Under the pieces are notes generated by a model. It made no database searches. It was not told where the DNA came from and worked only from the letters and a program-made list of their open reading frames with translations. The position numbers and the translations under genes are program-made. This document shows, one piece after another, positions 1-64,000 of a stretch of DNA of 64,000 nucleotides. The stretch lies in contig CBFFRP010000297.1 of NCBI GenBank assembly GCA_965644295.1, forward strand, positions 806,001-870,000. Direction: 5' to 3'. The stretch is from Paraphysomonas bandaiensis (lineage: Eukaryota; Protista; Chrysophyceae). Each line of letters begins with the position of its first letter. The first letter of the stretch is position 1.

Positions 1-2104
1 GCTTCATAAGAGAGTGTGTAGTGTGTTGATGGAGTGTGAATAATATGATCATATTATGACAGTCGTTATTGCCGTTCTATTTGTTGTATTGTGAGCTATT
101 ATCACTTTATCAGAACATATATATATGTCGTACATAAAACAATGAATTTGTTGATTACAAACATTACGATATCAAGTACCAGTAAATGCCATTCATGGGT
201 GCCCAGTTCCCGGAAATTATATGCCTAACCCTAATCCTAATCGAATAGTTCTGCCCCTTTCTGAGAGCGTACCCTAGTGAAGTCCTAGTGTTGACTAAGC
301 TAAGTAACGTATAGATTATTAATAAAAATCTCAGCGTATTATTCGTGTGTTGGCATCAAGAAAGCTCTAGCTAGATCTACATTATACCTGCATAGCCTAT
401 ATGAGATTACGAGAAACCCCGTGCATTCTAGGGGAGGGAGGGGGGCGGCCAATGTCACACTAGACCTATACTGAGTCATGCATGGTCACGAGAATCCCCG
501 CGTAATCTTTGTTAGGTAATAATGGGAATGTACACATGGTCCTACTAGAATCTGCGCGAATTACATATATAAAAGTCATGCATAGTTATGAGAAATCCCG
601 CGTAATCTCAGCAAAGGTTAACACAGGTGGAGGAGACTACAGAACTGCGCGTGATCTATGTGGTCAGCTACGCTGGTACACGGGTGGGTGGGTAGTAGAA
701 TCAGTGCTATATCTCGGTGTTTTAGGTGGGGCACCAGCCAGCCTACACTATGGCCACGCCCTCGGAATGGGGCAAGTTCATTTGGTGTTTACTTATAAAG
801 TAAAAAATTATATTACGATAGTTAAATAACAAATTCCAGTGAACTAAAAATAGAAATATACGAACGTTGGCTTAAAAATTGAAATCGTAGTAAATATCTC
901 TTCATTTCTGAAGTGGAACAAAAGAACTGCCATAGCGTGCAACTAAATATCACTTATTCTTGATGCCGACTTTCCGTTTCTTCTGTATATCAGGTTAACA
1001 AAAGAGGTAAGGATATAATATTACATTCGTGGATGAATTCGTTTTTCTTCCACTAGAAGTTCTCTTCTGGTAGGCGGAGTCGAAATCGAAATCCGAGTAG
1101 TTAGAGCACTCGTCGTCTTGGTACTCTTCTTTTACCTCAACTTCACATTTCACATGAGTCTGCCTTCATTCAAGAGTTTATATGAGTATCAAACATGTTC
1201 ATAGTTATACTTGTATCCTCTAGATGCACAAGTGAAACATAAAGTCTGATTCTTGTTGGTGTTTCTGGAATTGAATGTCTGGCGGTTTGAACAGTTCTGT
1301 GTTACCTCTGATCCGCAGTCTACACAACAGTTTACGTCAGTCATATTCCAAACACCATTGGCACTCCCCAACAACAACACATGCCGTTCAATCGGAGTAT
1401 ATTTGTCTAACATCTTGTTAACAGCATCAACTTCAGAAAAGGCATCGTATCTTGGAGATGACAATGTGCTGTCATGTTGTACTGGTGGACCAGGCTCACT
1501 TGTCGTGCATATGTCCTTTCGTGGCTATGTATTCTTGTTGACATGACGACCACGATGACAGGGAAAAGTTATCGGAGCACAATCATCATCACTATCCAAC
1601 GCCATCACAAGCTGTTCAATCGGAGTAAACTTATCTGACATTACTTATATAAGTAACTCATATGTGCAAGTATGATATGAATATCTGAGCGATCTCTCAT
1701 CAACTCAGAGCATACACGGACATGAAGAGCGGAAGATTCTTTGAAGTTTGATGATTGAGAAATCAAAAAGTGTGTTATTTAGCAAGAAAAAGCAGTTTTT
1801 TGTTCTATACAGTTTTTTGATGACCAATATACCATATATTTGTGATTTGACCGGATGTCAGATGCCTGGAATGACTGTATCTATATACCATACTACGTAC
1901 TGCTGTACTCTTGGAATTCCTGATACTTCCTTCTCTTCAAAACAATGTGAATACAAAAAATGGTGATTACAATGATATGAAAACCCATTTTTAAGGAAAA
2001 TCTATATATTATCTACCATATATTTCTAAAAAACTAGGTTTCCATACCATTGATCGCCATTTTTTTGCCTTCCAATTCATACTATACTCTGTACGTATAG
2101 ACCA

Positions 2105-2214
2105 TACAGCAGTGGTGCTTGTGCCCGTTTACATCATACCCGTTTATGGGGGGGGGGGTACGAGAGTATAGGTATGTGCTGTACAGCAGTGGTGCTTATG
2201 CCCGTTTACATCAT
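2105..2214. repeat. ~33-bp direct repeat pair (tacagcagtggtgcttRtgcccgtttacatcata) flanking a poly-G run
   Basis: Copies start at 2105 and 2182, directly upstream of the gene at 2406. Confidence 0.8.
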
Positions 2215-2405
2215 ATACATATAGACCAGTACAGTACTGTACTGTATATAGATACGACTGTACAGTGCTGTTGATCCCTTCACACCCTCTCTACCCATCT
2301 GACATCACTATCAGTTTAAACCTCTCATGATATATATATATATAGATACATAATCTCATTATATATTATCCTTTAATTTTATTCAATGATTCACTGAGAT
2401 TATTA

Positions 2406-5400
2406 ATGAAGAAATTATTAAATATCTTCTCTAGGGAGACTCATGAAACGAGTGGTCGTAAAATCGGATATACCAAATATTTTCTTGGTCTTATAACATG
2501 TTTAACAACGATATTAGCCCTACCTTTGATAAGAATTGAATTAAAGGCGAATAGTATAGAAAGTACAGTTGCTGCAGCTGTTTATTGGGTTGTTGTAAGT
2601 TTTTTTGGGTTTATTATTATAGTATACCCATGGTGGCTCGCAACTTCTAGTAGTCCTATTTATTACAATCGACTTCAGAAGTACACGAAACTTATTGCCT
2701 TTGTAAGCTTCGTACTAGTTGCTGCACGTAGCTTAACCGCACCTGCCGAACCTTTTCAGTATGAAAAGCCTGGGAAGACAACACTTGCTTTTAAACTAGT
2801 ATCTGGATTCTGGTGGATATCCTCTCTATTCGGGTTCCTATTGCTGCTCCCTGTACTCATTCGCAGGGAGAAGTTGTTTAGATCAAAGTCTCTTGCTCTT
2901 TTCACTTTTGTGATACCATATGTAATGGTAATGTTTGCGGGAGTAGTTCTCCACGAGTGGACTGGAAATGGCATGATTACTGCATACAGTCCTCTTGTGC
3001 TTATAGTTCTGTACTACGTTGTGGTATTGCTAGAGGGTCTTGCCAAGCCAAACAAAGGTTCGAAATCCCAATTTGATGAGGCTTATATCATGGTGGCAGG
3101 TCAGATGTTTGAACCCACTGTTGTACTGTTTCATTACTCGTGTAGGTTTTGTACCATTCTGGTTAGGAAGTGTCTTAGGCGGTTCTTTACTGGTATATTC
3201 ATGACTTGTTGCAAACAAGCTATCTGCTTAATATTCTACAATATGCAGGTGCTGGTGAGCACAGTGGGACCACTTGGCACGGTTGTGATATTTGGCGCGT
3301 GGAGAATGCTTATCTTTGTGTTTGAAGTAATATCGGCAGAGACAGGCTCCAGGGCATCCAGAACAGCAGATGGGAGCGTGTTTGCGTTCTGTGCGATATA
3401 CACAGGTACTCGCTGCAAGTTTCATACAGCACTTTTTATGATTTACCTTAGGGGCCACATACGCGGAGTTTATCTTTCTAAGTGTGGTTTTTAATTCGGT
3501 AAAATTTTGGGCGTTGTTAGCGATAGAGGTAATGATGATAGTATTTTGGTATGGCGGGATGATGATTGACATAAACGATTTTGTGGTGGAATACGTTCCG
3601 AGCAACTGCTACTTGCTGCGGATGTTCAAGACCCTGTTTATTAATTTTTACTTCACTCCTTATGAAATTGCACAAGAGGCAGCTAAACGACCAGGATCAC
3701 AGGCGAACGCTGAGATTCAATTGGCACTGATACGCAGTCGCGCAATGGTGGTGCAGATTACGTGGACGACTAATGATATTAAAATGGCATCGGAGTTTCA
3801 GTCTCTTGCTTGTGCTGCTACAGCAGTGGCAGCTGATATCTTCTACAGCTACTACAACGTCGGTGAAGACTTTATTCCGGAAAGTATTCAAACCAAAAGA
3901 GAGCTAATGTATATATACCTTGTCAACCTCGCAGCTTTGTTTTTGGCCCAGGCAATGGCACGACGTCAGCTTAAAAACAAGGTGTGTGCGTTATTTAGCA
4001 ACATTGACTCGAAGTTATATGCGCTGTGTGGATGTAGGTGGGGAATCTCAAGAAAGATATACGACAGGTGGTCGCCCGAGTCGTATCTGAGCGCCGAAAG
4101 GGAGCCCGAGTGTCAATGGAATCCATACACTCAGAGGATAGTCGTGTCTCTGGACTGACCACTAATCCAGCATTCGGTAATCCTGAAAGACTAGAAAGTC
4201 GGACGTCATCTAGAGATTTGGATGTGTCGAGTGGCTCCATGGAGACAGAGAAGCAGAATGACAGATCTTCATTGAAAAACTTCACGAAGATGCTGCCTGA
4301 TCTTCAGGGAATGATGGATCGTCACAAAAGCACATCAGGACAGACTAGGGCTCAGTCTGAAGTTGATGAGGAAGAAGAGGCATTCAATGACCTTTGTAAT
4401 ATTCTTGAAATGACTGCAAAGTTTGCTCCGCCGGAGAAGAAAGAGACATCGGAGAACCGAAGGAGGTCCAGCAACTTCTTATCATATGACTTCTACGGCA
4501 CTGTGGATGATATCCCAGCGGATGAAGATGAATTTGCAGCTGACGATTGGGGTGATGTTGACATTGTTACCAGTGGAGGAGGTGGTCGCCGTATGTCAAT
4601 ATCGTCACCCCCTATGGAGGGGTACTTGAAGAAGCAGAAACCTGGAAGTACGCGGTATCAAAGGCGGTACTTCTTACTCACTTCTCGAAATATGTTGCTT
4701 TACTATAGTGACAAGAGTGATGTTACTGATCATGTCGGCAGTGCTAAGGGTGTCATTGCATTAGCCGATGTAACATCGCTGAATCAATCTTCATCTTCTC
4801 CTTGTGACCTCGAACTCGTCACGCCTAGTAGAGTATATCGCTTGCAGGCTTATACCGTAGATGAAGCAATGATGTGGTACGGTGCATTATATAGTCGAGT
4901 TGGTGGGAAAGGGGATAAAGAGAATAACTCAGATATTAATGTTCGTCTGTTGGAAGAAGGCGGTGGTGAAGGTGTGACGGCTCCTTCTCACATGCGTCGC
5001 GGGTCTATTGGAGTTAGGCGTGCGTCTGCCAGCAAAGACCCTGATATTGCATTATCTGTTACCATCGATGACCTACCTGAGAAACGTGGAATGCTCAAGC
5101 GTAAAAATATGTTTTTTTATCAAGAGAGATGGGTGGAACTGCGGCGTCCAGGGTTATTATCGTGGTACACTAGCTATTCTGAGGTCGAATCTAACCACGA
5201 GACTCATGCAGGCACGATATCTACTTCTGATATTATATCAGTGCAGCAAATTGCATCGAACCAATGTTTCTTCGACGTGGATGTCAAGGGACGCACGTAT
5301 CAGTTCCAGGCAGATTCCGAAGGTTTGGCCAAAGAATGGTGCGAGGCTCTGTCTGCTTGGGTACAACATTATGCCGTGGAAATGGAATTCGCAAGGCACC

Positions 5401-8400
5401 GCGCCGGGTCCACTGTTAGGTTGGTAGAGGATGCAGTTGATGTAGATTGGCTGCGCCGATCTAGTTTTTTTATGGCTGGCCGGAAATCGGAGGATATGGA
5501 TAGAGATAGTTTGGCGATGATGAAATTTAGTCGACGCAATACCCGCCGAGCATCTTTGGTTGTACGTTGTAGCGATGTGGAGAACGAAATTAATGTTGAT
5601 GTATCAAGACTTCCCGAAAGAAAGGGTTGGGTCAGGAAAAAAGGAGGCAGGAACGCTGTATGGCAACGCAGATGGATTCAAATTTCTCAACCTGGCATTC
5701 TGAGTTGGTATGTATCTGACAAGGACGCACTGGAGGGTCAAGAGAAAGCCAAAGGTTCCATCGAGATATGTAACATACTGTCGGTTGAGCAACCCCACAC
5801 AGATCTCTGTTGCATTGATGTTAACGTCAAGGGGCGGACGTATGAGCTCCAGACGTATACTCTCGCAGAGGCCCGCGGATGGTGTGATGACCTAGCTGCC
5901 TGGATGACTTATCACAGCAGTGCCGCCACTCACTGCAGAAGTACCTCTGTGGGCCACTCCTACAGACGGAGTGGAGTACAAAACCGAAATAGTGGACATG
6001 ATTTTTTTAGTGATATCGACGAAACCATCGCATCGTTGCCTGAGAAAAAAGGATATCTAATGAAGAGAGGAGTGGGTCACACCAATTGGCAGCAAAGATG
6101 GTTTGAGCTTATTCGCCCTGGTAAGCTATTGTGGTACAACAGTGAGAGGTCTGCATCCGGTGGACATTCAAAGGCGAAGGGTAAACTGCAGATGCTGGAA
6201 GTACTGTCTGTGGAGTTATCCCCAAGCGAACCTTCTCGCCTCGACATTGATGTTAAAGGGCGTACGTACGAGCTGCAGGCGTTCTCAACAGAGGAAGCTA
6301 AGGAGTGGTTGAGTGTGTTCATTCAGTGGGTAGAGGAAATATCTTTGGCCATTGATGTCAACTCAGCTCAAGCCTTGTCCAAATTTGGTGCTGAATCTGT
6401 TGATATTGCACCTGAAGACGCCCTGATAAAGCGCTCATCATTGGGTTACTTGTCCGGTAAACGTGTTTCCTCAACAGCGGAGTATATGGCGCACATTCAC
6501 AACGATGACTTCAAAGCAAGGGGTGTGCAAGATTTACCAGAGAAGAAAGGGTACATGTTGAAGAAAGGAGGGAACAATGGAACATGGCAGAAGCGTTGGG
6601 TTGAAGTCGTTCAGCCTGGTGACTTTTGCTGGTTCGGAAGCGAGAATGAATCACACCGACGTGAAAAGGTTAAAGGCTCTTTTTCAATGTTTGAGGTTCT
6701 GTCGGTAGATCAGCGCCCTCAGAATTGTGTAAACGTAAGCATAGATGGTCGTACCTACGAATTTCAAATATTTAACAGCGAAGAATATAATGAATGGCTA
6801 CGTGTGTTGACTGCTTGGACTAATTTCTGCTCTCGAAGTATGTCGTCATCAATTGGCGACTCATTGCCCATGGAAGACAAGGTTCACAATGATTATTTTG
6901 ATTCTCTTCCTGAGAAGTCTGGGTTTATGAAGAAGCGGGGGGGTATAGGAAGCACCATTTGGCAACGACGATGGTTTGAGCTACGCCGTCCCGGCATATT
7001 GTCGTGGTTCAACAGTGACGAAGAGGCTAGTCAAGGCCAGTCGAAATTGAAGGGTTCGATTTCCTTGTCAGACGTTCTTATGGTTGCATTGTCGAAAGAT
7101 GACCCCTGTGATATAGACCTAGATGTTAAAGGTCGTACATATCAGCTTCAAACTTACAGTGATGTTGACGCCCGTGGGTGGTGTGATATACTTAATGCGT
7201 GGATGGAATACTACCAGTCCCAGCACGAGGGACAGAAACGTAATACTGATGGTAGTCATCTGTCAGCAAATTGTGGAATTGATAGTAGTGTACCGGTTGA
7301 CTCTGACCACCACAGCAGTAGTAAATCACCACCTCTGGAAGAAAAAAAAGGAGTACTGAAAAAGAAAGGGGGAAGTCATGGTGGCTGGCAGCAGAGGTGG
7401 TGTGAGCTCACTGACCCTGGGGTGTTGTCATACTATGTTAGTGAGAGCGACGCTGCCAATGGACCCGCTAAGGCGAAAGGTTACATTGCTCTACCAGCCG
7501 TGCTAGCGATTCAACGTGCGACTTGTGATACTTGTACTGTAGAAGTAGTTGTCAAGGGCCGTGTTTACGAATTTCAGGCACCGACAGAGAGTGAGGCAAA
7601 TGCATGGTACGCTTGCTTATGTGCTTGGAAAGAATATGCTCGCGAGCATGCGGCATTATTTGACCCGATGAACTTGAAGTTACCATTGCCTCCCGTTGTG
7701 GAGCGTTTAGGTAGTTCCGATTCGTGTGTATCGGAGCCTTTTCCGGATGACATGACAGATCTGCCAGAGCACAGTGGGTTTCTCAAGAAATATGGTGGGT
7801 CGAATCGGAATTCGTTCCAAACACGGTGGTTTTACTTGCGTAAACCCGGTGTACTGGAGTGGTTTGACAGTGATGCTGATGCAGGTGATCCTGATAAAGT
7901 GAAGGGTTCGATTAGATTGGATGATATATTAATGGTTAACCAGTCTAGTGAAGATATATGTTGTATAGATGTTGACTTGAAGGGCTCTACATATCAGTTA
8001 CAAGCCTACAGCGTAGAAGAAGCACAAGAGTGGTATGAAGTCATGCAAAGATGGCTAGAATATATGCTTTCGAAAGAAGCTACTGCTCAAGCTAATGAAA
8101 ATTTACCCCAGAAACTCTCTTTTCGACTATTAAAGTTTACAACAGATTTAAAGTTGAGAACTGCTGCAGAGATGACTCCGCAGGGTACTTCCGAGCGTGA
8201 TACCTTGAGCAAACCCGCGAAAATGTCAGGACAACTGAAGAAGAAAGGTGGTTCCCATGGAAGCTGGCAGCAGAGGTGGTGTGAAATTACCCACCCTGGG
8301 GTGTTGTCGTATTACGGCAGTGAGCGTGACGCAGCCGGTGGATTGTCTAAGGCAAAGGGTTTTATATCTCTGACAGACGTACTCTCTGTGAGCCGCTCCT

Positions 8401-11400
8401 CTAGCGATTCATGTACGATAGATGTTGCTGTGAGAGGCCGTGTGTATGAATTCCAAGCGGCTTCAGTAGATATTGCAGATGAATGGTTGGCATGTGTGGT
8501 AAAGTGGGCAGAGTATGCCTATTTAGATAAGGACTTGTGTGTGGGTATTAGTTCCAGATTTTCTATAGGTAGTGAGTGGTCGTCAGTGTCAAAGCTGGAA
8601 ACTGAAGCACCGAACACCGAAAGCTTCATGGGCTTGACAGAAAAATGTGGTTATGTAAAAAAAATGGGCGGAGGAAGTCAGTGGCAACAGAGGTGGATGG
8701 TTATACAGAGCCCGGGAATACTTTCTTGGTATAGCAGCGAAACAGATGCTAAGCAAGGCCAAGCAAAGGCTAACGGTGCATTGACGCTGTCGGATATCTT
8801 ATCTGTCGAATTGACGAATGGTGATCCATGTAGGTTTGACGTGGACATCAAAGGTCGCACGTATCAGTTCCAGGCATACTCTTCCACTGACGCCAGGGCA
8901 TGGTATGATGTACTTTTGAACTGGACTTCCCAATGCGCTTCGGCTAGAAATACGTATACTATCGGTGACAATAGTTTATCGTTTCGCCGTATATGTACTT
9001 TAGATTCACCCGTTGCTGGAAGTTTATATTCATCAGACAAGCCGTCTAGTACTATATCAGGTGTTTTGAACAAAAAAAGCGGCAGTCATGGTAATTGGCA
9101 GCAGAGGTGGTGTGAGGTCACTGAGCCTGGAATTTTGTCCTATTATGCGAGCAGGGAAGATATGACGGAGGGGTTGTCTAAAGCACGAGGAAGTGTTGTC
9201 CTGACTGATGTTTTATCCGTGAATAAGTCGTCCAGTGATGTCAATGTCATAGAGATAGCTGTCAAGGGTCGAGTTTATGAATTCCAGGGCTGCAGTGAAG
9301 AAGAGTCTGCTCGTTGGCTAGGCGCATTGGTCGACTGGACGAAATATGCATGCCATAACACGAGTGCTTTTGGTGAGTTAAGGACACGTTTATCAGTCAC
9401 AGAGAAAATGCCTATGGAAGTTGAGCAACCTCATGATGAGTCAATGAAGTTGCTGACTGTAAAGCAAGGTTATGTGAAGAAAAAAGGCGGTAAAAATAAT
9501 CAATGGCAGCAGAGATGGCTCGAGCTGCAACACCCTGGAACGTTATCGTGGTATGCTACTGAGGTCGATGCTCAACAAGGCCTGAAGAGTGCAAAAGGCC
9601 ATTTTGCAATATCTGATGTTTTGCTTGTTGAGCTATCGAAGAGTGAACCTTGTAGATTTGACGTGGACGTCAAAGGGCGAACATATCAAATGCAGGCATA
9701 TTCTGAAGAAGAAGCACAGGTGTGGTACGCTGCACTGATGGAGTGGATGCGCTATTTTGCCTCAAGAGATACACTGAATCTAAATCAAGCTGATGAAGCT
9801 AGCGCTGATCGCAATTCTTTTCGTCGCACAAGCTTATTGAGTGGACCTGTTGTGGACAGAGATTCCCAAGATTTCCCTAGACTTAGCTCAAACACTCCCG
9901 AGTTTTTGCAGTTCCAAGATAGTTTACAGTTGGAAAAAATGTCAGGACAGCTGAAGAAGAAGGGTGGTTCCCATGGAAGCTGGCAGCAGAGATGGTGTGA
10001 AATTACCCACCCTGGGGTATTGTCGTATTACGGTAGTGAGCGTGACGCAGCCGGTGGATTGTCTAAGGCAAAGGGTTTTATAACTCTCGGCGATGTTTTA
10101 TCTATAAATCGCTCGTTGGAAGACTCTTGTATAATAGATATAACTGTTAAGGGTCGTGTATATGAATTCCGAGCGAATAATGAAGATATGACTGAACAAT
10201 GGCTCAAAGCACTGACATCATGGACAGAGTACGCGTGCCAGCACAAAGGATTGTTCCCTTCGGATATGCCAAAAAGTTATAGGTCATCGCTTGGAAGGGC
10301 TTCACTATCATCAAATCGGTTGAGTGATTTGTCCCTGGACAATTCATGTGAGCGAGAGTTGTATTGTCCTGTGGGGAAAAAAGGATTCCTCAAGAAAAGA
10401 GGTGGATCCAATGGCAATGTTTGGCAGCGACGGTGGTTTGAAGTTCAATATCCAGGAGAACTCTCATGGTACATCATTGACGGGGCGACGCGAAAATTGA
10501 AGGGGTCAATAATGCTAGCTGATGTTTTGTCAGTGCAAACGTCGCTTAGCGACTCCTGCCGTGTTGATGTTAATGTCAAAGGTCGCACCTATGAACTGCA
10601 GGCTTATGCTGAAGATGATGCCATACAGTGGGCTGATGCATTGACAGAGTGGGTAAAATTCGTACAGCCGGGGCGGTTGTCGCTTAGACATAGTACATTG
10701 ACTATGACAGATTACAAACGGCCAAGCTTGCAAGATATGCCGGAGAAACACGGCCTGATCAAAAAGAAAGGGGGTGTATGGGGAAACTCTTGGCAGCAGA
10801 GGTGGGTAGAGATTCGACGTCCAGGAGTTTTAGTATGGTATTTGAATGAGGATGATGCAAAATACGGCAAATCGAAAGAGAAAGGATCGCTGTTATTGTC
10901 ATCGATTTTATCTGCGGACCAGTCAACCGTATTTCCTGAATGCTTCGATGTAAACGTCAAAGGCAAATCGTTTGAGTTTCAAACAAGCTCCAGTGACGAA
11001 GCGTATCAATGGACTGCAGTTTTAGAGCAATGGGCGGCATACCTGGATCCCAATGCTTTCGAGTCCGATGAATCAGAGTCACCCATGGTGGATGAAAAGT
11101 CGGCAGCAGCTATTACGAAGAAGCCATTCAATGATAGAAATGCTACTTCTCGGGGTCTCTCTAAGAGAATGTCCGATCTACAAACTGTAGACGAGCTAGG
11201 AGAAGATGATTTCAGCGAAACCGACAACGAACTAGAAATAGGACTGCGTGATGTGGATGTATGTGTGGACGACATAATCGGTAATGAAGGCTTGAAGTGT
11301 CCGTCTGATGATCAACGGTTGGCTGAAGAGGACGAAGAGGTACAGTTAATACTACATGAAATTGTCGATAAAGTTGATGAGGATCACACACAAACATTGG

Positions 11401-12446
11401 TTCGTGAGGAGTGCCGTCTTGTGCTAGATGATATTTTGAATAAGATAGTAACATCTGTGGCGAGTGACGCATGTTTAGTGCCGACAAACGAGGAAAACCT
11501 AGAGATCACCGATGATCAATCTGATTCGAAAATCTATAGCTCTGAAATGTCAACTGATGCTATTGTAAATGATACCGCCTTTTCGCGAAGTGCTGGACAG
11601 GATACAGATATGCATAAGGAAGCGTCCATTAATATCGACTCCCCTTCAGACAAAGCGTCATACCCCCTCGTCCACTCAACAGTGTCAGATGAGATTTGTG
11701 AGGTACCGCTTGTGTCAGGTGAAAGTGAAAATGGTAATGGGAACCCAATTTCTACAGCTAGTGGTAACTCAGTTATCAGAAGCAGCACGACCAATGAGGG
11801 TGAACTGCCCTCGACGACCTCTCCCACGATTGAGGGATTGTATGAGGCTGTTGAAGCGAGTCCCAGCCATGGCCAAAGTAATGTTGTATCCACAGTGCCG
11901 GACAGTGGTTACAGCTGTGATGATGAAATTCCGACTGACCTGAGTACCTCTGATCTGAAGTCATCACACTCCTTGAGTCGCCTGTTTAGGGGCACTGACG
12001 GTGATGGTAGCGGAGTATACAAACGTTTGTCATCAGGGAACTCATTCGGTTCGGGCACTGGTGGCGATGACTATGTTGTAGTCAAGCAGCAAGACGCAGA
12101 GAATCAACTGCGAACTAAGTTGTCGCGGGAGAGCTCAGTGATTCCTAAGGCTTGGGACCCTGACCTGGAGGACATGGATTCAGTGCAGTACAATGAGGTA
12201 TGTGTTGAAGAAGAAGTGATAGAAACAAGAACTCGGAGAGCATCGGACTGTGCGCACAGGGAATACATGAAACTAAACTCCCAAACCGATGACGATGACT
12301 TCATGAATAAGTTAAGAACGAATTCATATCAGGATCTCAACAAGAAGTTTTGGGTCAAGCATAAGTGGTACTTGACTGCTGTTGTGTGTTATGTTACACT
12401 ACATGTTCTGCATGTAACGTCCTTTATTATAAGAGAGCGGGAGTAG
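2406..12446 (+). CDS. Giant polytopic membrane protein: ~11-12 N-terminal TM helices, 15 tandem PH domains, acidic low-complexity region, hydrophobic C-terminus (~3,278 aa, 5 exons)
   Basis: GT-AG introns 3100-3145, 3193-3248, 3406-3451 and 3982-4037 join ORFs 2406, 3484 and 4038 in frame. The 8.4-kb last exon has 15 repeats of GxLxKxG...WxxRW...L.(W/Y)(Y/F)...KG.I...GR.Y.(F/L)QA...W...L..W, the PH signature. Confidence 0.85.
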
Positions 12447-12872
12447 ATATTATTCCTGCGTGTTTGATCTAGATATAGTTTATGCAAGAGGTAGTCATAT
12501 GTGTACGAGTACTTGTATACAAGTAATTGTAGCAGTAGTAGGTGGTGTGATAGCATTTATTCTTGATTTTAATCAAGTGCTTACATATATTTTTTCTGTG
12601 GTTCATACGTACATGAAAACGAAGCTCCCTTTTCAGAAGAGTTTACATCTCTATCTTTACACCTTGTTGGATGGCATCTGCAGGATGTATGTTTCTAGCA
12701 GGTCATAGATAATAACATCCCTATATATCTGCTCATGAAAATTAGGTTACTGCATTAAAAACGGTCTCAAAAGTTGCAAAATTAAGAACTATGCACTTTC
12801 TTTTAATAAGTGTATATGTATTAGATGTTAGCTGTATATGGCTGAAGTAGTGTGGACATATGGACTACATGT

Positions 12873-14282
12873 CAGAGCCAGTCAAAAATATATTGGATTG
12901 CAGTTTATTGCAATTATTTATTTTTGCTTGCTACAATATATTATTCTAGCAAAATTTGGCTTCGCAATATATTGCAATATATTGATATATATTGCTGATG
13001 CTAGTGTGTCTTAGAAAATACTTGATTTATCATAAACGACATAACCATAATCACATAACTCATCTACTATTATAACATCGAACAATTATGATAGTATATA
13101 CCTGCAACGAAGAACGCTATTCACGTTCAATATTAGAATTCGTACTGCCTGCCTCTGTCAAGCTATTCACCAGATAGTAAACTCCAAACTGCTTAAATTG
13201 ATGCTGTCATCCTCATACAAATATGCTTTTCAAATAGAATGCTAGTCTAAAAAGTCAATAAGCAAGTGCCAGTAAACTGATCGCCTTATCCGCCCTAACT
13301 ATTACACTAAACTATCACTGTACAGTATACGGTCCAAACTATTCGACCATCATCTCTTTATTTATTACGTACAATATGCATGTGAACAGGCGAAGAAACC
13401 GTTTGCTATTATTACTTTAACAGTATAGTTCAGCGGGTTGATTCTCCATCTCTGCTCATGATGAGTTTTGATGGATTCATTCCTCTGATTTCATTGTTTC
13501 ATTTTGTAAACATGGGAATTTTACGAAGTTTTTGGAAAAACTGAGTTTTTTTACAGTATTCATGTAGAAGTGTTTCAGAAGCTATTATGTTTGTGTACGA
13601 TCGTTGTGTTATTATTAAGTAAAGAGGCAACGAAAAATATCAGTGTGGTGTGGCACATACAGAGCATGTTTCAACGAAGCAAATCATAGAATCTTTTTCC
13701 CTGTCACAGATTCCTACCTCTCAATAGATGCTGATACTGTTCAAAGCCCTACCTTCGATAAGGCCATTGTGAAGATTCAGTATAGATACGAGGGAGAGCA
13801 GCAGTGTGAGATTTCGAATGAAAGCAGAAGAAGCTGAATCACTGGATAGGGCCGTCGAAGTGGCAAAGGTAAGAAATGCTGCTGCTGCTTCTTTTGAAAG
13901 CCACAGAGCTACCAAGAAGTTACGACTATAGCTTGACACCCAGTACTGATCGACAACAAGCACATATTCAGTACAGCTAATGCTGCAGAGGGTTTGTTCA
14001 GCAGAGCCAAGATGATCATGACACACTTGCTACAAGGAATAATCCTACAACCCCACGAACTACTGCTGCTCCTTCGTTTCAACAAGCACTTGTGGACCGC
14101 AAAGAACAGTGCAACCGATCATCGATGATGGACGGTCTGATTATAAGAATAAAGACGACAGTGACGAAGAGTTGGAACTTATTGGGTTTAATCTCTACGA
14201 ACTAGATACAACTGATCGATCTCATTTCTTCTTAGCGCCCAATATATAGCAATATATAGCAATATGTTGTTGACTAGCCCTG
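12873..14282 (+). mobile_element. Decayed, internally deleted hAT DNA transposon
   Basis: Imperfect TIRs: left cagagccagtcaaaaatatattg, right reverse complement cagggctagtcaacaacatattg. Subterminal gcaatatatt repeats. Frameshifted transposase pieces (SYLSIDADTVQSPTFDKAIVKIQ; TANAAEGLFSRAKMIMT...LLLLLRFNKHLW, hAT C-terminal dimerisation-like). Flanks ctacatgt/ctacagtg may be a degenerate 8-bp TSD. Confidence 0.8.
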
Positions 14283-14364
14283 CTACAGTGCAGACATACT
14301 TAACCACAGACAAGAAGGAGGTTTTGAGACTTGGAAAGAAGGAAAAAAACCCCCGAGTTTTATA

Positions 14365-14477
14365 ATTATTTCATTGAAAAGCTATTGTTTTTCTTTGAAA
14401 AGTCACTTTTTTTCACTTCAAGCTAGAAAAAAGATGATTTTTGAATGAAATAAAATTGATATACACAACCACCCCTG
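14365..14477. mobile_element. Partial copy of the MITE-like element at 47521-47685
   Basis: Shares aaaagtcacttttttcactt...gatgattttt...cacaaccacccctg with the 47521 copy. Confidence 0.6.
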
Positions 14478-14816
14478 TATAGACTGTCGTACAAAAAGGT
14501 AATGGCTGTATTCTATCCGTATACGATCTGTAGCATCCGTTAACATGTGGACCAAGTACCGTATTTATTCTTCAACAAAATGAGATCCGTATTATTCCAC
14601 TGTATTTCCACTGTATTTCACAATCATTACAATCTCTGAAAAATCATAGAAGACCTTCAAGACTTTCTCAAACTTTCTCACTTCTTACACTTAGGATCTA
14701 CGTATATCTTTAAAACACACCAATCAAATCATCTCAAATAATCTTTAAAGTTCACTTCATTTCTTTGTATACATATAAGCATATATAAGCAGATCACATC
14801 GTATGATTGTATAGTT

Positions 14817-16513
14817 ATGTCACATATATGCATGATATGTTTAGATGATCTCACTGTGTCATCTATTGATAGTAATGTTGAATCTCCTCTACTGACAGAT
14901 ACATGGAGTTCATGTCAGCATAAGGAACCTTCTTTCATCTGTCATACATGTACAGTAAAGTATCTAACGGTACATACATACATATACATACATATACTCA
15001 CTAACTCTCCTATAGATCACGATTACAGAATCAAACCTTAATAAAGACGGGAAAATCTCATGCCCTTGTCCTCATACATGCGGTGCTACATTCACAGATG
15101 ATGAGATTAAGAGTAGAGTGGAGAAGACTGTGTATGATAAGTATGTCTTGTTCTCTAAGAGGCGACAAGTTGAGAGTGATCCGAATCGGTTTTTTTGTCC
15201 GAATTCATATTGTGGAGAGACAACTGGAGGCACTGTTATCACAAAAACTAAACAAAATTTCTTTATGAAATTGAAATGTCCTGATTGTCATACATCCATA
15301 TGTGTTAAGTGTGGAGCTTCACATAGTTTTTTATTGGGGTGTGAATCAGCTATGGACAGTGCCTTTGAGACTTGGCGTAATCGGACCCGGAACGGATGCA
15401 AACGATGTCCAAACTGCAAGTTTCACATAGAAAAAAGTATGGGGTGTGACCACATGACTTGCTCTAGGTGCCGACATGAGGTAAAGTATATTAGCTTTGG
15501 TTATATTAGCTGATATATTCTTCCATACAACTAGTTTTGTTGGAAATGCATGGCCGCATTTGTTTCTGGGTCATGTGGTCGCCGGAATTCATTAATTCCA
15601 TGTAGAGCTGTGGCGCTATGGAACGGACCTGTTTGGGGTGCTTCTCCAGTTCAGCGAGTAGCACTAAAATCTCTTGCATGTGTTGTTGCGGCTCCTGCAT
15701 GCGGTTTGGTTGCAGGTGTGGGGGCTGCCGCAGCAGGGTGTGCAATCGCGACTGGTGCAGTTACGATTCCCGTCGCATCTCTTTTGGCCGGTGCAAGAAT
15801 TATTCAGCAAGGAGTGTATAATATGTCTCGTTGTGAGTGCCCTGTTATTGTTCATATTCCATGGACTCGACGTGCTCCATGGTGTATCCCAAGTGGCGAC
15901 GGAAACGGCGAGAGTGAGGCTGCGACATATTTGCAGTATGAAGGGCGGTACCATCCGTGTGGTGTGTTTGTCACACGGACAGTGCTGACAAGTAGTACAC
16001 AACAAAGTCTAAAACGTTGGCTAATAGATGGGCCAGCGAGGTGGAATAATAGTATTTCTGTTGTGATATACTTTGTGCCAAATGGAACTTCTTCTGTGAC
16101 ACTCAGAAGAATGATTCCAGAATATGAGGATTTTCCTACAGTAAGTATAGAGTTCTGTTACATATTGTTATTGATAACAACTGCTAATTCAGACCGCGTC
16201 TCCTGGGATTACATATTCCTATTCCACAGGCGGAACAGCTGAAGTTGCTCAGAGAAGGCTAGAGTTTCGAATAGTGCAAACTCTCAATAACTTTTCCAGT
16301 TCTGGAAAACGAATACCTAACTGTGAATTGCGTGGTCTTATTGATGATCCTATGGATTATGGCCTACCTGAGCCAGAAAGTGAACAAATTAATGCAAGCG
16401 CTTTCGATATTGATATTAAAAGGTGCGAATATTGTGCCATGCCAAAGTACTTCACCAATATGAAGTTATATAACTCGCATATGTTGAGCGAACACGAGTT
16501 CTCGTCATCCTAG
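14817..16513 (+). CDS. RBR (RING1-IBR-RING2) E3 ubiquitin ligase with hydrophobic hairpin (RNF19/RNF144-like layout) and C-terminal C2H2-like finger
   Basis: Introns 14970-15015, 15481-15534, 16141-16192 keep the frame. CMIC...CQH...CHTC...CPC (RING1); FCPNSYC...CPDC...CVKCGASH (IBR); CPNCKFHIEKSMGCDHMTCSRCRHE|FCWKC (RING2 with catalytic Cys). Confidence 0.9.
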
Positions 16514-16869
16514 CTCAAGACTTTGGATGATATATATAATCTTGGCAGTTTGAAATCAGAAGTTAATAGTAGTATGGTTATCATAAAGTACTGCCCCTCA
16601 AAATTGTAGTAGTATATTCAGTTTAATAAAAACTTGGTATTCAACAGATCAATAAAACCTTTAAGATATGCATGTAATATAGGCATAAATTCAATAGATT
16701 TATGACACACACACTATCATAACATTTGCTTTGATTTCATTGATGTTTGGTGTGTTTTTGTGGTCTGTGGCTATGTCATAACTAGCTCATACTTTACTCA
16801 AATAGCAAAATTAAAATACATTACAGTACAATACTATACCACGTCATTTATAAAATCTATATATGCTTC

Positions 16870-19598
16870 CTAGGTATACGTCCCAAAATATATCGGATAC
16901 ACTATATTTTCTTTGCTTTGCACAAACTTTTCAACTCGTAGTACAGCTTTTAGTGTCTCTTTTTCTTCCACATGTGTGTTGGTTCCAAGTACGTCGTAAC
17001 AATCAGCGGACTGAACATAAAGAGCATCTTGAAGTTCGAACGAATCGGCGCACTGCTGATCATATATCACCGCCAATATTTTTACACTACACGGAGGAAG
17101 TGACGAAAAATATAACTTGCATTGGGACTTCTCAACTCTCCGCGTAATATCATGAATTATAGTTGACGTCATCATTCCGTCACTAGAATACATATAAGGA
17201 GTTATAACCTTTAACCTCGAGTTGACAGTCAAATTCAAAGACAAAACTGATATACATTCACCAAAGTGTGATGCACATTCACCGGTCCAATTAGCCACCG
17301 AGCTATCACTGTCTCCACTTAAACTGCATGCATATAGTACATTAATTCCATTTCCTCGCATAGCATAAACAACTGCAGTATCAGAGGCACATATCGGTGA
17401 CACCGCTACCCCATGAGGATTCGCGCCCATGCTCACACTCCGCAATAGTGATACCAGTTGAACCTCAGCGGAATTGATATCTACACCGCAAATACTTGAA
17501 CGAGAGCATTTTCTCTCAGTGTTAGGGTGTTTCGTCAATGTTATGGCGCGATTAGAGTAAGTATGCAAGTAATAAGATTGATCTTGAATTACTGACGGAT
17601 TAAGTCGCACCACAGTAACTATGTATTCTCCTGCATCTAAGTGCATCTCCAACGGGAACGAGTTCCTAGTTGGGAAGGTAAACACGGCAGCTATACAGTC
17701 GTATGCACCGGAAGGAGTCATTCGGTGTATGAGTAGTGAAAGGTCGCTATACCAATAGCTTTTCGCAGTGCTGTCACCCGCGAATCCCCCACGTTTCGAC
17801 GCCTGTACGAGGCTAATATACAAATGTACGGGCTCTAAGGCAGGTGGAATAAGCAATCGAAACCAAGACACTGCAGAGATTCCGCGAGTAGATCGACTTA
17901 TATCATCCCTCACACACACCACGCGCCAGTCCCCTGTTGAGTATGCCTTGCACACATCCACTGTCGCGTACCTCCTCAGAAAGTCGTGATACGTAATCCA
18001 GAATGTGCCATCATTAGATGTCTGATTCTGTGGACACAACATCGCTCTTAAACGACTAGTCCACAGGGTCGAATGCGACGAAAACGTGCCCTTCCATTCT
18101 ACCTTTCCCCAGGGGTTACGAATTCGAAGCAGTCGAAGAACACCAGAGTTTAATACCTCTTCTCTACACTCTTCTTCAGCAGACTTTGACATTTTATTTA
18201 CAGATCGACCACCTGAATTCTCTGTAGACTGGCTCTGAAAATAGCTGCGTATCGATACTTGCTCACCAACGCTAACTCCGACGATCTCTCTTACGTCGAG
18301 AATGGAATATGCGTGATTTCCAACTATACCTTCTCCGGAGAAGTCTGTCGAACACCCCATCGGAAAACCAGCCGAGCGGTATTGCATTAGGGTTTGCCAC
18401 GTCTTTTCAGAGTCGAATCCAGGGCTAGCTAAGTGGATGGCTTCACAAGGACATCCTGTTATTTCAGAACGCATTAGATCAGCGCAAGGCAAGATATAAT
18501 AGTGCATGCATCTGCATCACGTTTTCTATAGACTCAGAAAGTGATTACCTGTGAGGTCAAATAGTGCTTCCGTTATGAAGCCACCACTAATAGCCTTATA
18601 ACAGTTATGAGCCTTGGCGTATGCCTTCTCCAGCAAAGGTACCCACAGCTGCGATTGCTTGGATCGCGAATATACAAGTCTCTGTACAGCTCCTCGCTTT
18701 CGCTTTCCTCTTGACTGGATATCAGAATGACAAGGCAAGAAACAATCAACAGAGATGGTTTTCCAAGCGCCCGCTAGGAAAAAACAAAATCGTTGTAAGC
18801 CTGATGGTGTAAGAGCTTTATCAACCACAACACGGCTTAGTAAATCATTGCGTTCACAGAGGACAACAACAGCACTCAGAAACCAACAATCACCAACACC
18901 TCCTTGTATAATATCATCTACATATAGACAAGTTAAGAAATATTATATGAGGAGATTGACTATGTATATCAACCTGCTTTAAACCCATTCGATCCTACTA
19001 ATTTCCATCCTTGTGTAAGAGTAAACGGTTCCCACTGTATACACTCTGATCTCATCTGTTGTGGTCTCTGATCTGCCCATGAAAATGATGAACATCCTTT
19101 TATTGGACATGTATAATAGTAGCGTCCTTGATTAGCTCCTGCTTTATATACTTGACGTCGTATCATGGGCTTATGACACAAGCATTGAGGTATCTCATGG
19201 GAGGAGCATACAGGATGGCCATCAATACTTGTATGATCACATGGAAATGTAGGATCTTTCTTAATCTCATCATTATGATGATAGATAAGTGTATGTATAC
19301 TTAAAGTAGATTGTTTTCTATTCATATGATGAGATTGTGTATGTGTATGTATAGGTGTATGTGTATGTGTATTATCACTATGAGACGGTGATGGTGTATG
19401 TGTACGTGTGTTATCACTATGAGATGGTGTATGTGTATGTGTACGTGTGTTATCACTATGAGATGGTGTATGTGTATATGTATATGATTGTATTGATGGT
19501 GTATTCCTAATCTCATTTTTGATATGAAGTGGAAGTTGTGACCATGTATCAGCATCAATACCATACGGAGGGGTGTCACTTGAAGTCAACGTATTCAT
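16870..19598 (-). CDS. Atypical calpain (CysPc plus C2-like region) with N-terminal UBM-like motif and zf-GRF, internal NLS and PIP box
   Basis: Introns 18973-18918 and about 18548-18456. Catalytic triad motifs DIIQGGVGDCWFLS, GNHAYSIL, IRNPWG, plus LLEKAYAK and GTFWI. zf-GRF CLCH...GANQGRYYYTCP..GCSSFSWAD; GIDADTWSQLPLHIKNEI; RGKRKR; QVSIRSYF. Confidence 0.9.
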
Positions 19599-20354
19599 AG
19601 TTGAATTATTCAATGACGGGTTTTATACGTATATGAATATGTATGTATGAATATGTATGTGGGTATATGTATGTGTACGTATGTTAGTATGTATGTATTG
19701 GGAAGATGTTATATATTCATATGTATAAATACATGTATAAATGAGATAAAACTGTTCATTAAACTTATGTACGGGGTCCCTAACAGAATGATAAGAGGAA
19801 AGTATCTGCTCAGTGTGCCAATATCACCACAGACGTAATGTGGTTAGAATCTATGCATTCTAACTAGTTGTATATGCTACTTGACCATCGGTGCACTGTA
19901 CATTACGACCGTAGTATGTATATTTCGTACAGCAGTACAGTGTATCGTAGACACAATATCGGTGTTTTTATCTCCAAAAATGACAAAATTAATTTTTATC
20001 ATACAAAACTCTACTTTTTGCTTCCACTGTCCAATCATATTCCTCTTTTATTTCATAGTAATTAATCTATTGGATAATCATCATACTTCAAAATTATGAT
20101 CGTCAGTGAATGAAGTATACAGATATAGTCGTAGACGTATGTAGATGTAGCTAGATATATACGTACTTCCTGCTCTGACGTATCGCTCAGTCCATATATG
20201 AGTGTAGTGTATACATATATATATATATGAGTGTCGTTATATATACACAACTAACACACTCCACTCCACTCCACTATAACACAACAACACCCTTCAATGT
20301 CATTCTTCTTCTTATCTATCCACTTACATCTCCATAGATAACAAATACATACAC

Positions 20355-21482
20355 ATGTGGGGTAATTCTACAGGTAGAATCTCATCATCAGATATTGATT
20401 ATGATAAACTTAAACGTATGAATACAAACACATCAATAATAGATGAGGATATCTTTGAATCCATTGAATCATGTAAGAGAACATCAACCTCACGATATGG
20501 TAATAGAAGTACGTCAACTCCCTCAATGAAAATTAAGAAGACTAGTCATAGTAATGCATCTACTGTATCTAGTTATCATAAGAATGAACAGTATAAGAAA
20601 TATGGTCGTGTACTTGCAGATGAAGGATCTGTTAGTACATCTTCAGTAGCATCTACTTATTCAATGTCGAAATATCGTCCATACACGGCTACATCATCAG
20701 CTGCCCGAAAGCAAATTCTTTCCGCTGAGTTTCGATCTATTAAAAGTGGCATTGAGAACTCGTATAGCAAGTATCGTACGGGGAATGCTAAAGAAGACTT
20801 TGGTTCCAGGTATACATACTGGGGGCGATGGTTTAGGAAACACAACAGCAAAGTTACTGTGCGGATTACGAAGCGTGAGTTCGAAAAACTCTGGTTGTGG
20901 TTCACCTCCAGACTTGAAGAACACAGGAGAGATGACGGCGTGAAAATAGATAAAGTTGTTGATGATTTCATATATCACGGCGTATTTACGAATCGATTTG
21001 ATGCTGTTTCTTTGCTCCGCCGTATTGACACAGATCATAGTGGAACGATATCGTTCCAGGAGTTCATGGAAGGAGTAAATAGTGGCGATATGCAGCAAAT
21101 TATTCAGCTGAGACACTTTATGAGTACATTAGCATCTACCAGAAATCGCCCGCTACCACGTTGCAAAAATCTACCAAATGAAGACAACCCAACTGTCAAG
21201 CTTACTGGTGGGGTGACTGTCTCTAGCAGCATTGTTTCTCCTAAGCATGCGAAAACCACACCCAAAGTCACTCCGCGTATTACTCCTAGAACCACACCTC
21301 CTGTAAGTCGCATGAGCAGTGAAGAAGGGAAGATCAGTAGATCTCCCAGTGGCGAGGAGGGTGTCCTGGAAACGCATCCATTCACAAGAACTAAATCCCG
21401 TGGACCATCTAGGTCCCCTCCAAGGACTCCACCTAAACCTGTATTGGGTAAGCATGCGCCTGTCGCTCCCAGTACAGCCTAG
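20355..21482 (+). CDS. EF-hand protein with Ser/Thr/Pro-rich disordered termini
   Basis: 375-aa intronless ORF; canonical EF loop DTDHSGTISFQE, preceded by a degenerate one (DDGVKIDKVVDDF). Confidence 0.8.
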   Translation: MWGNSTGRISSSDIDYDKLKRMNTNTSIIDEDIFESIESCKRTSTSRYGNRSTSTPSMKIKKTSHSNASTVSSYHKNEQYKKYGRVLADEGSVSTSSVASTYSMSKYRPYTATSSAARKQILSAEFRSIKSGIENSYSKYRTGNAKEDFGSRYTYWGRWFRKHNSKVTVRITKREFEKLWLWFTSRLEEHRRDDGVKIDKVVDDFIYHGVFTNRFDAVSLLRRIDTDHSGTISFQEFMEGVNSGDMQQIIQLRHFMSTLASTRNRPLPRCKNLPNEDNPTVKLTGGVTVSSSIVSPKHAKTTPKVTPRITPRTTPPVSRMSSEEGKISRSPSGEEGVLETHPFTRTKSRGPSRSPPRTPPKPVLGKHAPVAPSTA

Positions 21483-22881
21483 ACTTCCCATAGGACGAGT
21501 ATTCCTCTGTTTTCGTCATCGTGTACTGGCGCACTGTTTATAGCATTGTGTATATCCTTGTTACCAAAATATGCGTTTTCCTGTTTTTTGATGTTATCTC
21601 CCTATTTACTATCTCATTGGGCCTTTTTGATGAGTGGTAGAAAGTAGACGGCTACCAGTAATTTGTAACTTCCAATGTAATAGTTCTGGTGTGTGGGATG
21701 ATTTATTGTATAGCGATGTTTTTATCATGCTTCACGTCATAGTGAGTATTGGTAGATTAGATATGATGAATAAAAACGTCTGTATGTTCTAATATATAAA
21801 TAACCCACACAAGTGTTTCTTGTTTTTTGTCTAGAGTAATGGCGGTTAATGTAATTTATGCTGTAAAATTCTGAGTTTCGCTTGCACACATATAACTAAC
21901 AGGATAAATGAAACTCTGGAAGTAAGTAACTGAACATGAAATACAGCTTAATCTCAGTTAAATTTGTGATATGTATTTATACCTATTTTCTCAGTACGTG
22001 AATAGGGTTTACTGTTTTCCAGAACATCGGGAAATTATAAGCATTCGGATTGGAAAAAAGCTGGATTGGGAAAAGACAAGGACTATGAAATATGCATTGA
22101 CACATTGACAGTCATTTTATAGTTTACGACTTTATCATTATATTACATTATCCCCATTTTGTCTCAAAAAATGCTTTTTTTTGACCTGATTTTGACTCAA
22201 CAGGGCGCTCATATCAGCACCGGGCAAATATAGACATTCAACTTCAATATTCGGTTCAACAGAAGCTCACTTCTATCTTCGCTCATTATGATAATGACAG
22301 TCGAATGTACGTGATTTCATTATAGTACACAATTATAGAGAAACCACAATCATGAGCCAAATATCAAGAGCAGATCATCTAACTCCAAGTTATATTCCAT
22401 CCTTCGACTGCTGTAGAAGATCACAACGATGTCAGTGCAAGTGATCTATCTTCATATCCAGGACTTCGAAACAACTTCAAGAATATTACAGGAGAGTTTA
22501 AGTACCATATCTGATGCTATATAGGTGGTTAGGAGCAGTGGCACCCAGTTCTTTCAGGGTTGGAGCCATATCGTGCTTCTCAGGATATTGTGTGTCTCAT
22601 ATCATACACACATCTTTCGATCAGGAGCACTTGCAGAGGTAAAGCCTGCTGTATATAAATGTGATGATGATGATAGTTAAGGCAATAAGAAGCCTCTCTT
22701 TCACCTTCAACTGTTACATTTATCATCACACAGTATACATATCATTCATTTGAAACTATATGAGTTCTCATTTGTGTTATTAATGTTAATCAAGGAACAT
22801 CTATTTCTTAACACAGCAAGCATGCTACAAATAGCTATACAATCTAATACTAGCTTTTCAACGTCATGAGGATAAGCTACA

Positions 22882-23001
22882 ATTTAACCTAGGGATAAGG
22901 AGTATCGTCCCTTGTCTAAATTTTAAAACTCGGGCTTTTCGCCCTCGTTTCAAAATTTTGAGCGCGGGACGATATAGCCTCCTTATTGCCCGTGGTTAAA
23001 T
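22882..23001. repeat. ~120-nt imperfect palindrome (long hairpin)
   Basis: atttaacc..ataaggag.tatcgtccc...aaattttaaaac.cgggc-ttttc-gccc.cgtttcaaaattt...gggacgata...ctccttat...ggttaaat; the arms pair end to end. Confidence 0.85.
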
Positions 23002-24181
23002 ATAACTATATTGGAAGGAAGGCGCAAGATCATATTATCATAAACACAAATGAAGATTTTGTTCCTTTTCTGACGACAAAGACCAGGATGATACCAATGC
23101 AAGTGATTTATCATTCTTCTAAACCGGAATATTGCTATTGCATTTCAAGAATTCTGCTGGTGATATAATGGCCATGGAAATCTGAAAATGCTGTGCTTAG
23201 TTGTTTAAATAAATCTGAGGAAGTAGGAAGTGGCGTACACGGTTGAAAAGGCCTATACTTTGAAAGAGAACATTTAATAGTAAGGATATTTCACTCGAAC
23301 GTTGACAACATACTACGTAGCACAGTATTCGTTCTCCTCGCATGGCATATATCTGCGCCCGCAGTAACTTACATGAATTTGAATTTGACGACAATATACC
23401 GCAGACCGAGAAGTCACTGCTACTTTCTCCTGACCCAGTGCAGCGATACATATAATGTGTGTAAACACTCAATAAGGAATAACAACAGTGTAAAAGAGTC
23501 AGTATACTCCTATACAAGCTTTGAAAACAACTCGAGCACCTTCAGACTCCTTTCAAGGCTGAGCGTCTTCCCCCTTACTGTGTATAGTATTGTGTTGATG
23601 CACAGTCGTTTTATTGCAACACAGTAACATATTCTCCACACACACATTATGGTTAACATCGTCTGAGGATAACACCAATAGCAGTAGTAGCAGTAGTAGC
23701 AGTAGTATCTTCAACGCTAACACAGTCAGTCATGATGACAGTGTATATCATAATAAGGGTGATGAGTTCATGTATAGAGCATGTGAGGGGCTGCTATGTG
23801 AGAGATGCAGTACTGTGAGCTTCATATATTAGATGAGCTGATACGCCATCAACTATCCTTCACTCACATCCATATTCCACCATAAGACCCACCAGTATCT
23901 TATCTCAATCAGACTGGTCTTATAATTGTGATGTATGTATATATGTATACAGCAGTGTGTGCTGTGTAGATCACTCACGATATATCGCGGTTCCTCTTTC
24001 ATGACTGTGATTGAGGCCAGCCGGCCTAAAAGTTCGGCCCATCGGCCAGGCCGGGCCGGTTTGTCAGGCCAGCCTATTTTATCGATCAAGAATACCACAA
24101 AACCCCCTATTTTTTTACTTTCCCCCACAAGCCCATTCTGTTCTGAAGAGTGCGTATATACTGCTGTAAGCGAGGAATCCA

Positions 24182-24340
24182 TATCGGCATCCTTGTTATA
24201 TTTTTGTTCAAAGATGCCTCAAATATTGAGACAATAATTCTCTGTATTCCAGCCGTAGTTTTACTTCAGTAATATAGACGATATTTGCTTCAATTTATTT
24301 CCGAAAAATATGTTAGTTAGTTATACTGACTGCCAATACG
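24182..24340. mobile_element. MITE-like ~150-bp dispersed repeat, copy 1
   Basis: tatcggcatcc...ttcaaagatgcctc...ttgagacaataatt..ctgtattcc...tttccgaaaaata..tgcc(a/g)atacg; homologous copies at 37287 and 40605; short TIR (g)tatcggca/tgccgatac. Confidence 0.75.
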
Positions 24341-24495
24341 CCGATACGCCGATACGTCTATATATACGATCGTAGTATGTCGTATACACAGCATACATAT
24401 GTATGTATAGGCAGCATAACTAACACAGTCATGTGATAGCACAGTCACCTCATCATCTTATTAACACACACCACAAACATAAGTATCAAACAATA

Positions 24496-26031
24496 ATGTT
24501 GTATCTATTATTCTCTACTCTATTAGCATGTATCTATGCATCAGGAGTTGAGCAGATCGCCCTTAACTATGATCATCTATCTACAGATATTGTGATCACA
24601 TTCGCTGCATATGACACATCAGATACATCTGCAATTGTTTTATATGGAAATGATGCGAATAATTTAACATTATCAGTAGAAGCAAAGGGGTCTACTTATA
24701 CACTTGGTTCATACACATCGCCTATGCTATACAAGGCCACTATTGAGAACTTAGAAGCAGGGAATCATATGTACTACTACTCTGTTGGTTCGGATGATTT
24801 GGGATACTCTGAAGTAATGTCGTTTAAGTCTCATCCTGGTGTTGGAGTTGATGATGTGACATTCTATCTTATTGGCGACCTGGGACAGACATATCACTCA
24901 GAAGATACCTTGGACGAATTATCTCAATGCGAGTCGCTGCTGAAAACACCATCTGGTGGTATTATTTCGATGGGGGATCTGAGCTATGCCAACGGCGATG
25001 AGCCTCTATGGGATTCATTTGGGCGCATGAAACAGAGTACGGCATCTAGAATTCCGATGATGACAACTCTTGGAAATCATGAATGGTTCGATGACCAGCG
25101 TTATGCGTTCACGGCCTATCTCGCCCGCTACGACAACCCCCTCGTAAATGGTGAAAGAGAGCTGTACTACTCCTTTGATTCTGGGCTAGTGCATTGGGTG
25201 ATGGTAGCTGGTTACTGCTCCGAGATGAAGTCTACCCACACTCAGCCGTGTTTGGAAGAAGGCTCTCCGCAAATGGACTGGCTGCAAAAGGATTTGGCGA
25301 GTGTGGATAGAACAATCACTCCCTGGGTATTTGTGACGTTTCATCAGCCATACGTAAACAGCAACACAGCCCATTCAATGAGCTCTGAAGGTGCGTTCAT
25401 ATGCTACTGTCTGTTTTCTACTGCGGTTGTTCGATATATTGAAGTGGCACAGTAGTTGGAATATGTCACAGCGTAATTATGAGGCAACACTGTGCATTAT
25501 ATCCTACAACATGTGCGAATAAATGTGTATACTTACAATTGAAGTGCAGGGTATCCTATGCAGGAAGCCATTGAGGATACTCTGAATGAGTATAAAGTGG
25601 ACGCTGTGTTCTCAGGACACGTTCACGCTTACGAGCGTAGCTACCCGGTATACCAATATGAGCGCAAGGAGGGAGCACCGATATACATCACCATTGGAGA
25701 CGGGGGTAACCACGAGGGGTTGGCCACAGGATGGGTAGAACCACAGCCGGAATGGTCTGCATTTCGCCAGGCGTCGTATGGGTTCGGAGAACTTAGGGTG
25801 ATGAACAGTACTCACGCGTATTGGTCATGGCACCAGAATGGTGACCTTGTTCCTGAAGTTGCAGACGAGGTTTACTTTGTTAAAAACACTGAAACTGGCT
25901 ACCAAGGTCTAAAAGCCGTGGGTTCTGAGAGCTTTACTGGAACTCCAGTATTTGCACAGAGCAGTAGGGGTGAAAAAGCAAAAGCTTCAAATGATGCTGC
26001 TAAGCTTGCATCCTCTCGAACTGGGGTTTAA
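24496..26031 (+). CDS. Secreted purple acid phosphatase (metallophosphoesterase)
   Basis: Signal peptide MLYLLFSTLLACIYA; FN3-like N-domain; metal motifs GDLG, GDLSYA, GNHE, VTFH, GHVHAYER; intron 25391-25549. Confidence 0.93.
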
Positions 26032-26287
26032 ATCAAACCATTATCAGCTGGGAGTAGCGTGTAATGGTCACTACGTTGTCGCAATATATATTGCGTGAAC
26101 CAGCTGCTGTAATAAATATTGAATTTATGTTATTGCATCCTGTCAACGCTACGACAGATCTTGGTTTATCCAACCATTTAGTCTCACAATGATTGCTACG
26201 TCCTACAGTATTGTCGAATAAGTACACAGAAAGTCTTATTGGTAACTGGCTTCGATTTTTTATGAATCTACTTAGCATCGTATATAA

Positions 26288-27526
26288 TTATCCAAATCGA
26301 CGGGTATGAGAATCACATGTAACGTATATTACACTATTATATACACAGCTCACAGCTAAATATCGGAACGAGAGAGTCTGGCAACCTTTCCTGGTGTCCT
26401 GACCATTGGGATATAGGGGCTACGCAGCCGGGGTACATTAGGAGTATATGGTCTCTGTAAACAATTTAGTATAGAGTATAGAATGACATGAAAAAATACA
26501 TAAACCACTTCAACATTTAAATAACGAGTGATTATAGTCAGTAGTCAGTATAGAACACCATGTCATACCTTTTCATGCCTATCTGTAGGTAATCTTTTGC
26601 CAAGCGAAGATGCTGTAGATGGCATACTCTCTCGTATGCTACGCGTTCCGTCCATTCTATCTGCCCTGGCCGCTGCCCTGCCATCATCCGAGCGGGGTGA
26701 ATCGTAGGCTTTATTCCCTCGATTATACGAAATGTTCGCATGGGGGTCGTTCGGATTAAGGGCCCGGTGAGAAGAATACGGAGTACTCACTCGGGACGAG
26801 AATCCCCTATTCGGGCTTGGGCTAGGTGCTCGGAATGTTTGGTTCATCCCACCACGACTACCACTGCGATGATCTCTGCCTGAAGGAGAATCTTGAACCG
26901 GGGTGGTTGTACGGTATAAAGCATTCTCGTCAGTGCCTGACTTCCAGAATATTCGGGGCTCAGATGCTGTGCCAGGTGTCGAGCAGAAACTACGGGTGGT
27001 ACTAATTTCATATAATATAGACAAGCTAAAGTACGACAGGTTAAACACATGTCGCAGTCATTGTTACCTGTTCTCAATAGTGGTGGTCTTGGAGTGTTTT
27101 CGTAAGCTCTCCAGTTCTCCAGCCATTGCCTCTGTGTTCCTAGTTGTCATTTCAATAACAGGGAGATGTTGCCTCGAAATAATCAATACATTACCTTTGT
27201 AATAACTTTCTTTCATCTTCTGATGCTTGAAGTAATTGATTAGCTCTTTGTAAAGACTTCTTATAGTGCTGCGTTTGAAATTTAAGGAGTTCGAAGAGTG
27301 TCTGTAGATTCGAGGCAGGATTTGAGAGCACTGTTGAGACCTCTAATGGCGGGTTGTTTAAGGATACTACTCTGATATCTTTGGCTCCACATACAGAGCA
27401 TGGTTCAGATGAATGAGATGAGCAACGAGAGCACAAGAAATCACCACATGAGAGGACGATACCAGCATTAGGAGAGATTAGAGATAAACAACGACCACAG
27501 TGATATTCAAAATGTAATTCAGTCAT
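26288..27526 (-). CDS. RNF212/Zip3-like RING + coiled-coil protein with Ser/Arg-rich tail (multi-exon; 3' end approximate)
   Basis: N-terminal HCGRC...LSCGDFLCSRC...CSVCGA followed by LFELLKFQTQHYKK coiled coil and a disordered tail, the RNF212/Zip3/HEI10 layout. Confidence 0.65.
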
Positions 27527-29236
27527 ATTTTTCTATAAGAATTGAGTGTAATTCAGTCATATTGATATATATGTACAGTATATTCATATGTTAGTATGTG
27601 TTACATACTAGCCCTATATACACATGTATATATACTGTGCATATATACGATACAGGAATCTCTATACATAAACTATAGTTGGAGTCTTCTTGTTTTTAAC
27701 ATATGAAAACACTCGTATAGATACTGCTGTATATGAGATCAGAAGAGTGCTATGGACTGGAGTATATACGAGAGATGATGAGGGAAACGAAGTCGAAGTT
27801 AAGTGAGGATGAAAGGACACTCTGTACACTGCTGGATATCTACATCATAGCAGATACCTGTATGTACTGTATGTACTGCTGTATGCTGTATATAGGCCTT
27901 TTGCTGCACATCACCTCAAAAAATCCATACTAACCCAAATACCCCTCATTTTTTGATAGAAATACAGTATTTTTAGATTTGTACACTCTGTGTCCAAACT
28001 TGTTGTAGGGAGTTATTCATGCATAGTATCACTGAGTCAGGCGTTCAGTCACCACAAATAACTAACAATAACTTTATTATTAGTGTAAAACTTGATTCAT
28101 ATGTGTTTGTAATTTGTCCTAAGACTCTTAAAGTGTATCTGGTTGAACTCAGGCGCTTTGAAATAGCCGTTACATGCAAATCTGTTGATGAGATCGAATT
28201 GTACACATACACAATCATAGCAGACGAGTAGTGCTTAGAACACAGTGTGGTACATTCCCATTGTTACATAATAAATTAACATGTTGGTAATTTATTCCAT
28301 AGTCACTCATCTAATGTCAATTATGGGTAGAAACTTAACCACTGAATAACTCACTGAACTGACATCGTCATTGAATATATACAGACACAACGACGATAAA
28401 ATCAATGCAAAGTGTTGTCGTCGTTGTGTTTGTTATATAGTTTGAATTAAAACTTGCAGAGTAAAATAATATATTCAACCAAGTCGCACTTATAGCCACG
28501 CGAGAGTGTGTTGTACTTGCTATCATTATTATTATTTTAAGTCACTAAACACTGAATAACACCAATAAAACATGACTTACTACAACATCTACACATTGAT
28601 TATATGTTTAGCTAAGTACTGACGTGTGGCGTGCCAAAGTAAATTGTAGAACACTGGAACAAAACGGTATAAAGTATAAAATATCTGTAAAGCTTGTTGA
28701 GAATATTAACTGGCAATCGCTGAATATAAAATTATTAGTAAGAATACAAAATGCATCAGTAGGACATCTCTATGTTCAAACGAACTTGCCCTTTAGTCTC
28801 TAAAACTTTTTAATATTCTGTTTTCTCTGTTAACTGTTAACGGTGTTATATATATATATAGTACTTATTTTTCAAACTTGCTTGGTTACTGGTTACAAAC
28901 TAGAGTTGTGCAAGTGTACACTGGCTTTTAGAAAGGTAATAGCGCTTTACAGAACAGGAATTGAGCCATATTCGAATATCAGGCAGTGATATACCCTTAT
29001 CTGCACAGCAGAATAGCACATATTTCTTAAGAAAAATCTCATGGCTAGAACGTTGATTAATTTAGATTAAGAGTTAGGGCAATTAAAATTAAAATTTTAT
29101 GCAATTTGGTCATACAATCGGTACTTCTTAGTCTACACCATCATACTATTGTCTTGTCGTTGCCAAAGACGTTGTATCAACACATACCGGCATATAGATA
29201 TAACACTGACGTAAATGCAAGCACGCTGTACTATAA

Positions 29237-30076
29237 TCAGCACGATGCTTCTGATCCAATCATGTCCCATAACGAATTCGCGAGGTCATAGGACGACATT
29301 GTACTCATGTCGAAATCAAAATTCACAAACTCCATAGTTTCATCATTTCCGAAGCCTGTAAAGTAGTAACAAAATATTACAGAAGCACTTCTACAAAATA
29401 CGATATACTCAAGATACAAAATATGATACCATCGTTGTTAAAAAAACCACGACAAGTCGAAAGCTAGTAACTTACATCCTGCAAGATGACCGGGTGCCGC
29501 ATCATAGTCCCATGATATGTTGGACACCTTGCTGTAAAGTGACAATGCATAGGAGGTTCTAGACTCGGTCATATGCTCATCTAGAGTACATTCCTTAGTC
29601 TTCTCCTGTAGTTCAACAGCCTTGCTAGCTAATTTCGATATCTCTTCTGTCTTAGAATTGACGGCATTAGAAACTTGGCTCTCTGTCTGTAGCAAATTTT
29701 CTTTCTCTACTTGAAGCTTCTCAATTTTCTTACTGTGGACATTCTACGGTACGTTAACACTACTTTTGAAGAAAGGTAGATATTCTAATCTTACCGCAGC
29801 AGGTGCCAGTATCTCGTGTTCCTTTGCTACAACAGTGGCTGTATATTCTATAAACACACAAAACACAGTGAGAAATATGGCTACACATTCAAACTATAAA
29901 CAACTTTTAATCAGGTCTTTAAAATCTTGCAGCTGGTGTGATCTCTGCACTTCTATCTCTTGATTCATCTTATGAATATCCTCAATATCTCTTATATCAT
30001 CATCTCTACTAAATAATTGTTCTATTTCCATTAATATGCTTTTCGTTTCATTCCAGTCCATGTTTTGTTGTGACAT
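29237..30076 (-). CDS. SPC24: Kinetochore protein Spc24 (Ndc80 complex), multi-exon
   Basis: Coiled coil followed by an RWD-like globular tail ALSLYSKVSNISWDYD...HLAGC...FDMSTMSSYDLANSLWDMI, matching the Spc24 C-terminal pattern. Confidence 0.75.
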
Positions 30077-30697
30077 CTGTGTGTATGTATATATATATGA
30101 CTGGCTGTACCGCTTAATGTTATTAGAAGCTTATGGATATGGATAATACAACCGCGTAGAGTTGGGTGGTAGTATGATCAGTTTGATGAGTGGTGAACTT
30201 GTATTGAGAAGAGGAGTTAGGAGTTATGTATGTATCACAAACAGATATATATACATACATATATATGCGTGTATGTGTAGGGGTGTATGTGTGTAGGGGT
30301 GCATGTGTGTATGTGTATGTGTGTATATGATAGTGAGGTGTGTGTGTCTACAGTGAGGTGTGTGTATACATATACATAGAAACATCTTTCAAAAATATTC
30401 AAATGACAAAAATCAACGAATCCAAAATTCTCATAATACAGTCCTGTATAACGAAAGCACGAGAAGCAGGTAGGAAGGTGGATGGTGGTGGATATCAATC
30501 TCATAGAATTGGGAATAACGGCCTTTACCATCATAACATCTAGACATTGTCGTGTGTATATGGCTGTATGGACTGTATGTATACACATATACACATATAT
30601 GGCTCTCTCTCTATATATACACACTATATAAGAGTGGCTCACATACTCCACAAGAATATTATTAACACACCATCAACATCATTCAATTCAAACAATT

Positions 30698-31249
30698 ATG
30701 AGACAATTAAAACATCACGAAAAAAAACTACTAAAGAAAGTTGATTTCTTTAGTTGGAAATCAGATTCAAATGTCAGAGAAGCCAAAATTATACGTAAAT
30801 ATTTACTACAAGACAGAGAGGATTATGTCAAGTATAATAAAATAGTTGGACAAGTTACTAAACTTGTTGGTATGCTAGTTACACTCCCAAATACTGATGA
30901 GGATAGAAGAATAGTTTCAGAGCAAATTCTACAGAAATTATATGGAATGGGTGTGATTAACTCAACAAGTAGTTTGTCAGCTATTGAGAAGCTAACAGTA
31001 TCTGCTTTTTGTAGACGTCGTCTACCAGTTGTAATGGTACGCTTGAAGATGTCTGAAAACCTGAAAGAAGCCACTACTTTTATAGAGCAGGGTCACGTGC
31101 GAGTTGGCCCTAACGTTGTCACAGACCCTGCCTTCTTGGTCACTAGGACATTTGAAGACTATGTCACATGGGTTGACTCCTCTAAGATCAAGCGCACAAT
31201 TATGAAATATAATGACAAGCTTGATGACTTTGATCTCTTAGGAAGTTAG
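30698..31249 (+). CDS. IMP3: U3 snoRNP protein IMP3 (S4 domain)
   Basis: MRQLKHHEKKLLKKVDF...VSAFCRRRLPVVMVRLKM...FIEQGHVRVGP..VTDPAFLVTR.FEDYVTWVDSSKIKR..DDFDLL; 183 aa, intronless. Confidence 0.97.
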   Translation: MRQLKHHEKKLLKKVDFFSWKSDSNVREAKIIRKYLLQDREDYVKYNKIVGQVTKLVGMLVTLPNTDEDRRIVSEQILQKLYGMGVINSTSSLSAIEKLTVSAFCRRRLPVVMVRLKMSENLKEATTFIEQGHVRVGPNVVTDPAFLVTRTFEDYVTWVDSSKIKRTIMKYNDKLDDFDLLGS

Positions 31250-31692
31250 TTGTGCATAATTCCTTCAGTGCTGAGACAAAGCCGTATTTGTAAGAGGCGG
31301 AATACTATTTTGTTAAATAATTAGCTTCGAAATTCTCAATTGTTGTTTAAAGTAGAGTAGCATATCTTGTTAAAGGTTGTACATATTACTTGATACTACT
31401 ACACGACACAACTGCATTGGGTTGACCACGCGTAGTACTAAAGTCTATTGGCTGCTATTCTCTATTCTAGAGTAATACATTCGGAGCAGTTGTATGAAGA
31501 TTATACATGAGCAGAATACTAGAGGGCACTATATATTCGGCTAATTATCTCTATTTTTTTACATAACTTTAACACAAGCCTATATAGAAATATTTGTATT
31601 CGTAAAAGATGTAATTACTTATTATCTTATTATAACGATATCAAAAGCGCATTCGGCATAGCATACACCTTACCGACCATACCGGCTATGCC

Positions 31693-33137
31693 TTATGCAG
31701 CATTGCTAGTCGAAAAAGCTCTTCCAACACTATCAGCAAGAGAGTAGACAAATACATTATGCATCGGCACTCCAACACGGGAAACTGCTTTCACGATTTC
31801 CTGGCTCAAGAACCCTCCTACAATGGAGCAAACTGGCATTAATTGGGAGTAGGAAGACCTACAGAGGTTGCGTTCTATATCTTCAGAAGACAAGAAGTCC
31901 TCCGGCAGATTGTTTTTCACTAACAAAGACTGAGTAAGAGCCTGCACAGTTGCGAAGTCCGATTCACACGGAAGGCGGCCATGAGCCTCTCTAAAACGAT
32001 GAAATTGTAATTAAACGTATGAACAACAGTGGGGTGGTATATACACACAGCTGACGACATTTACATCCTGGGGACTATCGTTACCTGAACGCGGACAGTA
32101 TTCTGCTTCTGACAAACACATCAGACACTGGAAAATGCTTTTTCTTAAGGTCAGCCCACTTCACTGCCCATATATCTTCTAGTGACGGGTAAACTAAAGT
32201 CTCAACTTTCGTGTTTCTTGGTGGGTCATGCTGAAAGGTGAAGGACGGTGCCAAGTCAAGAGCGAACCACCCTTGCTCCCCGTATGAGCCACAATGGATA
32301 AAGGAAAGATCCGCTGAACGACAAAGGGAGTCCAGGCGAAGGGCTTGAATCTGCGAGCAAAATATATCCACAGCGTCAGTACCAGATCACATAAAGCAGA
32401 GTCTATACTATGTGTAAATTCAAATACTGTCTTATACGTGTCGAAACTAACGTTGCGTGAACACTTCATGCTCGCATGGATTAGCAGTCTTATATCATAG
32501 TACGCATGCATAAAAAACCTTACTTCTGATATATCGGTCGCTACAATGACACTGAATGCGGTCAAGTAATCATCTGGTATGTCTTCTATGGCCTTAACCT
32601 CGATGTCAACAGTCACATAACTGTTCAGTGCCTGTAGTTTCTTTTGAACAGCAACAGCTCTCTGAATGCATTAGAAGTGCAGTTAACTCCACATCAAAAT
32701 GGAATGACACAATGAAGTTTGCACATACATTAGTTCCTATATCACTCTGTGATGCAAAATACAATGCACTCAAATCATCCGCCCTTAATACAGTATTATC
32801 TTGCAACACGACGCTTACACCTGCTAGTACAAGATTCTTTGCAGCCTAATACATACCACATCTAAACAATACCATCATATAGATATTATTAAATACCTCT
32901 ATTTGTAAACCAGTAACACCACAAAAAAGTATTCTAGATTGTTGCATACGTTTCTGTGCTTCAAATCCCCATAATCGCAACTGTCTGTCATACAGTTCTG
33001 TCTATAGACAAGTCACGCATCATTCATACGTTACTTATATCATTGATTTGTATTCGTACCTCTTTTTCTCCAATATCATTGTTATCTGTCATGATATCTT
33101 GTTTATTAGATGAGTCTTTAAAGGATGATGAGCTCAT
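31693..33137 (-). CDS. SAE1: SUMO-activating enzyme subunit 1 (AOS1/SAE1), multi-exon
   Basis: Exons encode YDRQLRLWGFEAQKRMQQSRIL, AAKNLVLAGVSVVLQD, LQALNSYV and MPVCSIVGGFLSQEIVKAVS...PMHNVFVY. The start may be the ATG at 33137 or 33092. Confidence 0.88.
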
Positions 33138-33659
33138 GTATGTATGTATATGTATGTATGGAGACAACAAGAGGGAGTGATTCCTTAAGTCCAGTCCATA
33201 GCTATACAGCAGTATACATATACATAGAGTGTATGTAGGTTGCAGGATACACAGTACTATCTGAGCCTTTTTGCTGAAATTAGAGGAATTTTTGGGAAAA
33301 ATGTTTTAAAAGCCTATTTTTATTATTTTGTACACAAGAAGTTGCATAAAATGGATGAAAATCAGCACACTGACATTGCAAAAATCACTGATATTTAAGA
33401 TGCTGACTGCCCATACGCATCTTTATTAACACTCACACACACCCTCTGAGCTTCATGATATTGAGAAACGAATCATTCATGAATAGCAATGTTTATATAT
33501 CTAAATGACTTAGAAGATGCAGTGTCTATTAGAGTGCATGTGGATGCATGTGTGCAATGGAGGGTAGAGATTGAGCCCACTTGAATATGTTGCAGTGTTT
33601 GGTATACATACATACGCCACAGAGGCATACATACGCCACAGAGGTATACATATGCAAAA

Positions 33660-34344
33660 CGATATTGTAAGACTATGCTATGACCATCAGAGGACCCTCT
33701 GCTACAGTTTCAGACTACCGGTTGGTATGAGTGCGACCATGAAGGGTCCTCCAGAAGTCTATTATGCGTCATTGATAAAAAACAACCAGACCCGCATAAT
33801 GAGCCCATGGTCGTAAATAAACAAAACCAACAAATCCTCACCCCTCCGTGGCACAAGATGCTCGCTGCTACAAATACGAATTGAGAGAGAGAGGGCCATA
33901 ATTCTTCTTGTGGAGACTAGGATATTATGACGATCTTCCTTTCTAAACATTATGTAGTTAGTGTGTAGATTCACCCTGATAAGTCATCGTCGTTAAATTG
34001 TTGGTCTGTGTACACAATTGTAAAACGGAGCGATAATAGAAATATGTTTTCTTCTGAAGGAGGATAGAGGAGTAGTTCCGCAGTTTAACGAGAATAACGT
34101 TGAGCAATGGATCGAGGATTCGTCTTCCAGTACTTCTCACAACCTGTCTGTAAGCCTTCTCCACCATTAACGTGAGTGGCTGTTTCCCGAAGTCGCTTTT
34201 CTTAGGTGGCGGTTCCACCGCTACTTCAATCTGCTCCTTTCTCATGAGGAATGTCTGGAAATCCTCGACCCATTGTTCAACGTTATTCTCGTTGAATTGC
34301 GGTACTACTCCTCTATCCTCCTTCTTGTCCTCGTTCGCTACCAT
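33660..34344 (-). mobile_element. Decayed Copia-like LTR retrotransposon remnant (gag N-terminus; possible PPT and LTR start)
   Basis: Minus-strand VPQFNENNVEQWVEDFQTFLMRK resembles a Copia gag N-terminus. Minus-strand ggaggggtgaggatt|TGTTGG near 33846-33826 looks like a PPT followed by an LTR start. The left boundary is a guess. Confidence 0.5.
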
Positions 34345-34604
34345 GTTGGAAATTGCTCATTGTTAACTAGATCACAGAGAGAATTTGTCGTTAGATATGT
34401 TTACTCGAAAATGTGACGAACAGCACAATCTCATTTGCTCCACGCATAATCTCGTTACTAAACACATCTTGAAAGATCAAACTATTTCAGTTTCTCAATA
34501 TCATCACAGCATCTGTACATCACCATATTTCACTGTATTCTCGTACATTGTCTTCAAGTGACATACTGAATAATATTCAGTTCAGTTCTATATATAGCAG
34601 AACA

Positions 34605-34681
34605 TGTTATTAATGGTCCTTTAATGGTATGAAGTTTCCGGAAGTTATAATGGCATTACAATTAATGGTTACCAGGCCCTG
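34605..34681. mobile_element. Orphan DNA-transposon terminus (CAGGGCCTGGTAACC type)
   Basis: ttataatggcattacaattaatggttaccaggccctg; a near-identical stretch recurs at about 55771-55807. Confidence 0.5.
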
Positions 34682-35181
34682 CTGAATATACTAGAGTATA
34701 ATTCATATTCTAATATACTCATACCATTCTTTTGATATTTGTGCTTGTAATAATGGCTGAAAGTACCCATTCGTCTCTTCAATGAAGACAACTACATAAC
34801 ATCAACATTAACGCATTTTCCTGCCTATTAACCCCCGACTCTATTCTCTATCACCATTCGGCGATTTAAAATCGTGATTGTGGGATATGTAAGTCGTGTA
34901 TTACCAGTAGATTTTGTTACTACACTACGTTTTTTGTTCCAGCACACCGTGCTCTCATAGCTAAAGTAGAACTGAAATTATTATACAGAAAATATAGCCA
35001 GGCCATTGATGTAGAACACAAACGAAATATTACAAACAACCCCCGACAACAAGTACTCAGAAGTGCGCCGGGGTTAATGTACACACTTCCCTAAAACAGT
35101 TAACTAGCCTAGAGTGAACACCACCGTGGTTCAACATATCCATCACACGAGCGAGGCAAATATGTCCACGAGTGCTGCGTA

Positions 35182-36477
35182 CTAATATGCATCTACAGGA
35201 GAGTCTCCTTTCATTTCAATATCTCCCTCTTGATACTCATCCGCTTCGTGCTCAGAGTCATCCTCTTCGTCGTGTATTACATACATACTAGTCAAAGTGC
35301 TCGCATTATTTCGACCTGCATTCTCCCCCTGCTGCGCACCAGTTGATAAAGTGTGCAGCTTGTTCTCGACAACAAAATCTTCGTCAGCGGTAAGATAATC
35401 ATCAGGACTCGTCTTATAAGAGCATACACACCAAGTTGCGAGACAACAGCACATAACAGAGGCCACAATAATGAGGGAAAAGACAGATGACTCGGGAGTG
35501 CAACAGGTAGGGTCATCTGGTTCTATCGTGACATCATCGTCTTTGGTACAGGCGTTTATATGTGGCTCCAATTCAATAATACGAATGCGTGGGATGCTTT
35601 CGCATAGATATTCAACTCCATCAGCAGATATATTGTTACCATAAGCACGAAGTACTCGTAATTTTCCTAGGGATTGCAAGGACGAAGGGAGAGTTCCTGT
35701 GAGGCTATTCATTTGAAGGTTAAGCATTTGTAGCTCTGTTAGTTGACCGAATGAAGAGGGTATGCTACCAGTAAATGAATTAGACTGTAATTGAAGAGTT
35801 TCTAGTTTACGATTATTGCCCAGGGTCTCCGGAAGTGTACCTGTTAGTTGGTTCTCATATAGCTCGACATATGCCACGGATGATAGCAGCCCTATCTCTG
35901 AAGGAATGGTACCGCTTAGGTTAGTCTGAGCTATAGTAAGATACTGTAAATTGGATAGCTGACCAATGGTGGAAGGCAAGTTGCCATGTATACTATTCTC
36001 ACTCATATCTAAATTGATTAAGCTTTTCAAGCTGCCGATTGAATCCGGTATCGACCCAGTCAAAGAATTCTCAGCTACTGTAATTTCCAGTAAATTAGAA
36101 AGTTCTGATATAGAATCTGGAAGGGTCCCAGAAAGAAAATTTAGGGTAAAATCTATCCATATAAGATCAGTTAGATTTCCTATAGACTGTGGAATGGTCC
36201 CTGCAATGCCCTTATTTCCAAGTATGATCTCTGTTATATTATCTCCTCTACAGAGAACTCCAGTCCAAAATAACTCACATAGATTATTAGCTGTATAGTT
36301 TCCTGATGAACCTGTACACTCCCATCCCTCCCATCCAGGTAGACCTTTCATATTTTTAATATTAGTGTTATATACTAAATCACACACAGAGTTATCTCTA
36401 AGCTGTGTATCTACTGCATGTATAGGGAGTGTATTGTGTAATACAGTGAATAGAAAGAGGGAGAATAAGAGTGTCAT
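35182..36477 (-). CDS. LRR receptor-like protein (signal peptide, plant-type extracellular LRRs, one TM, acidic tail, no kinase)
   Basis: C...WTGVLC N-cap; about 8 24-aa LxxLxLxxNxLsGtiP repeats; TM VFSLIIVASVMCCCLATWCVC; intronless, 431 aa. Confidence 0.9.
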   Translation of the reverse strand: MTLLFSLFLFTVLHNTLPIHAVDTQLRDNSVCDLVYNTNIKNMKGLPGWEGWECTGSSGNYTANNLCELFWTGVLCRGDNITEIILGNKGIAGTIPQSIGNLTDLIWIDFTLNFLSGTLPDSISELSNLLEITVAENSLTGSIPDSIGSLKSLINLDMSENSIHGNLPSTIGQLSNLQYLTIAQTNLSGTIPSEIGLLSSVAYVELYENQLTGTLPETLGNNRKLETLQLQSNSFTGSIPSSFGQLTELQMLNLQMNSLTGTLPSSLQSLGKLRVLRAYGNNISADGVEYLCESIPRIRIIELEPHINACTKDDDVTIEPDDPTCCTPESSVFSLIIVASVMCCCLATWCVCSYKTSPDDYLTADEDFVVENKLHTLSTGAQQGENAGRNNASTLTSMYVIHDEEDDSEHEADEYQEGDIEMKGDSPVDAY

Positions 36478-36571
36478 TATAGTAGATCAAGATACAAGGC
36501 ATGTATTGATTACTAGGTCCTTTAATTCATAGTACGAGTGAAGGGTGTGAATGGCTATCTCATATGATGGT

Positions 36572-37081
36572 TATGTATGTATGTATGTATGTATGTATGT
36601 ATGTATGTATGTATGTATGTATGTATGTATGTATGTATGTATGTATGTATGTATGTATGTATGTATGTATGTATGTATGTATGTATGTATGTATGTATGT
36701 ATGTATGTATGTATGTATGTATGTATGTATGTAGGTATGTATGTATGTATGTATGTATGTATGTATGTATGTATGTATGTATGTATGTATGTATGTATGT
36801 ATGTATGTATGTATGTATGTATGTATGTATGTATGTATGTATGTATGTATGTATGTATGTATGTATGTATGTATGTATGTATGTATGTATGTATGTATGT
36901 ATGTATGTATGTATGTATGTATGTATGTATGTATGTATGTATGTATGTATGTATGTATGTATGTATGTATGTATGTATGTATGTATGTATGTATGTATGT
37001 ATGTATGTATGTATGTATGTATGTATGTATGTATGTATGTATGTATGTATGTATGTATGTATGTATGTATGTATGTATGTA
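36572..37081. repeat. (ATGT)n tetranucleotide microsatellite, ~510 bp
   Basis: Near-perfect array with one variant unit (gtag) near 36733. Confidence 0.99.
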
Positions 37082-37286
37082 CCAATTCATCTGTACTGCT
37101 ATGCATGCCACACTGTATTTGACACTGCCTACAGGTATACCGGTATAGTCACACAAAATTTTCAATTTCTAGCATTTTGAAGAATTTTAAACCCCAAAAC
37201 CTACTTTTCTCGTGTGTAAAGTTCACAAAGTCAGATGTCTAATATCGGCTACATTCGATCCGTATATATGGGTTACATGATCCGTC

Positions 37287-37435
37287 TATCGGCATCCTTT
37301 ACATATTTTTGTTCAAAGATGCCTCTAATATTGAGACAATAATTATCTGTATTCCAACCGTAGTTGTGTATCAGTAATATAGAGAATATTTTCTACAATA
37401 TATTTCCGAAAAATATGATGCAGTCTGCCGATACG
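37287..37435. mobile_element. MITE-like ~150-bp dispersed repeat, copy 2
   Basis: Homologous to the 24182 and 40605 copies; ends tatcggca...tgccgatacg. Confidence 0.75.
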
Positions 37436-37681
37436 TATATGCGATATGTATGTGTTGAGGCTGGTGCTGGATATGACAGACACACGTGGACTCTGCCACA
37501 TACACACACAGCTACAGGCGGGTCACATACACACAGTTGTTCCGGGAATTGTTCAGGAATATGAGGAATCTTGGAAACGTGGACACGATCACCCGACAAA
37601 TGAAATCAATACCTCATCACAATTTACAATCAGCTCTAAAGCATAATATCACACACACTGACAGCCACAACGCTCTCAAGA

Positions 37682-38188
37682 ATGCACTACATCACTATCA
37701 TCGGACTTGCTCTTGCGTGTTGCCAGATATCTTCATTGGAAGCATTGGACGAATCCATTAAAAGTGAAACCTCTACTAAGTTCTCTGCGGAGGATATTTC
37801 TGCTCTATTTACTGCGAATGGTCAAACTGTATCCGTCCTAAGCGATAAGTACCTCAAGACTGTGTTCAAAGCTGGTATCGCGGGCAACCGAACTGCTATA
37901 ATACGTATTGGAGAAGGTGATATATCTATATATTCGGTGCATGTTCTTCCTGAGAAGGTTAAGAATCGTGATGACGGTAATGTCCTCTCTTTTACCAGTA
38001 ATTGGAATGCGAATAAACGCTTTACGAGTGTATATAATGACAGCGATGGAGATCTAATTCTACAATCAGACCTTTTTCTATGTGATGACTACAACTCTAA
38101 CGTCGAGCTTGTTGGGAAGTTTATGACAACTTTCATCAAGTCGGTCACTGACATTTATATATATCGTCATACTATATACATTTCTTAG
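37682..38188 (+). CDS. YbjN-like secreted protein, copy with altered C-terminus (probably truncated by the duplication breakpoint)
   Basis: Signal peptide, then NWNANKRFTSVYNDSDGDLILQSDL (YbjN/T3SS-chaperone-like pattern). Diverges from the minus copy exactly at the arm end (38149), then reads DIYIYRHTIYIS. Confidence 0.6.
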   Translation: MHYITIIGLALACCQISSLEALDESIKSETSTKFSAEDISALFTANGQTVSVLSDKYLKTVFKAGIAGNRTAIIRIGEGDISIYSVHVLPEKVKNRDDGNVLSFTSNWNANKRFTSVYNDSDGDLILQSDLFLCDDYNSNVELVGKFMTTFIKSVTDIYIYRHTIYIS

Positions 38189-39615
38189 TACTAGAAGATA
38201 TATATAGGTTACATAAGCTTCACATGAAGGATAATAATATGATATGGAGACACGTTTGAACAGGGTGTTATAGAGTGCACCATACACATTAGCGCAGGCC
38301 ATTGAGATTATGTAATAACCAGCTGTTTGGTTATTTTATACTATGTGAGCTCTCTATTGTATATATGCTTAAGTTTGTACATACTATATGTGCAACATAG
38401 GTTGATTATTATTATTATTGCCATATTTCACAGTAAGATATATATGATATATTATGACTATGACAATTCATGCTTATCATTGATACTTATATATCTATTC
38501 AAAAGACAAAGAATAGGATTACCAATAATGAAGTTCAATGATGAAGATATTATGATTGATGATTTATATGTATATGTTCTTATTATATATATATTAATGC
38601 TTAAGGCTGGAGAAGTTTACTGGAGAATTCCGGGTTTGATATCCACGCTGATAGACGTGTATTGCCAGATTATCCAGTAATACAGTTGTACTTATGTATT
38701 TCATTAGGTGCTTATTGTTTATTGAAGTGTACTTGGAAGTACGTATACAAGGCTTCAACTACAATGAGAATACTGAATGTATCTTCCCTTATGCATTGAT
38801 GATGAATCAGTTGCGATCAGGCTGAGCTATTAGTGATGTATATGGATGAAGGTCATTCCTGCAGGCCTTCCTCTGGCCTGGGAATCATATGTATATATTG
38901 ATTGTTGATAATAAGATGCAATTTCTGTACTCTGGAAGTTGCTTGTAGATAGTATTGTAGTTGTAGACATATTCATTGTTAGTTATCTATTAGTACCATG
39001 GAGGGAGAACCTAAAATGGAGGTTCATGACTCTAGCCTGTTTCATTTAGCTCTGAGAAGGATCAGAGCAATGATTATTGAAATACAACAGTCGATATCGA
39101 GTGCTGATCAGCAGCGCGTCAGAGATATTGGACTCGTTACTGTTTTAGACGATGCTGACACCAATAGGAGGGTGTTACAATTATAATAAGGCTCTGGCAC
39201 TGTTCTCCAGTGTTAGGTGCATTTCTGTGTGCCAGACAGATAGATGCATGTGCTAGATGAGGGAAGATATTGGAGTCAGCTTGAATTTGTAGCATCTGCT
39301 TCATGCATCACTGTCCAATATTGCACCAGTGAGACTGCCTCTTGGCCGCAAGAGTACCCGGCGCTAGAGCTACTCTTTACTCTTCTCTCCAGACTACCTG
39401 CTGCTGTGGACATACCATGAAGCCTTCAAGGCCCCTATATCTGCCGCATATTTTAAAGATTGCGGAAAATGCTCCCCGGTAGTAAAGGGGATTACTCAAC
39501 AAAATAGTAATATCTAGCAAATTATCATTACTTAGATATCAAATTCCGTTTCAAAAGTTTCATATATCATATTAAATATGTAAAATATAACCTACTACGA
39601 TGCACGTGTAAGTTA

Positions 39616-40110
39616 TTAATAAAGCAGCTGAACGACAAATATAGTGACCGACTTGATGAAAGTTGTCATAAACTTCCCAACAAGCTCGACGTTAGAGTTG
39701 TAGTCATCACATAGAAAAAGGTCTGATTGTAGAATTAGATCTCCATCGCTGTCATTATATACACTCGTAAAGCGTTTATTCGCATTCCAATTACTGGTAA
39801 AAGAGAGGACATTACCGTCATCACGATTCTTAACCTTCTCAGGAAGAACATGCACCGAATATATAGATATATCACCTTCTCCAATACGTATTATAGCAGT
39901 TCGGTTGCCCGCGATACCAGCTTTGAACACAGTCTTGAGGTACTTATCGCTTAGGACGGATACAGTTTGACCATTCGCAGTAAATAGAGCAGAAATATCC
40001 TCCGCAGAGAACTTAGTAGAGGTTTCACTTTTAATGGATTCGTCCAATGCTTCCAATGAAGATATCTGGCAACACGCAAGAGCAAGTCCGATGATAGTGA
40101 TGTAGTGCAT
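39616..40110 (-). CDS. YbjN-like secreted protein (probable intact copy)
   Basis: 164-aa intronless ORF; signal peptide MHYITIIGLALACCQISSLEA; YbjN-like N.WN...RF..VY.D.DGDL.LQSD followed by a C-terminal helix. Confidence 0.65.
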   Translation of the reverse strand: MHYITIIGLALACCQISSLEALDESIKSETSTKFSAEDISALFTANGQTVSVLSDKYLKTVFKAGIAGNRTAIIRIGEGDISIYSVHVLPEKVKNRDDGNVLSFTSNWNANKRFTSVYNDSDGDLILQSDLFLCDDYNSNVELVGKFMTTFIKSVTIFVVQLLY

Positions 40111-40604
40111 TCTTGAGAGCGTTGTGGCTGTCAGTGTGTGTGATATTATGCTTTAGAGCTGATTGTAAATTGTGATGAGGTATTGATTTCATTTGTCGGG
40201 TGATCGTGTCCACGTTTCCAAGATTCCTCATATTCCTGAACAATTCCCGGAACAACTGTGTGTATGTGACCCGCCTGTAGCTGTGTGTGTATGTGGCAGA
40301 GTCCACGTGTGTCTGTCATATCCAGCACCAGTCTCAACACATACATCATACAGCAGTACATAGATGTAGCATAGAGTACACGGATCATGTAACCCGTATA
40401 TACGGATTGTAATCTCGAATGTAGCCGGGATAGAAATTTAAGTACTACTGACCTGTATATCCACAGACTTCATCAGACTTCATCTGACTTCGTTTACATC
40501 GTATCCAATAGATATCCAGCACTATGTGGTACAGTATCTCTCATAGGGATATACGTACCTACAGAACCACTATGTACACATGTGATCATATGATATCAAC
40601 TGGT

Positions 40605-40756
40605 CGTATCGGCATCGTTTGTATATTTTTGTATCAAAAATGCCTCTATTATCGAGACAACAATTATCTGTATTCCAGCCGTAGATGTAACACAGTAATG
40701 TAGAGATTATTTGCTTCAATTTATTTCCGAAAAATAAGATGCTAACTGTTGATACG
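40605..40756. mobile_element. MITE-like ~150-bp dispersed repeat, copy 3
   Basis: cgtatcggcatc...tttccgaaaaataagatgctaactgttgatacg, ending about 45 bp before the ATG at 40800. Confidence 0.7.
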
Positions 40757-40799
40757 GTCTCCCTATCCTCATATATCCCCCTATATATTAATCAATACA

Positions 40800-43700
40800 A
40801 TGAATCTCTTACAATGCGCTTACAACAATGATAAGCCTGGTATACTGAAATGTTTGGCATATGACAGTAGTTGTATTAACTATCAGGACCCGAAGAATAA
40901 GACATCAGCACTATTGGCAGCTGCTTCATATGGAAATGAAGATATAGTGAGGATACTTATAAGTCATGGGGCAGATATTACTGTAAAAGATAAATGGGGT
41001 GATACTCCTTTAATGAGAGCATCAATGAATCAATACACATCTGTTGTTAATATACTTAAAGCTGCTGAGTTGAGACAAACAGATCAGTCATCTGTAGCTA
41101 TGAGCTCCCCTGTCACTGAGATTCCTTCAGCTCGTCATCAGGTGGGGCATCAGCAGCTCTTTGCCTTGGCTATGCTGCAGTTCAGGAAAGGTTAGGAAGT
41201 CGACATTTTAATCTGAATCGTAATTGATTATACTTCAAAATGATGCTTCGATTATATTACCCGATACATAGATAATAATTGCTGCTATGACAGGACATAT
41301 CACCCGGACCATTGCTTTACTTTCTCAAGCGATTTCTCTGAGTGCCGATGGACCTGGATTTTCAAGTCGTGCATTGGCATGGATAGTTGTCAAGAAATAT
41401 AGACGGTACACATCATTTTGACGAATTTGAATTTATGGCAATAGATACAAAATGCCGTATTGTGATGTGTTATATATTTATCAGAGCTGTCATTGATTGT
41501 CAGAGGGCTGTGTCATATGAAACCGCAGTGGGTGAATACGACTCCATTCGACTATTGCAGGCACACGCCTACGTGGCATTGGGTAAGTATAGTCATTTAT
41601 CACATTTCAATATTTTCTATTAATTTTCCATCATTGTGTAAAATGTGAATGATCGTACATGGTGAATTCAGGTCAAAGGGAAGCCGCAGTGAATTCTCTA
41701 GTCAGCGCCATCAATTCTCGGGCCAAGTCGGGCAATGAGAACTCTGCGGTCTTGTTAAAGCGTGCTCTCACCAAGTTACAAAACTTGCCAGCACCGCCAG
41801 ATTGCACACCATCGCGGCGATTACAAGAAGACCCTTGTACTGATGTGAACACTGAGTCCTCGTCAGATCTTGATATGTTGCAATTCTTCATTCGGGAGTG
41901 TCATTTTCCAAAAAATGTTGCACATCCACTGGCTGACCGGTGTGCCCAGAGAAACATCCAGACACTGATACAGCTTCACTCACATTGCCAACAGTATAAT
42001 CACACTGGCAGTGGTTTGAAGCTGTCCAGGGCTCAATACATGTGCTTAAAAAAGGCCATTGGTCTATGCAAGATAGTGGTGGCACACGATAAACGCTGTG
42101 CCTTGGAATCTCGACGACAGACTGCGAAGGAGAAAAAAGTCGAATTGCGACGAATGTACGATCTTGCGCAAACGCATCAGGCATCTGCTGAGAAGAAGGC
42201 CTCTGGCGGGAGTTGTCGTATTTCTGACTGTGACAATATGCATTTGGTATACTTTTTCCTAACAAGGTGCCGTTTTCCCACTAAGCGGGCAGCCGAGAAG
42301 TTAGCGAATGAGTGTTTTTCCCACCGTCTCTGGACAGTTGATTGCTTGGTAAACCATTTCCTTACTTATGGGTTTAGCTCTGTAAAGAATGGACTTAAAT
42401 ACGAAAATGACGAAGGATTGTTACTTAGAAAGAGCTTCATGGGAATTGTGATTCGAAAAAGTATACTACAGATGACGAATGATCGTAACTTATTGTCGAC
42501 CGAAATTCTTCAACTAAAGCAGATTCTTATTAACGCAAAGTATGACCAATTACAGCAAAAATTGCAAGTTGAAAAGTTGAAATTTTTTGAACTTTGTCAA
42601 AAAGACAAGGAATTAGAATCTCGGTTCGATTTTCTGTTTGTCAAGAGTAAAAAGAGACAAGCTACATATCTTTTTGATGTCGTCAAGAGTACAAGTCGTG
42701 ACCTAGTTATTTCCACTCCCCACCGTGGTAGGCGCAGTCGCCCTAGCCGCAGTGATACGTTCAACACTGATAATGAACTGAATCGACTAAAGAATATTCA
42801 AGTGAGCATTGACAGTAATGACGACTGCATAGATCAGACATGGCACACCTTGGATTCTTTGAGGGAGAGATTGGAATCAGTCCGGTTTCGAGTGGGTGGG
42901 TGCTTTGTTCTATCTATTTACTTGTCTAATTATATGAAATTCGCATGACATTTAGATGGAGTTATTCGAAAATATACTGAAAGCAATAGCAAATCTTGTT
43001 CTTGGGAATATGACAATGACCTCACTGACAAAGTAAATAGCTCTATGCGACAAAAAATTGAACGCATTCAAAACTTGTCGAAACAATTGCAAGCGCAGGC
43101 ATCTGACATTGAATCTATGATTTGGACTCTGAAAGATATCTCACCTTCTCGTAGCACTTCCACAACTTCATCATACAAAGGTAACGGCACTGAGTCCTCA
43201 TCAGATCTTGATATGTTGCAGTTCTTCATTCGGGAGTGTCATTTTCCAAAAAATGTTGCACATCCACTGGCTGACCGGTGTGCCCAGAGAAACATCCAGA
43301 CACTGATACAGCTTCACTCACATTGCCAACAGTATAATCACACTGGCAGTGGTTTGAAGCTGTCCAGGGCTCAATACATGTGCTTAAAAAAGGCCATTGG
43401 TCTATGCAAGATAGTGGTGGCACACGATAAACGCTGTGCCTTGGAATCTCGACGACAGACTGCGAAGGAGAAAAAAGTCGAATTGCGACGAATGTACGAT
43501 CTTGCGCAAACGCATCAGGCATCTGCTGAGAAGAAGGCCTCTGGCGGGAGTTGTCGTATTTCTGACTGTGACAATATGCATTTGGTATACTTTTTCCTAA
43601 CAAGGTGCCGTTTTCCCACTAAGCGGGCAGCCGAGAAGTTAGCGAATGAGTGTTTTTCCCACCGTCTCTGGACAGTTGATTGCTTGGTAAACCATTTCCT

Positions 43701-46055
43701 TACTTATGGGTTTAGCTCTGTAAAGAATGGACTTAAATACGAAAATGACGAAGGATTGTTACTGAAAAGAGTTCTGCTATGCAGAGTAGTCTTCCTGAAG
43801 AAACGACAACTTAGGAAAATTCGCTACGAACAACAGTTGAATCTTTTGAAGGTAACCGAATTAAGGGCCAAGGTAGCACAGGAGAAACTGTCACGTCGAC
43901 ATAGAATCGAAGCCAACAAAAAGGCACTTCAGAAAAAAGTATTTTCAGAGAGAAGCAAGTTATCACAGTTACTAGAAAATGCCCGTATGACGAAAAGCCA
44001 AAGAAAATGTCTTTTGAAAAATATCCGTGAAAAGGAGAAGCGCATGGAAGAGAATCGGCAGAAAAGAGAATATGCGCTACAAAGAAGACATCTTCAAATG
44101 GAACGTGAACGCAAAGCAAAGTTGGAGAAGCAGCGGCTGCAAAATCTCAAACAACGCGCGATTGAAAAACGTAAGAAAGATATGGAAATATTGATCGAGA
44201 GGAATGAGCAACAGTACGCCGGTGCTCGTGCCGAGGCGCATAACGCTTATTATAATCTCTATTGGAATGTGGATGCTTGCATCAACGGCGGCGCCTTGGC
44301 AGGCTATCGAAAGAACATTCCTCAGGCTATGAGAATTGCAAAATTTATGAAAAAGGGGGTTAACGATGTATTATCTTGCGAAATTCGTGAACGTGGAAAC
44401 TACGCCAAGTTCACAAAGCCATGGAAAGAACGACGCACCACTTGCAAGAAAATTATTAATAATATAAGACTTTATCATGGTAACGCCTTAAGCTATGGAG
44501 ATAGGTGTGATGGTCCTGATGACGATGTTGAAGTTCCGGACGGCAACGATCCGGATACTGTTGTTGATGACGTGAATGATCAATATGTGGATGGTAGGTG
44601 CTATACTATGCTGCATAATATGTTAATATTATTACGTCGTTTTCAGAAAAAGCTGAAGCGGATTATGATGCCGAGATCGTTGATGCTGAAGATCTTATGG
44701 ACATGAAGAATGACAGCTCTGACTTTGGAGGTTCTGATATAGACGAAGCAGATAAAGTCAGTATTGAGCACGATACTGACGAGTTACAGAGGATCCAGCG
44801 CGAAATTGAGACAATAGACGAGTCTATTGAACATAGTGAGAGTAGGCTGGATACATTGCAGGAGAAGCTGAATAATCTAGATGATAATACTGATGCAATT
44901 GGTGACATGAACGACTCTAAGTCAATAGTGGATGATTTTCAGTCGTCTTTAGATGGTGGTGGAGATTTACCGGAGTGGGAGTACGACGATAGTCTGAGCT
45001 CTGACATGAATAATACGATGGAGCGAATGTATGACGACGTCCAGCATATGTCCGATACAGCAGAGGCAGTACAGGAAGAATATAATTCTCTGTCGAGAGA
45101 GATGGAATATATTGCCGACACCCCTCCTAGCAGTGCTTCCCTTGGTGATGGTTTCATGAACTTTGACAAGGCATTTGAACCTAACAATTCATTTGACATG
45201 CCCTTCAGTAGTATTGACGAGCCAATTGAATTTCCGGATTCGGCTGTACCAGATTCATTGAAAATTCCCGATTTTGACTTGCCGGATGTTGTTGACTTGG
45301 ATTTACCGGACATTAATTTGCCCGAAGTGAATGGTTTTGACTTACCTGACCCCGGTGACGCCTCAAACTCGCCTATGACTGGTGCTGAACTCAACGTAGG
45401 AGAAAGCAATGAGGTAGGGAGTCAGTCTAACAGTGGTAACTACAGCAGTGACGATTTCGTGAATGATCAGCTTCCCGCCGCTGGAGAAGGAAATGTAAAT
45501 GGAAGTGAAAGTGGTAGCTATGATCAGAACGTAATCGATGAGTTGGATCGGTTGACGGGTGGTGGTGGGGATGATTCTGCGCCTGCTGGAAGTACTGGTG
45601 ACTCTGGAAGTATCAGTAAAAGTTATGATAGTGACTCAGAAGGAGCGTGGGACCGCATAATTGACGAATTGGACCGGCTGACTGGAGGTGGAGGCAGTGT
45701 TGAAGACAGTACTAGTGCTGAACTCAATGCAGATGTCCAGCAAATTGAGGACGACCCCACCATTGTAGACTCTTGTTTGAATTTCATTGGAGACGCAATG
45801 AACTCGGTTATTGACTTAGATTTTACGACAGACTTTCCATCCGTTGACTTTTCGTTGTTTAATATTGAGCAGTCACCAGACATAGGTATTCCGGACAAGG
45901 TAATAGAGCTTGGCTCCTTTGGGCTGGATGAACAAGCAAAGCAAAACTTAAAATGGCTCAATCGTGATCACAAAGACAACCTGTTCCAGGAGTACAGCAA
46001 AGTGACTCGGTTTACGACACAGCTCGGGAATGAATTATCAGGAATGTCTCACTGA
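40800..46055 (+). CDS. Multi-exon protein: ankyrin repeats, TPR-like helices, duplicated SAM-like module, coiled coil, acidic low-complexity tail
   Basis: TSALLAAASYGNEDIVRILISHGADITVKDKWGDTPLMRAS (ANK). Collinear ORFs 40749, 41387, 41659, 43045 and 44697 are separated by short intron-like gaps. Exact exon structure not resolved; could be more than one gene. Confidence 0.65.
41850..43763 (+). repeat. Intragenic direct duplication: 41850-42425 = 43188-43763 (576 bp)
   Basis: Offset 1338 nt; only two synonymous differences seen (tcg/tca, caa/cag). Confidence 0.95.
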
Positions 46056-47520
46056 TAACTCTTGCTAAATATCGCCACGATCACGATTTCGTTTTATGCT
46101 TGCCCGCCTCTTTTATGTGATACATTGATTGTGCATTCTTCAAAGCTTAGCTAGTTAAAAGTTTGGTATCGTGATAGGTGGATATGTGGATGCATTCCTA
46201 TGGTCTATAGTGTAGTATCAAACAAGAAATGATCAATATTATTATACTATATAGAAGTATATCTGTTAGTATTATACAAGGTACCGTAATATAGCTGGTG
46301 TAATTAATAGTAGTAGAATGTAACGTAATGCAACAAGTAGACGCACGTTGAATGAAATCTGATTATTACGCACTACAACTACCTAAAAGAACGATCACCA
46401 AGAGTAATTCACACTTGCATTTATAATTACAATGAAACCCACTCATTCTTGGGGAGAGGGGGATAGGAATAAGCTAATATCCTTCTAGGAGTGAACAATT
46501 CATACATAGGAAATATATGTTCGTTCAGTTCTAGTGCTTAGTTGGTGCTCCCAGTATTTATATCTATATTCTATGCAAAATTTTAATAGAACCGGTAGCC
46601 CGGGTCTTAAGTCAAGCTGTTTAATGTATATAAGCACACGGAAGAAGAGTTGTATATCACATATAGAGTTACAACTTAAGGCAGAGTTGAAGTATTTATT
46701 TGTTTAGAATTAAAAGAGCTATTTGTATATTGCAACTGTAAAGTTTTAGCAGCCATTATATCGTGTGTTTAGTAAGGTAAATAACATTGCATCTATCTAC
46801 TCGTATATTGCATCTATCTACTGGGCTTACTTATTGTACTACAGTCCTTATCGTATTGTGGTAATCGTTGTATTGTATTTTGCAACTCCTGCAGTGTTTG
46901 TATAATGTAACACTGTAATGTTTAGTAATGTATGTTATCAGATACTTGCAACGAGTTATTCTTACTATAAGTGCTTCTTATTATAAGTGCCCTAATGGAG
47001 TAACGGTTGGTCATGATGGGTCCACTTATAAGATACCTGCAGCTATGATGCCTACATATGTGCACGTGTACTGGACATAGACATACACACATATACACTC
47101 ATAGCACTGTATACTAAAAAATAGCATCTCATTAAGTATATGCATATATGCAGTGGTGTGGTATATGTATGTGTCCTTATGCTATGGACAGAGGTTGCCT
47201 ATGGTCATATATGTACAGCTATTTACTGTACTAAGAATGATGGATCACTTCACATGAATTGACTGACACCACCATCTATTGGGATAAAAGGGACATACAC
47301 ATTCATGTGAGACTTGTGTATATGATATTGGGATAAACGGACTTTTTTCTTTGGGAACAAAGAAGCTACACAGCAACAGTAACAGGGTGCTGACAACAGT
47401 ACGTATATGTGTTATATCGTGGGTATCGTATAGAGATGTATATACACTGCTGTACGGTATACCCTCTGTACATGGTGCCGTATACGACATCTTGCAGTAG
47501 TTCCATATACATCTATATCA

Positions 47521-47685
47521 CAGGGGGTGTTGTGCATATCGATTTGTTCATCGATTTGTTCATCGTTTATTTCATCGAAAAATCATCGTTTTTTCATTAA
47601 AAAGTCACTTTTTTTCACTTTTCACTGAAAAAACGATGATTTTTCGATGATATAAACTTTGAACAAAATGCACAACCACCCCCAG
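47521..47685. mobile_element. MITE-like element (~165 bp) with CAGGGGGTG-type TIRs
   Basis: cagggggtgttgtgca ... tgcacaaccacccccag, with internal inverted atcgaaaaatcatcgttttttca / tgaaaaaacgatgattttcgat; partial copy at 14365-14477. Confidence 0.75.
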
Positions 47686-47751
47686 ATGGATGTAGAGCAC
47701 AGTGTACAACACAGTGGTATAGTATATGAACAGCAGGAGTACAGCTTTCTC

Positions 47752-47853
47752 TGTATAGTGTATAGTGTGTATAGTGTGTATTGTGTGTATAGTGGTATAG
47801 TGTGTGTAGTGTGTATAGTGGTATAGTGTGTGTAGTGTGTATAGTGTGTATAG
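47752..47853. repeat. (GTATAGTGT)n-like minisatellite
   Basis: Imperfect tandem 9-mer upstream of the gene at 48028. Confidence 0.85.
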
Positions 47854-48027
47854 TCGTACAGCAGTGTCTGTACTGGTAGTTCCATATAAACAAAGTTGAA
47901 CAACTCACCTGATCCTCATTAATACACAGTGTCTCAATCTCCCAATAGATCCAATCATTCAAATGATATCATGAAACCCTCTCATTTACTTGTTAATACA
48001 GTGTGAATCATCTCGAATCTATTAACT

Positions 48028-50691
48028 ATGAGATTATATACACGGATATTCATCACTATACATCTCTATATACTTACATCTATCGTATGTAAGAATAGTG
48101 CAGGTGAATTAGGTGATGGATACACTTCTGATCAATCTAGAGATGGATTTTTTGCTGAATTAGATAATAATGCTAATGGGCAGATTAGTTTAGATGAGTT
48201 ACGAGAGGTAACAGTCACACGTATATATATATATATACATGTATACTAACAGATAGGGTTACTATAGTATATTGAAGATACAGGAGGAAATTCATTAGAT
48301 GAACAGAGTGAAATTCAAAATGCTGTTTCAAGTGTTTTGAATAATTTAGATGGAAATAAAGATATGATCTTAAAGAAGGATGACTTGGCAGTGTACTGGC
48401 AGTCATTAGGTCAGACACACACCCTTCAATGTTTTATAACATCTCTAATTATATATACAGCATCATTGCTTCCGACGGACGAAGTTGCTGAGTGGGTAGC
48501 ACACTCACAGCTGATGCCGGAATCCATTGTAGCAAGTTTCATAGAGAATGGTATTCATAATATACATTTAGTAACAAAGTAATGCGACTGTTGTGTAGAA
48601 ATAACGGGCTACGATTTTCCAGAGTTAATTGAGAATGATGGATATCTTTTGGAACAGGAACTCGAGATCAGAAGGATGACCATCAAACGTCGTCTTTTGA
48701 GGGGAATGAAAATGAAGTTGTTAGGAATGGGTCGCCCTCCTCTTTCTCCTACACCTCCTGCAGTAGTATGGACTGATACTTCGAAGTGCTTCACACATAT
48801 TGCGGTTGAATGGGAGACTGCAAATAATGAAGCGGAAGGGAACAAAGACGTTTATCCAGTCCATAAATATCTCCTTCAGCGACAAGATTTGGATTACACC
48901 AGCACTCATCCTGGTAAGCCTCGATGGATAACTGTTTACGATGGCATGGATACACGTGCTTCAGACACCATACTTGTACCTCCTGAGTTGCCCAATTCCC
49001 TTCTATCCCTCCCTGTGACGCAGACCTACCGCCTTTCCAGCTGGAATGTCATAGGGAGGTCGGATTATATGTACCTGAAGCTGGATTTGCCTCGGCCTAC
49101 TGAGGTATCATCAGATAGTTGTGATGAGCTGGCATTTACCCAATTGTCTCCAATCATTTCACCTGTCGCGGAACTCAGGCGCACTAGTCACCATAATTCG
49201 CATTCGTCTAATACCTCTACAGATATCAGCGAACAAATTGAAAACTCCGAGACTCCGACCGATTTGTCGGTCTACACTTCTGTCATGACTCATGCCACCT
49301 CACCAAATGGAAAGCAGGCATCCAACTGGACTGCCAAGGAAGTTCTTTTAGGTGTATATAGATTGTTTTCTGTGGCAATAGGTCTCATTTTTCGAGGATC
49401 GTCGTGGCTAATGTCTCTGGTTTATGTGTTGTCGATTCTTGCAACGTTTACAATATCCTTAATTCGTCTAAGAAACATGAAGAAATATAGTGATTCTGAC
49501 CAGAGAAGTGCGACTACTTCCCGGCGTCAGAGCGCTGTTAAAGGGGAAAGTATGTGGGGAAGTGTTGTCACTTGTTGTCAAATGTCCTTGCTGAAGCCCT
49601 CACTTGCGTATTTGTGTCCAATTGTGTATAAATATTCCCGTGATTTTGGTAACACTCGTCCATGGATCCAGCCACTGACCAACTATGTGTGTTTAGTCAC
49701 GAAGTCTCTGTTAACAACTGTTTCAAGAGATTCTTCTCCTGCTCCATTGACGAAACAACCGTCTTCGCGGTCAAATGCTACGCAATCGGCTCGACATCCA
49801 TCAGGAAACTCCAGTGGATACTCATCTTGTGATGACGATGGATCATTCTATGAAGATGCGTTGCAGAATGACACGTCTGGTGACTTGAGAGATGAAGATG
49901 ATGACCATAAATTCTGTTCTGTGTGTAAAGTAAAATTCAAATTTAAACCACATAAAATGAAATGGAGGAAACGACACCACTGCTGTAAATGTCTCAATGT
50001 GTTTTGTAGTCGGTGTGGTGTAGTTCGTCATTCTTCAATGTTGCAGTGTCCTGTGCCCGGGAGCTGTACCTGTATGCGGTGTGAAGGATTTGCTTCTACT
50101 GGACAGCTGCAGTGTCAGCCGGCGATGGGAATCGGAATGGTCAGTCGGGCAGCCATGCAGCTACACAATCATTCCGTAGAAACGCATCCCTCAAACGTTG
50201 ACCCGAAGGTGAGGAGCGACGCAACCAAGAGCTATTCACTTTCCAGCAATCGATCTCTCTCCATGGATGTGCAAGATTCATTATCTCCTCCAAAGCCTAA
50301 AAAAGACAACCCTGTTTCTAGGCCAGCTTCTCGTGGATTCAATGAACAGGAGGAACTAATTCAGAATAGCAATGGAGTGAAGAAAGAGAAGAAAGGACAC
50401 AAGAAAGGAAGTCGAAGTTTTGGCTCTTTTAAAGAGCTTAGTAGTATGTGGGTACCGAAACACCAATCTGACGGAAGCACAACGCATGTTAGTGGTAGAC
50501 CCCCTAAAGTCCCTCTACCCAACGTGCCGAGTGCGTGGCCGCCAGTTCCGATCTTACGGCGAAGGCCTAAGACTAGCCCTGCAACTACCCCAGAACGATT
50601 CGACTCCTCTCCCTCACCTGAGCATATATCTGAAACTCCTGTGGTGCCACCCGTTTCTACTCCCTCGTCTGGTATATCGCTGCCTCATTAG
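48028..50691 (+). CDS. STIM-like protein: signal peptide, EF-hand pair + SAM, FN3, TM, cytosolic FYVE-type zinc finger, basic/Pro-rich tail (~834 aa)
   Basis: Introns 48208-48267, 48410-48460 and 48551-48598 keep the frame. DNNANGQISLDE (EF loop); DLAVYWQSLASLLPTDEVAEWVAHSQLMPE...ITGYDFPELI...IKRRLL...LLGMG (STIM-type EF-SAM); IAVEW..HKYLLQR..WITVYDG..YRLSSWNVIGRS (FN3); TM WLMSLVYVLSILATFTISLI; CSVC..F...KRHHCCKC..VFCSRC (FYVE-like). Confidence 0.8.
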
Positions 50692-51062
50692 TTGTCATGA
50701 ATGTGCCCCGTAAGCCGTTCAAAGACGTATTAAATCAAGCGGTAAAGTATGTATAGATATAATATGTGTTCGTCGTCGAGTAGATAAAACTACTTCCTGC
50801 TTTCATTCTCTGTTGATTTTGCGCTTCTTATATGCTAGTTCTACATTATACTAGTAATTAAAAACGATATTATAATTTTAATTCGAGGAATTGGCCCTAG
50901 ATCACTTGATTTATACGCTAATGAGTGTGAGGTACTTGTTATTTGTTAACACTGTGCGTTCCAGATTCCAGTATAAAAGCTCTCAACTTGATCGCGAAAT
51001 CTGTACCAAACGAATAGTCCTTAAGTTCGTTGATGGGGATTAATAACCAAGACACTACTACA

Positions 51063-52346
51063 CAGGGCTAGGAAACAATATATTGCAATACTATTGATAG
51101 ATAGCGTTCCAACAATACTATTGATGGAGATTTTAAACAGGCTCAACAATACAATTACAATATATTGCAATATATTGTCAATATATTGCAATATATTAGT
51201 ATGACTAATCAGTAAGTAAACACATCCGTAGATTCCATTTTTAGTATTAGTCATTAAGATCTTATGACAACCAAACCCACAACTGCTTATAGCTACTAAA
51301 AATCCACCTCGTTCTCATCCTCTGAGCCATCATCGCTGACGTCAACATCACCATATTCATCCAAAATTAATTCTGAGGCTGCTTAAACTTCCCCATGAGT
51401 AGGTCTACGTGCCGAATGAGAGATCTAATGCCTTGGTCAGGTCTTGTCACAACTCCTTCCTTATTTCGCTTCTCTTTGTTCCCGAGGAGTTCATTGACCG
51501 CAAGGTTAAGTCGATGAGATGACATCCAACTAGGGGCACACCTATACACTATTGAAAAGTTATAACAGACGACGATTTGACTCAAACAAAGGTATTACCG
51601 GAATCGTTTGCCAGCTTTCTGTTTGTAACGCAGTTGTTCCCAATGCAAAACTCAACAATAATGCAAACATTATCAGCATTAATCACTCTACCCACTCTCA
51701 AAAATGTTTTTGCTTTGCCCGAAGGTTGGAAAACAAAAGCATCCATGGGACCATTGGTGCAGACAACCCGTAAATACTTCTTCATGGAATCTTCCCACTC
51801 ACCATCATACATGTGACGATGTGTGGTTCTTCAAGTTGTTGTAGCCATTCGATATCTTTTGTACTCGTATGCGCCCACAGACTTTTCATTCATGCTTGCT
51901 TGGCTCACCTTCAACCGAACTCCAAAAACAGCGGTAAATATCTCTACTTTAGTATGCATTCATCGTTCAGTTGTCTCTTCTTATCACCATAGGATATATA
52001 TATATACTATATTAAGAGAAGTACTGTACATACATGTGGAGAGGTGTAGAGTATTGTTTGAGCTGGCGATACATAAAAAATAGAAAATAACATCAAAAAT
52101 AGGCTTTTTTTCTTATTTTCCGGATATTTATATACATGGACTTGTATTTTTTACCCCACAGTTAAGGATCTTCTCTTATATGACTATGATAATATTGATT
52201 GCAATATATTGCAATATATTGTGAGCCACTTTAACAGAAACAATATTGATGGGATTTTTGGCCGGTCGAACAATCAATATATTTTACAATATATTGCAAT
52301 ATATTGTACAATGTATTGCAATTCAATATATTGTTTCCTAGCCCTG
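51063..52346 (-). mobile_element. Non-autonomous hAT transposon with intact ends
   Basis: Perfect 23-bp TIR cagggctaggaaacaatatattg; perfect 8-bp TSD ctactaca (51055-51062 and 52347-52354); subterminal gcaatatatt arrays; frameshifted transposase pieces on the minus strand (FVFQPSGKAK; GVPLVGC/SHRLNLAVNEL; LIRHVDLLMGKFK). Confidence 0.92.
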
Positions 52347-52819
52347 CTACTACAGAACGAGTTGCCATTGTTAATGCAGATTTAAGCATAGTAATAGGAA
52401 TGTTGTGATTATTAGAATGCAAAGTTATGAACACAGTAATGTAGAAAAGTGTATAATAATGCAGAATATAACTATCACACACAACTGAATAGTTAGAAGT
52501 ATAACTGACAATGACGATCGTTATGATGACAAATTTAAATTTTATTACAAGATGTATATACTCTATTTCTGAGCATAACGACTCAGTCTATTTCGCTAGA
52601 TATAAAAAACACCAAATTGATCTTACAATCTTCTATACAAGATGTAAAACTGATAGACTTCTTAGGACTTCGCGCTCTATAGGAACACGTGAACACAGAA
52701 CATAAATACTTGATAACCTCATATCAGAATAGGAACACAGTTGACGGGGGGTTATAAACAGGTAGAAGATTGAAAGGATGATAGGTTCCTTATCGAGTGC
52801 ATTGTTGTGAGGGTATGAT

Positions 52820-53080
52820 TCAGGGGCACTGAGGAGTTACGTCTGGGAAGATACGCTGAGCTTTAGTTCTTTCAATCCATTGATTAACTTTCAATTCCAG
52901 TGTATCAAGAGGCATGGAATCAGATTCAATTAAACATCCATGAAAACTATTTAAATCAAATAATTCAGTTCCTAATTCTTGTTGTGCGATCATACGTAAA
53001 CGAGATATAGCCAACTCACTGACGTTATAGCAGGGATGTAGATGAGATTTAAGGGTTATTCTTTGTGCAGCACGGATCAT
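52820..53080 (-). pseudogene. Short ORF resembling only the extreme C-terminus of a DUF885-family protein
   Basis: YNVSELAISRLRMIAQQELGTELFDLNSFHGCLIESDSMPLDTLELKVNQWI matches the DUF885 terminal pattern (Y..GEL.I..LR..A...LG..FD...FH...L..G..PL..LE..V..W); the rest of the domain is absent. Confidence 0.6.
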
Positions 53081-53335
53081 TTGATTGGATTGTTGGGATA
53101 GAAGAGATAGAAGAGTTAGGTGTTGAGGTATGTGTGTTGATTGTTAGACTTGTATGTATGTATGTGATGGATGTGCGCTTACACTCTCACTATAGTGCTG
53201 TATGTATGTATGTACTGTATGTGTGAGGAGAGGAGAGGTGGACGATTTCATACATAAGACATAGTCAAAGAACATGGATCTGTGAACGTCACTCTGACGT
53301 ACTCTACACTACACTACTGCCGGGCCGAACGTACA

Positions 53336-53985
53336 ATGTATGTATGTATGTATGTATGTATGTATGTATGTATGTATGTATGTATGTATGTATGTATGTA
53401 TGTATGTATGTATGTATGTATGTATGTATGTATGTATGTATGTATGTATGTATGTATGTATGTATGCATGTATGTATGTATGTATGTATGTATGTATGTA
53501 TGTATGTATGTATGTATGTATGTATGTATGTATGTATGTATGTGTGTATGTATGTATGTATGTATGTATGTATGTATGTATGTATGTATGTATGTATGTA
53601 TGTATGTATGTATGTATGTATGTATGTATGTATGTATGTATGTATGTATGTATGTATGTATGTATGTATGTATGTATGTATGTATGTATGTATGTATGTA
53701 TGTATGTATGTATGTATGTATGTATGTATGTATGTATGTATGTATGTATGTATGTATGTATGTATGTATGTATGTATGTATGTATGTATGTATGTATGTA
53801 TGTATGTATGTATGTATGTATGTATGTATGTATGTATGTATGTATGTATGTATGTATGTATGTATGTATGTATGTATGTATGTATGTATGTATGTATGTA
53901 TGTATGTATGTATGTATGTATGTATGTATGTATGTATGTATGTATGTATGTATGTATGTATGTATGTATGTATGTATGTATGTAT
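53336..53985. repeat. (ATGT)n tetranucleotide microsatellite, ~650 bp
   Basis: Near-perfect array with two variant units (atgc near 53467, gtgt near 53544). Confidence 0.99.
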
Positions 53986-54286
53986 AGTATGTATACGTCA
54001 GCAGTACGTTTCGCTAAATATTCCCTCTTTGTGTTTTTGTGCAGTATATTTCAAGTAGAGATCGTCTATTTCAAGTACGGGATGTATATCCAGTACATGT
54101 ATATGTATACTGTGTATGTACATAGCTTCCAACTGGTGTTGAATATGAAGTGAAGTGTGAAGTATATCCAGCAGTCCACACAGCAGGCATATATACACAC
54201 ATATCTACACACATATCTACACATCACTCCCTCTCTACACACACATACACACATACCTCCCTTCTATCTATCTAACCCAATCAAAC

Positions 54287-54745
54287 ATGGTCCTCTCCCT
54301 TCCTATTCTCAAACTATCGGATCCTAATCGTAAGAATCCCGTCCCTCCTATTAAATATAATAAACTACAAGCTACTGAAATACGAGTAGAAACCAAACGA
54401 TCAATCGAACCAACATCTCGTTATGAGGATGATATCAGTCCCACTTATACATCAACACACATACCTTCATTTAGATCACATGATCCAATCACACGAATGG
54501 ATTCTAAATCGATTAGTTCACGTGATCGTGTATTCAAGCGTATGTTATCTCGAGCTACCAGCACAGCACATGAAATATTAGACACACACAAAACTAATGA
54601 ATCATATAGACGAAATGCAGCACATAAGACACCGTTACCAGTCGTGAATTCACCGTCTTCAACATCAGAAGGTTCAAGTATACGTTCTCTACGTCCTCGT
54701 GATCGTGTCTTATCGCGGATGCTGTATCGTAGTCATATTGCGTGA
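54287..54745 (+). CDS. Hypothetical basic protein, 152 aa, with a twice-repeated RDRV..RML.R motif
   Basis: ATG preceded by an AC-rich leader like other genes here; SRDRVFKRMLSRA and PRDRVLSRMLYRS. Confidence 0.55.
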   Translation: MVLSLPILKLSDPNRKNPVPPIKYNKLQATEIRVETKRSIEPTSRYEDDISPTYTSTHIPSFRSHDPITRMDSKSISSRDRVFKRMLSRATSTAHEILDTHKTNESYRRNAAHKTPLPVVNSPSSTSEGSSIRSLRPRDRVLSRMLYRSHIA

Positions 54746-55049
54746 AAGCAGTGCTTATATTTTGCCTTCAAATGTAAAGCCACATGTCGTATCGTGTCAT
54801 GATAAGCTCCAGTGCTTGGTTTTCACACGGTCAGCATGGAATTGGGCATATGTGGGATTGCTGTTAACGAGTGCATTCGATATTTATATGTCATACAAAA
54901 ATTTTGTTCTGTAGTATTTGTACAGTTATTCGTGTTGATTATCAGTATTTTATTTATTCGCACAATTGGCTATTAAATGCCGTTGTAGTGTTATGGTTTA
55001 TTAATATGCAGTACAATACAGCTCTATACATACAGTACATTGAATTTCA

Positions 55050-55583
55050 TAATTAAATTCTCCCAATTTACCAATAAACTCGAAGAGATAACTAATGCTT
55101 TGTCTACGTTGACATATCGGTATGCAAAGCACGTAGGAGTGGTGAGAAGCATGTAACAACCCGTCAGAAAATCACAAAGAGTTTGAGAGTCTAGTTGAGA
55201 ATGACGACACAGCGCAACGTTTGATTGATGATAGAAGACAGCGGAAGCGAGCACGTCTTAACCACCAAACTCGTTACCGCAGCATGAAACACTTGCATGC
55301 CACAACCAATAAGGTTGAAAGGTTGTTCAGTAGAGCTAAGATTGTTATGACTGATTTGCGCAAGAGTATGACTCCTCGGCATTTGGAGTTTTTACGCATG
55401 AACCGTCGCCTCTGGTGGAATAAAAAGACAGTTGAGGTAGCTATATTGGCAGCTAATGTAGTTTAGTATGAAATAATTGCAATTAATTGCAATAGTTGAA
55501 ATTGAAACAGCAAGTAATAATTGCAATTATAATTGACTACAACCTGCGTCAATTAATTGACAATTAATTGATACGCAGCCCTG
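55050..55583 (+). mobile_element. hAT transposon 3' remnant
   Basis: ATTNKVERLFSRAKIVMTDLRKSMTPRHLE..LRMNRRLW (hAT dimerisation-like); caattaattg subterminal repeats; terminus gatacgcagccctg. Left end not found. Confidence 0.8.
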
Positions 55584-55699
55584 GTTTTCTCTACCTCGAA
55601 ATCTAATTCTGATCGTTTTATTGCAGTGTCGGCGCATAGAGGAGATGCTATATCTTAAAAACATTTAATTCTTATTAATTAAAAGCATATACCATAAAC

Positions 55700-55807
55700 C
55701 ATAAATGGCCTATTAATGGTAGCCGAGTTACCGGCAATTATTATGTCAATAAGAAAATTGTCTCAGCGAATTATAATGGCATTACTTTAATGGTTACCAG
55801 ACCCAGA
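55700..55807. mobile_element. Second copy of the orphan terminus family seen at 34605-34681
   Basis: tattaatggt ... ttataatggcattactttaatggttaccagacccag. Confidence 0.45.
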
Positions 55808-56470
55808 TTAGAATTGTGACCATTACATGAAGGAGTGCAGTAGTGATTAACAGTATTACATTACATTTTTAAGATTTGAGATCGTAGTAAAATGATTGGT
55901 AGGTAAGATCATCTTAATTTGATGAATGACAAGGAATGATAAGTGATATCGATCATAATTTATAATGAAAGCATTGAGTGTGATGTATTTTCAGTTTATC
56001 AAGCATTTACCATCCTATTATGTCGAATATTGATAGGTTTCAACTTAGTAACACTTACTTCTATTCACACTTAGTAACAACTTAGTAACACTATACACAC
56101 ACTTAGTTATATAGACCGCACATACTTAATAAACTTATATGTGCATAGCTAGAAGAACTAGGACCTATATACTTTTATACGCAATACTATTTCTATAAAA
56201 TATATTTATATATTAGTATCATGTCATTGAGAATAGTACTGTATTTTATTTTTTACGAAAGTACAATAGAAATTAGATTTCTCAAATCGAGACAAGTAGA
56301 TATGTACATGGTAAATCTTATTAGTCATATCTATTTACATAATAGAGACTACAAAAACAACACAAATGGCCTCATCTTCATACTACGACACTCTCAATGT
56401 AGGATTTAAAAATGTCAAAAAACAATGAATACAAAATCATTCTCACGAGCGTTTTCACAGATGAATCTAT

Positions 56471-59400
56471 TTACTTCCTACTTCGCAAAGCCTCCAACAT
56501 GCTAACTTTTTTATCTGTTTTTTTCTTGATACCTCTAGCTTTGCCAACATCTTCGTCACTGTCTTCACTACTGCTGTCAAAAAAATCGTCACTGTCACTT
56601 CCATCATTCGCGAGTCTATTCCTTCGAGATGCTATGCGCTTGAAATTTAGCGCCACTTCTCTGTCTCTTTCGGACTCCTCTTTGCGTCGCTTTTCCGCCA
56701 GCTCTTCCTGTATAGTACTCTCAGACTTGGCAATATTCTGATGCTCACAGTCAGCCGATGACGAACCCTGCCAATGGCGCCGCCCAGAGTCCACTTGAAA
56801 ATATTTCAATATAATATAGCACTTGCTCTGTTAGAAAGCACTTACCTCCTACATCTGAAAAATTGGAAAGAGACGAAGTGGACGTTCCAGGTCTTTCGGT
56901 GTCGTCTTTCGGTATCGCAACCGCATCAACTCCACGCTTCATACGTGACCGCTCACGCACAAACCCTAAATAAGCACATTAAGCACTGGCCGCAGCTTTG
57001 ATTGGACCGCCAATACATACCGTCAGTAATATCTTCAATATCTTCAGAACCTACAGGTGCGGACGTCTTAAGTACATTTTTGGATTTGTTTTTTACTCTA
57101 TCCAACTCGCTATACTGTCCGGGAATTGGATTTTCAACCAAACATCTAATATCGTCAGATACACTGGCGTGAAAGTCGTGACATAGAGTAGTATATAGCG
57201 CTAAACTCATATGCTCTATATCTTGAAGCAGCCGTTGCGGAATACCGTCAACAAGAACAGCTTGTGATGAAATACTGCGCCTGAACTCCGATTCTGCGTC
57301 GATAGAAATATCCATCTGCTTTAGCTCCTTGACGTACTCTTCATCTAAGAGGGGAAGTGGAAGAGATGACGGCAAAGAGAAAGATGCAACCGTTTTTTTC
57401 CCTTGACGCTTTTGTCGATGACCATTTTGTAGTGGAAGTCTTCCTAAATTGAGTACAGCCTCCAACTCTGACAATCGCCTCAATATCAGTAGACACCCTC
57501 CTCTTAAATGAATGCATTGTGGTGCCATTATAACCATTCGCAAACTCAGGCATACATGGCGTACAATAGTATGTGCGAGCCCGTTGTAGTTAAGGGATCC
57601 CAATGCTTCCGCACCACCATCATTGGTACTGAACATCCACCGCACCATTTTAATACAGTCTATAGTTCGTTTGAGCTTGCCTGCAAGGCTATATTTTGCC
57701 CTGCACATCGCAGGAACAGTATGTACAATATCACCCCAAACGTCTTCTGTTTCTCCATTCACTGTAACACCGGCACCCTTTCCAATAATAGTAGCCGCAC
57801 CAAGTCGTTCGTACGCACCAACAACATCTCCTTGTATATATGACTCTTGGCTCTCCTCAGCATGCCTGATAGACTCGTGTTCCATGCACCTTCGGACACT
57901 GTCTCTATCCATTGCACAAGACCATACGGCAGCTTCCGCCTCTGAGCTGGCCCACAGTGTTGAACCCAACAGTCGAGCAACGGTCTCTGATCTTCCAATA
58001 GTAAGCTTCTTTTTCTCGGCCGAGAGAAGAGGAGTATTAGAAGTAGAATTCTTTTCTGCTGCAGCTGCAGGAACGTCGAGACCTCGGATAACACCCAGCA
58101 GGGAAAATCTTAAGGTTACAGGTGTATATATTTTGACCATCTTTCGGAGTGCCCGCGACACTTTAAACCCCACAGCACTTCCAGGAGCAATTCGTGGGAT
58201 GTCTGTTGCGGTTGGATCCGCGTCAACTTCACCGGTTATATCCACATCGGCACTGTCCACGTGCCCTCTAATCTGACCTCTAACAGCATCCTGGAGTAGT
58301 TCAAGTAGGCCGGTAGGGTTAGCCATGCCACCATCACTTCCGCCAGAACGGTCTCCAGAAGTATCTACCAGCAGTGCTGCGGCATCAATAAATGCCAATC
58401 CCACCTAGAAATAAGAGATTAGTCATCAGTCCTGGCTGGAGAGTATACTAACCTTAGCAGCTTTTTTCCGAAATGACGCAGCGTAAGACTCGTCAGTCAT
58501 TAGTCGATTCGCAGAGAACTTGAAAACCTTGGAGCTATTGGGGGATGCGGTGGATGACACTGGCACACGTACTTGATGCACAGCCCAGTCAGAACTCTTA
58601 CACATATGTAAGAACGATACTTCAACTTCAACGGCAAATAAATCTCTTATAATGGGGACTGCAGACGGAACATCATGTTCAACTTTCATCACAACCTCAA
58701 AGTCAATATTCCCCGGAAAAGATAGAGACCATATATCATCACTAACTGCTACATGAGATTTTTTAATTTTATTTCCATCAGTATCACTGTCTGAATCTTC
58801 TGCGGTAGTAATTGGGTCCTCTAGCACCTCCACAACACCACGGTTGGATACAAGATACTTGAAAGGCTCGTCCCGCTTCGATGGTGGCTTGGGAATCACC
58901 TTTGGGGCAAACACAGAGGTTTCTGGAGGTATTCCCCAATGCAAGGCAGTTTCGACAGAAACACCACAGTACATACCAACAATTATTCCAGCCCCAGCGG
59001 ACCCTGGGGCACCAGGAAGGACAGGCGGTATTGCCCACAAGTTGCAGTATACTAATTTCCAATGTGTGCATAAAATATCAACGAGGGGCTTAGGACCCGC
59101 AAGACCACCCTTTAGGTTTGATGCTAATTGGCTTAAAGGAATTCGATGGGAGTAAAAGAATGTACTTTGGATCGGCTTATGCGATTCCAATGTGGCTGGA
59201 AGCCTTATACCAGAGTAAATTTTTCCAATCATGTTCACATCAGAGACTTCGTTCCATAGCTGAAGTTTAGTGCTATATGGATATATTCGTTGGCATATTA
59301 CAACATACGGGTTAACCTGCTCCTGAGCAGAAAACATATCGAAGTATGATTCCGTGAGTGCACTGCTCAACATATATGATGTTAAAGAAGAAATAAATGA

Positions 59401-62400
59401 ATAAAATACGCACCTATAGGCTAATGACTCGACCATATACCGCAATCTTACCACCTCTAAGGTGATACACATCGGGAATTCTTGTCTACGCAGTTGTTCG
59501 TCGGCGAGACATGCCTTCACATCTATTGCTCCCAGTCGACCGATAAAATTCAAGCCTAAGGCACCTAAAAGCTCAATGGTATCCGGGAGGTCGGCCGGAG
59601 GGGTTCCGCGCTCAATGAGATGTCTACACAGGATCGAAGTACGAGAATCTTGGTGCGTAGAAATTAGTGCTCCTTCGGATATAACTAACTCCTCCCGTTT
59701 AGCTGCCGCATCTAACCCAAGGCTAGAAGGTACATATTAAGTGTGCACTTCTGATGTGGAACCATCAAGTTTACTTACACGTATATGGGAACCTCGTCCT
59801 TATCGTTAACTCCATATGATTCAGAATTTTGTTCAATAAGCTGCCTTAGCACTGCTCTCGGACGATATGGCCGCCACCCTCCTGTAGAATCTATCCCTTC
59901 ACTTCCATTTCCTGAAACACAAAAATAAAATAAAATCCATGCAGCATTTATACAGGTGCATCGTAATATTACCTACTCCTCGTGCGCGACAATATCCTAC
60001 ATGCAGCAAATATTAGCCAACTGAATAATTCGAAGGCTGTTATAACAGCCATTGAAAGTCGTATATACATACACCTACCTATCAGCTCACACAGAGTGAT
60101 CGGGGTATGTTTGAGTGATTTCCATGTCGGGTTGGGTAGATCTTTCAATGTTCCATAAGAGATACCCACCATAGCTGCTTTCGAGAACGGGGTTTTATAT
60201 CTGTATCTGCAGTCAGTGTCCATTTGTATAAGCTCAATAAGTGCATCTCCTCCAACAGAAGTACAGAGCATTCTCAAAAAGCTTGATATCCGATTCAACG
60301 GCTCGTCGAGAGACTTCAACGCACGAAACATGTCATTCTGAACGGAGTGCCAGTCTCCAGTTTCACTTCCTCTGCGGATAAACACATCGCTGCTTGGAAG
60401 AAGCGGATGAGATACGTGCTTCGAATTAAACAGCGTGGCTATGTCAGTCATAACCCTTTTCAGTATATAAATGGCCTCACTACTTCGCAAAAAATGCACA
60501 TCTCGATGTAGAGAGAGCATTAAGTTTCTCAGTTCAATTAGGCTTAACCCGACAGAGTCGTATATGAAAAATACACTTTGGCGGCAGATCTCAGCTTCGT
60601 TGGTCCAATGTGGATTAGCTTTTTTACATGAATCAGCTTCATCGGGTGAAGTAAAGTATGGACACCGCTCAATGCAGGAGACAATCATGAGAATAACGCA
60701 GCTTCGTAACGTGTCTGCAGCATCCACCATGGCTTGAATAATCCCCGACGAATTGCTAGCGAGTGCCGATAACTGCTTCAAACAATGCGAGGGGGGTATA
60801 GAAAGTTCCTCTCCAGTGGAACGGGAGGCAGATACGGACTCTTCCTTTTCCTTGCGTGGTTGAGGCTGTGTCGCTGATTCATCCGTTGTGATGAAGGCTT
60901 GTATCAGCATCATCCACCGTCCGCATATAGCAAACTCGCCATTGTCCAAATATTTTAATGCTTGAATACAATAGCTAGAGATAACATTTCGAATAAGTGG
61001 ATCTTCATCATTTGCATTTTGTTTTGTTTTACTCTTCCTGTTCTTAATTTTCACTGGTGCTTCTTCTCTTGTCCTCGCTTTGAGTGCCCTGGAATACTGC
61101 AGACAAACTGACAAATACAGTCGCATATCGGACATATGAAAAAACACGCCTCGGACTAAAGAATCTAGCGGAAGTTGACTAAAGCAGCGGATTTTCGAGT
61201 CTGGCAGAACGTCACCGCCTGCAGCCTTAGCTTTGTGTAAAGGGGGAACAGACGTTCCTTCAGTTGTCGATACAGAGGAAGTGTCCACAAAAGTAAATTT
61301 GTATCGACGATTCACGCGAATAAAACTGGTCGATTGCTCTGCGCTCAGCAAATGTCTATGCTGTGGTGAACATAGACTTACAGGTAAGTATCTCGATACT
61401 CGCAAGTACAGTTCCAAAGACAACTCTCCACCTTCAACAATTGCAGACTTCATTGTTGTCAAAACTAGTTGCTTCCGATTACGAATATCAGCAAGAGAGA
61501 ATGACGTCAGTGTTCCATTCTCTGATACATATCCAAAAATAATTTAACATTGCGTACCACGTTTTGAGGAACTACTCACTTGACAAGACTCTGCAGTCTG
61601 AGCATACTACATACTTATTTTTCTTCGCATGGTCCATTTCTTCAAAGACACGCCGAATCATTACTATTAGACAATCGTCTAAGCGGGGGCCGTAGACAAT
61701 TACTTCTACCACCATGTCGAGAACATGCGGACGAGGACTAAGCAAGGGATTGTTGCCCATACCACCTAATACACACTTTATTAACGCTTCACCTTGACAT
61801 GCGTACGTTTACCTGCTGTGAGAGCAGCTTCAACGAAAAAAACTTCGGTGTCGCCTTTTTTAGTGGTCGTCGGGAGGTTGCCCAGGGACTCATGAACAGC
61901 AGCAACTGTTCCTTCAAGCAATTTTACATCAGCTGGGGTCAATATCTAGCTATTGCGGTGAGTCTATTGTAGGAGTCAGGAGAGATATCTCACCTTCAGA
62001 TGATGGGACAGAGCAACACCATTCGTTTTCTTAAATCGAACAAGTGTGAAGGATTCGATTGACTGTGGCGACTGACCTTCAGGCCATATATCAATATACG
62101 CCAGGCGCGGTGGTAAATCTAGCAATAGAAAGTCAGAATCAACACTATGCTAAGAAAATGCATTCATACCTAAGAGCCTCTCTTTTCTCCGTAGAATGTG
62201 TATCAGTGTTTGGAAAGGATATGCAGGAAGGTAACGTGTATTCCGATTGATACAGTAGAGGGCAGAGGCCACATGGTCATCAATATTCCAGTCCTATTTG
62301 ATAATAATCAACTTGTCCATGTCATATATATGTATGTGTATATGTACCTCTATTTTGGCATCTTCTCTACGTTTCGTGGCTGTATGATGATGAACTTTAT

Positions 62401-62467
62401 TACCATTCGTCTCTACCGCAATATTATCTTGACGAGGAAGATTATCTTCTGAATCAGATATTTCCAT
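56471..62467 (-). CDS. Large multi-exon hypothetical protein (roughly 1,700 aa), no family recognised
   Basis: Collinear long minus-strand ORFs (59969-61462, 58426-59553, 56953-58404, 56471-56809 and smaller 5' exons) separated by short GT-AG gaps; charged basic C-terminus. Confidence 0.7.
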
Positions 62468-63185
62468 TGCTACTATCACAGCTAACACGCGTCTTATATA
62501 TATATATATACACCTAACACATATATATATAACGACACAGTGAGGTAGATTGTGTCCAATGAATGAAGTGTATAACAGTAAAAGTATTCATAATAATGAT
62601 GAAAAACATATAAACAACATCTCTTATGAATTATAACATGAAGAGTTAGTTATATCTTTGCCTGTAAACCCATCAGCTCAGATGTATGTATGTATGTGAT
62701 TACTTTAAGTTTTCTACCTTATGATTTATATTAAATTTCCTTTAAATTTCATGTATAAAAACTGAAAATATCGGAATTTTAGATTTTATTATATAAAAAT
62801 TCTCTATTTCCTTTTTTAGTGTGTTGTAAAAATTGTCAAATAAAAGCTAGAATCTGTCGAATTTTTGTAAAAAAATACCATTTTTATCCTAAAAATTAAC
62901 TTAAAAAACAGAAAATATTCCAATATTTTGCTCATATTGGTGTACAATGTATGTAAATCCCCGAAAGAAAATCATGGACAGATGTCCCATATGTAGAATT
63001 TTCTCCTATGAATATATACGTACATATATACGTACATGTACAATGGAACATACGTGTGTATATATACATGTACGTGTATACACAGAAACATCTCGATAGA
63101 TATGAATCCATATCAGAGTGAGTCACATTCCATTCCTATACCACACTTATTCTTATAAGAGTAACCTACACTATCTTGTGTATAT

Positions 63186-64000
63186 ATGAAACAGTATACT
63201 GCAGTTACAATGCAGCCAGATGAGAGTTTTGAGGACCCTCTTATCGTTAAAGTAGAAGAAACCGTTACTTCAAATAATCATCCTGTTAAATTTTATGAAT
63301 CTCTTTGTATAAAATATTTTGGTACATGGTGTTGTGGACTAGGAGTCTTATTACTTGTATTCTTTGGGTTGGCTATACTGGTGTCTCCTTTAGGTTTGCT
63401 TTGTGCCGCTCTTGCACCAGGAGTGCTTATATTGCTACTAACACGTCATTATTACAGCGAACAAGTCACTCAAGGTCAAATGATAGGTAAACGTTTATAC
63501 ATTACTTGTTTTGTAAGGTTCTAATCTATTTGGTAGTTTCATTTTTTGAGTGTATACTCTGGATGATACCACTGCTGGCTTGGGATATGACGTGGCAATT
63601 CGCTATCGTCCATAAGTTGAAGGATGGGGGACTCTGTGCCATGTGCATATTTGCCTACATTGTCAACTTTTATTTCTTTGCTGGATTTTGTGAGGAATTT
63701 GTCAAGTTTTTGGTTCTTCGGCGAATTCAACACTCCTGCTTGACGAGTGACTGGAGAGCACTTCTTGTTTATGGAATATCTACTGGATGCGGATTTGCCA
63801 CAGCTGAGAATATAATGTACGTGTTTAGTGGAGGCTATGCTACTGCAGTTGTTCGGGCTTACATGTCTGTACCATTGCATTGTACTACTGGGGCGATTCT
63901 TGCTCTCGCCATCGCTAAGAATCGCACTGAGGTTTCACCAGCGCCTTTCTGGAATGGTATATGAACGTGTGTAGTGTATATATGTTTGCTTACTTTATAT
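63186..64000 (+). CDS. PrsW-family intramembrane glutamic/metallo-type protease (3' end probably beyond the window)
   Basis: Intron 63487-63536; motifs AGFCEEFVKF, GCGFATAENIMY and RAYMSVPLH in a multi-TM context. Confidence 0.85.

What the first reader, a model, noticed from the sequence alone, without database searches (positions are those of the whole stretch)
16870..19598. Calpain equipped like a replication-coupled DNA-repair protease (UBM + zf-GRF + NLS + PIP box)
Seen in sequence: an intact calpain triad (Cys in QGGVGDCW, His in NHAY, Asn in RNPW). The N-terminus has GIDADTWSQLPLHIKNEI and a zf-GRF. A basic insert RGKRKR lies within the protease core, and a loop inserted between the catalytic His and Asn contains QVSIRSYF (18261-18238), a canonical QxxIxxYF PIP box. 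Established: zf-GRF domains bind ssDNA (APE2, NEIL3, TOP3A); the D...LP..I..E pattern is the UBM of Rev1/Pol iota; PIP boxes bind PCNA; SPRTN combines a protease with DNA-, ubiquitin- and PCNA-binding modules to cut DNA-protein crosslinks. Inference: this calpain may be a convergent, cysteine-protease analogue of SPRTN/Wss1/FAM111A, recruited to ubiquitinated PCNA at ssDNA. The zf-GRF-calpain fusion may already be catalogued in protists; the four motifs together are the new point.
Basis: partly seen in the sequence, partly recalled or inferred. Interest (0 to 1): 0.85.

Follow-up and report, generated by a model that had tools for sequence, protein, structure and literature searches.

The report
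Calpain with PCNA, ubiquitin, ssDNA modules
This expressed gene of a chrysophyte alga encodes a calpain protease carrying a ubiquitin-binding motif, a single-stranded-DNA zinc finger and a conserved PCNA-docking motif, so this long-catalogued but unstudied calpain family probably works at DNA replication or repair sites.

Summary
The gene lies on the minus strand in three exons (19598-16870) and encodes 859 aa. Spliced transcript contigs confirm both introns and keep the PIP loop intact.

- **Fold and finger:** Pfam confirms Peptidase_C2 and zf-GRF. The triad is C219/H379/N445.
- **UBM:** a profile of the N-terminal motif hits Pol iota UBM2 (E 2.4e-9), then REV1 and HUWE1 UBMs.
- **PIP box:** QVSIRSYF opens an insert between His and Asn that is specific to this clade. 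Of 134 representatives (<50% identical) with the insert, 81 match all four PIP positions and 28 match three, almost always at His+18. The motif is spread across the whole zf-GRF clade and is lost in one nested subclade.
- **PCNA model:** the motif docks in the canonical PCNA groove (score 0.71, best control 0.02; the mark was reached by 51 of 78 solved complexes and 2 of 108 mismatched pairs).
- **Ubiquitin modules:** relatives carry UBA-like, RanBP2/NZF, UIM or UBZ-like modules in place of the UBM.

Limits: the Zf_GRF-CysPc architecture was already published in 2012. The basic patch is only partly conserved. The genome keeps Wss1- and SprT-like proteases, so this calpain does not replace them. 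No binding or substrate has been shown, so the SPRTN-like role remains an inference.

The parts
16870..19598 (-). Whole coding region of the zf-GRF calpain: 3 exons, 859 aa, stop included
   Evidence: Gene model. Both introns are confirmed by spliced contigs of runs X1, X2, X4 and X5. A MMETSP Paraphysomonas transcript protein is 98% identical over the C-terminal 440 aa.
19509..19562 (-). UBM, a ubiquitin-binding motif of the Pol iota/REV1 type, aa 13-30, with the Leu-Pro core at aa 22-23
   Evidence: A profile of 8 orthologue motifs hits Pol iota UBM2 (2KWV, E 2.4e-9), REV1 (5VZM, 1e-3) and HUWE1 (2MUL, 1.8e-3). The equivalent region of the orthologue model forms two helices.
19326..19484 (-). 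Low-complexity Thr/His/Ser-rich repeat linker, aa 39-91
   Evidence: Sequence. An in-frame 27-nt length difference is seen in transcript contigs of runs X1 and X2. The equivalent linker has pLDDT below 50 in the orthologue model.
19218..19256 (-). First segment of the calpain core (D..FP....SIDG), lying upstream of the inserted zinc finger
   Evidence: Family consensus F.D..FPP...SIDGR, compared with calpain-11 LFEDPLFPAEPSSLG.
19071..19184 (-). zf-GRF zinc ribbon, aa 139-176, nested in the calpain PC1 subdomain
   Evidence: Pfam PF06839, E 2.9e-9, 37.3 bits against a cut-off of 25.9.
18918..18973 (-). Intron 1, 56 nt, GT-AG
   Evidence: Joint 18917|18974 in contigs of four runs.
18883..18906 (-). 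Catalytic Cys219 motif QGGVGDCW
   Evidence: Invariant in the alignment of 22 orthologues.
18691..18711 (-). Basic cluster RGKRKRG (NLS-like) in a variable loop of PC1
   Evidence: A basic cluster occurs in the same loop in 29 of 72 clade members and in 0 of 18 calpains with a short His-Asn loop.
18456..18548 (-). Intron 2, 93 nt, GT-AG
   Evidence: Joint 18454|18548 (the cut can shift by one base) in contigs of X1, X2 and X4.
18304..18321 (-). Catalytic His379 motif GNHAYS
   Evidence: invariant.
18142..18279 (-). Clade-specific insert between His and Asn, aa 391-436
   Evidence: His-to-Asn distance is 44-112 residues in zf-GRF-clade members and 19-25 in the other calpains of the first search; further short-loop rows lie in the nested subclade that lost the motif. 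pLDDT is about 47-58 across model residues 61-90.
18238..18261 (-). PIP box QVSIRSYF, aa 397-404
   Evidence: Matches Q-x-x-[ILM]-x-x-[FY]-[FY]. The motif is at His+18 in 63 of 68 matching relatives. Q12, I15, Y18 and F19 of the loop peptide touch PCNA residues 40, 43-47, 124-129, 232-234 and 250-257 in the complex model.
18106..18126 (-). Catalytic Asn445 motif RIRNPWG
   Evidence: invariant.
16873..17900 (-). C-terminal region with two beta-sandwich domains of the calpain domain III / C2-like type (approximate borders)
   Evidence: The AF2 model of exon 3 shows strands across model residues about 177-310 and 350-488. The orthologue model aligns to m-calpain including domain III and to the distal C2-like domain of calpain-7, 2QFE.

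Best explanation
This is an expressed non-classical calpain of the Zf_GRF-CysPc clade from a Paraphysomonas-like chrysophyte.

Shown here:
- An intact Cys-His-Asn calpain core followed by two calpain-type beta-sandwich domains.
- A bona fide UBM at the N-terminus.
- A zf-GRF zinc ribbon nested in the first core subdomain.
- A canonical PIP box at the start of a flexible, clade-specific insert between the catalytic His and Asn.

Inferred mechanism:
- The PIP box docks the enzyme on PCNA.
- The UBM, or the UBA, NZF, UIM or UBZ module that replaces it in relatives, reads ubiquitin on PCNA or on a marked substrate.
- The zf-GRF holds single-stranded DNA, as it does in APE2, NEIL3 and TOP3A.
- The protease is thereby concentrated at stalled or damaged replication forks. 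There it cuts protein obstacles such as DNA-protein crosslinks or ubiquitin-marked replisome or chromatin proteins.

In function it would parallel SPRTN/Wss1 and FAM111A, but with a cysteine-protease engine. It would act alongside the Wss1- and SprT-like proteases that this genome also encodes, not instead of them.
For: Domains: Pfam finds zf-GRF and Peptidase_C2, and the triad is intact.

Expression: correctly spliced transcript contigs, including one from a polyA metatranscriptome, keep the PIP loop.

UBM: the motif profile hits only UBMs at the top (Pol iota 2.4e-9, REV1 1e-3, HUWE1 1.8e-3). The orthologue model shows a two-helix element there.

PIP box:
- Of 134 representatives (<50% mutual identity) with a long insert, 81 match all four PIP positions and 28 match three. 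The consensus is [VLI]-G-x-Q-x-K-[LIVM]-T-D-[FY]-F, followed by variable low-complexity sequence.
- The offset is His+18 in 63 of 68. The background rate of the pattern elsewhere in these proteins is 2e-4 per residue.
- The motif is spread over all main branches of the zf-GRF clade (SH-aLRT 97) and is absent from one nested subclade.
- It lies in a low-pLDDT insert and forms a short helix.

PCNA complex model: run with a chrysophyte PCNA 86% identical to this genome's PCNA over the exon used as query. The score is 0.71 against a best control of 0.02. The mark was reached by 51 of 78 solved complexes and 2 of 108 mismatched pairs. The runs agree in at least 56% of contacts and the partner's pLDDT is at least 48. 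Contacts are Q12/I15/Y18/F19 with the hydrophobic pocket, the interdomain connector loop and the C-terminus of PCNA.

Ubiquitin modules in relatives:
- One to three UBMs in 23 of the 181 sequences scanned.
- UBA_4 above the Pfam cut-off.
- N-terminal RanBP2/NZF fingers with the T-F...hydrophobic signature.
- UIM.
- Weak CUE and UBZ4-like matches.

Established knowledge: APE2 combines a PIP box with a zf-GRF, NEIL3 combines an NZF with zf-GRFs (PMC9561275, PMC9732815), and FAM111A and SPRTN are PCNA-linked proteases (PMC7067828, PMC9240642).
Against: - No binding, localisation or substrate was measured; all evidence is sequence and modelling.
- The complex score may reflect the model's memory of the many solved PIP-PCNA complexes. 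It shows likeness, not that this copy binds. The PCNA used came from a relative, not from this genome.
- The motif directly follows a core beta-strand, and its Gly and Gln are over 90% conserved, so part of the conservation could be structural.
- The basic NLS-like patch is present in only 29 of 72 relatives.
- The genome keeps WLM and SprT-like proteases, so there is no gap to fill.
- One relative carries a C-terminal Smr domain, which is also found in RNA-quality-control nucleases.
- About a quarter of clade members lost the motif.
Confidence: 0.5

Rival explanations
1. The enzyme is recruited to PCNA and ubiquitin as above, but it is a regulatory protease rather than a crosslink-repair protease. 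It would make limited cuts in PCNA-bound or ubiquitylated replication factors, for example to unload or switch polymerases, licensing factors or clamp partners during S phase or after damage.
For: It rests on the same recruitment evidence. From general knowledge, calpains typically make limited, modulatory cuts rather than degrading their substrates. The genome already has Wss1- and SprT-like proteases for bulk crosslink proteolysis.
Against: No substrate is known. The zf-GRF suggests that ssDNA context matters, which fits damage or stalled forks better than routine regulation.
Confidence: 0.2
2. The PIP motif mainly controls the protease itself. As a PIP degron it would have the calpain destroyed on chromatin-bound PCNA by CRL4-Cdt2 in S phase, restricting its activity to other cell-cycle phases.
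For: A large subclade has the high-affinity T-D pair inside the PIP box, in 23 of 68 matching sequences.
Against: The defining basic residue four positions after the box accompanies T-D in only 2 of those 23. The window's motif has neither T-D nor that basic residue.
Confidence: 0.05
3. The conserved G-x-Q-x-x-[ILV]-x-x-[FY]-F element is a structural or autoregulatory part of the calpain core and does not bind PCNA. It might pack on the protease or gate the active site. The enzyme would then work elsewhere, for example in ubiquitin-linked RNA or ribosome quality control or in cytokinesis, with the zf-GRF binding RNA.
For: The motif directly follows a core strand at a fixed offset. One relative has a C-terminal Smr domain. 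A 2026 review proposes a general cytokinesis role for calpains (PMC13413365).
Against: pLDDT is low at and after the motif. The sequence after it is hypervariable in length and composition. The consensus matches the PIP definition at all four key positions. The loop peptide is modelled into the PCNA pocket far above the controls. A nested subclade lost the motif while keeping the core, so the fold does not require it.
Confidence: 0.2

Closest known systems
Zf_GRF-CysPc calpains (Zhao et al. 2012, PMC3563603; Rawlings 2015, PMC4631099)
   Same: The architecture and clade are the same: a zf-GRF plus a calpain core, reported from SAR, Hacrobia and Plantae. The window's protein falls inside this clade.
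   Different: Those papers catalogue the domain combination only. In the papers found, none mentions the UBM, the PIP-box insert, PCNA, the swapping of ubiquitin-binding modules or a DNA-repair role.
SPRTN / Wss1 (replication-coupled DNA-protein-crosslink metalloproteases; PMC9240642)
   Same: The same logic of a protease joined to a DNA-binding module, a ubiquitin- or SUMO-binding module and, in SPRTN, a PIP box.
   Different: The catalytic fold is unrelated: a zinc metalloprotease against a papain-like cysteine protease. SPRTN uses a UBZ and its own DNA-binding regions, not a UBM and a zf-GRF. This genome has Wss1- and SprT-like genes as well.
FAM111A (PCNA-interacting trypsin-like protease at replication forks; PMC7067828)
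   Same: A protease with a PIP box and an ssDNA-binding region that acts on protein obstacles at forks.
   Different: FAM111A is a serine protease restricted to mammals, and it has no UBM or zf-GRF.
APE2 and NEIL3 (zf-GRF DNA-repair enzymes; PMC9732815, PMC9561275)
   Same: APE2 combines a PIP box with a zf-GRF. NEIL3 combines a ubiquitin-binding NZF with zf-GRFs. The same targeting modules occur in this calpain family.
   Different: Their catalytic domains act on DNA (a nuclease and a glycosylase), whereas this one acts on protein.
Calpain-15 / SOL-type calpains (Zn-CysPc)
   Same: The nearest calpains outside the clade in the searches. They carry N-terminal RanBP2-type zinc fingers, as some zf-GRF calpains do.
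   Different: They have a short His-Asn hairpin of 19-25 residues without a PIP insert, and no zf-GRF.

Membership tests
Calpain (peptidase family C2) | Match to the Peptidase_C2 profile above the curated cut-off | tested here: met
   Exon 2 scores 104.1 bits and exon 3 scores 80.2 bits against a cut-off of 23.8.
Calpain (peptidase family C2) | [quoted passage not shown] | tested here: met
   C219, H379 and N445; invariant in 22 orthologues.
Calpain (peptidase family C2) | Calpain protease-core fold | tested here: met
   The orthologue AF2 model matches m-calpain (E 4e-27) and calpain-1 and calpain-3 cores (TM by target about 0.8). The window's own exon 3 was modelled at mean pLDDT 76.
Calpain (peptidase family C2) | Calcium dependence | not tested
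   There is no penta-EF-hand domain. The core calcium-site residues were not systematically mapped.
Zf_GRF-CysPc calpain clade | zf-GRF domain together with the calpain core | tested here: met
   PF06839, E 2.9e-9. The same pair is found in most hits.
Zf_GRF-CysPc calpain clade | Groups with the other zf-GRF calpains in a tree of the core | tested here: met
   A clade of 97 rows is separated from SOL-like and classical rows with SH-aLRT 97. This is the quick tree, because the careful search did not finish.
UBM (ubiquitin-binding motif of Pol iota / REV1 / HUWE1) | Sequence match to known UBMs, including the central Leu-Pro | tested here: met
   The motif profile against PDB sequences gives Pol iota UBM2 at E 2.4e-9, REV1 at 1e-3 and HUWE1 at 1.8e-3. 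D, W, L, P and E are invariant in 8 orthologues.
UBM (ubiquitin-binding motif of Pol iota / REV1 / HUWE1) | Helix-turn-helix around the Leu-Pro | tested here: met
   The orthologue model has helices at 21-26 and 29-43, with pLDDT about 64-74. The window's own N-terminus was not modelled.
UBM (ubiquitin-binding motif of Pol iota / REV1 / HUWE1) | Binds ubiquitin | not testable with these tools
PIP box (PCNA-interacting peptide) | Q-x-x-[ILM]-x-x-[FY]-[FY] | tested here: met
   QVSIRSYF at aa 397-404.
PIP box (PCNA-interacting peptide) | Lies in an accessible, flexible region | tested here: met
   pLDDT is about 47-58 at and after the motif in the window model and 46-72 in the orthologue model. 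The insert after it varies in length and is low in complexity.
PIP box (PCNA-interacting peptide) | Conserved in orthologues | tested here: met
   81 of 134 long-insert representatives match 4 of 4 positions and 28 match 3 of 4, at the same offset. The motif is spread across the clade.
PIP box (PCNA-interacting peptide) | Docks in the PCNA hydrophobic pocket under the interdomain connector loop | tested here: met
   This is a model only. The score is 0.71 against a best control of 0.02; the mark was reached by 51 of 78 solved complexes and 2 of 108 mismatched pairs. The runs agree in at least 56% of contacts and partner pLDDT is at least 48. Contacts involve PCNA residues 40, 43-47, 124-129, 232-234 and 250-257. 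The result may come from memory of solved complexes.
PIP degron (CRL4-Cdt2 substrates) | T-D at positions 5-6 of the box and a basic residue four positions after it | tested here: not met
   The window has R-S at positions 5-6 and Ser four positions after the box. In the family, T-D occurs in 23 of 68 but with the basic residue in only 2.
SPRTN / Wss1 metalloproteases | SprT or WLM zinc-metalloprotease domain with HExxH | tested here: not met
   The protein is a Cys-His-Asn calpain. SprT-like and WLM genes lie elsewhere in the genome. The resemblance is functional only.
Classical monopartite NLS | K-[KR]-x-[KR] cluster, conserved and exposed | tested here: inconclusive
   KRKR is present at aa 280-283. 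A basic cluster occurs in the same loop in 29 of 72 relatives and in 0 of 18 short-loop calpains. Localisation was not tested.

The most novel reading that the evidence does not exclude
The whole Zf_GRF-CysPc family is an ancient class of replication- and repair-coupled protease built on a calpain engine. It is widespread in stramenopiles, alveolates, haptophytes, cryptophytes and green and red algae. PCNA (through the PIP box in the His-Asn insert), ubiquitin (through interchangeable UBM, UBA, NZF, UIM or UBZ modules) and ssDNA (through the nested zf-GRF) would aim it at protein obstacles on DNA. It would stand beside the metalloproteases SPRTN/Wss1, the serine protease FAM111A and the aspartic protease Ddi1.
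Probability: 0.35. Interest if true: 0.85.

Novelty: new variant of a known kind. Interest (0 to 1): 0.72.

Why it matters
Proteases that clear protein obstacles from DNA were recognised only in the last decade and are known mainly from animals and fungi. Little is known about how the large protist and algal lineages handle such damage.

The zf-GRF calpain family has been listed in domain surveys since 2012 without any proposed function. This gene and its relatives carry a conserved PIP box, a true UBM or another ubiquitin reader, and an ssDNA finger. That gives the family its first concrete and easily testable hypothesis, and it would extend calpain biology from the cytoplasm and membranes to the replication fork. 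It would also be a case of convergent evolution, in which the same targeting kit as in SPRTN, FAM111A, APE2 and NEIL3 is attached to a different catalytic engine.

Tried and rejected
- **Hidden intron in the PIP loop.** The GTGAGC...TTTCAG stretch is 32 nt, which is out of frame, and no joint appears there in the spliced contigs. Rejected.
- **PIP degron reading.** Rejected for this gene, and not general in the family.
- **"Genomes with this gene lack SPRTN/Wss1".** Rejected for this genome. A UBL-WLM protein and two SprT-like genes are present.
- **Taxonomy of metagenomic relatives from cluster names.** The names gave nothing useful.
- **Earlier scan notes.** None bears on this gene.
- **Plasmodium calpain link.** A 2026 review says Plasmodium calpains share the Zf_GRF-CysPc layout (PMC13413365). 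The primary paper (PMC2629787) is not held and no sequence was at hand, so the link was not checked and is not used as evidence.
- **Full-length window protein.** It could not be submitted for folding because it is spliced. An orthologue (P0013) and the window's exon 3 were folded instead.
- **Careful maximum-likelihood tree.** The search did not finish in the time allowed, so the quick tree is reported.
Full report
**1. What is there**

The region holds one gene on the minus strand. Reading the sequence and assembling it gives three exons: 19598-18974, 18917-18549 and 18455-16870. The introns are 56 and 93 nt, both GT-AG, and the product is 859 aa.

Public transcript assemblies confirm the model. 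Contigs of 2443 and 2240 nt from runs X1 and X2, plus shorter ones from X4 and from a polyA metatranscriptome (X5), skip exactly 18918-18973 and 18456-18548. Across exon 3 they run unbroken.

The closest database protein is a MMETSP transcript product of the chrysophyte genus Paraphysomonas, 98% identical over the C-terminal 440 aa. The organism is therefore a stramenopile alga or flagellate of that kind.

**2. The observation**

Every reported motif is at the stated place:
- Cys219 in QGGVGDCW, His379 in GNHAYS and Asn445 in RIRNPWG.
- The N-terminal GIDADTWSQLPLHIKNEI, aa 13-30.
- The zf-GRF, aa 139-176.
- RGKRKRG, aa 278-284.
- QVSIRSYF, aa 397-404, at 18261-18238.

Pfam confirms Zn_ribbon_GRF (E 2.9e-9) and Peptidase_C2 in exons 2 and 3.

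One anatomical correction is needed. The zinc finger is nested inside the first segment of the calpain core. The family consensus F.D..FPP...SIDGR lies upstream of the finger and W.RF....DI.QG.VGDCW lies downstream of it. In calpain-11 the two stretches are adjacent.

**3. The N-terminal motif is a UBM**

A profile of the motif from eight orthologues was searched against all PDB chain sequences. The top hits were DNA polymerase iota UBM2 (2KWV, E 2.4e-9), REV1 (5VZM, 1e-3), HUWE1 (2MUL, 1.8e-3) and Pol iota UBM1 (2KHU, 0.014). The Leu-Pro pair that defines UBMs is invariant. In the AlphaFold model of orthologue P0013 the region forms two short helices.

**4. The PIP box is conserved, exposed and fits PCNA in a model**

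*Insert.* In the first homology search, zf-GRF-type relatives have 44-112 residues between the catalytic His and Asn. The other calpains found there have 19-25. The insert opens with G-x-Q-x-x-[ILM]-x-x-[FY]-[FYL].

*Conservation.* A profile search of 1.84 billion representatives gave 150 proteins that are at most 50% identical to each other. These were pooled with the first hits.
- Of 134 sequences with a long insert, 81 match all four PIP positions and 28 match three.
- The consensus is [VLI]-G-x-Q-x-K-[LIVM]-T-D-[FY]-F, followed by Ser/Lys/Gly-rich sequence of variable length.
- The motif starts 18 residues after the His in 63 of 68 cases.
- The same pattern occurs elsewhere in these proteins at 2e-4 per residue, or 5e-5 for the strict form.

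*Phylogeny.* In a tree of the core with the insert removed, the zf-GRF clade (97 rows, SH-aLRT 97) carries the motif on all its main branches. One nested subclade of 30 rows (support 95) has lost it, having either a short loop or a different GNVSGF-type insert. The simplest reading is an ancestral motif kept across deep divergence and lost once or a few times. The loss also shows that the fold does not require it.

*Exposure.* The motif lies in a low-confidence stretch and forms a short helix in both models. In the window's exon 3 model these are residues 65-72, with pLDDT about 50-58, and residues 76-88 fall below 50. The orthologue model shows the same pattern.

*Complex model.*
- A 45-aa loop peptide (window 18160-18294) was modelled with a chrysophyte PCNA. 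That PCNA is 86% identical to this genome's PCNA over the exon used as query.
- The score was 0.71 in all three runs against a best control of 0.02.
- The mark was reached by 51 of 78 solved complexes and 2 of 108 mismatched pairs. The runs agree in at least 56% of contacts, and the partner's pLDDT is at least 48.
- Contacts run from Q12, I15, Y18 and F19 of the peptide to PCNA residues 40, 43-47, 124-129, 232-234 and 250-257. From general knowledge, this is the classical PIP pocket under the interdomain connector loop.
- The tool warns that such a pass may come from memory of solved PIP-PCNA complexes. It shows likeness, not binding.

**5. Ubiquitin reading is a family trait**

Relatives that lack the UBM carry other ubiquitin-binding modules in the same N-terminal position:
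- UBA_4 above the Pfam cut-off (P0032, P0035, P0196, P0278; P0259 falls just below it).
- RanBP2/NZF fingers with the T-F...hydrophobic signature (P0179, P0189, P0191, P0253, P0256).
- UIMs (P0269).
- A weak CUE match (P0241) and a weak UBZ4-like CPVC...H...H finger (P0028).
- Several proteins have two or three UBMs, as REV1 and Pol iota do.

Such interchange of unrelated modules with one shared ligand is good comparative evidence that ubiquitin binding is selected for.

**6. Weaker points**

- The basic cluster sits in a variable loop of the core. A comparable cluster is present in 29 of 72 clade members and in none of 18 short-loop calpains. This is suggestive of a drifting NLS or a DNA-contact patch, but it is not conserved strictly.
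- The T-D pair that marks high-affinity PIP boxes is common in one subclade, in 23 of 68. The basic residue that would make a CRL4-Cdt2 degron accompanies it in only 2, and the window has neither.
- The genome has a UBL-WLM (Wss1-type) gene, a second WLM locus and two SprT-like genes. The calpain is therefore an addition, not a substitute.

**7. Rest of the protein**

After the core come two beta-sandwich domains. The orthologue model aligns with m-calpain through domain III and with the distal C2-like domain of calpain-7. A Thr/His-rich repeat linker (aa 39-91) separates the UBM from the core. It differs by an in-frame 27 nt between strains.

**8. Comparison with what is known**

[quoted passage not shown] It is mentioned again in 2015 and 2026 (PMC4631099, PMC13413365). 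Searches for calpain with PIP box and PCNA, calpain with DNA-protein crosslinks, and zf-GRF with a protease found no paper that proposes the motifs or the role discussed here. That covers only the open-access library searched.

The targeting kit matches that of known fork-associated enzymes:
- APE2 has a PIP box and a zf-GRF.
- NEIL3 has an NZF and zf-GRFs (PMC9561275).
- SPRTN has a PIP box and a UBZ (PMC9240642).
- FAM111A has a PIP box and an ssDNA-binding region (PMC7067828).

The protein is a member of the calpain family and of the zf-GRF calpain clade. It is not a member of the SPRTN/Wss1 or FAM111 families and can only be said to work like them.

**9. Verdict**

The module assignments are supported, and for the UBM and the PIP box they are considerably strengthened. 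The step from "equipped for PCNA, ubiquitin and ssDNA" to "cuts DNA-protein crosslinks" remains an inference.

I put about 0.7 on real PCNA binding and about 0.75 on ubiquitin binding. I put about 0.5 on the overall picture of a fork- or repair-site protease, and about 0.35 on the family being a general crosslink- or obstacle-clearing protease class.

Noticed in passing
window 19326-19484 (-): The Thr/His/Ser repeat linker (THTHTPSHSDN units, encoded by ACACATACA-like DNA) is 27 nt shorter, in frame, in transcript contigs of runs X1 and X2. The linker length therefore varies between strains.
   Followed up: partly
G000:C150:92842-96171 (L001) and G000:C119:242779-246045 (L002): The genome has two PCNA loci, each split by short introns. 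They may be alleles or haplotigs, or true paralogues.
   Followed up: no
P0196 (metagenomic relative, 1188 aa): This zf-GRF calpain has an N-terminal UBA_4 and a C-terminal Smr nuclease domain (PF01713, E 3.8e-8), so a protease and a nuclease share one chain with the same targeting kit.
   Followed up: no
P0242, P0245, P0249, P0261, P0264, P0269, P0277, P0279, P0283, P0290, P0298 and similar relatives: A nested subclade of long proteins (about 1000-1300 aa) replaced the PIP insert by a conserved 45-47 residue insert, [DE]FF...GNVSGFT.[FY]DG. At least one member (P0269) has UIMs. The function of this alternative insert is unknown.
   Followed up: partly
G000:C15:112521-115937 (L007): A Wss1-type protein with an N-terminal ubiquitin-like domain and a WLM metalloprotease domain (HELAHNEH) is encoded in one 464-aa open frame.
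   Followed up: partly
G000 loci L011-L015: There are five further zf-GRF matches in the genome besides this gene. They were not identified, and APE2, TOP3A and NEIL3 orthologues are candidates.
   Followed up: no
window 2406-12446 and 48028-50691: Other first-stage notes exist on this window, for a membrane protein with many PH domains and a STIM-like protein with a FYVE finger. They are unrelated to this gene.
   Followed up: no

What the first reader, a model, noticed from the sequence alone, without database searches (positions are those of the whole stretch)
48028..50691. STIM-like luminal Ca2+ sensor wired to a FYVE-type finger instead of the Orai-activating coiled coils
Seen: after splicing three short introns, the N-terminus reads signal peptide, EF loop, second EF-like loop, SAM. 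By eye it aligns closely with the STIM1 EF-SAM (DL...W......DEV.EW......P.....F....ITG...P.L......L...R..KRRL.....L.G.PP). An FN3 domain and a TM segment follow. The cytosolic part has no long coiled coil (no CAD/SOAR). It has an acidic patch, an 8-Cys finger with RHHC (about 49914-50082), a polybasic stretch (KKEKKGHKK) and a Pro-rich tail. Established: STIM EF-SAM oligomerises when ER Ca2+ falls; FYVE domains bind PI3P and gain affinity through avidity. Inference: store depletion could cluster FYVE fingers and build Ca2+-regulated ER-endosome/vacuole contacts, an Orai-independent STIM pathway. Caveat: the finger lacks the WxxD motif and has HHCCKC instead of HHCRxC, so PI3P binding is uncertain.
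Basis: partly seen in the sequence, partly recalled or inferred. Interest (0 to 1): 0.8.

Follow-up and report, generated by a model that had tools for sequence, protein, structure and literature searches.

The report
Diatom STIM-like calcium sensor with FYVE-like finger
This diatom gene is real and expressed, and it encodes a membrane protein whose outward-facing end has the same calcium-sensing EF-SAM module as animal STIM but whose cytosolic end carries a FYVE-like zinc finger instead of the Orai-opening coiled coils; STIM-type sensors were thought to be confined to animals and their closest relatives.

Summary
The gene has four exons (48028-48207, 48268-48409, 48461-48550, 48599-50691) and encodes 834 aa. 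One 2,765-nt transcript contig carries all three splices, from the 5' UTR to past the stop.

The domain order is signal peptide, canonical EF loop, second EF loop, SAM, FN3, TM, acidic patch, zinc finger, polybasic patch, Ser/Pro-rich tail.

- **EF-SAM:** modelled on an ortholog that is 63% identical in this region. Its best matches are the three solved STIM EF-SAM structures (Z 14.4, 10.9 and 10.7; the next match scores 8.3). Sequence profiles agree.
- **Finger:** homologous to FYVE domains (Vps27, E 2.7e-7). WxxD, the last Arg of RRHHCR and RVC are missing, both here and across almost the whole family, so specific PI3P binding is unlikely.
- **No STIM output:** no SOAR/CAD and no long coiled coil.
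- **Family:** at least 170 clusters share the EF-SAM-FN3 core, and 89 of the 156 proteins checked keep a C-terminal finger. Members occur in diatoms, a synurophyte and apparently oomycetes.
- **Genome context:** the genome is a diatom's (it has silicon transporters). It holds three Orai-like loci, one paralog of this gene and no canonical STIM.

Compartment, lipid target and any link to Orai remain untested. I class it as a new variant of a known kind.

The parts
48028..48207 (+). Exon 1: start codon, signal-peptide-like segment (aa 1-25, 48028-48102) and canonical EF-hand loop DNNANGQISLDE (48163-48198)
   Evidence: Splicing model. Transcript contig piece 47950-48205. Pfam EF-hand_5/EF-hand_1 E 2e-4 to 5e-4, below cut-off because the exon was scanned alone. 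Loop positions 1, 3, 5, 6 and 12 are conserved at 91-98% in 102 relatives.
48208..48267 (+). Intron 1 (60 nt, GT..AG, TACTAAC-like branch site)
   Evidence: the pieces of X1 record 1 abut across it.
48268..48409 (+). Exon 2: helix linking the two EF hands, second EF loop DGNKDMILKKDD (48349-48384) and the DLAVYWQSL segment that aligns with STIM DLWKAWK
   Evidence: alignment to 6pw7, 2k60, 2l5y. Second-loop ligands are conserved: D97 at position 1, D/N 80% at 3, D83 at 5, D/E 97% at 12.
48410..48460 (+). Intron 2 (51 nt, in frame, GT..AG)
   Evidence: Joint 48407>48459, 'skips 51', GT..AG, in run X1.
48461..48550 (+). Exon 3: first half of the SAM domain (SLLPTDEVAEWVAHSQLMPESIVASFIEN), with the family-invariant Trp
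   Evidence: W 100%, LP 84/96%. Aligns with STIM 'W(t)vdEVvqWl..veLPq'.
48551..48598 (+). Intron 3 (48 nt, GT..AG)
   Evidence: Joint seen in runs X1, X4 and X5, the last a polyA metatranscriptome. JGI model P0002 carries an insertion at exactly this site.
48599..48741 (+). Exon 4, first part: second half of SAM (ITGYDFPELIEN...KRRLLRGMKMKLLGMGRPP)
   Evidence: SAM_2 is over the Pfam cut-off in orthologs P0004/P0005. The last helix is the most conserved block in the family.
48754..49092 (+). FN3 domain on the luminal/extracellular side
   Evidence: Family profile A5 against the PDB: titin FN3 E 2e-7, plus RPTP, contactin and NCAM2 FN3. Pfam fn3 matches 29 of 62 relatives, best E 1.2e-16.
49339..49464 (+). 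Hydrophobic region: weaker segment 49339-49392, then the main TM helix WLMSLVYVLSILATFTISLI (49405-49464)
   Evidence: Kyte-Doolittle peak 2.23, followed by RLRNMKK (positive-inside rule). One subfamily of relatives has a single clear TM at this position.
49465..49914 (+). Cytosolic linker with a semi-conserved amphipathic stretch and an acidic patch (49828-49905)
   Evidence: No Pfam match.
49915..50082 (+). FYVE-related zinc finger (C-x2-C ... RKRHHC-x2-C ... C-x2-C ... H ... C ... C-x-C-x2-C)
   Evidence: Profile A4 against the PDB: Vps27 FYVE E 2.7e-7, EEA1 5e-6, then RUFY1, WDFY3 and Hrs. AF2 model pLDDT 73.6; the top Foldseek matches are FYVE domains. Twelve Cys/His are conserved.
50083..50691 (+). 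Disordered Ser/Pro-rich tail with polybasic patch KKEKKGHKK (50380-50406), SRSFGSFKEL motif (50410-50439), Pro-rich end (50494-50688) and stop codon
   Evidence: The tail is shared only by the closest subfamily; the median tail after the finger in the family is 19 aa.

Best explanation
The gene encodes a type-I membrane protein of a diatom.

**Shown.** The extracytosolic part (organelle lumen or cell exterior) is a STIM-type EF-SAM module: a canonical Ca2+-binding EF hand paired with a second EF hand and packed against a SAM domain. An FN3 domain follows. After one membrane pass, the cytosolic part carries a FYVE-related zinc finger that lacks the canonical PI3P-binding residues, then a disordered polybasic and proline-rich tail.

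**Inferred mechanism.** As in STIM, Ca2+ bound to the EF loops keeps the EF-SAM compact. When Ca2+ on that side of the membrane falls, the module loosens and self-associates. This brings the TM helices and the cytosolic fingers together. The clustered fingers and basic patches then gain avidity for a target, either an anionic membrane or a protein partner. The output is recruitment or tethering rather than direct gating of Orai through a CAD/SOAR domain.

**Not determined.** The compartment, the ligand of the finger and any relation to Orai.
For: **Gene and transcript.** Splicing model. One spliced 2,765-nt contig covers the whole CDS.

**EF-SAM.**
- The ortholog P0005 is 63% identical to the window protein over 158 ungapped residues.
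- Its AF2 model has pLDDT 83.
- Foldseek's top three hits are the C. elegans STIM, STIM2 and STIM1 EF-SAM structures (E 9e-5 to 2.6e-3, TM 0.59-0.67).
- VIA-align gives Z 14.4, 10.9 and 10.7 over 136-144 residues. The next hit scores 8.3 and covers SAM only.
- In the ESM Atlas, bona fide STIM clusters score TM 0.68, and the next unrelated clusters score 0.41-0.47.
- The family profile aligns collinearly with STIM1 2k60 over positions 5-146, E 3.4e-4.
- A profile without the first EF hand ranks the three STIM chains first in the whole PDB.
- Pfam EF-hand_STIM1 matches 14 of 62 relatives at E<=0.5, best 2.2e-5.

**Ca2+ ligands.** They are conserved in 102 relatives: loop 1 has D96, D/N94, D/N97, G91 and E98.

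**Topology.** N-terminal signal-like segment, strong TM, then RLRNMKK. Some relatives have a single TM. Others have an extra N-terminal TM directly before EF-SAM, which puts the module between two TMs.

**Finger and absent CAD.** FYVE homology. No SOAR in the genome or in 62 relatives at E<=0.001. No coiled-coil-like run.

**Established knowledge.** STIM EF-SAM oligomerises on Ca2+ loss. Isolated FYVE domains bind membranes weakly, and multimerisation strengthens the binding.
Against: - There is no experimental data on Ca2+ affinity, oligomerisation or localisation.
- The EF-SAM model comes from a 13-sequence alignment, and AlphaFold was trained on STIM structures, so the inter-domain packing could be biased. 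The sequence-only hits to STIM are modest (E 3e-4 to 0.14).
- An FN3 domain sits between SAM and TM. STIM has none, so coupling of EF-SAM changes to the TM helix may differ.
- The second EF loop keeps its acidic ligands, unlike the hidden EF hand of STIM1, which solved structures show without Ca2+.
- The hydrophobic region before the main TM could form a hairpin, which would invert the topology.
- FN3 and the lack of an ER-retrieval motif also fit a cell-surface protein.
Confidence: 0.55

Rival explanations
1. It is a cell-surface receptor or adhesion protein. EF-SAM-FN3 faces the outside, and Ca2+ (about 10 mM in seawater) is a constant structural cofactor rather than a signal. The cytosolic FYVE-like finger and tail serve sorting, endocytosis or signalling after a ligand binds the ectodomain.
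For: FN3 is typical of extracellular receptor regions. A signal peptide is present but no KKXX-type retrieval motif at the C-terminus (sequence). STIM1 itself is partly at the cell surface (established knowledge). The tail has Pro-rich and basic short motifs typical of adaptor binding.
Against: Both EF loops and the STIM-like SAM docking helix are strongly conserved, which suggests regulated Ca2+ binding rather than scaffolding alone. The whole two-domain module matches the STIM sensor, not an adhesion domain. FN3 domains also occur in luminal proteins.
Confidence: 0.22
2. It is the functional counterpart of STIM in diatoms. Store depletion clusters the protein at ER-plasma-membrane junctions through the polybasic patch and finger, and a non-CAD part of the tail activates the divergent diatom Orai channels.
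For: The genome has three Orai-like loci over the Pfam cut-off, one with the pore Glu, and no SOAR or canonical STIM EF hand. Murphy et al. 2024 (PMC11085791) state that diatoms have Orai, that STIM1 was not detected, and that another sensor is expected. The polybasic and Ser/Pro-rich tail recalls the STIM1 C-terminus.
Against: No CAD/SOAR-like helices and no coiled coil. Most family members end about 19 aa after the finger and have no tail. The family appears in oomycetes, where no Orai was found in nine genomes (PMC4820453). No interaction test was run.
Confidence: 0.1
3. The STIM resemblance is convergent or a modelling artefact. An ordinary secreted EF-hand pair happens to precede an ordinary SAM domain, without STIM-like coupling, and the protein's role is unrelated to Ca2+ sensing.
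For: Sequence identity to STIM is only 18-21%. The SAM-only profile hit to STIM is not significant (E 0.34). The closest orthologs do not reach Pfam EF-hand_STIM1 at E<=1. AF2 may reproduce known packing.
Against: Three independent lines rank STIM first: the full-length profile, the profile without the first EF hand and the Pfam STIM1 EF-hand hits in relatives. The structural gap to the next hits is large (Z 14.4 against 8.3). Collinear motifs (DLxxxW, EVxxW, LP, GxxxP) are shared.
Confidence: 0.1

Closest known systems
STIM1/STIM2 (animal and choanoflagellate ER Ca2+ sensors; EF-SAM structures 2k60, 2l5y, 6pw7)
   Same: Signal peptide. Canonical EF hand, second EF hand and SAM as one compact extracytosolic module (Z 10.7-14.4). 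A single-pass type-I layout. A cytosolic region with a polybasic patch and a Ser/Pro-rich disordered stretch.
   Different: An FN3 domain lies between SAM and TM. There is no CC1, CAD/SOAR or other coiled coil; a FYVE-related zinc finger takes their place. The second EF loop keeps its Ca2+-ligand residues. Identity is only about 20%. The protein occurs in stramenopiles, not Holozoa.
FYVE domains (Vps27, EEA1, Hrs, RUFY1, WDFY3)
   Same: Cross-brace Cys pattern, the (K/R)HHC-x2-C core and the FC-x2-C motif. Profile E 2.7e-7 to 2e-4, and FYVE domains are the best structural matches.
   Different: No WxxD, no Arg after HHC, no RVC. Four extra conserved Cys/His (H, H, C, C). Below the Pfam FYVE and FYVE_2 cut-offs. 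In these respects it resembles FYVE-like or FYVE-related fingers (rabphilin/RIM type, CARP2), which do not bind PI3P specifically.
P. infestans 'STIM-1 homolog' noted by Zheng and Mackrill 2016 (PMC4820453)
   Same: It is probably a member of the same stramenopile family. An ESM Atlas cluster of 70 proteins, mostly from Oomycota, with fn3 and SAM is the nearest neighbour.
   Different: That paper dismissed the protein as sharing only a SAM motif. Here the family is shown to have a conserved canonical EF hand and the whole EF-SAM fold. I did not verify that the protein they saw is the same one.

Membership tests
STIM | N-terminal signal peptide and extracytosolic canonical EF-hand Ca2+ loop | tested here: met
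   Hydrophobic N-terminus aa 3-21. The loop DNNANGQISLDE fits the EF-hand loop pattern, and its ligand positions are 91-98% conserved.
STIM | EF-hand pair packed against a SAM domain as one EF-SAM unit | tested here: met
   Predicted model of the ortholog: Z 14.4, 10.9 and 10.7 to the three STIM EF-SAM structures over 136-144 residues; Foldseek's top three hits. This rests on a predicted model, not a solved structure.
STIM | Sequence match to the Pfam STIM1-like EF-hand (PF25578) over its cut-off | tested here: not met
   No hit at E<=1 in P0004/P0005. In the genome the best hit is 22.1 bits against a cut-off of 32.2, at another locus. 14 of 62 relatives match, below threshold.
STIM | TM helix directly after SAM | tested here: not met
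   About 220 residues, including an FN3 domain, lie between SAM and TM.
STIM | Cytosolic coiled coils with the CAD/SOAR Orai-activating region | tested here: not met
   Pfam SOAR: no match in the protein, none over cut-off in the genome and none in 62 relatives at E<=0.001. The longest Pro/Gly-free cytosolic run is 27 aa.
STIM | Ca2+-depletion-induced oligomerisation and Orai gating | not testable with these tools
   Needs biophysics and cell physiology.
FYVE domain | Eight Zn-binding Cys in cross-brace order, homologous to solved FYVE domains | tested here: met
   Profile A4 against Vps27 E 2.7e-7, EEA1 5e-6. FYVE domains are the top Foldseek matches, at weak E values of 8e-3 to 7e-2.
FYVE domain | PI3P-binding motifs WxxD, (R/K)(R/K)HHCR and RVC | tested here: not met
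   The window protein has no WxxD, RKRHHCC in place of RRHHCR, and GSCTC in place of RVC. In the family: 0 of 89 with WxxD, 2 of 89 with HHCR, 0 of 89 with RVC.
FYVE domain | Pfam PF01363 gathering score | tested here: not met
   13.2 bits against 27.8 for the window protein; 11-17 bits in the six relatives scanned.
SAM domain | Pfam SAM_2 over cut-off | tested here: met
   P0004/P0005 score 22.4-23.2 bits against 20.5. 38 of 62 relatives match, best E 4e-21. The window's own SAM is split by an intron and could not be scanned as one piece.
Fibronectin type III | Profile similarity to FN3 over the whole domain | tested here: met
   (titin, NCAM2 2doc over positions 2-114). fn3 matches 29 of 62 relatives, best E 1.2e-16.

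The most novel reading that the evidence does not exclude
This family is the long-sought luminal Ca2+ sensor that operates store-operated Ca2+ entry in diatoms and perhaps other Orai-bearing, STIM-less eukaryotes. It would couple an ancient EF-SAM sensor to Orai, or to membrane contact sites, through a FYVE-like finger and basic tail instead of CAD. The EF-SAM sensor module would then predate the animal lineage.
Probability: 0.12. Interest if true: 0.9.

Novelty: new variant of a known kind. Interest (0 to 1): 0.72.

Why it matters
Reviews and comparative studies place the origin of STIM at or near the base of animals (PMC7016017, PMC11506743). [quoted passage not shown]

A large, expressed stramenopile family with the complete STIM-type EF-SAM module has three consequences:
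- The sensor module is not an animal invention. Otherwise it was transferred or evolved twice.
- It gives a concrete candidate for luminal or external Ca2+ sensing in diatoms, which are major marine primary producers.
- It shows the same sensor wired to a different cytosolic output, a natural experiment in how EF-SAM oligomerisation can be read out.

It also makes the question of what controls Orai without STIM directly testable in a diatom that can be transformed.

Tried and rejected
**Searches that gave little**
- Pfam on single exons gave only sub-threshold EF-hand and FYVE hits, because the domains are split by introns.
- A single-sequence PDB search with the ortholog's EF-SAM was swamped by calmodulin-like hits; STIM2 came in at E 0.2.
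- A SAM-only profile gave no significant hit. STIM from C. elegans was the best SAM, at E 0.34.
- A first alignment that included the window's exon pieces misplaced exon 1 and was replaced.

**Absences checked**
- The genome has no SOAR domain and no canonical STIM EF-hand over the Pfam cut-off.

**Dead ends**
- Contig and cluster look-ups gave no organism names. The diatom assignment rests on silicon-transporter genes.
- Collins and Meyer 2011 could not be read because it is not held.
- Earlier scan notes held nothing on STIM or Orai in this genome.

- The whole spliced window protein has no reference, so I did not hand it to the fold or search tools. Orthologs and exon references were used instead.
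- No complex prediction was run, because I do not claim a specific binding pair.

**Readings considered and rejected**
- Plastid targeting: there is no Phe-type motif after the signal cleavage site.
- A RING-type E3 finger: the sequence profile clearly prefers FYVE.
Full report
**1. Gene model and expression**

The region 48028-50691 (+) holds a four-exon gene: 48028-48207, 48268-48409, 48461-48550 and 48599-50691. Its introns are 60, 51 and 48 nt long and all are GT-AG. The product is an 834-aa protein.

Public runs confirm the model. A single 2,765-nt contig of run X1 lies on 47950-48205, 48266-48407, 48459-48549 and 48598-50800. It is therefore spliced at all three introns and continuous from the 5' UTR to beyond the stop codon. 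Runs X4 and X5 show the intron-3 joint, and X5 is a polyA marine metatranscriptome.

The contigs differ from the window at a dozen positions, as expected for other strains.

**2. A conserved family**

A word search with exon 4 found 13 relatives. They include P0004 and P0005 (848 and 854 aa); P0005 comes from an MMETSP transcriptome and is marked complete. Both have the same order of parts from signal peptide to finger.

The window's EF-SAM (aa 26-185) is 63% identical to that of P0005 over 158 ungapped residues.

I then searched 1.84 billion cluster representatives with an EF-SAM-FN3 profile (A7):
- 2,396 hits at E<=0.001, 647 at E<=1e-10 and 170 at E<=1e-30. The weaker hits include unrelated FN3-repeat proteins.
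- Of the 156 proteins under 1,500 aa that I checked (155 from the searches plus the window's own), 89 carry the finger motif, nearly always at or near the C-terminus after a hydrophobic segment.

Pfam scans of 62 diverse members at E<=0.5, and at E<=0.001, gave:

| Pfam family | Members matched (of 62, E<=0.5) | Best E |
|---|---|---|
| EF-hand | 62 | |
| SAM | 38 | 4e-21 |
| fn3 | 29 | 1.2e-16 |
| FYVE | 27 | 1.1e-6 |
| EF-hand_STIM1 (PF25578) | 14 | 2.2e-5 |
| SOAR | none at E<=0.001 | |

One member comes from the synurophyte Mallomonas marina. The nearest ESM Atlas cluster has 70 members with fn3 and SAM, and its commonest phylum is Oomycota.

The window's genome (62.5 Mb) has at least 12 silicon-transporter matches, so it is a diatom's. 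The family therefore spans at least diatoms and synurophytes, and apparently oomycetes.

**3. Is the N-terminus STIM-like?**

*Sequence evidence*
- A 13-sequence EF-SAM profile (A2) aligns with human STIM1 EF-SAM (2k60) in one collinear stretch, profile 5-146 to chain 9-140, at E 3.4e-4. Calmodulin-type hits cover only the EF hands.
- A profile that omits the first EF hand (A6) ranks the three STIM EF-SAM chains first in the whole PDB, at E 0.012, 0.04 and 0.14.
- SAM alone is not significant, but STIM is still the best SAM hit.

*Structure evidence*
- The AF2 model of the ortholog's EF-SAM has pLDDT 83.
- Foldseek's top three hits are 6pw7, 2l5y and 2k60, at E 9e-5 to 2.6e-3.
- VIA-align gives Z 14.4 (rmsd 2.7 Å, 144 aligned), 10.9 and 10.7. 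The next hit scores 8.3 and covers only the SAM half.
- In the ESM Atlas, the oomycete cluster (TM 0.71) and two true STIM clusters (TM 0.68) stand apart from everything else (0.41-0.47).

*Caveat.* The model is predicted from a shallow alignment, and AF2 has seen STIM structures. The sequence evidence, however, is independent of AF2.

**4. Ca2+ binding**

Loop 1 (DNNANGQISLDE) is canonical. In 102 relatives, position 1 is Asp in 96%, position 3 is D/N in 94%, position 5 is D/N in 97%, position 6 is Gly in 91% and position 12 is Glu in 98%.

Loop 2 also keeps its acidic positions (D97, D/N80, D83, D/E97) but not the Gly at position 6. It may bind Ca2+ as well, unlike the hidden EF hand of STIM1, which solved structures show without Ca2+ (established knowledge).

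The last SAM helix (RRLLRGMKMKLLGMG..P) is the most conserved block in the family. In STIM1 the equivalent helix supplies the Leu anchors that dock into the EF cleft (established knowledge). That the helix does the same here is inference.

**5. FN3, membrane pass and topology**

The stretch 48754-49092 is an FN3 domain. The family profile hits titin, RPTP, contactin and NCAM FN3 domains.

The strongest hydrophobic segment is aa 407-426 (Kyte-Doolittle 2.23). RLRNMKK follows it directly, and a weaker hydrophobic helix precedes it.

Three observations fit EF-SAM-FN3 outside the cytosol and the finger inside it:
- One subfamily (P0008-P0012) has a single clean TM.
- Several distant members have an additional TM directly before EF-SAM.
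- Zinc fingers normally function in the reducing cytosol (established knowledge).

A hairpin topology for the window protein is not strictly excluded. No dedicated TM predictor was available.

**6. The finger**

The family profile (A4) hits solved FYVE domains: Vps27 at E 2.7e-7, EEA1 at 5e-6, then RUFY1, WDFY3 and Hrs. The AF2 model (pLDDT 73.6) has FYVE domains as its best Foldseek matches, though at weak E values. It is therefore a FYVE-type finger.

The residues that define PI3P binding are absent. There is no WxxD, RKRHHC is followed by Cys rather than Arg, and GSCTC replaces RVC. Among 89 family fingers, none has WxxD, 2 have (R/K)(R/K)HHCR and none has RVC. Pfam FYVE and FYVE_2 scores stay below their cut-offs.

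Twelve Cys/His are conserved, four more than a FYVE domain needs. A third metal site is possible but untested.

I conclude that specific PI3P recognition is unlikely to be the conserved function. Binding to anionic membranes or to a protein partner is more likely.

**7. The rest of the cytosolic part**

There is an acidic patch before the finger. After it comes a 202-aa tail with 31% Ser+Pro. The tail holds KKEKKGHKK, an SRSFGSFKEL motif and PPxxP motifs that are shared with the closest subfamily.

The longest Pro/Gly-free run is 27 aa and has no heptad pattern. Most family members end about 19 aa after the finger, so the tail is a subfamily addition.

**8. Genome context**

- G000 has three Orai-like loci over the Pfam cut-off (C66, C374 and C348; 37-41 bits against 25). 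The C66 frame keeps the pore glutamate in 'LCEIQI'.
- There is no SOAR and no canonical STIM EF hand over cut-off.
- One paralog lies on C362. It is 69% identical in SAM-FN3, has the same build and ends right after the finger.

**9. Literature**

- Murphy et al. 2024 report Orai in diatoms. They state that STIM1 has not been detected there and that another protein probably does the job (PMC11085791).
- Schäffer et al. 2020 place the emergence of STIM1/2 around the metazoan accretion of Ca2+-store components (PMC7016017).
- A 2024 review calls STIM absent from plants, fungi and bacteria (PMC11506743).
- Zheng and Mackrill 2016 found no STIM or Orai in nine oomycete genomes. They mention a P. 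infestans hit that 'just shared a SAM motif' (PMC4820453).
- No paper in the library combines EF-SAM, STIM and FYVE.

I found no description of this family.

**10. Verdict**

The protein fails the STIM membership tests that concern the output side (TM directly after SAM, CAD/SOAR). It also fails the FYVE tests that concern PI3P. It is best described as a STIM-like EF-SAM sensor with a new, FYVE-related output.

The proposed mechanism is Ca2+-dependent clustering that raises the avidity of the finger and the basic patches. It is reasonable, but it is inferred. The compartment is open, the lipid is probably not PI3P specifically, and a link to the genome's Orai channels is possible but unlikely to be the family's general role.

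Noticed in passing
G000:C362, L012:2457-4528 (minus strand): A paralog of the gene, 69% identical in SAM-FN3, with the same exon layout, EF loop 1 intact (DNNANGQISLDE) and loop 2 degraded at position 1 (GRENDMILKKND). It ends a few residues after the finger and has no tail.
   Followed up: partly
G000:C66:45760-46673 (L001), C374:18539-19298 (L002/L005), C348:136494-137104 (L003/L006): Three Orai-like loci over the Pfam Orai-1 cut-off. The C66 frame reads ...AGFTISSLCEIQISEE, which keeps the selectivity-filter Glu.
   Followed up: partly
P0021 (914 aa, family member from a public assembly): It has two tandem EF-SAM modules (aa 82-226 and 376-521) before FN3 and TM, and a finger with the canonical WRRHHCR motif. 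It is one of only two such fingers among 89.
   Followed up: partly
P0043, P0048, P0053, P0068, P0070, P0073, P0079, P0090: These family members have a 100-270-aa N-terminal extension and a hydrophobic segment directly before EF-SAM. The sensor module would then be a loop between two TM helices.
   Followed up: no
window 49915-50082 (alignment A4): Twelve Cys/His are conserved in the finger, four more than the eight a FYVE domain uses. A third metal site is possible.
   Followed up: no
window 47555-47667: A 51-nt inverted repeat, 90% complementary, with 11 nt between the arms, about 360 nt upstream of the start codon.
   Followed up: no
window 47751-47870: An imperfect tandem array of GTGTATAGT-like units just upstream of the gene.
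   Followed up: no
P0002 residues ~38-57 (alignment A3): This JGI gene model carries a 20-residue insertion exactly where the window has intron 3. It is probably an unspliced intron, which would mean the intron position is conserved between species.
   Followed up: no
L012:4597-5805: A microsatellite about 1.2 kb long (ACATACAT-type; it reads MYVC... in all frames) next to the paralog.
   Followed up: no
window 48751-49110 (alignment A5): A single invariant Cys at the start of the FN3 domain has no invariant partner. It could form an intermolecular disulfide on the oxidising side of the membrane.
   Followed up: no
G000, several contigs (C348, C406, C398, C150, C298, C149, C405): Many silicon-transporter (PF03842) matches, which identify the genome as a diatom's.
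   Followed up: partly
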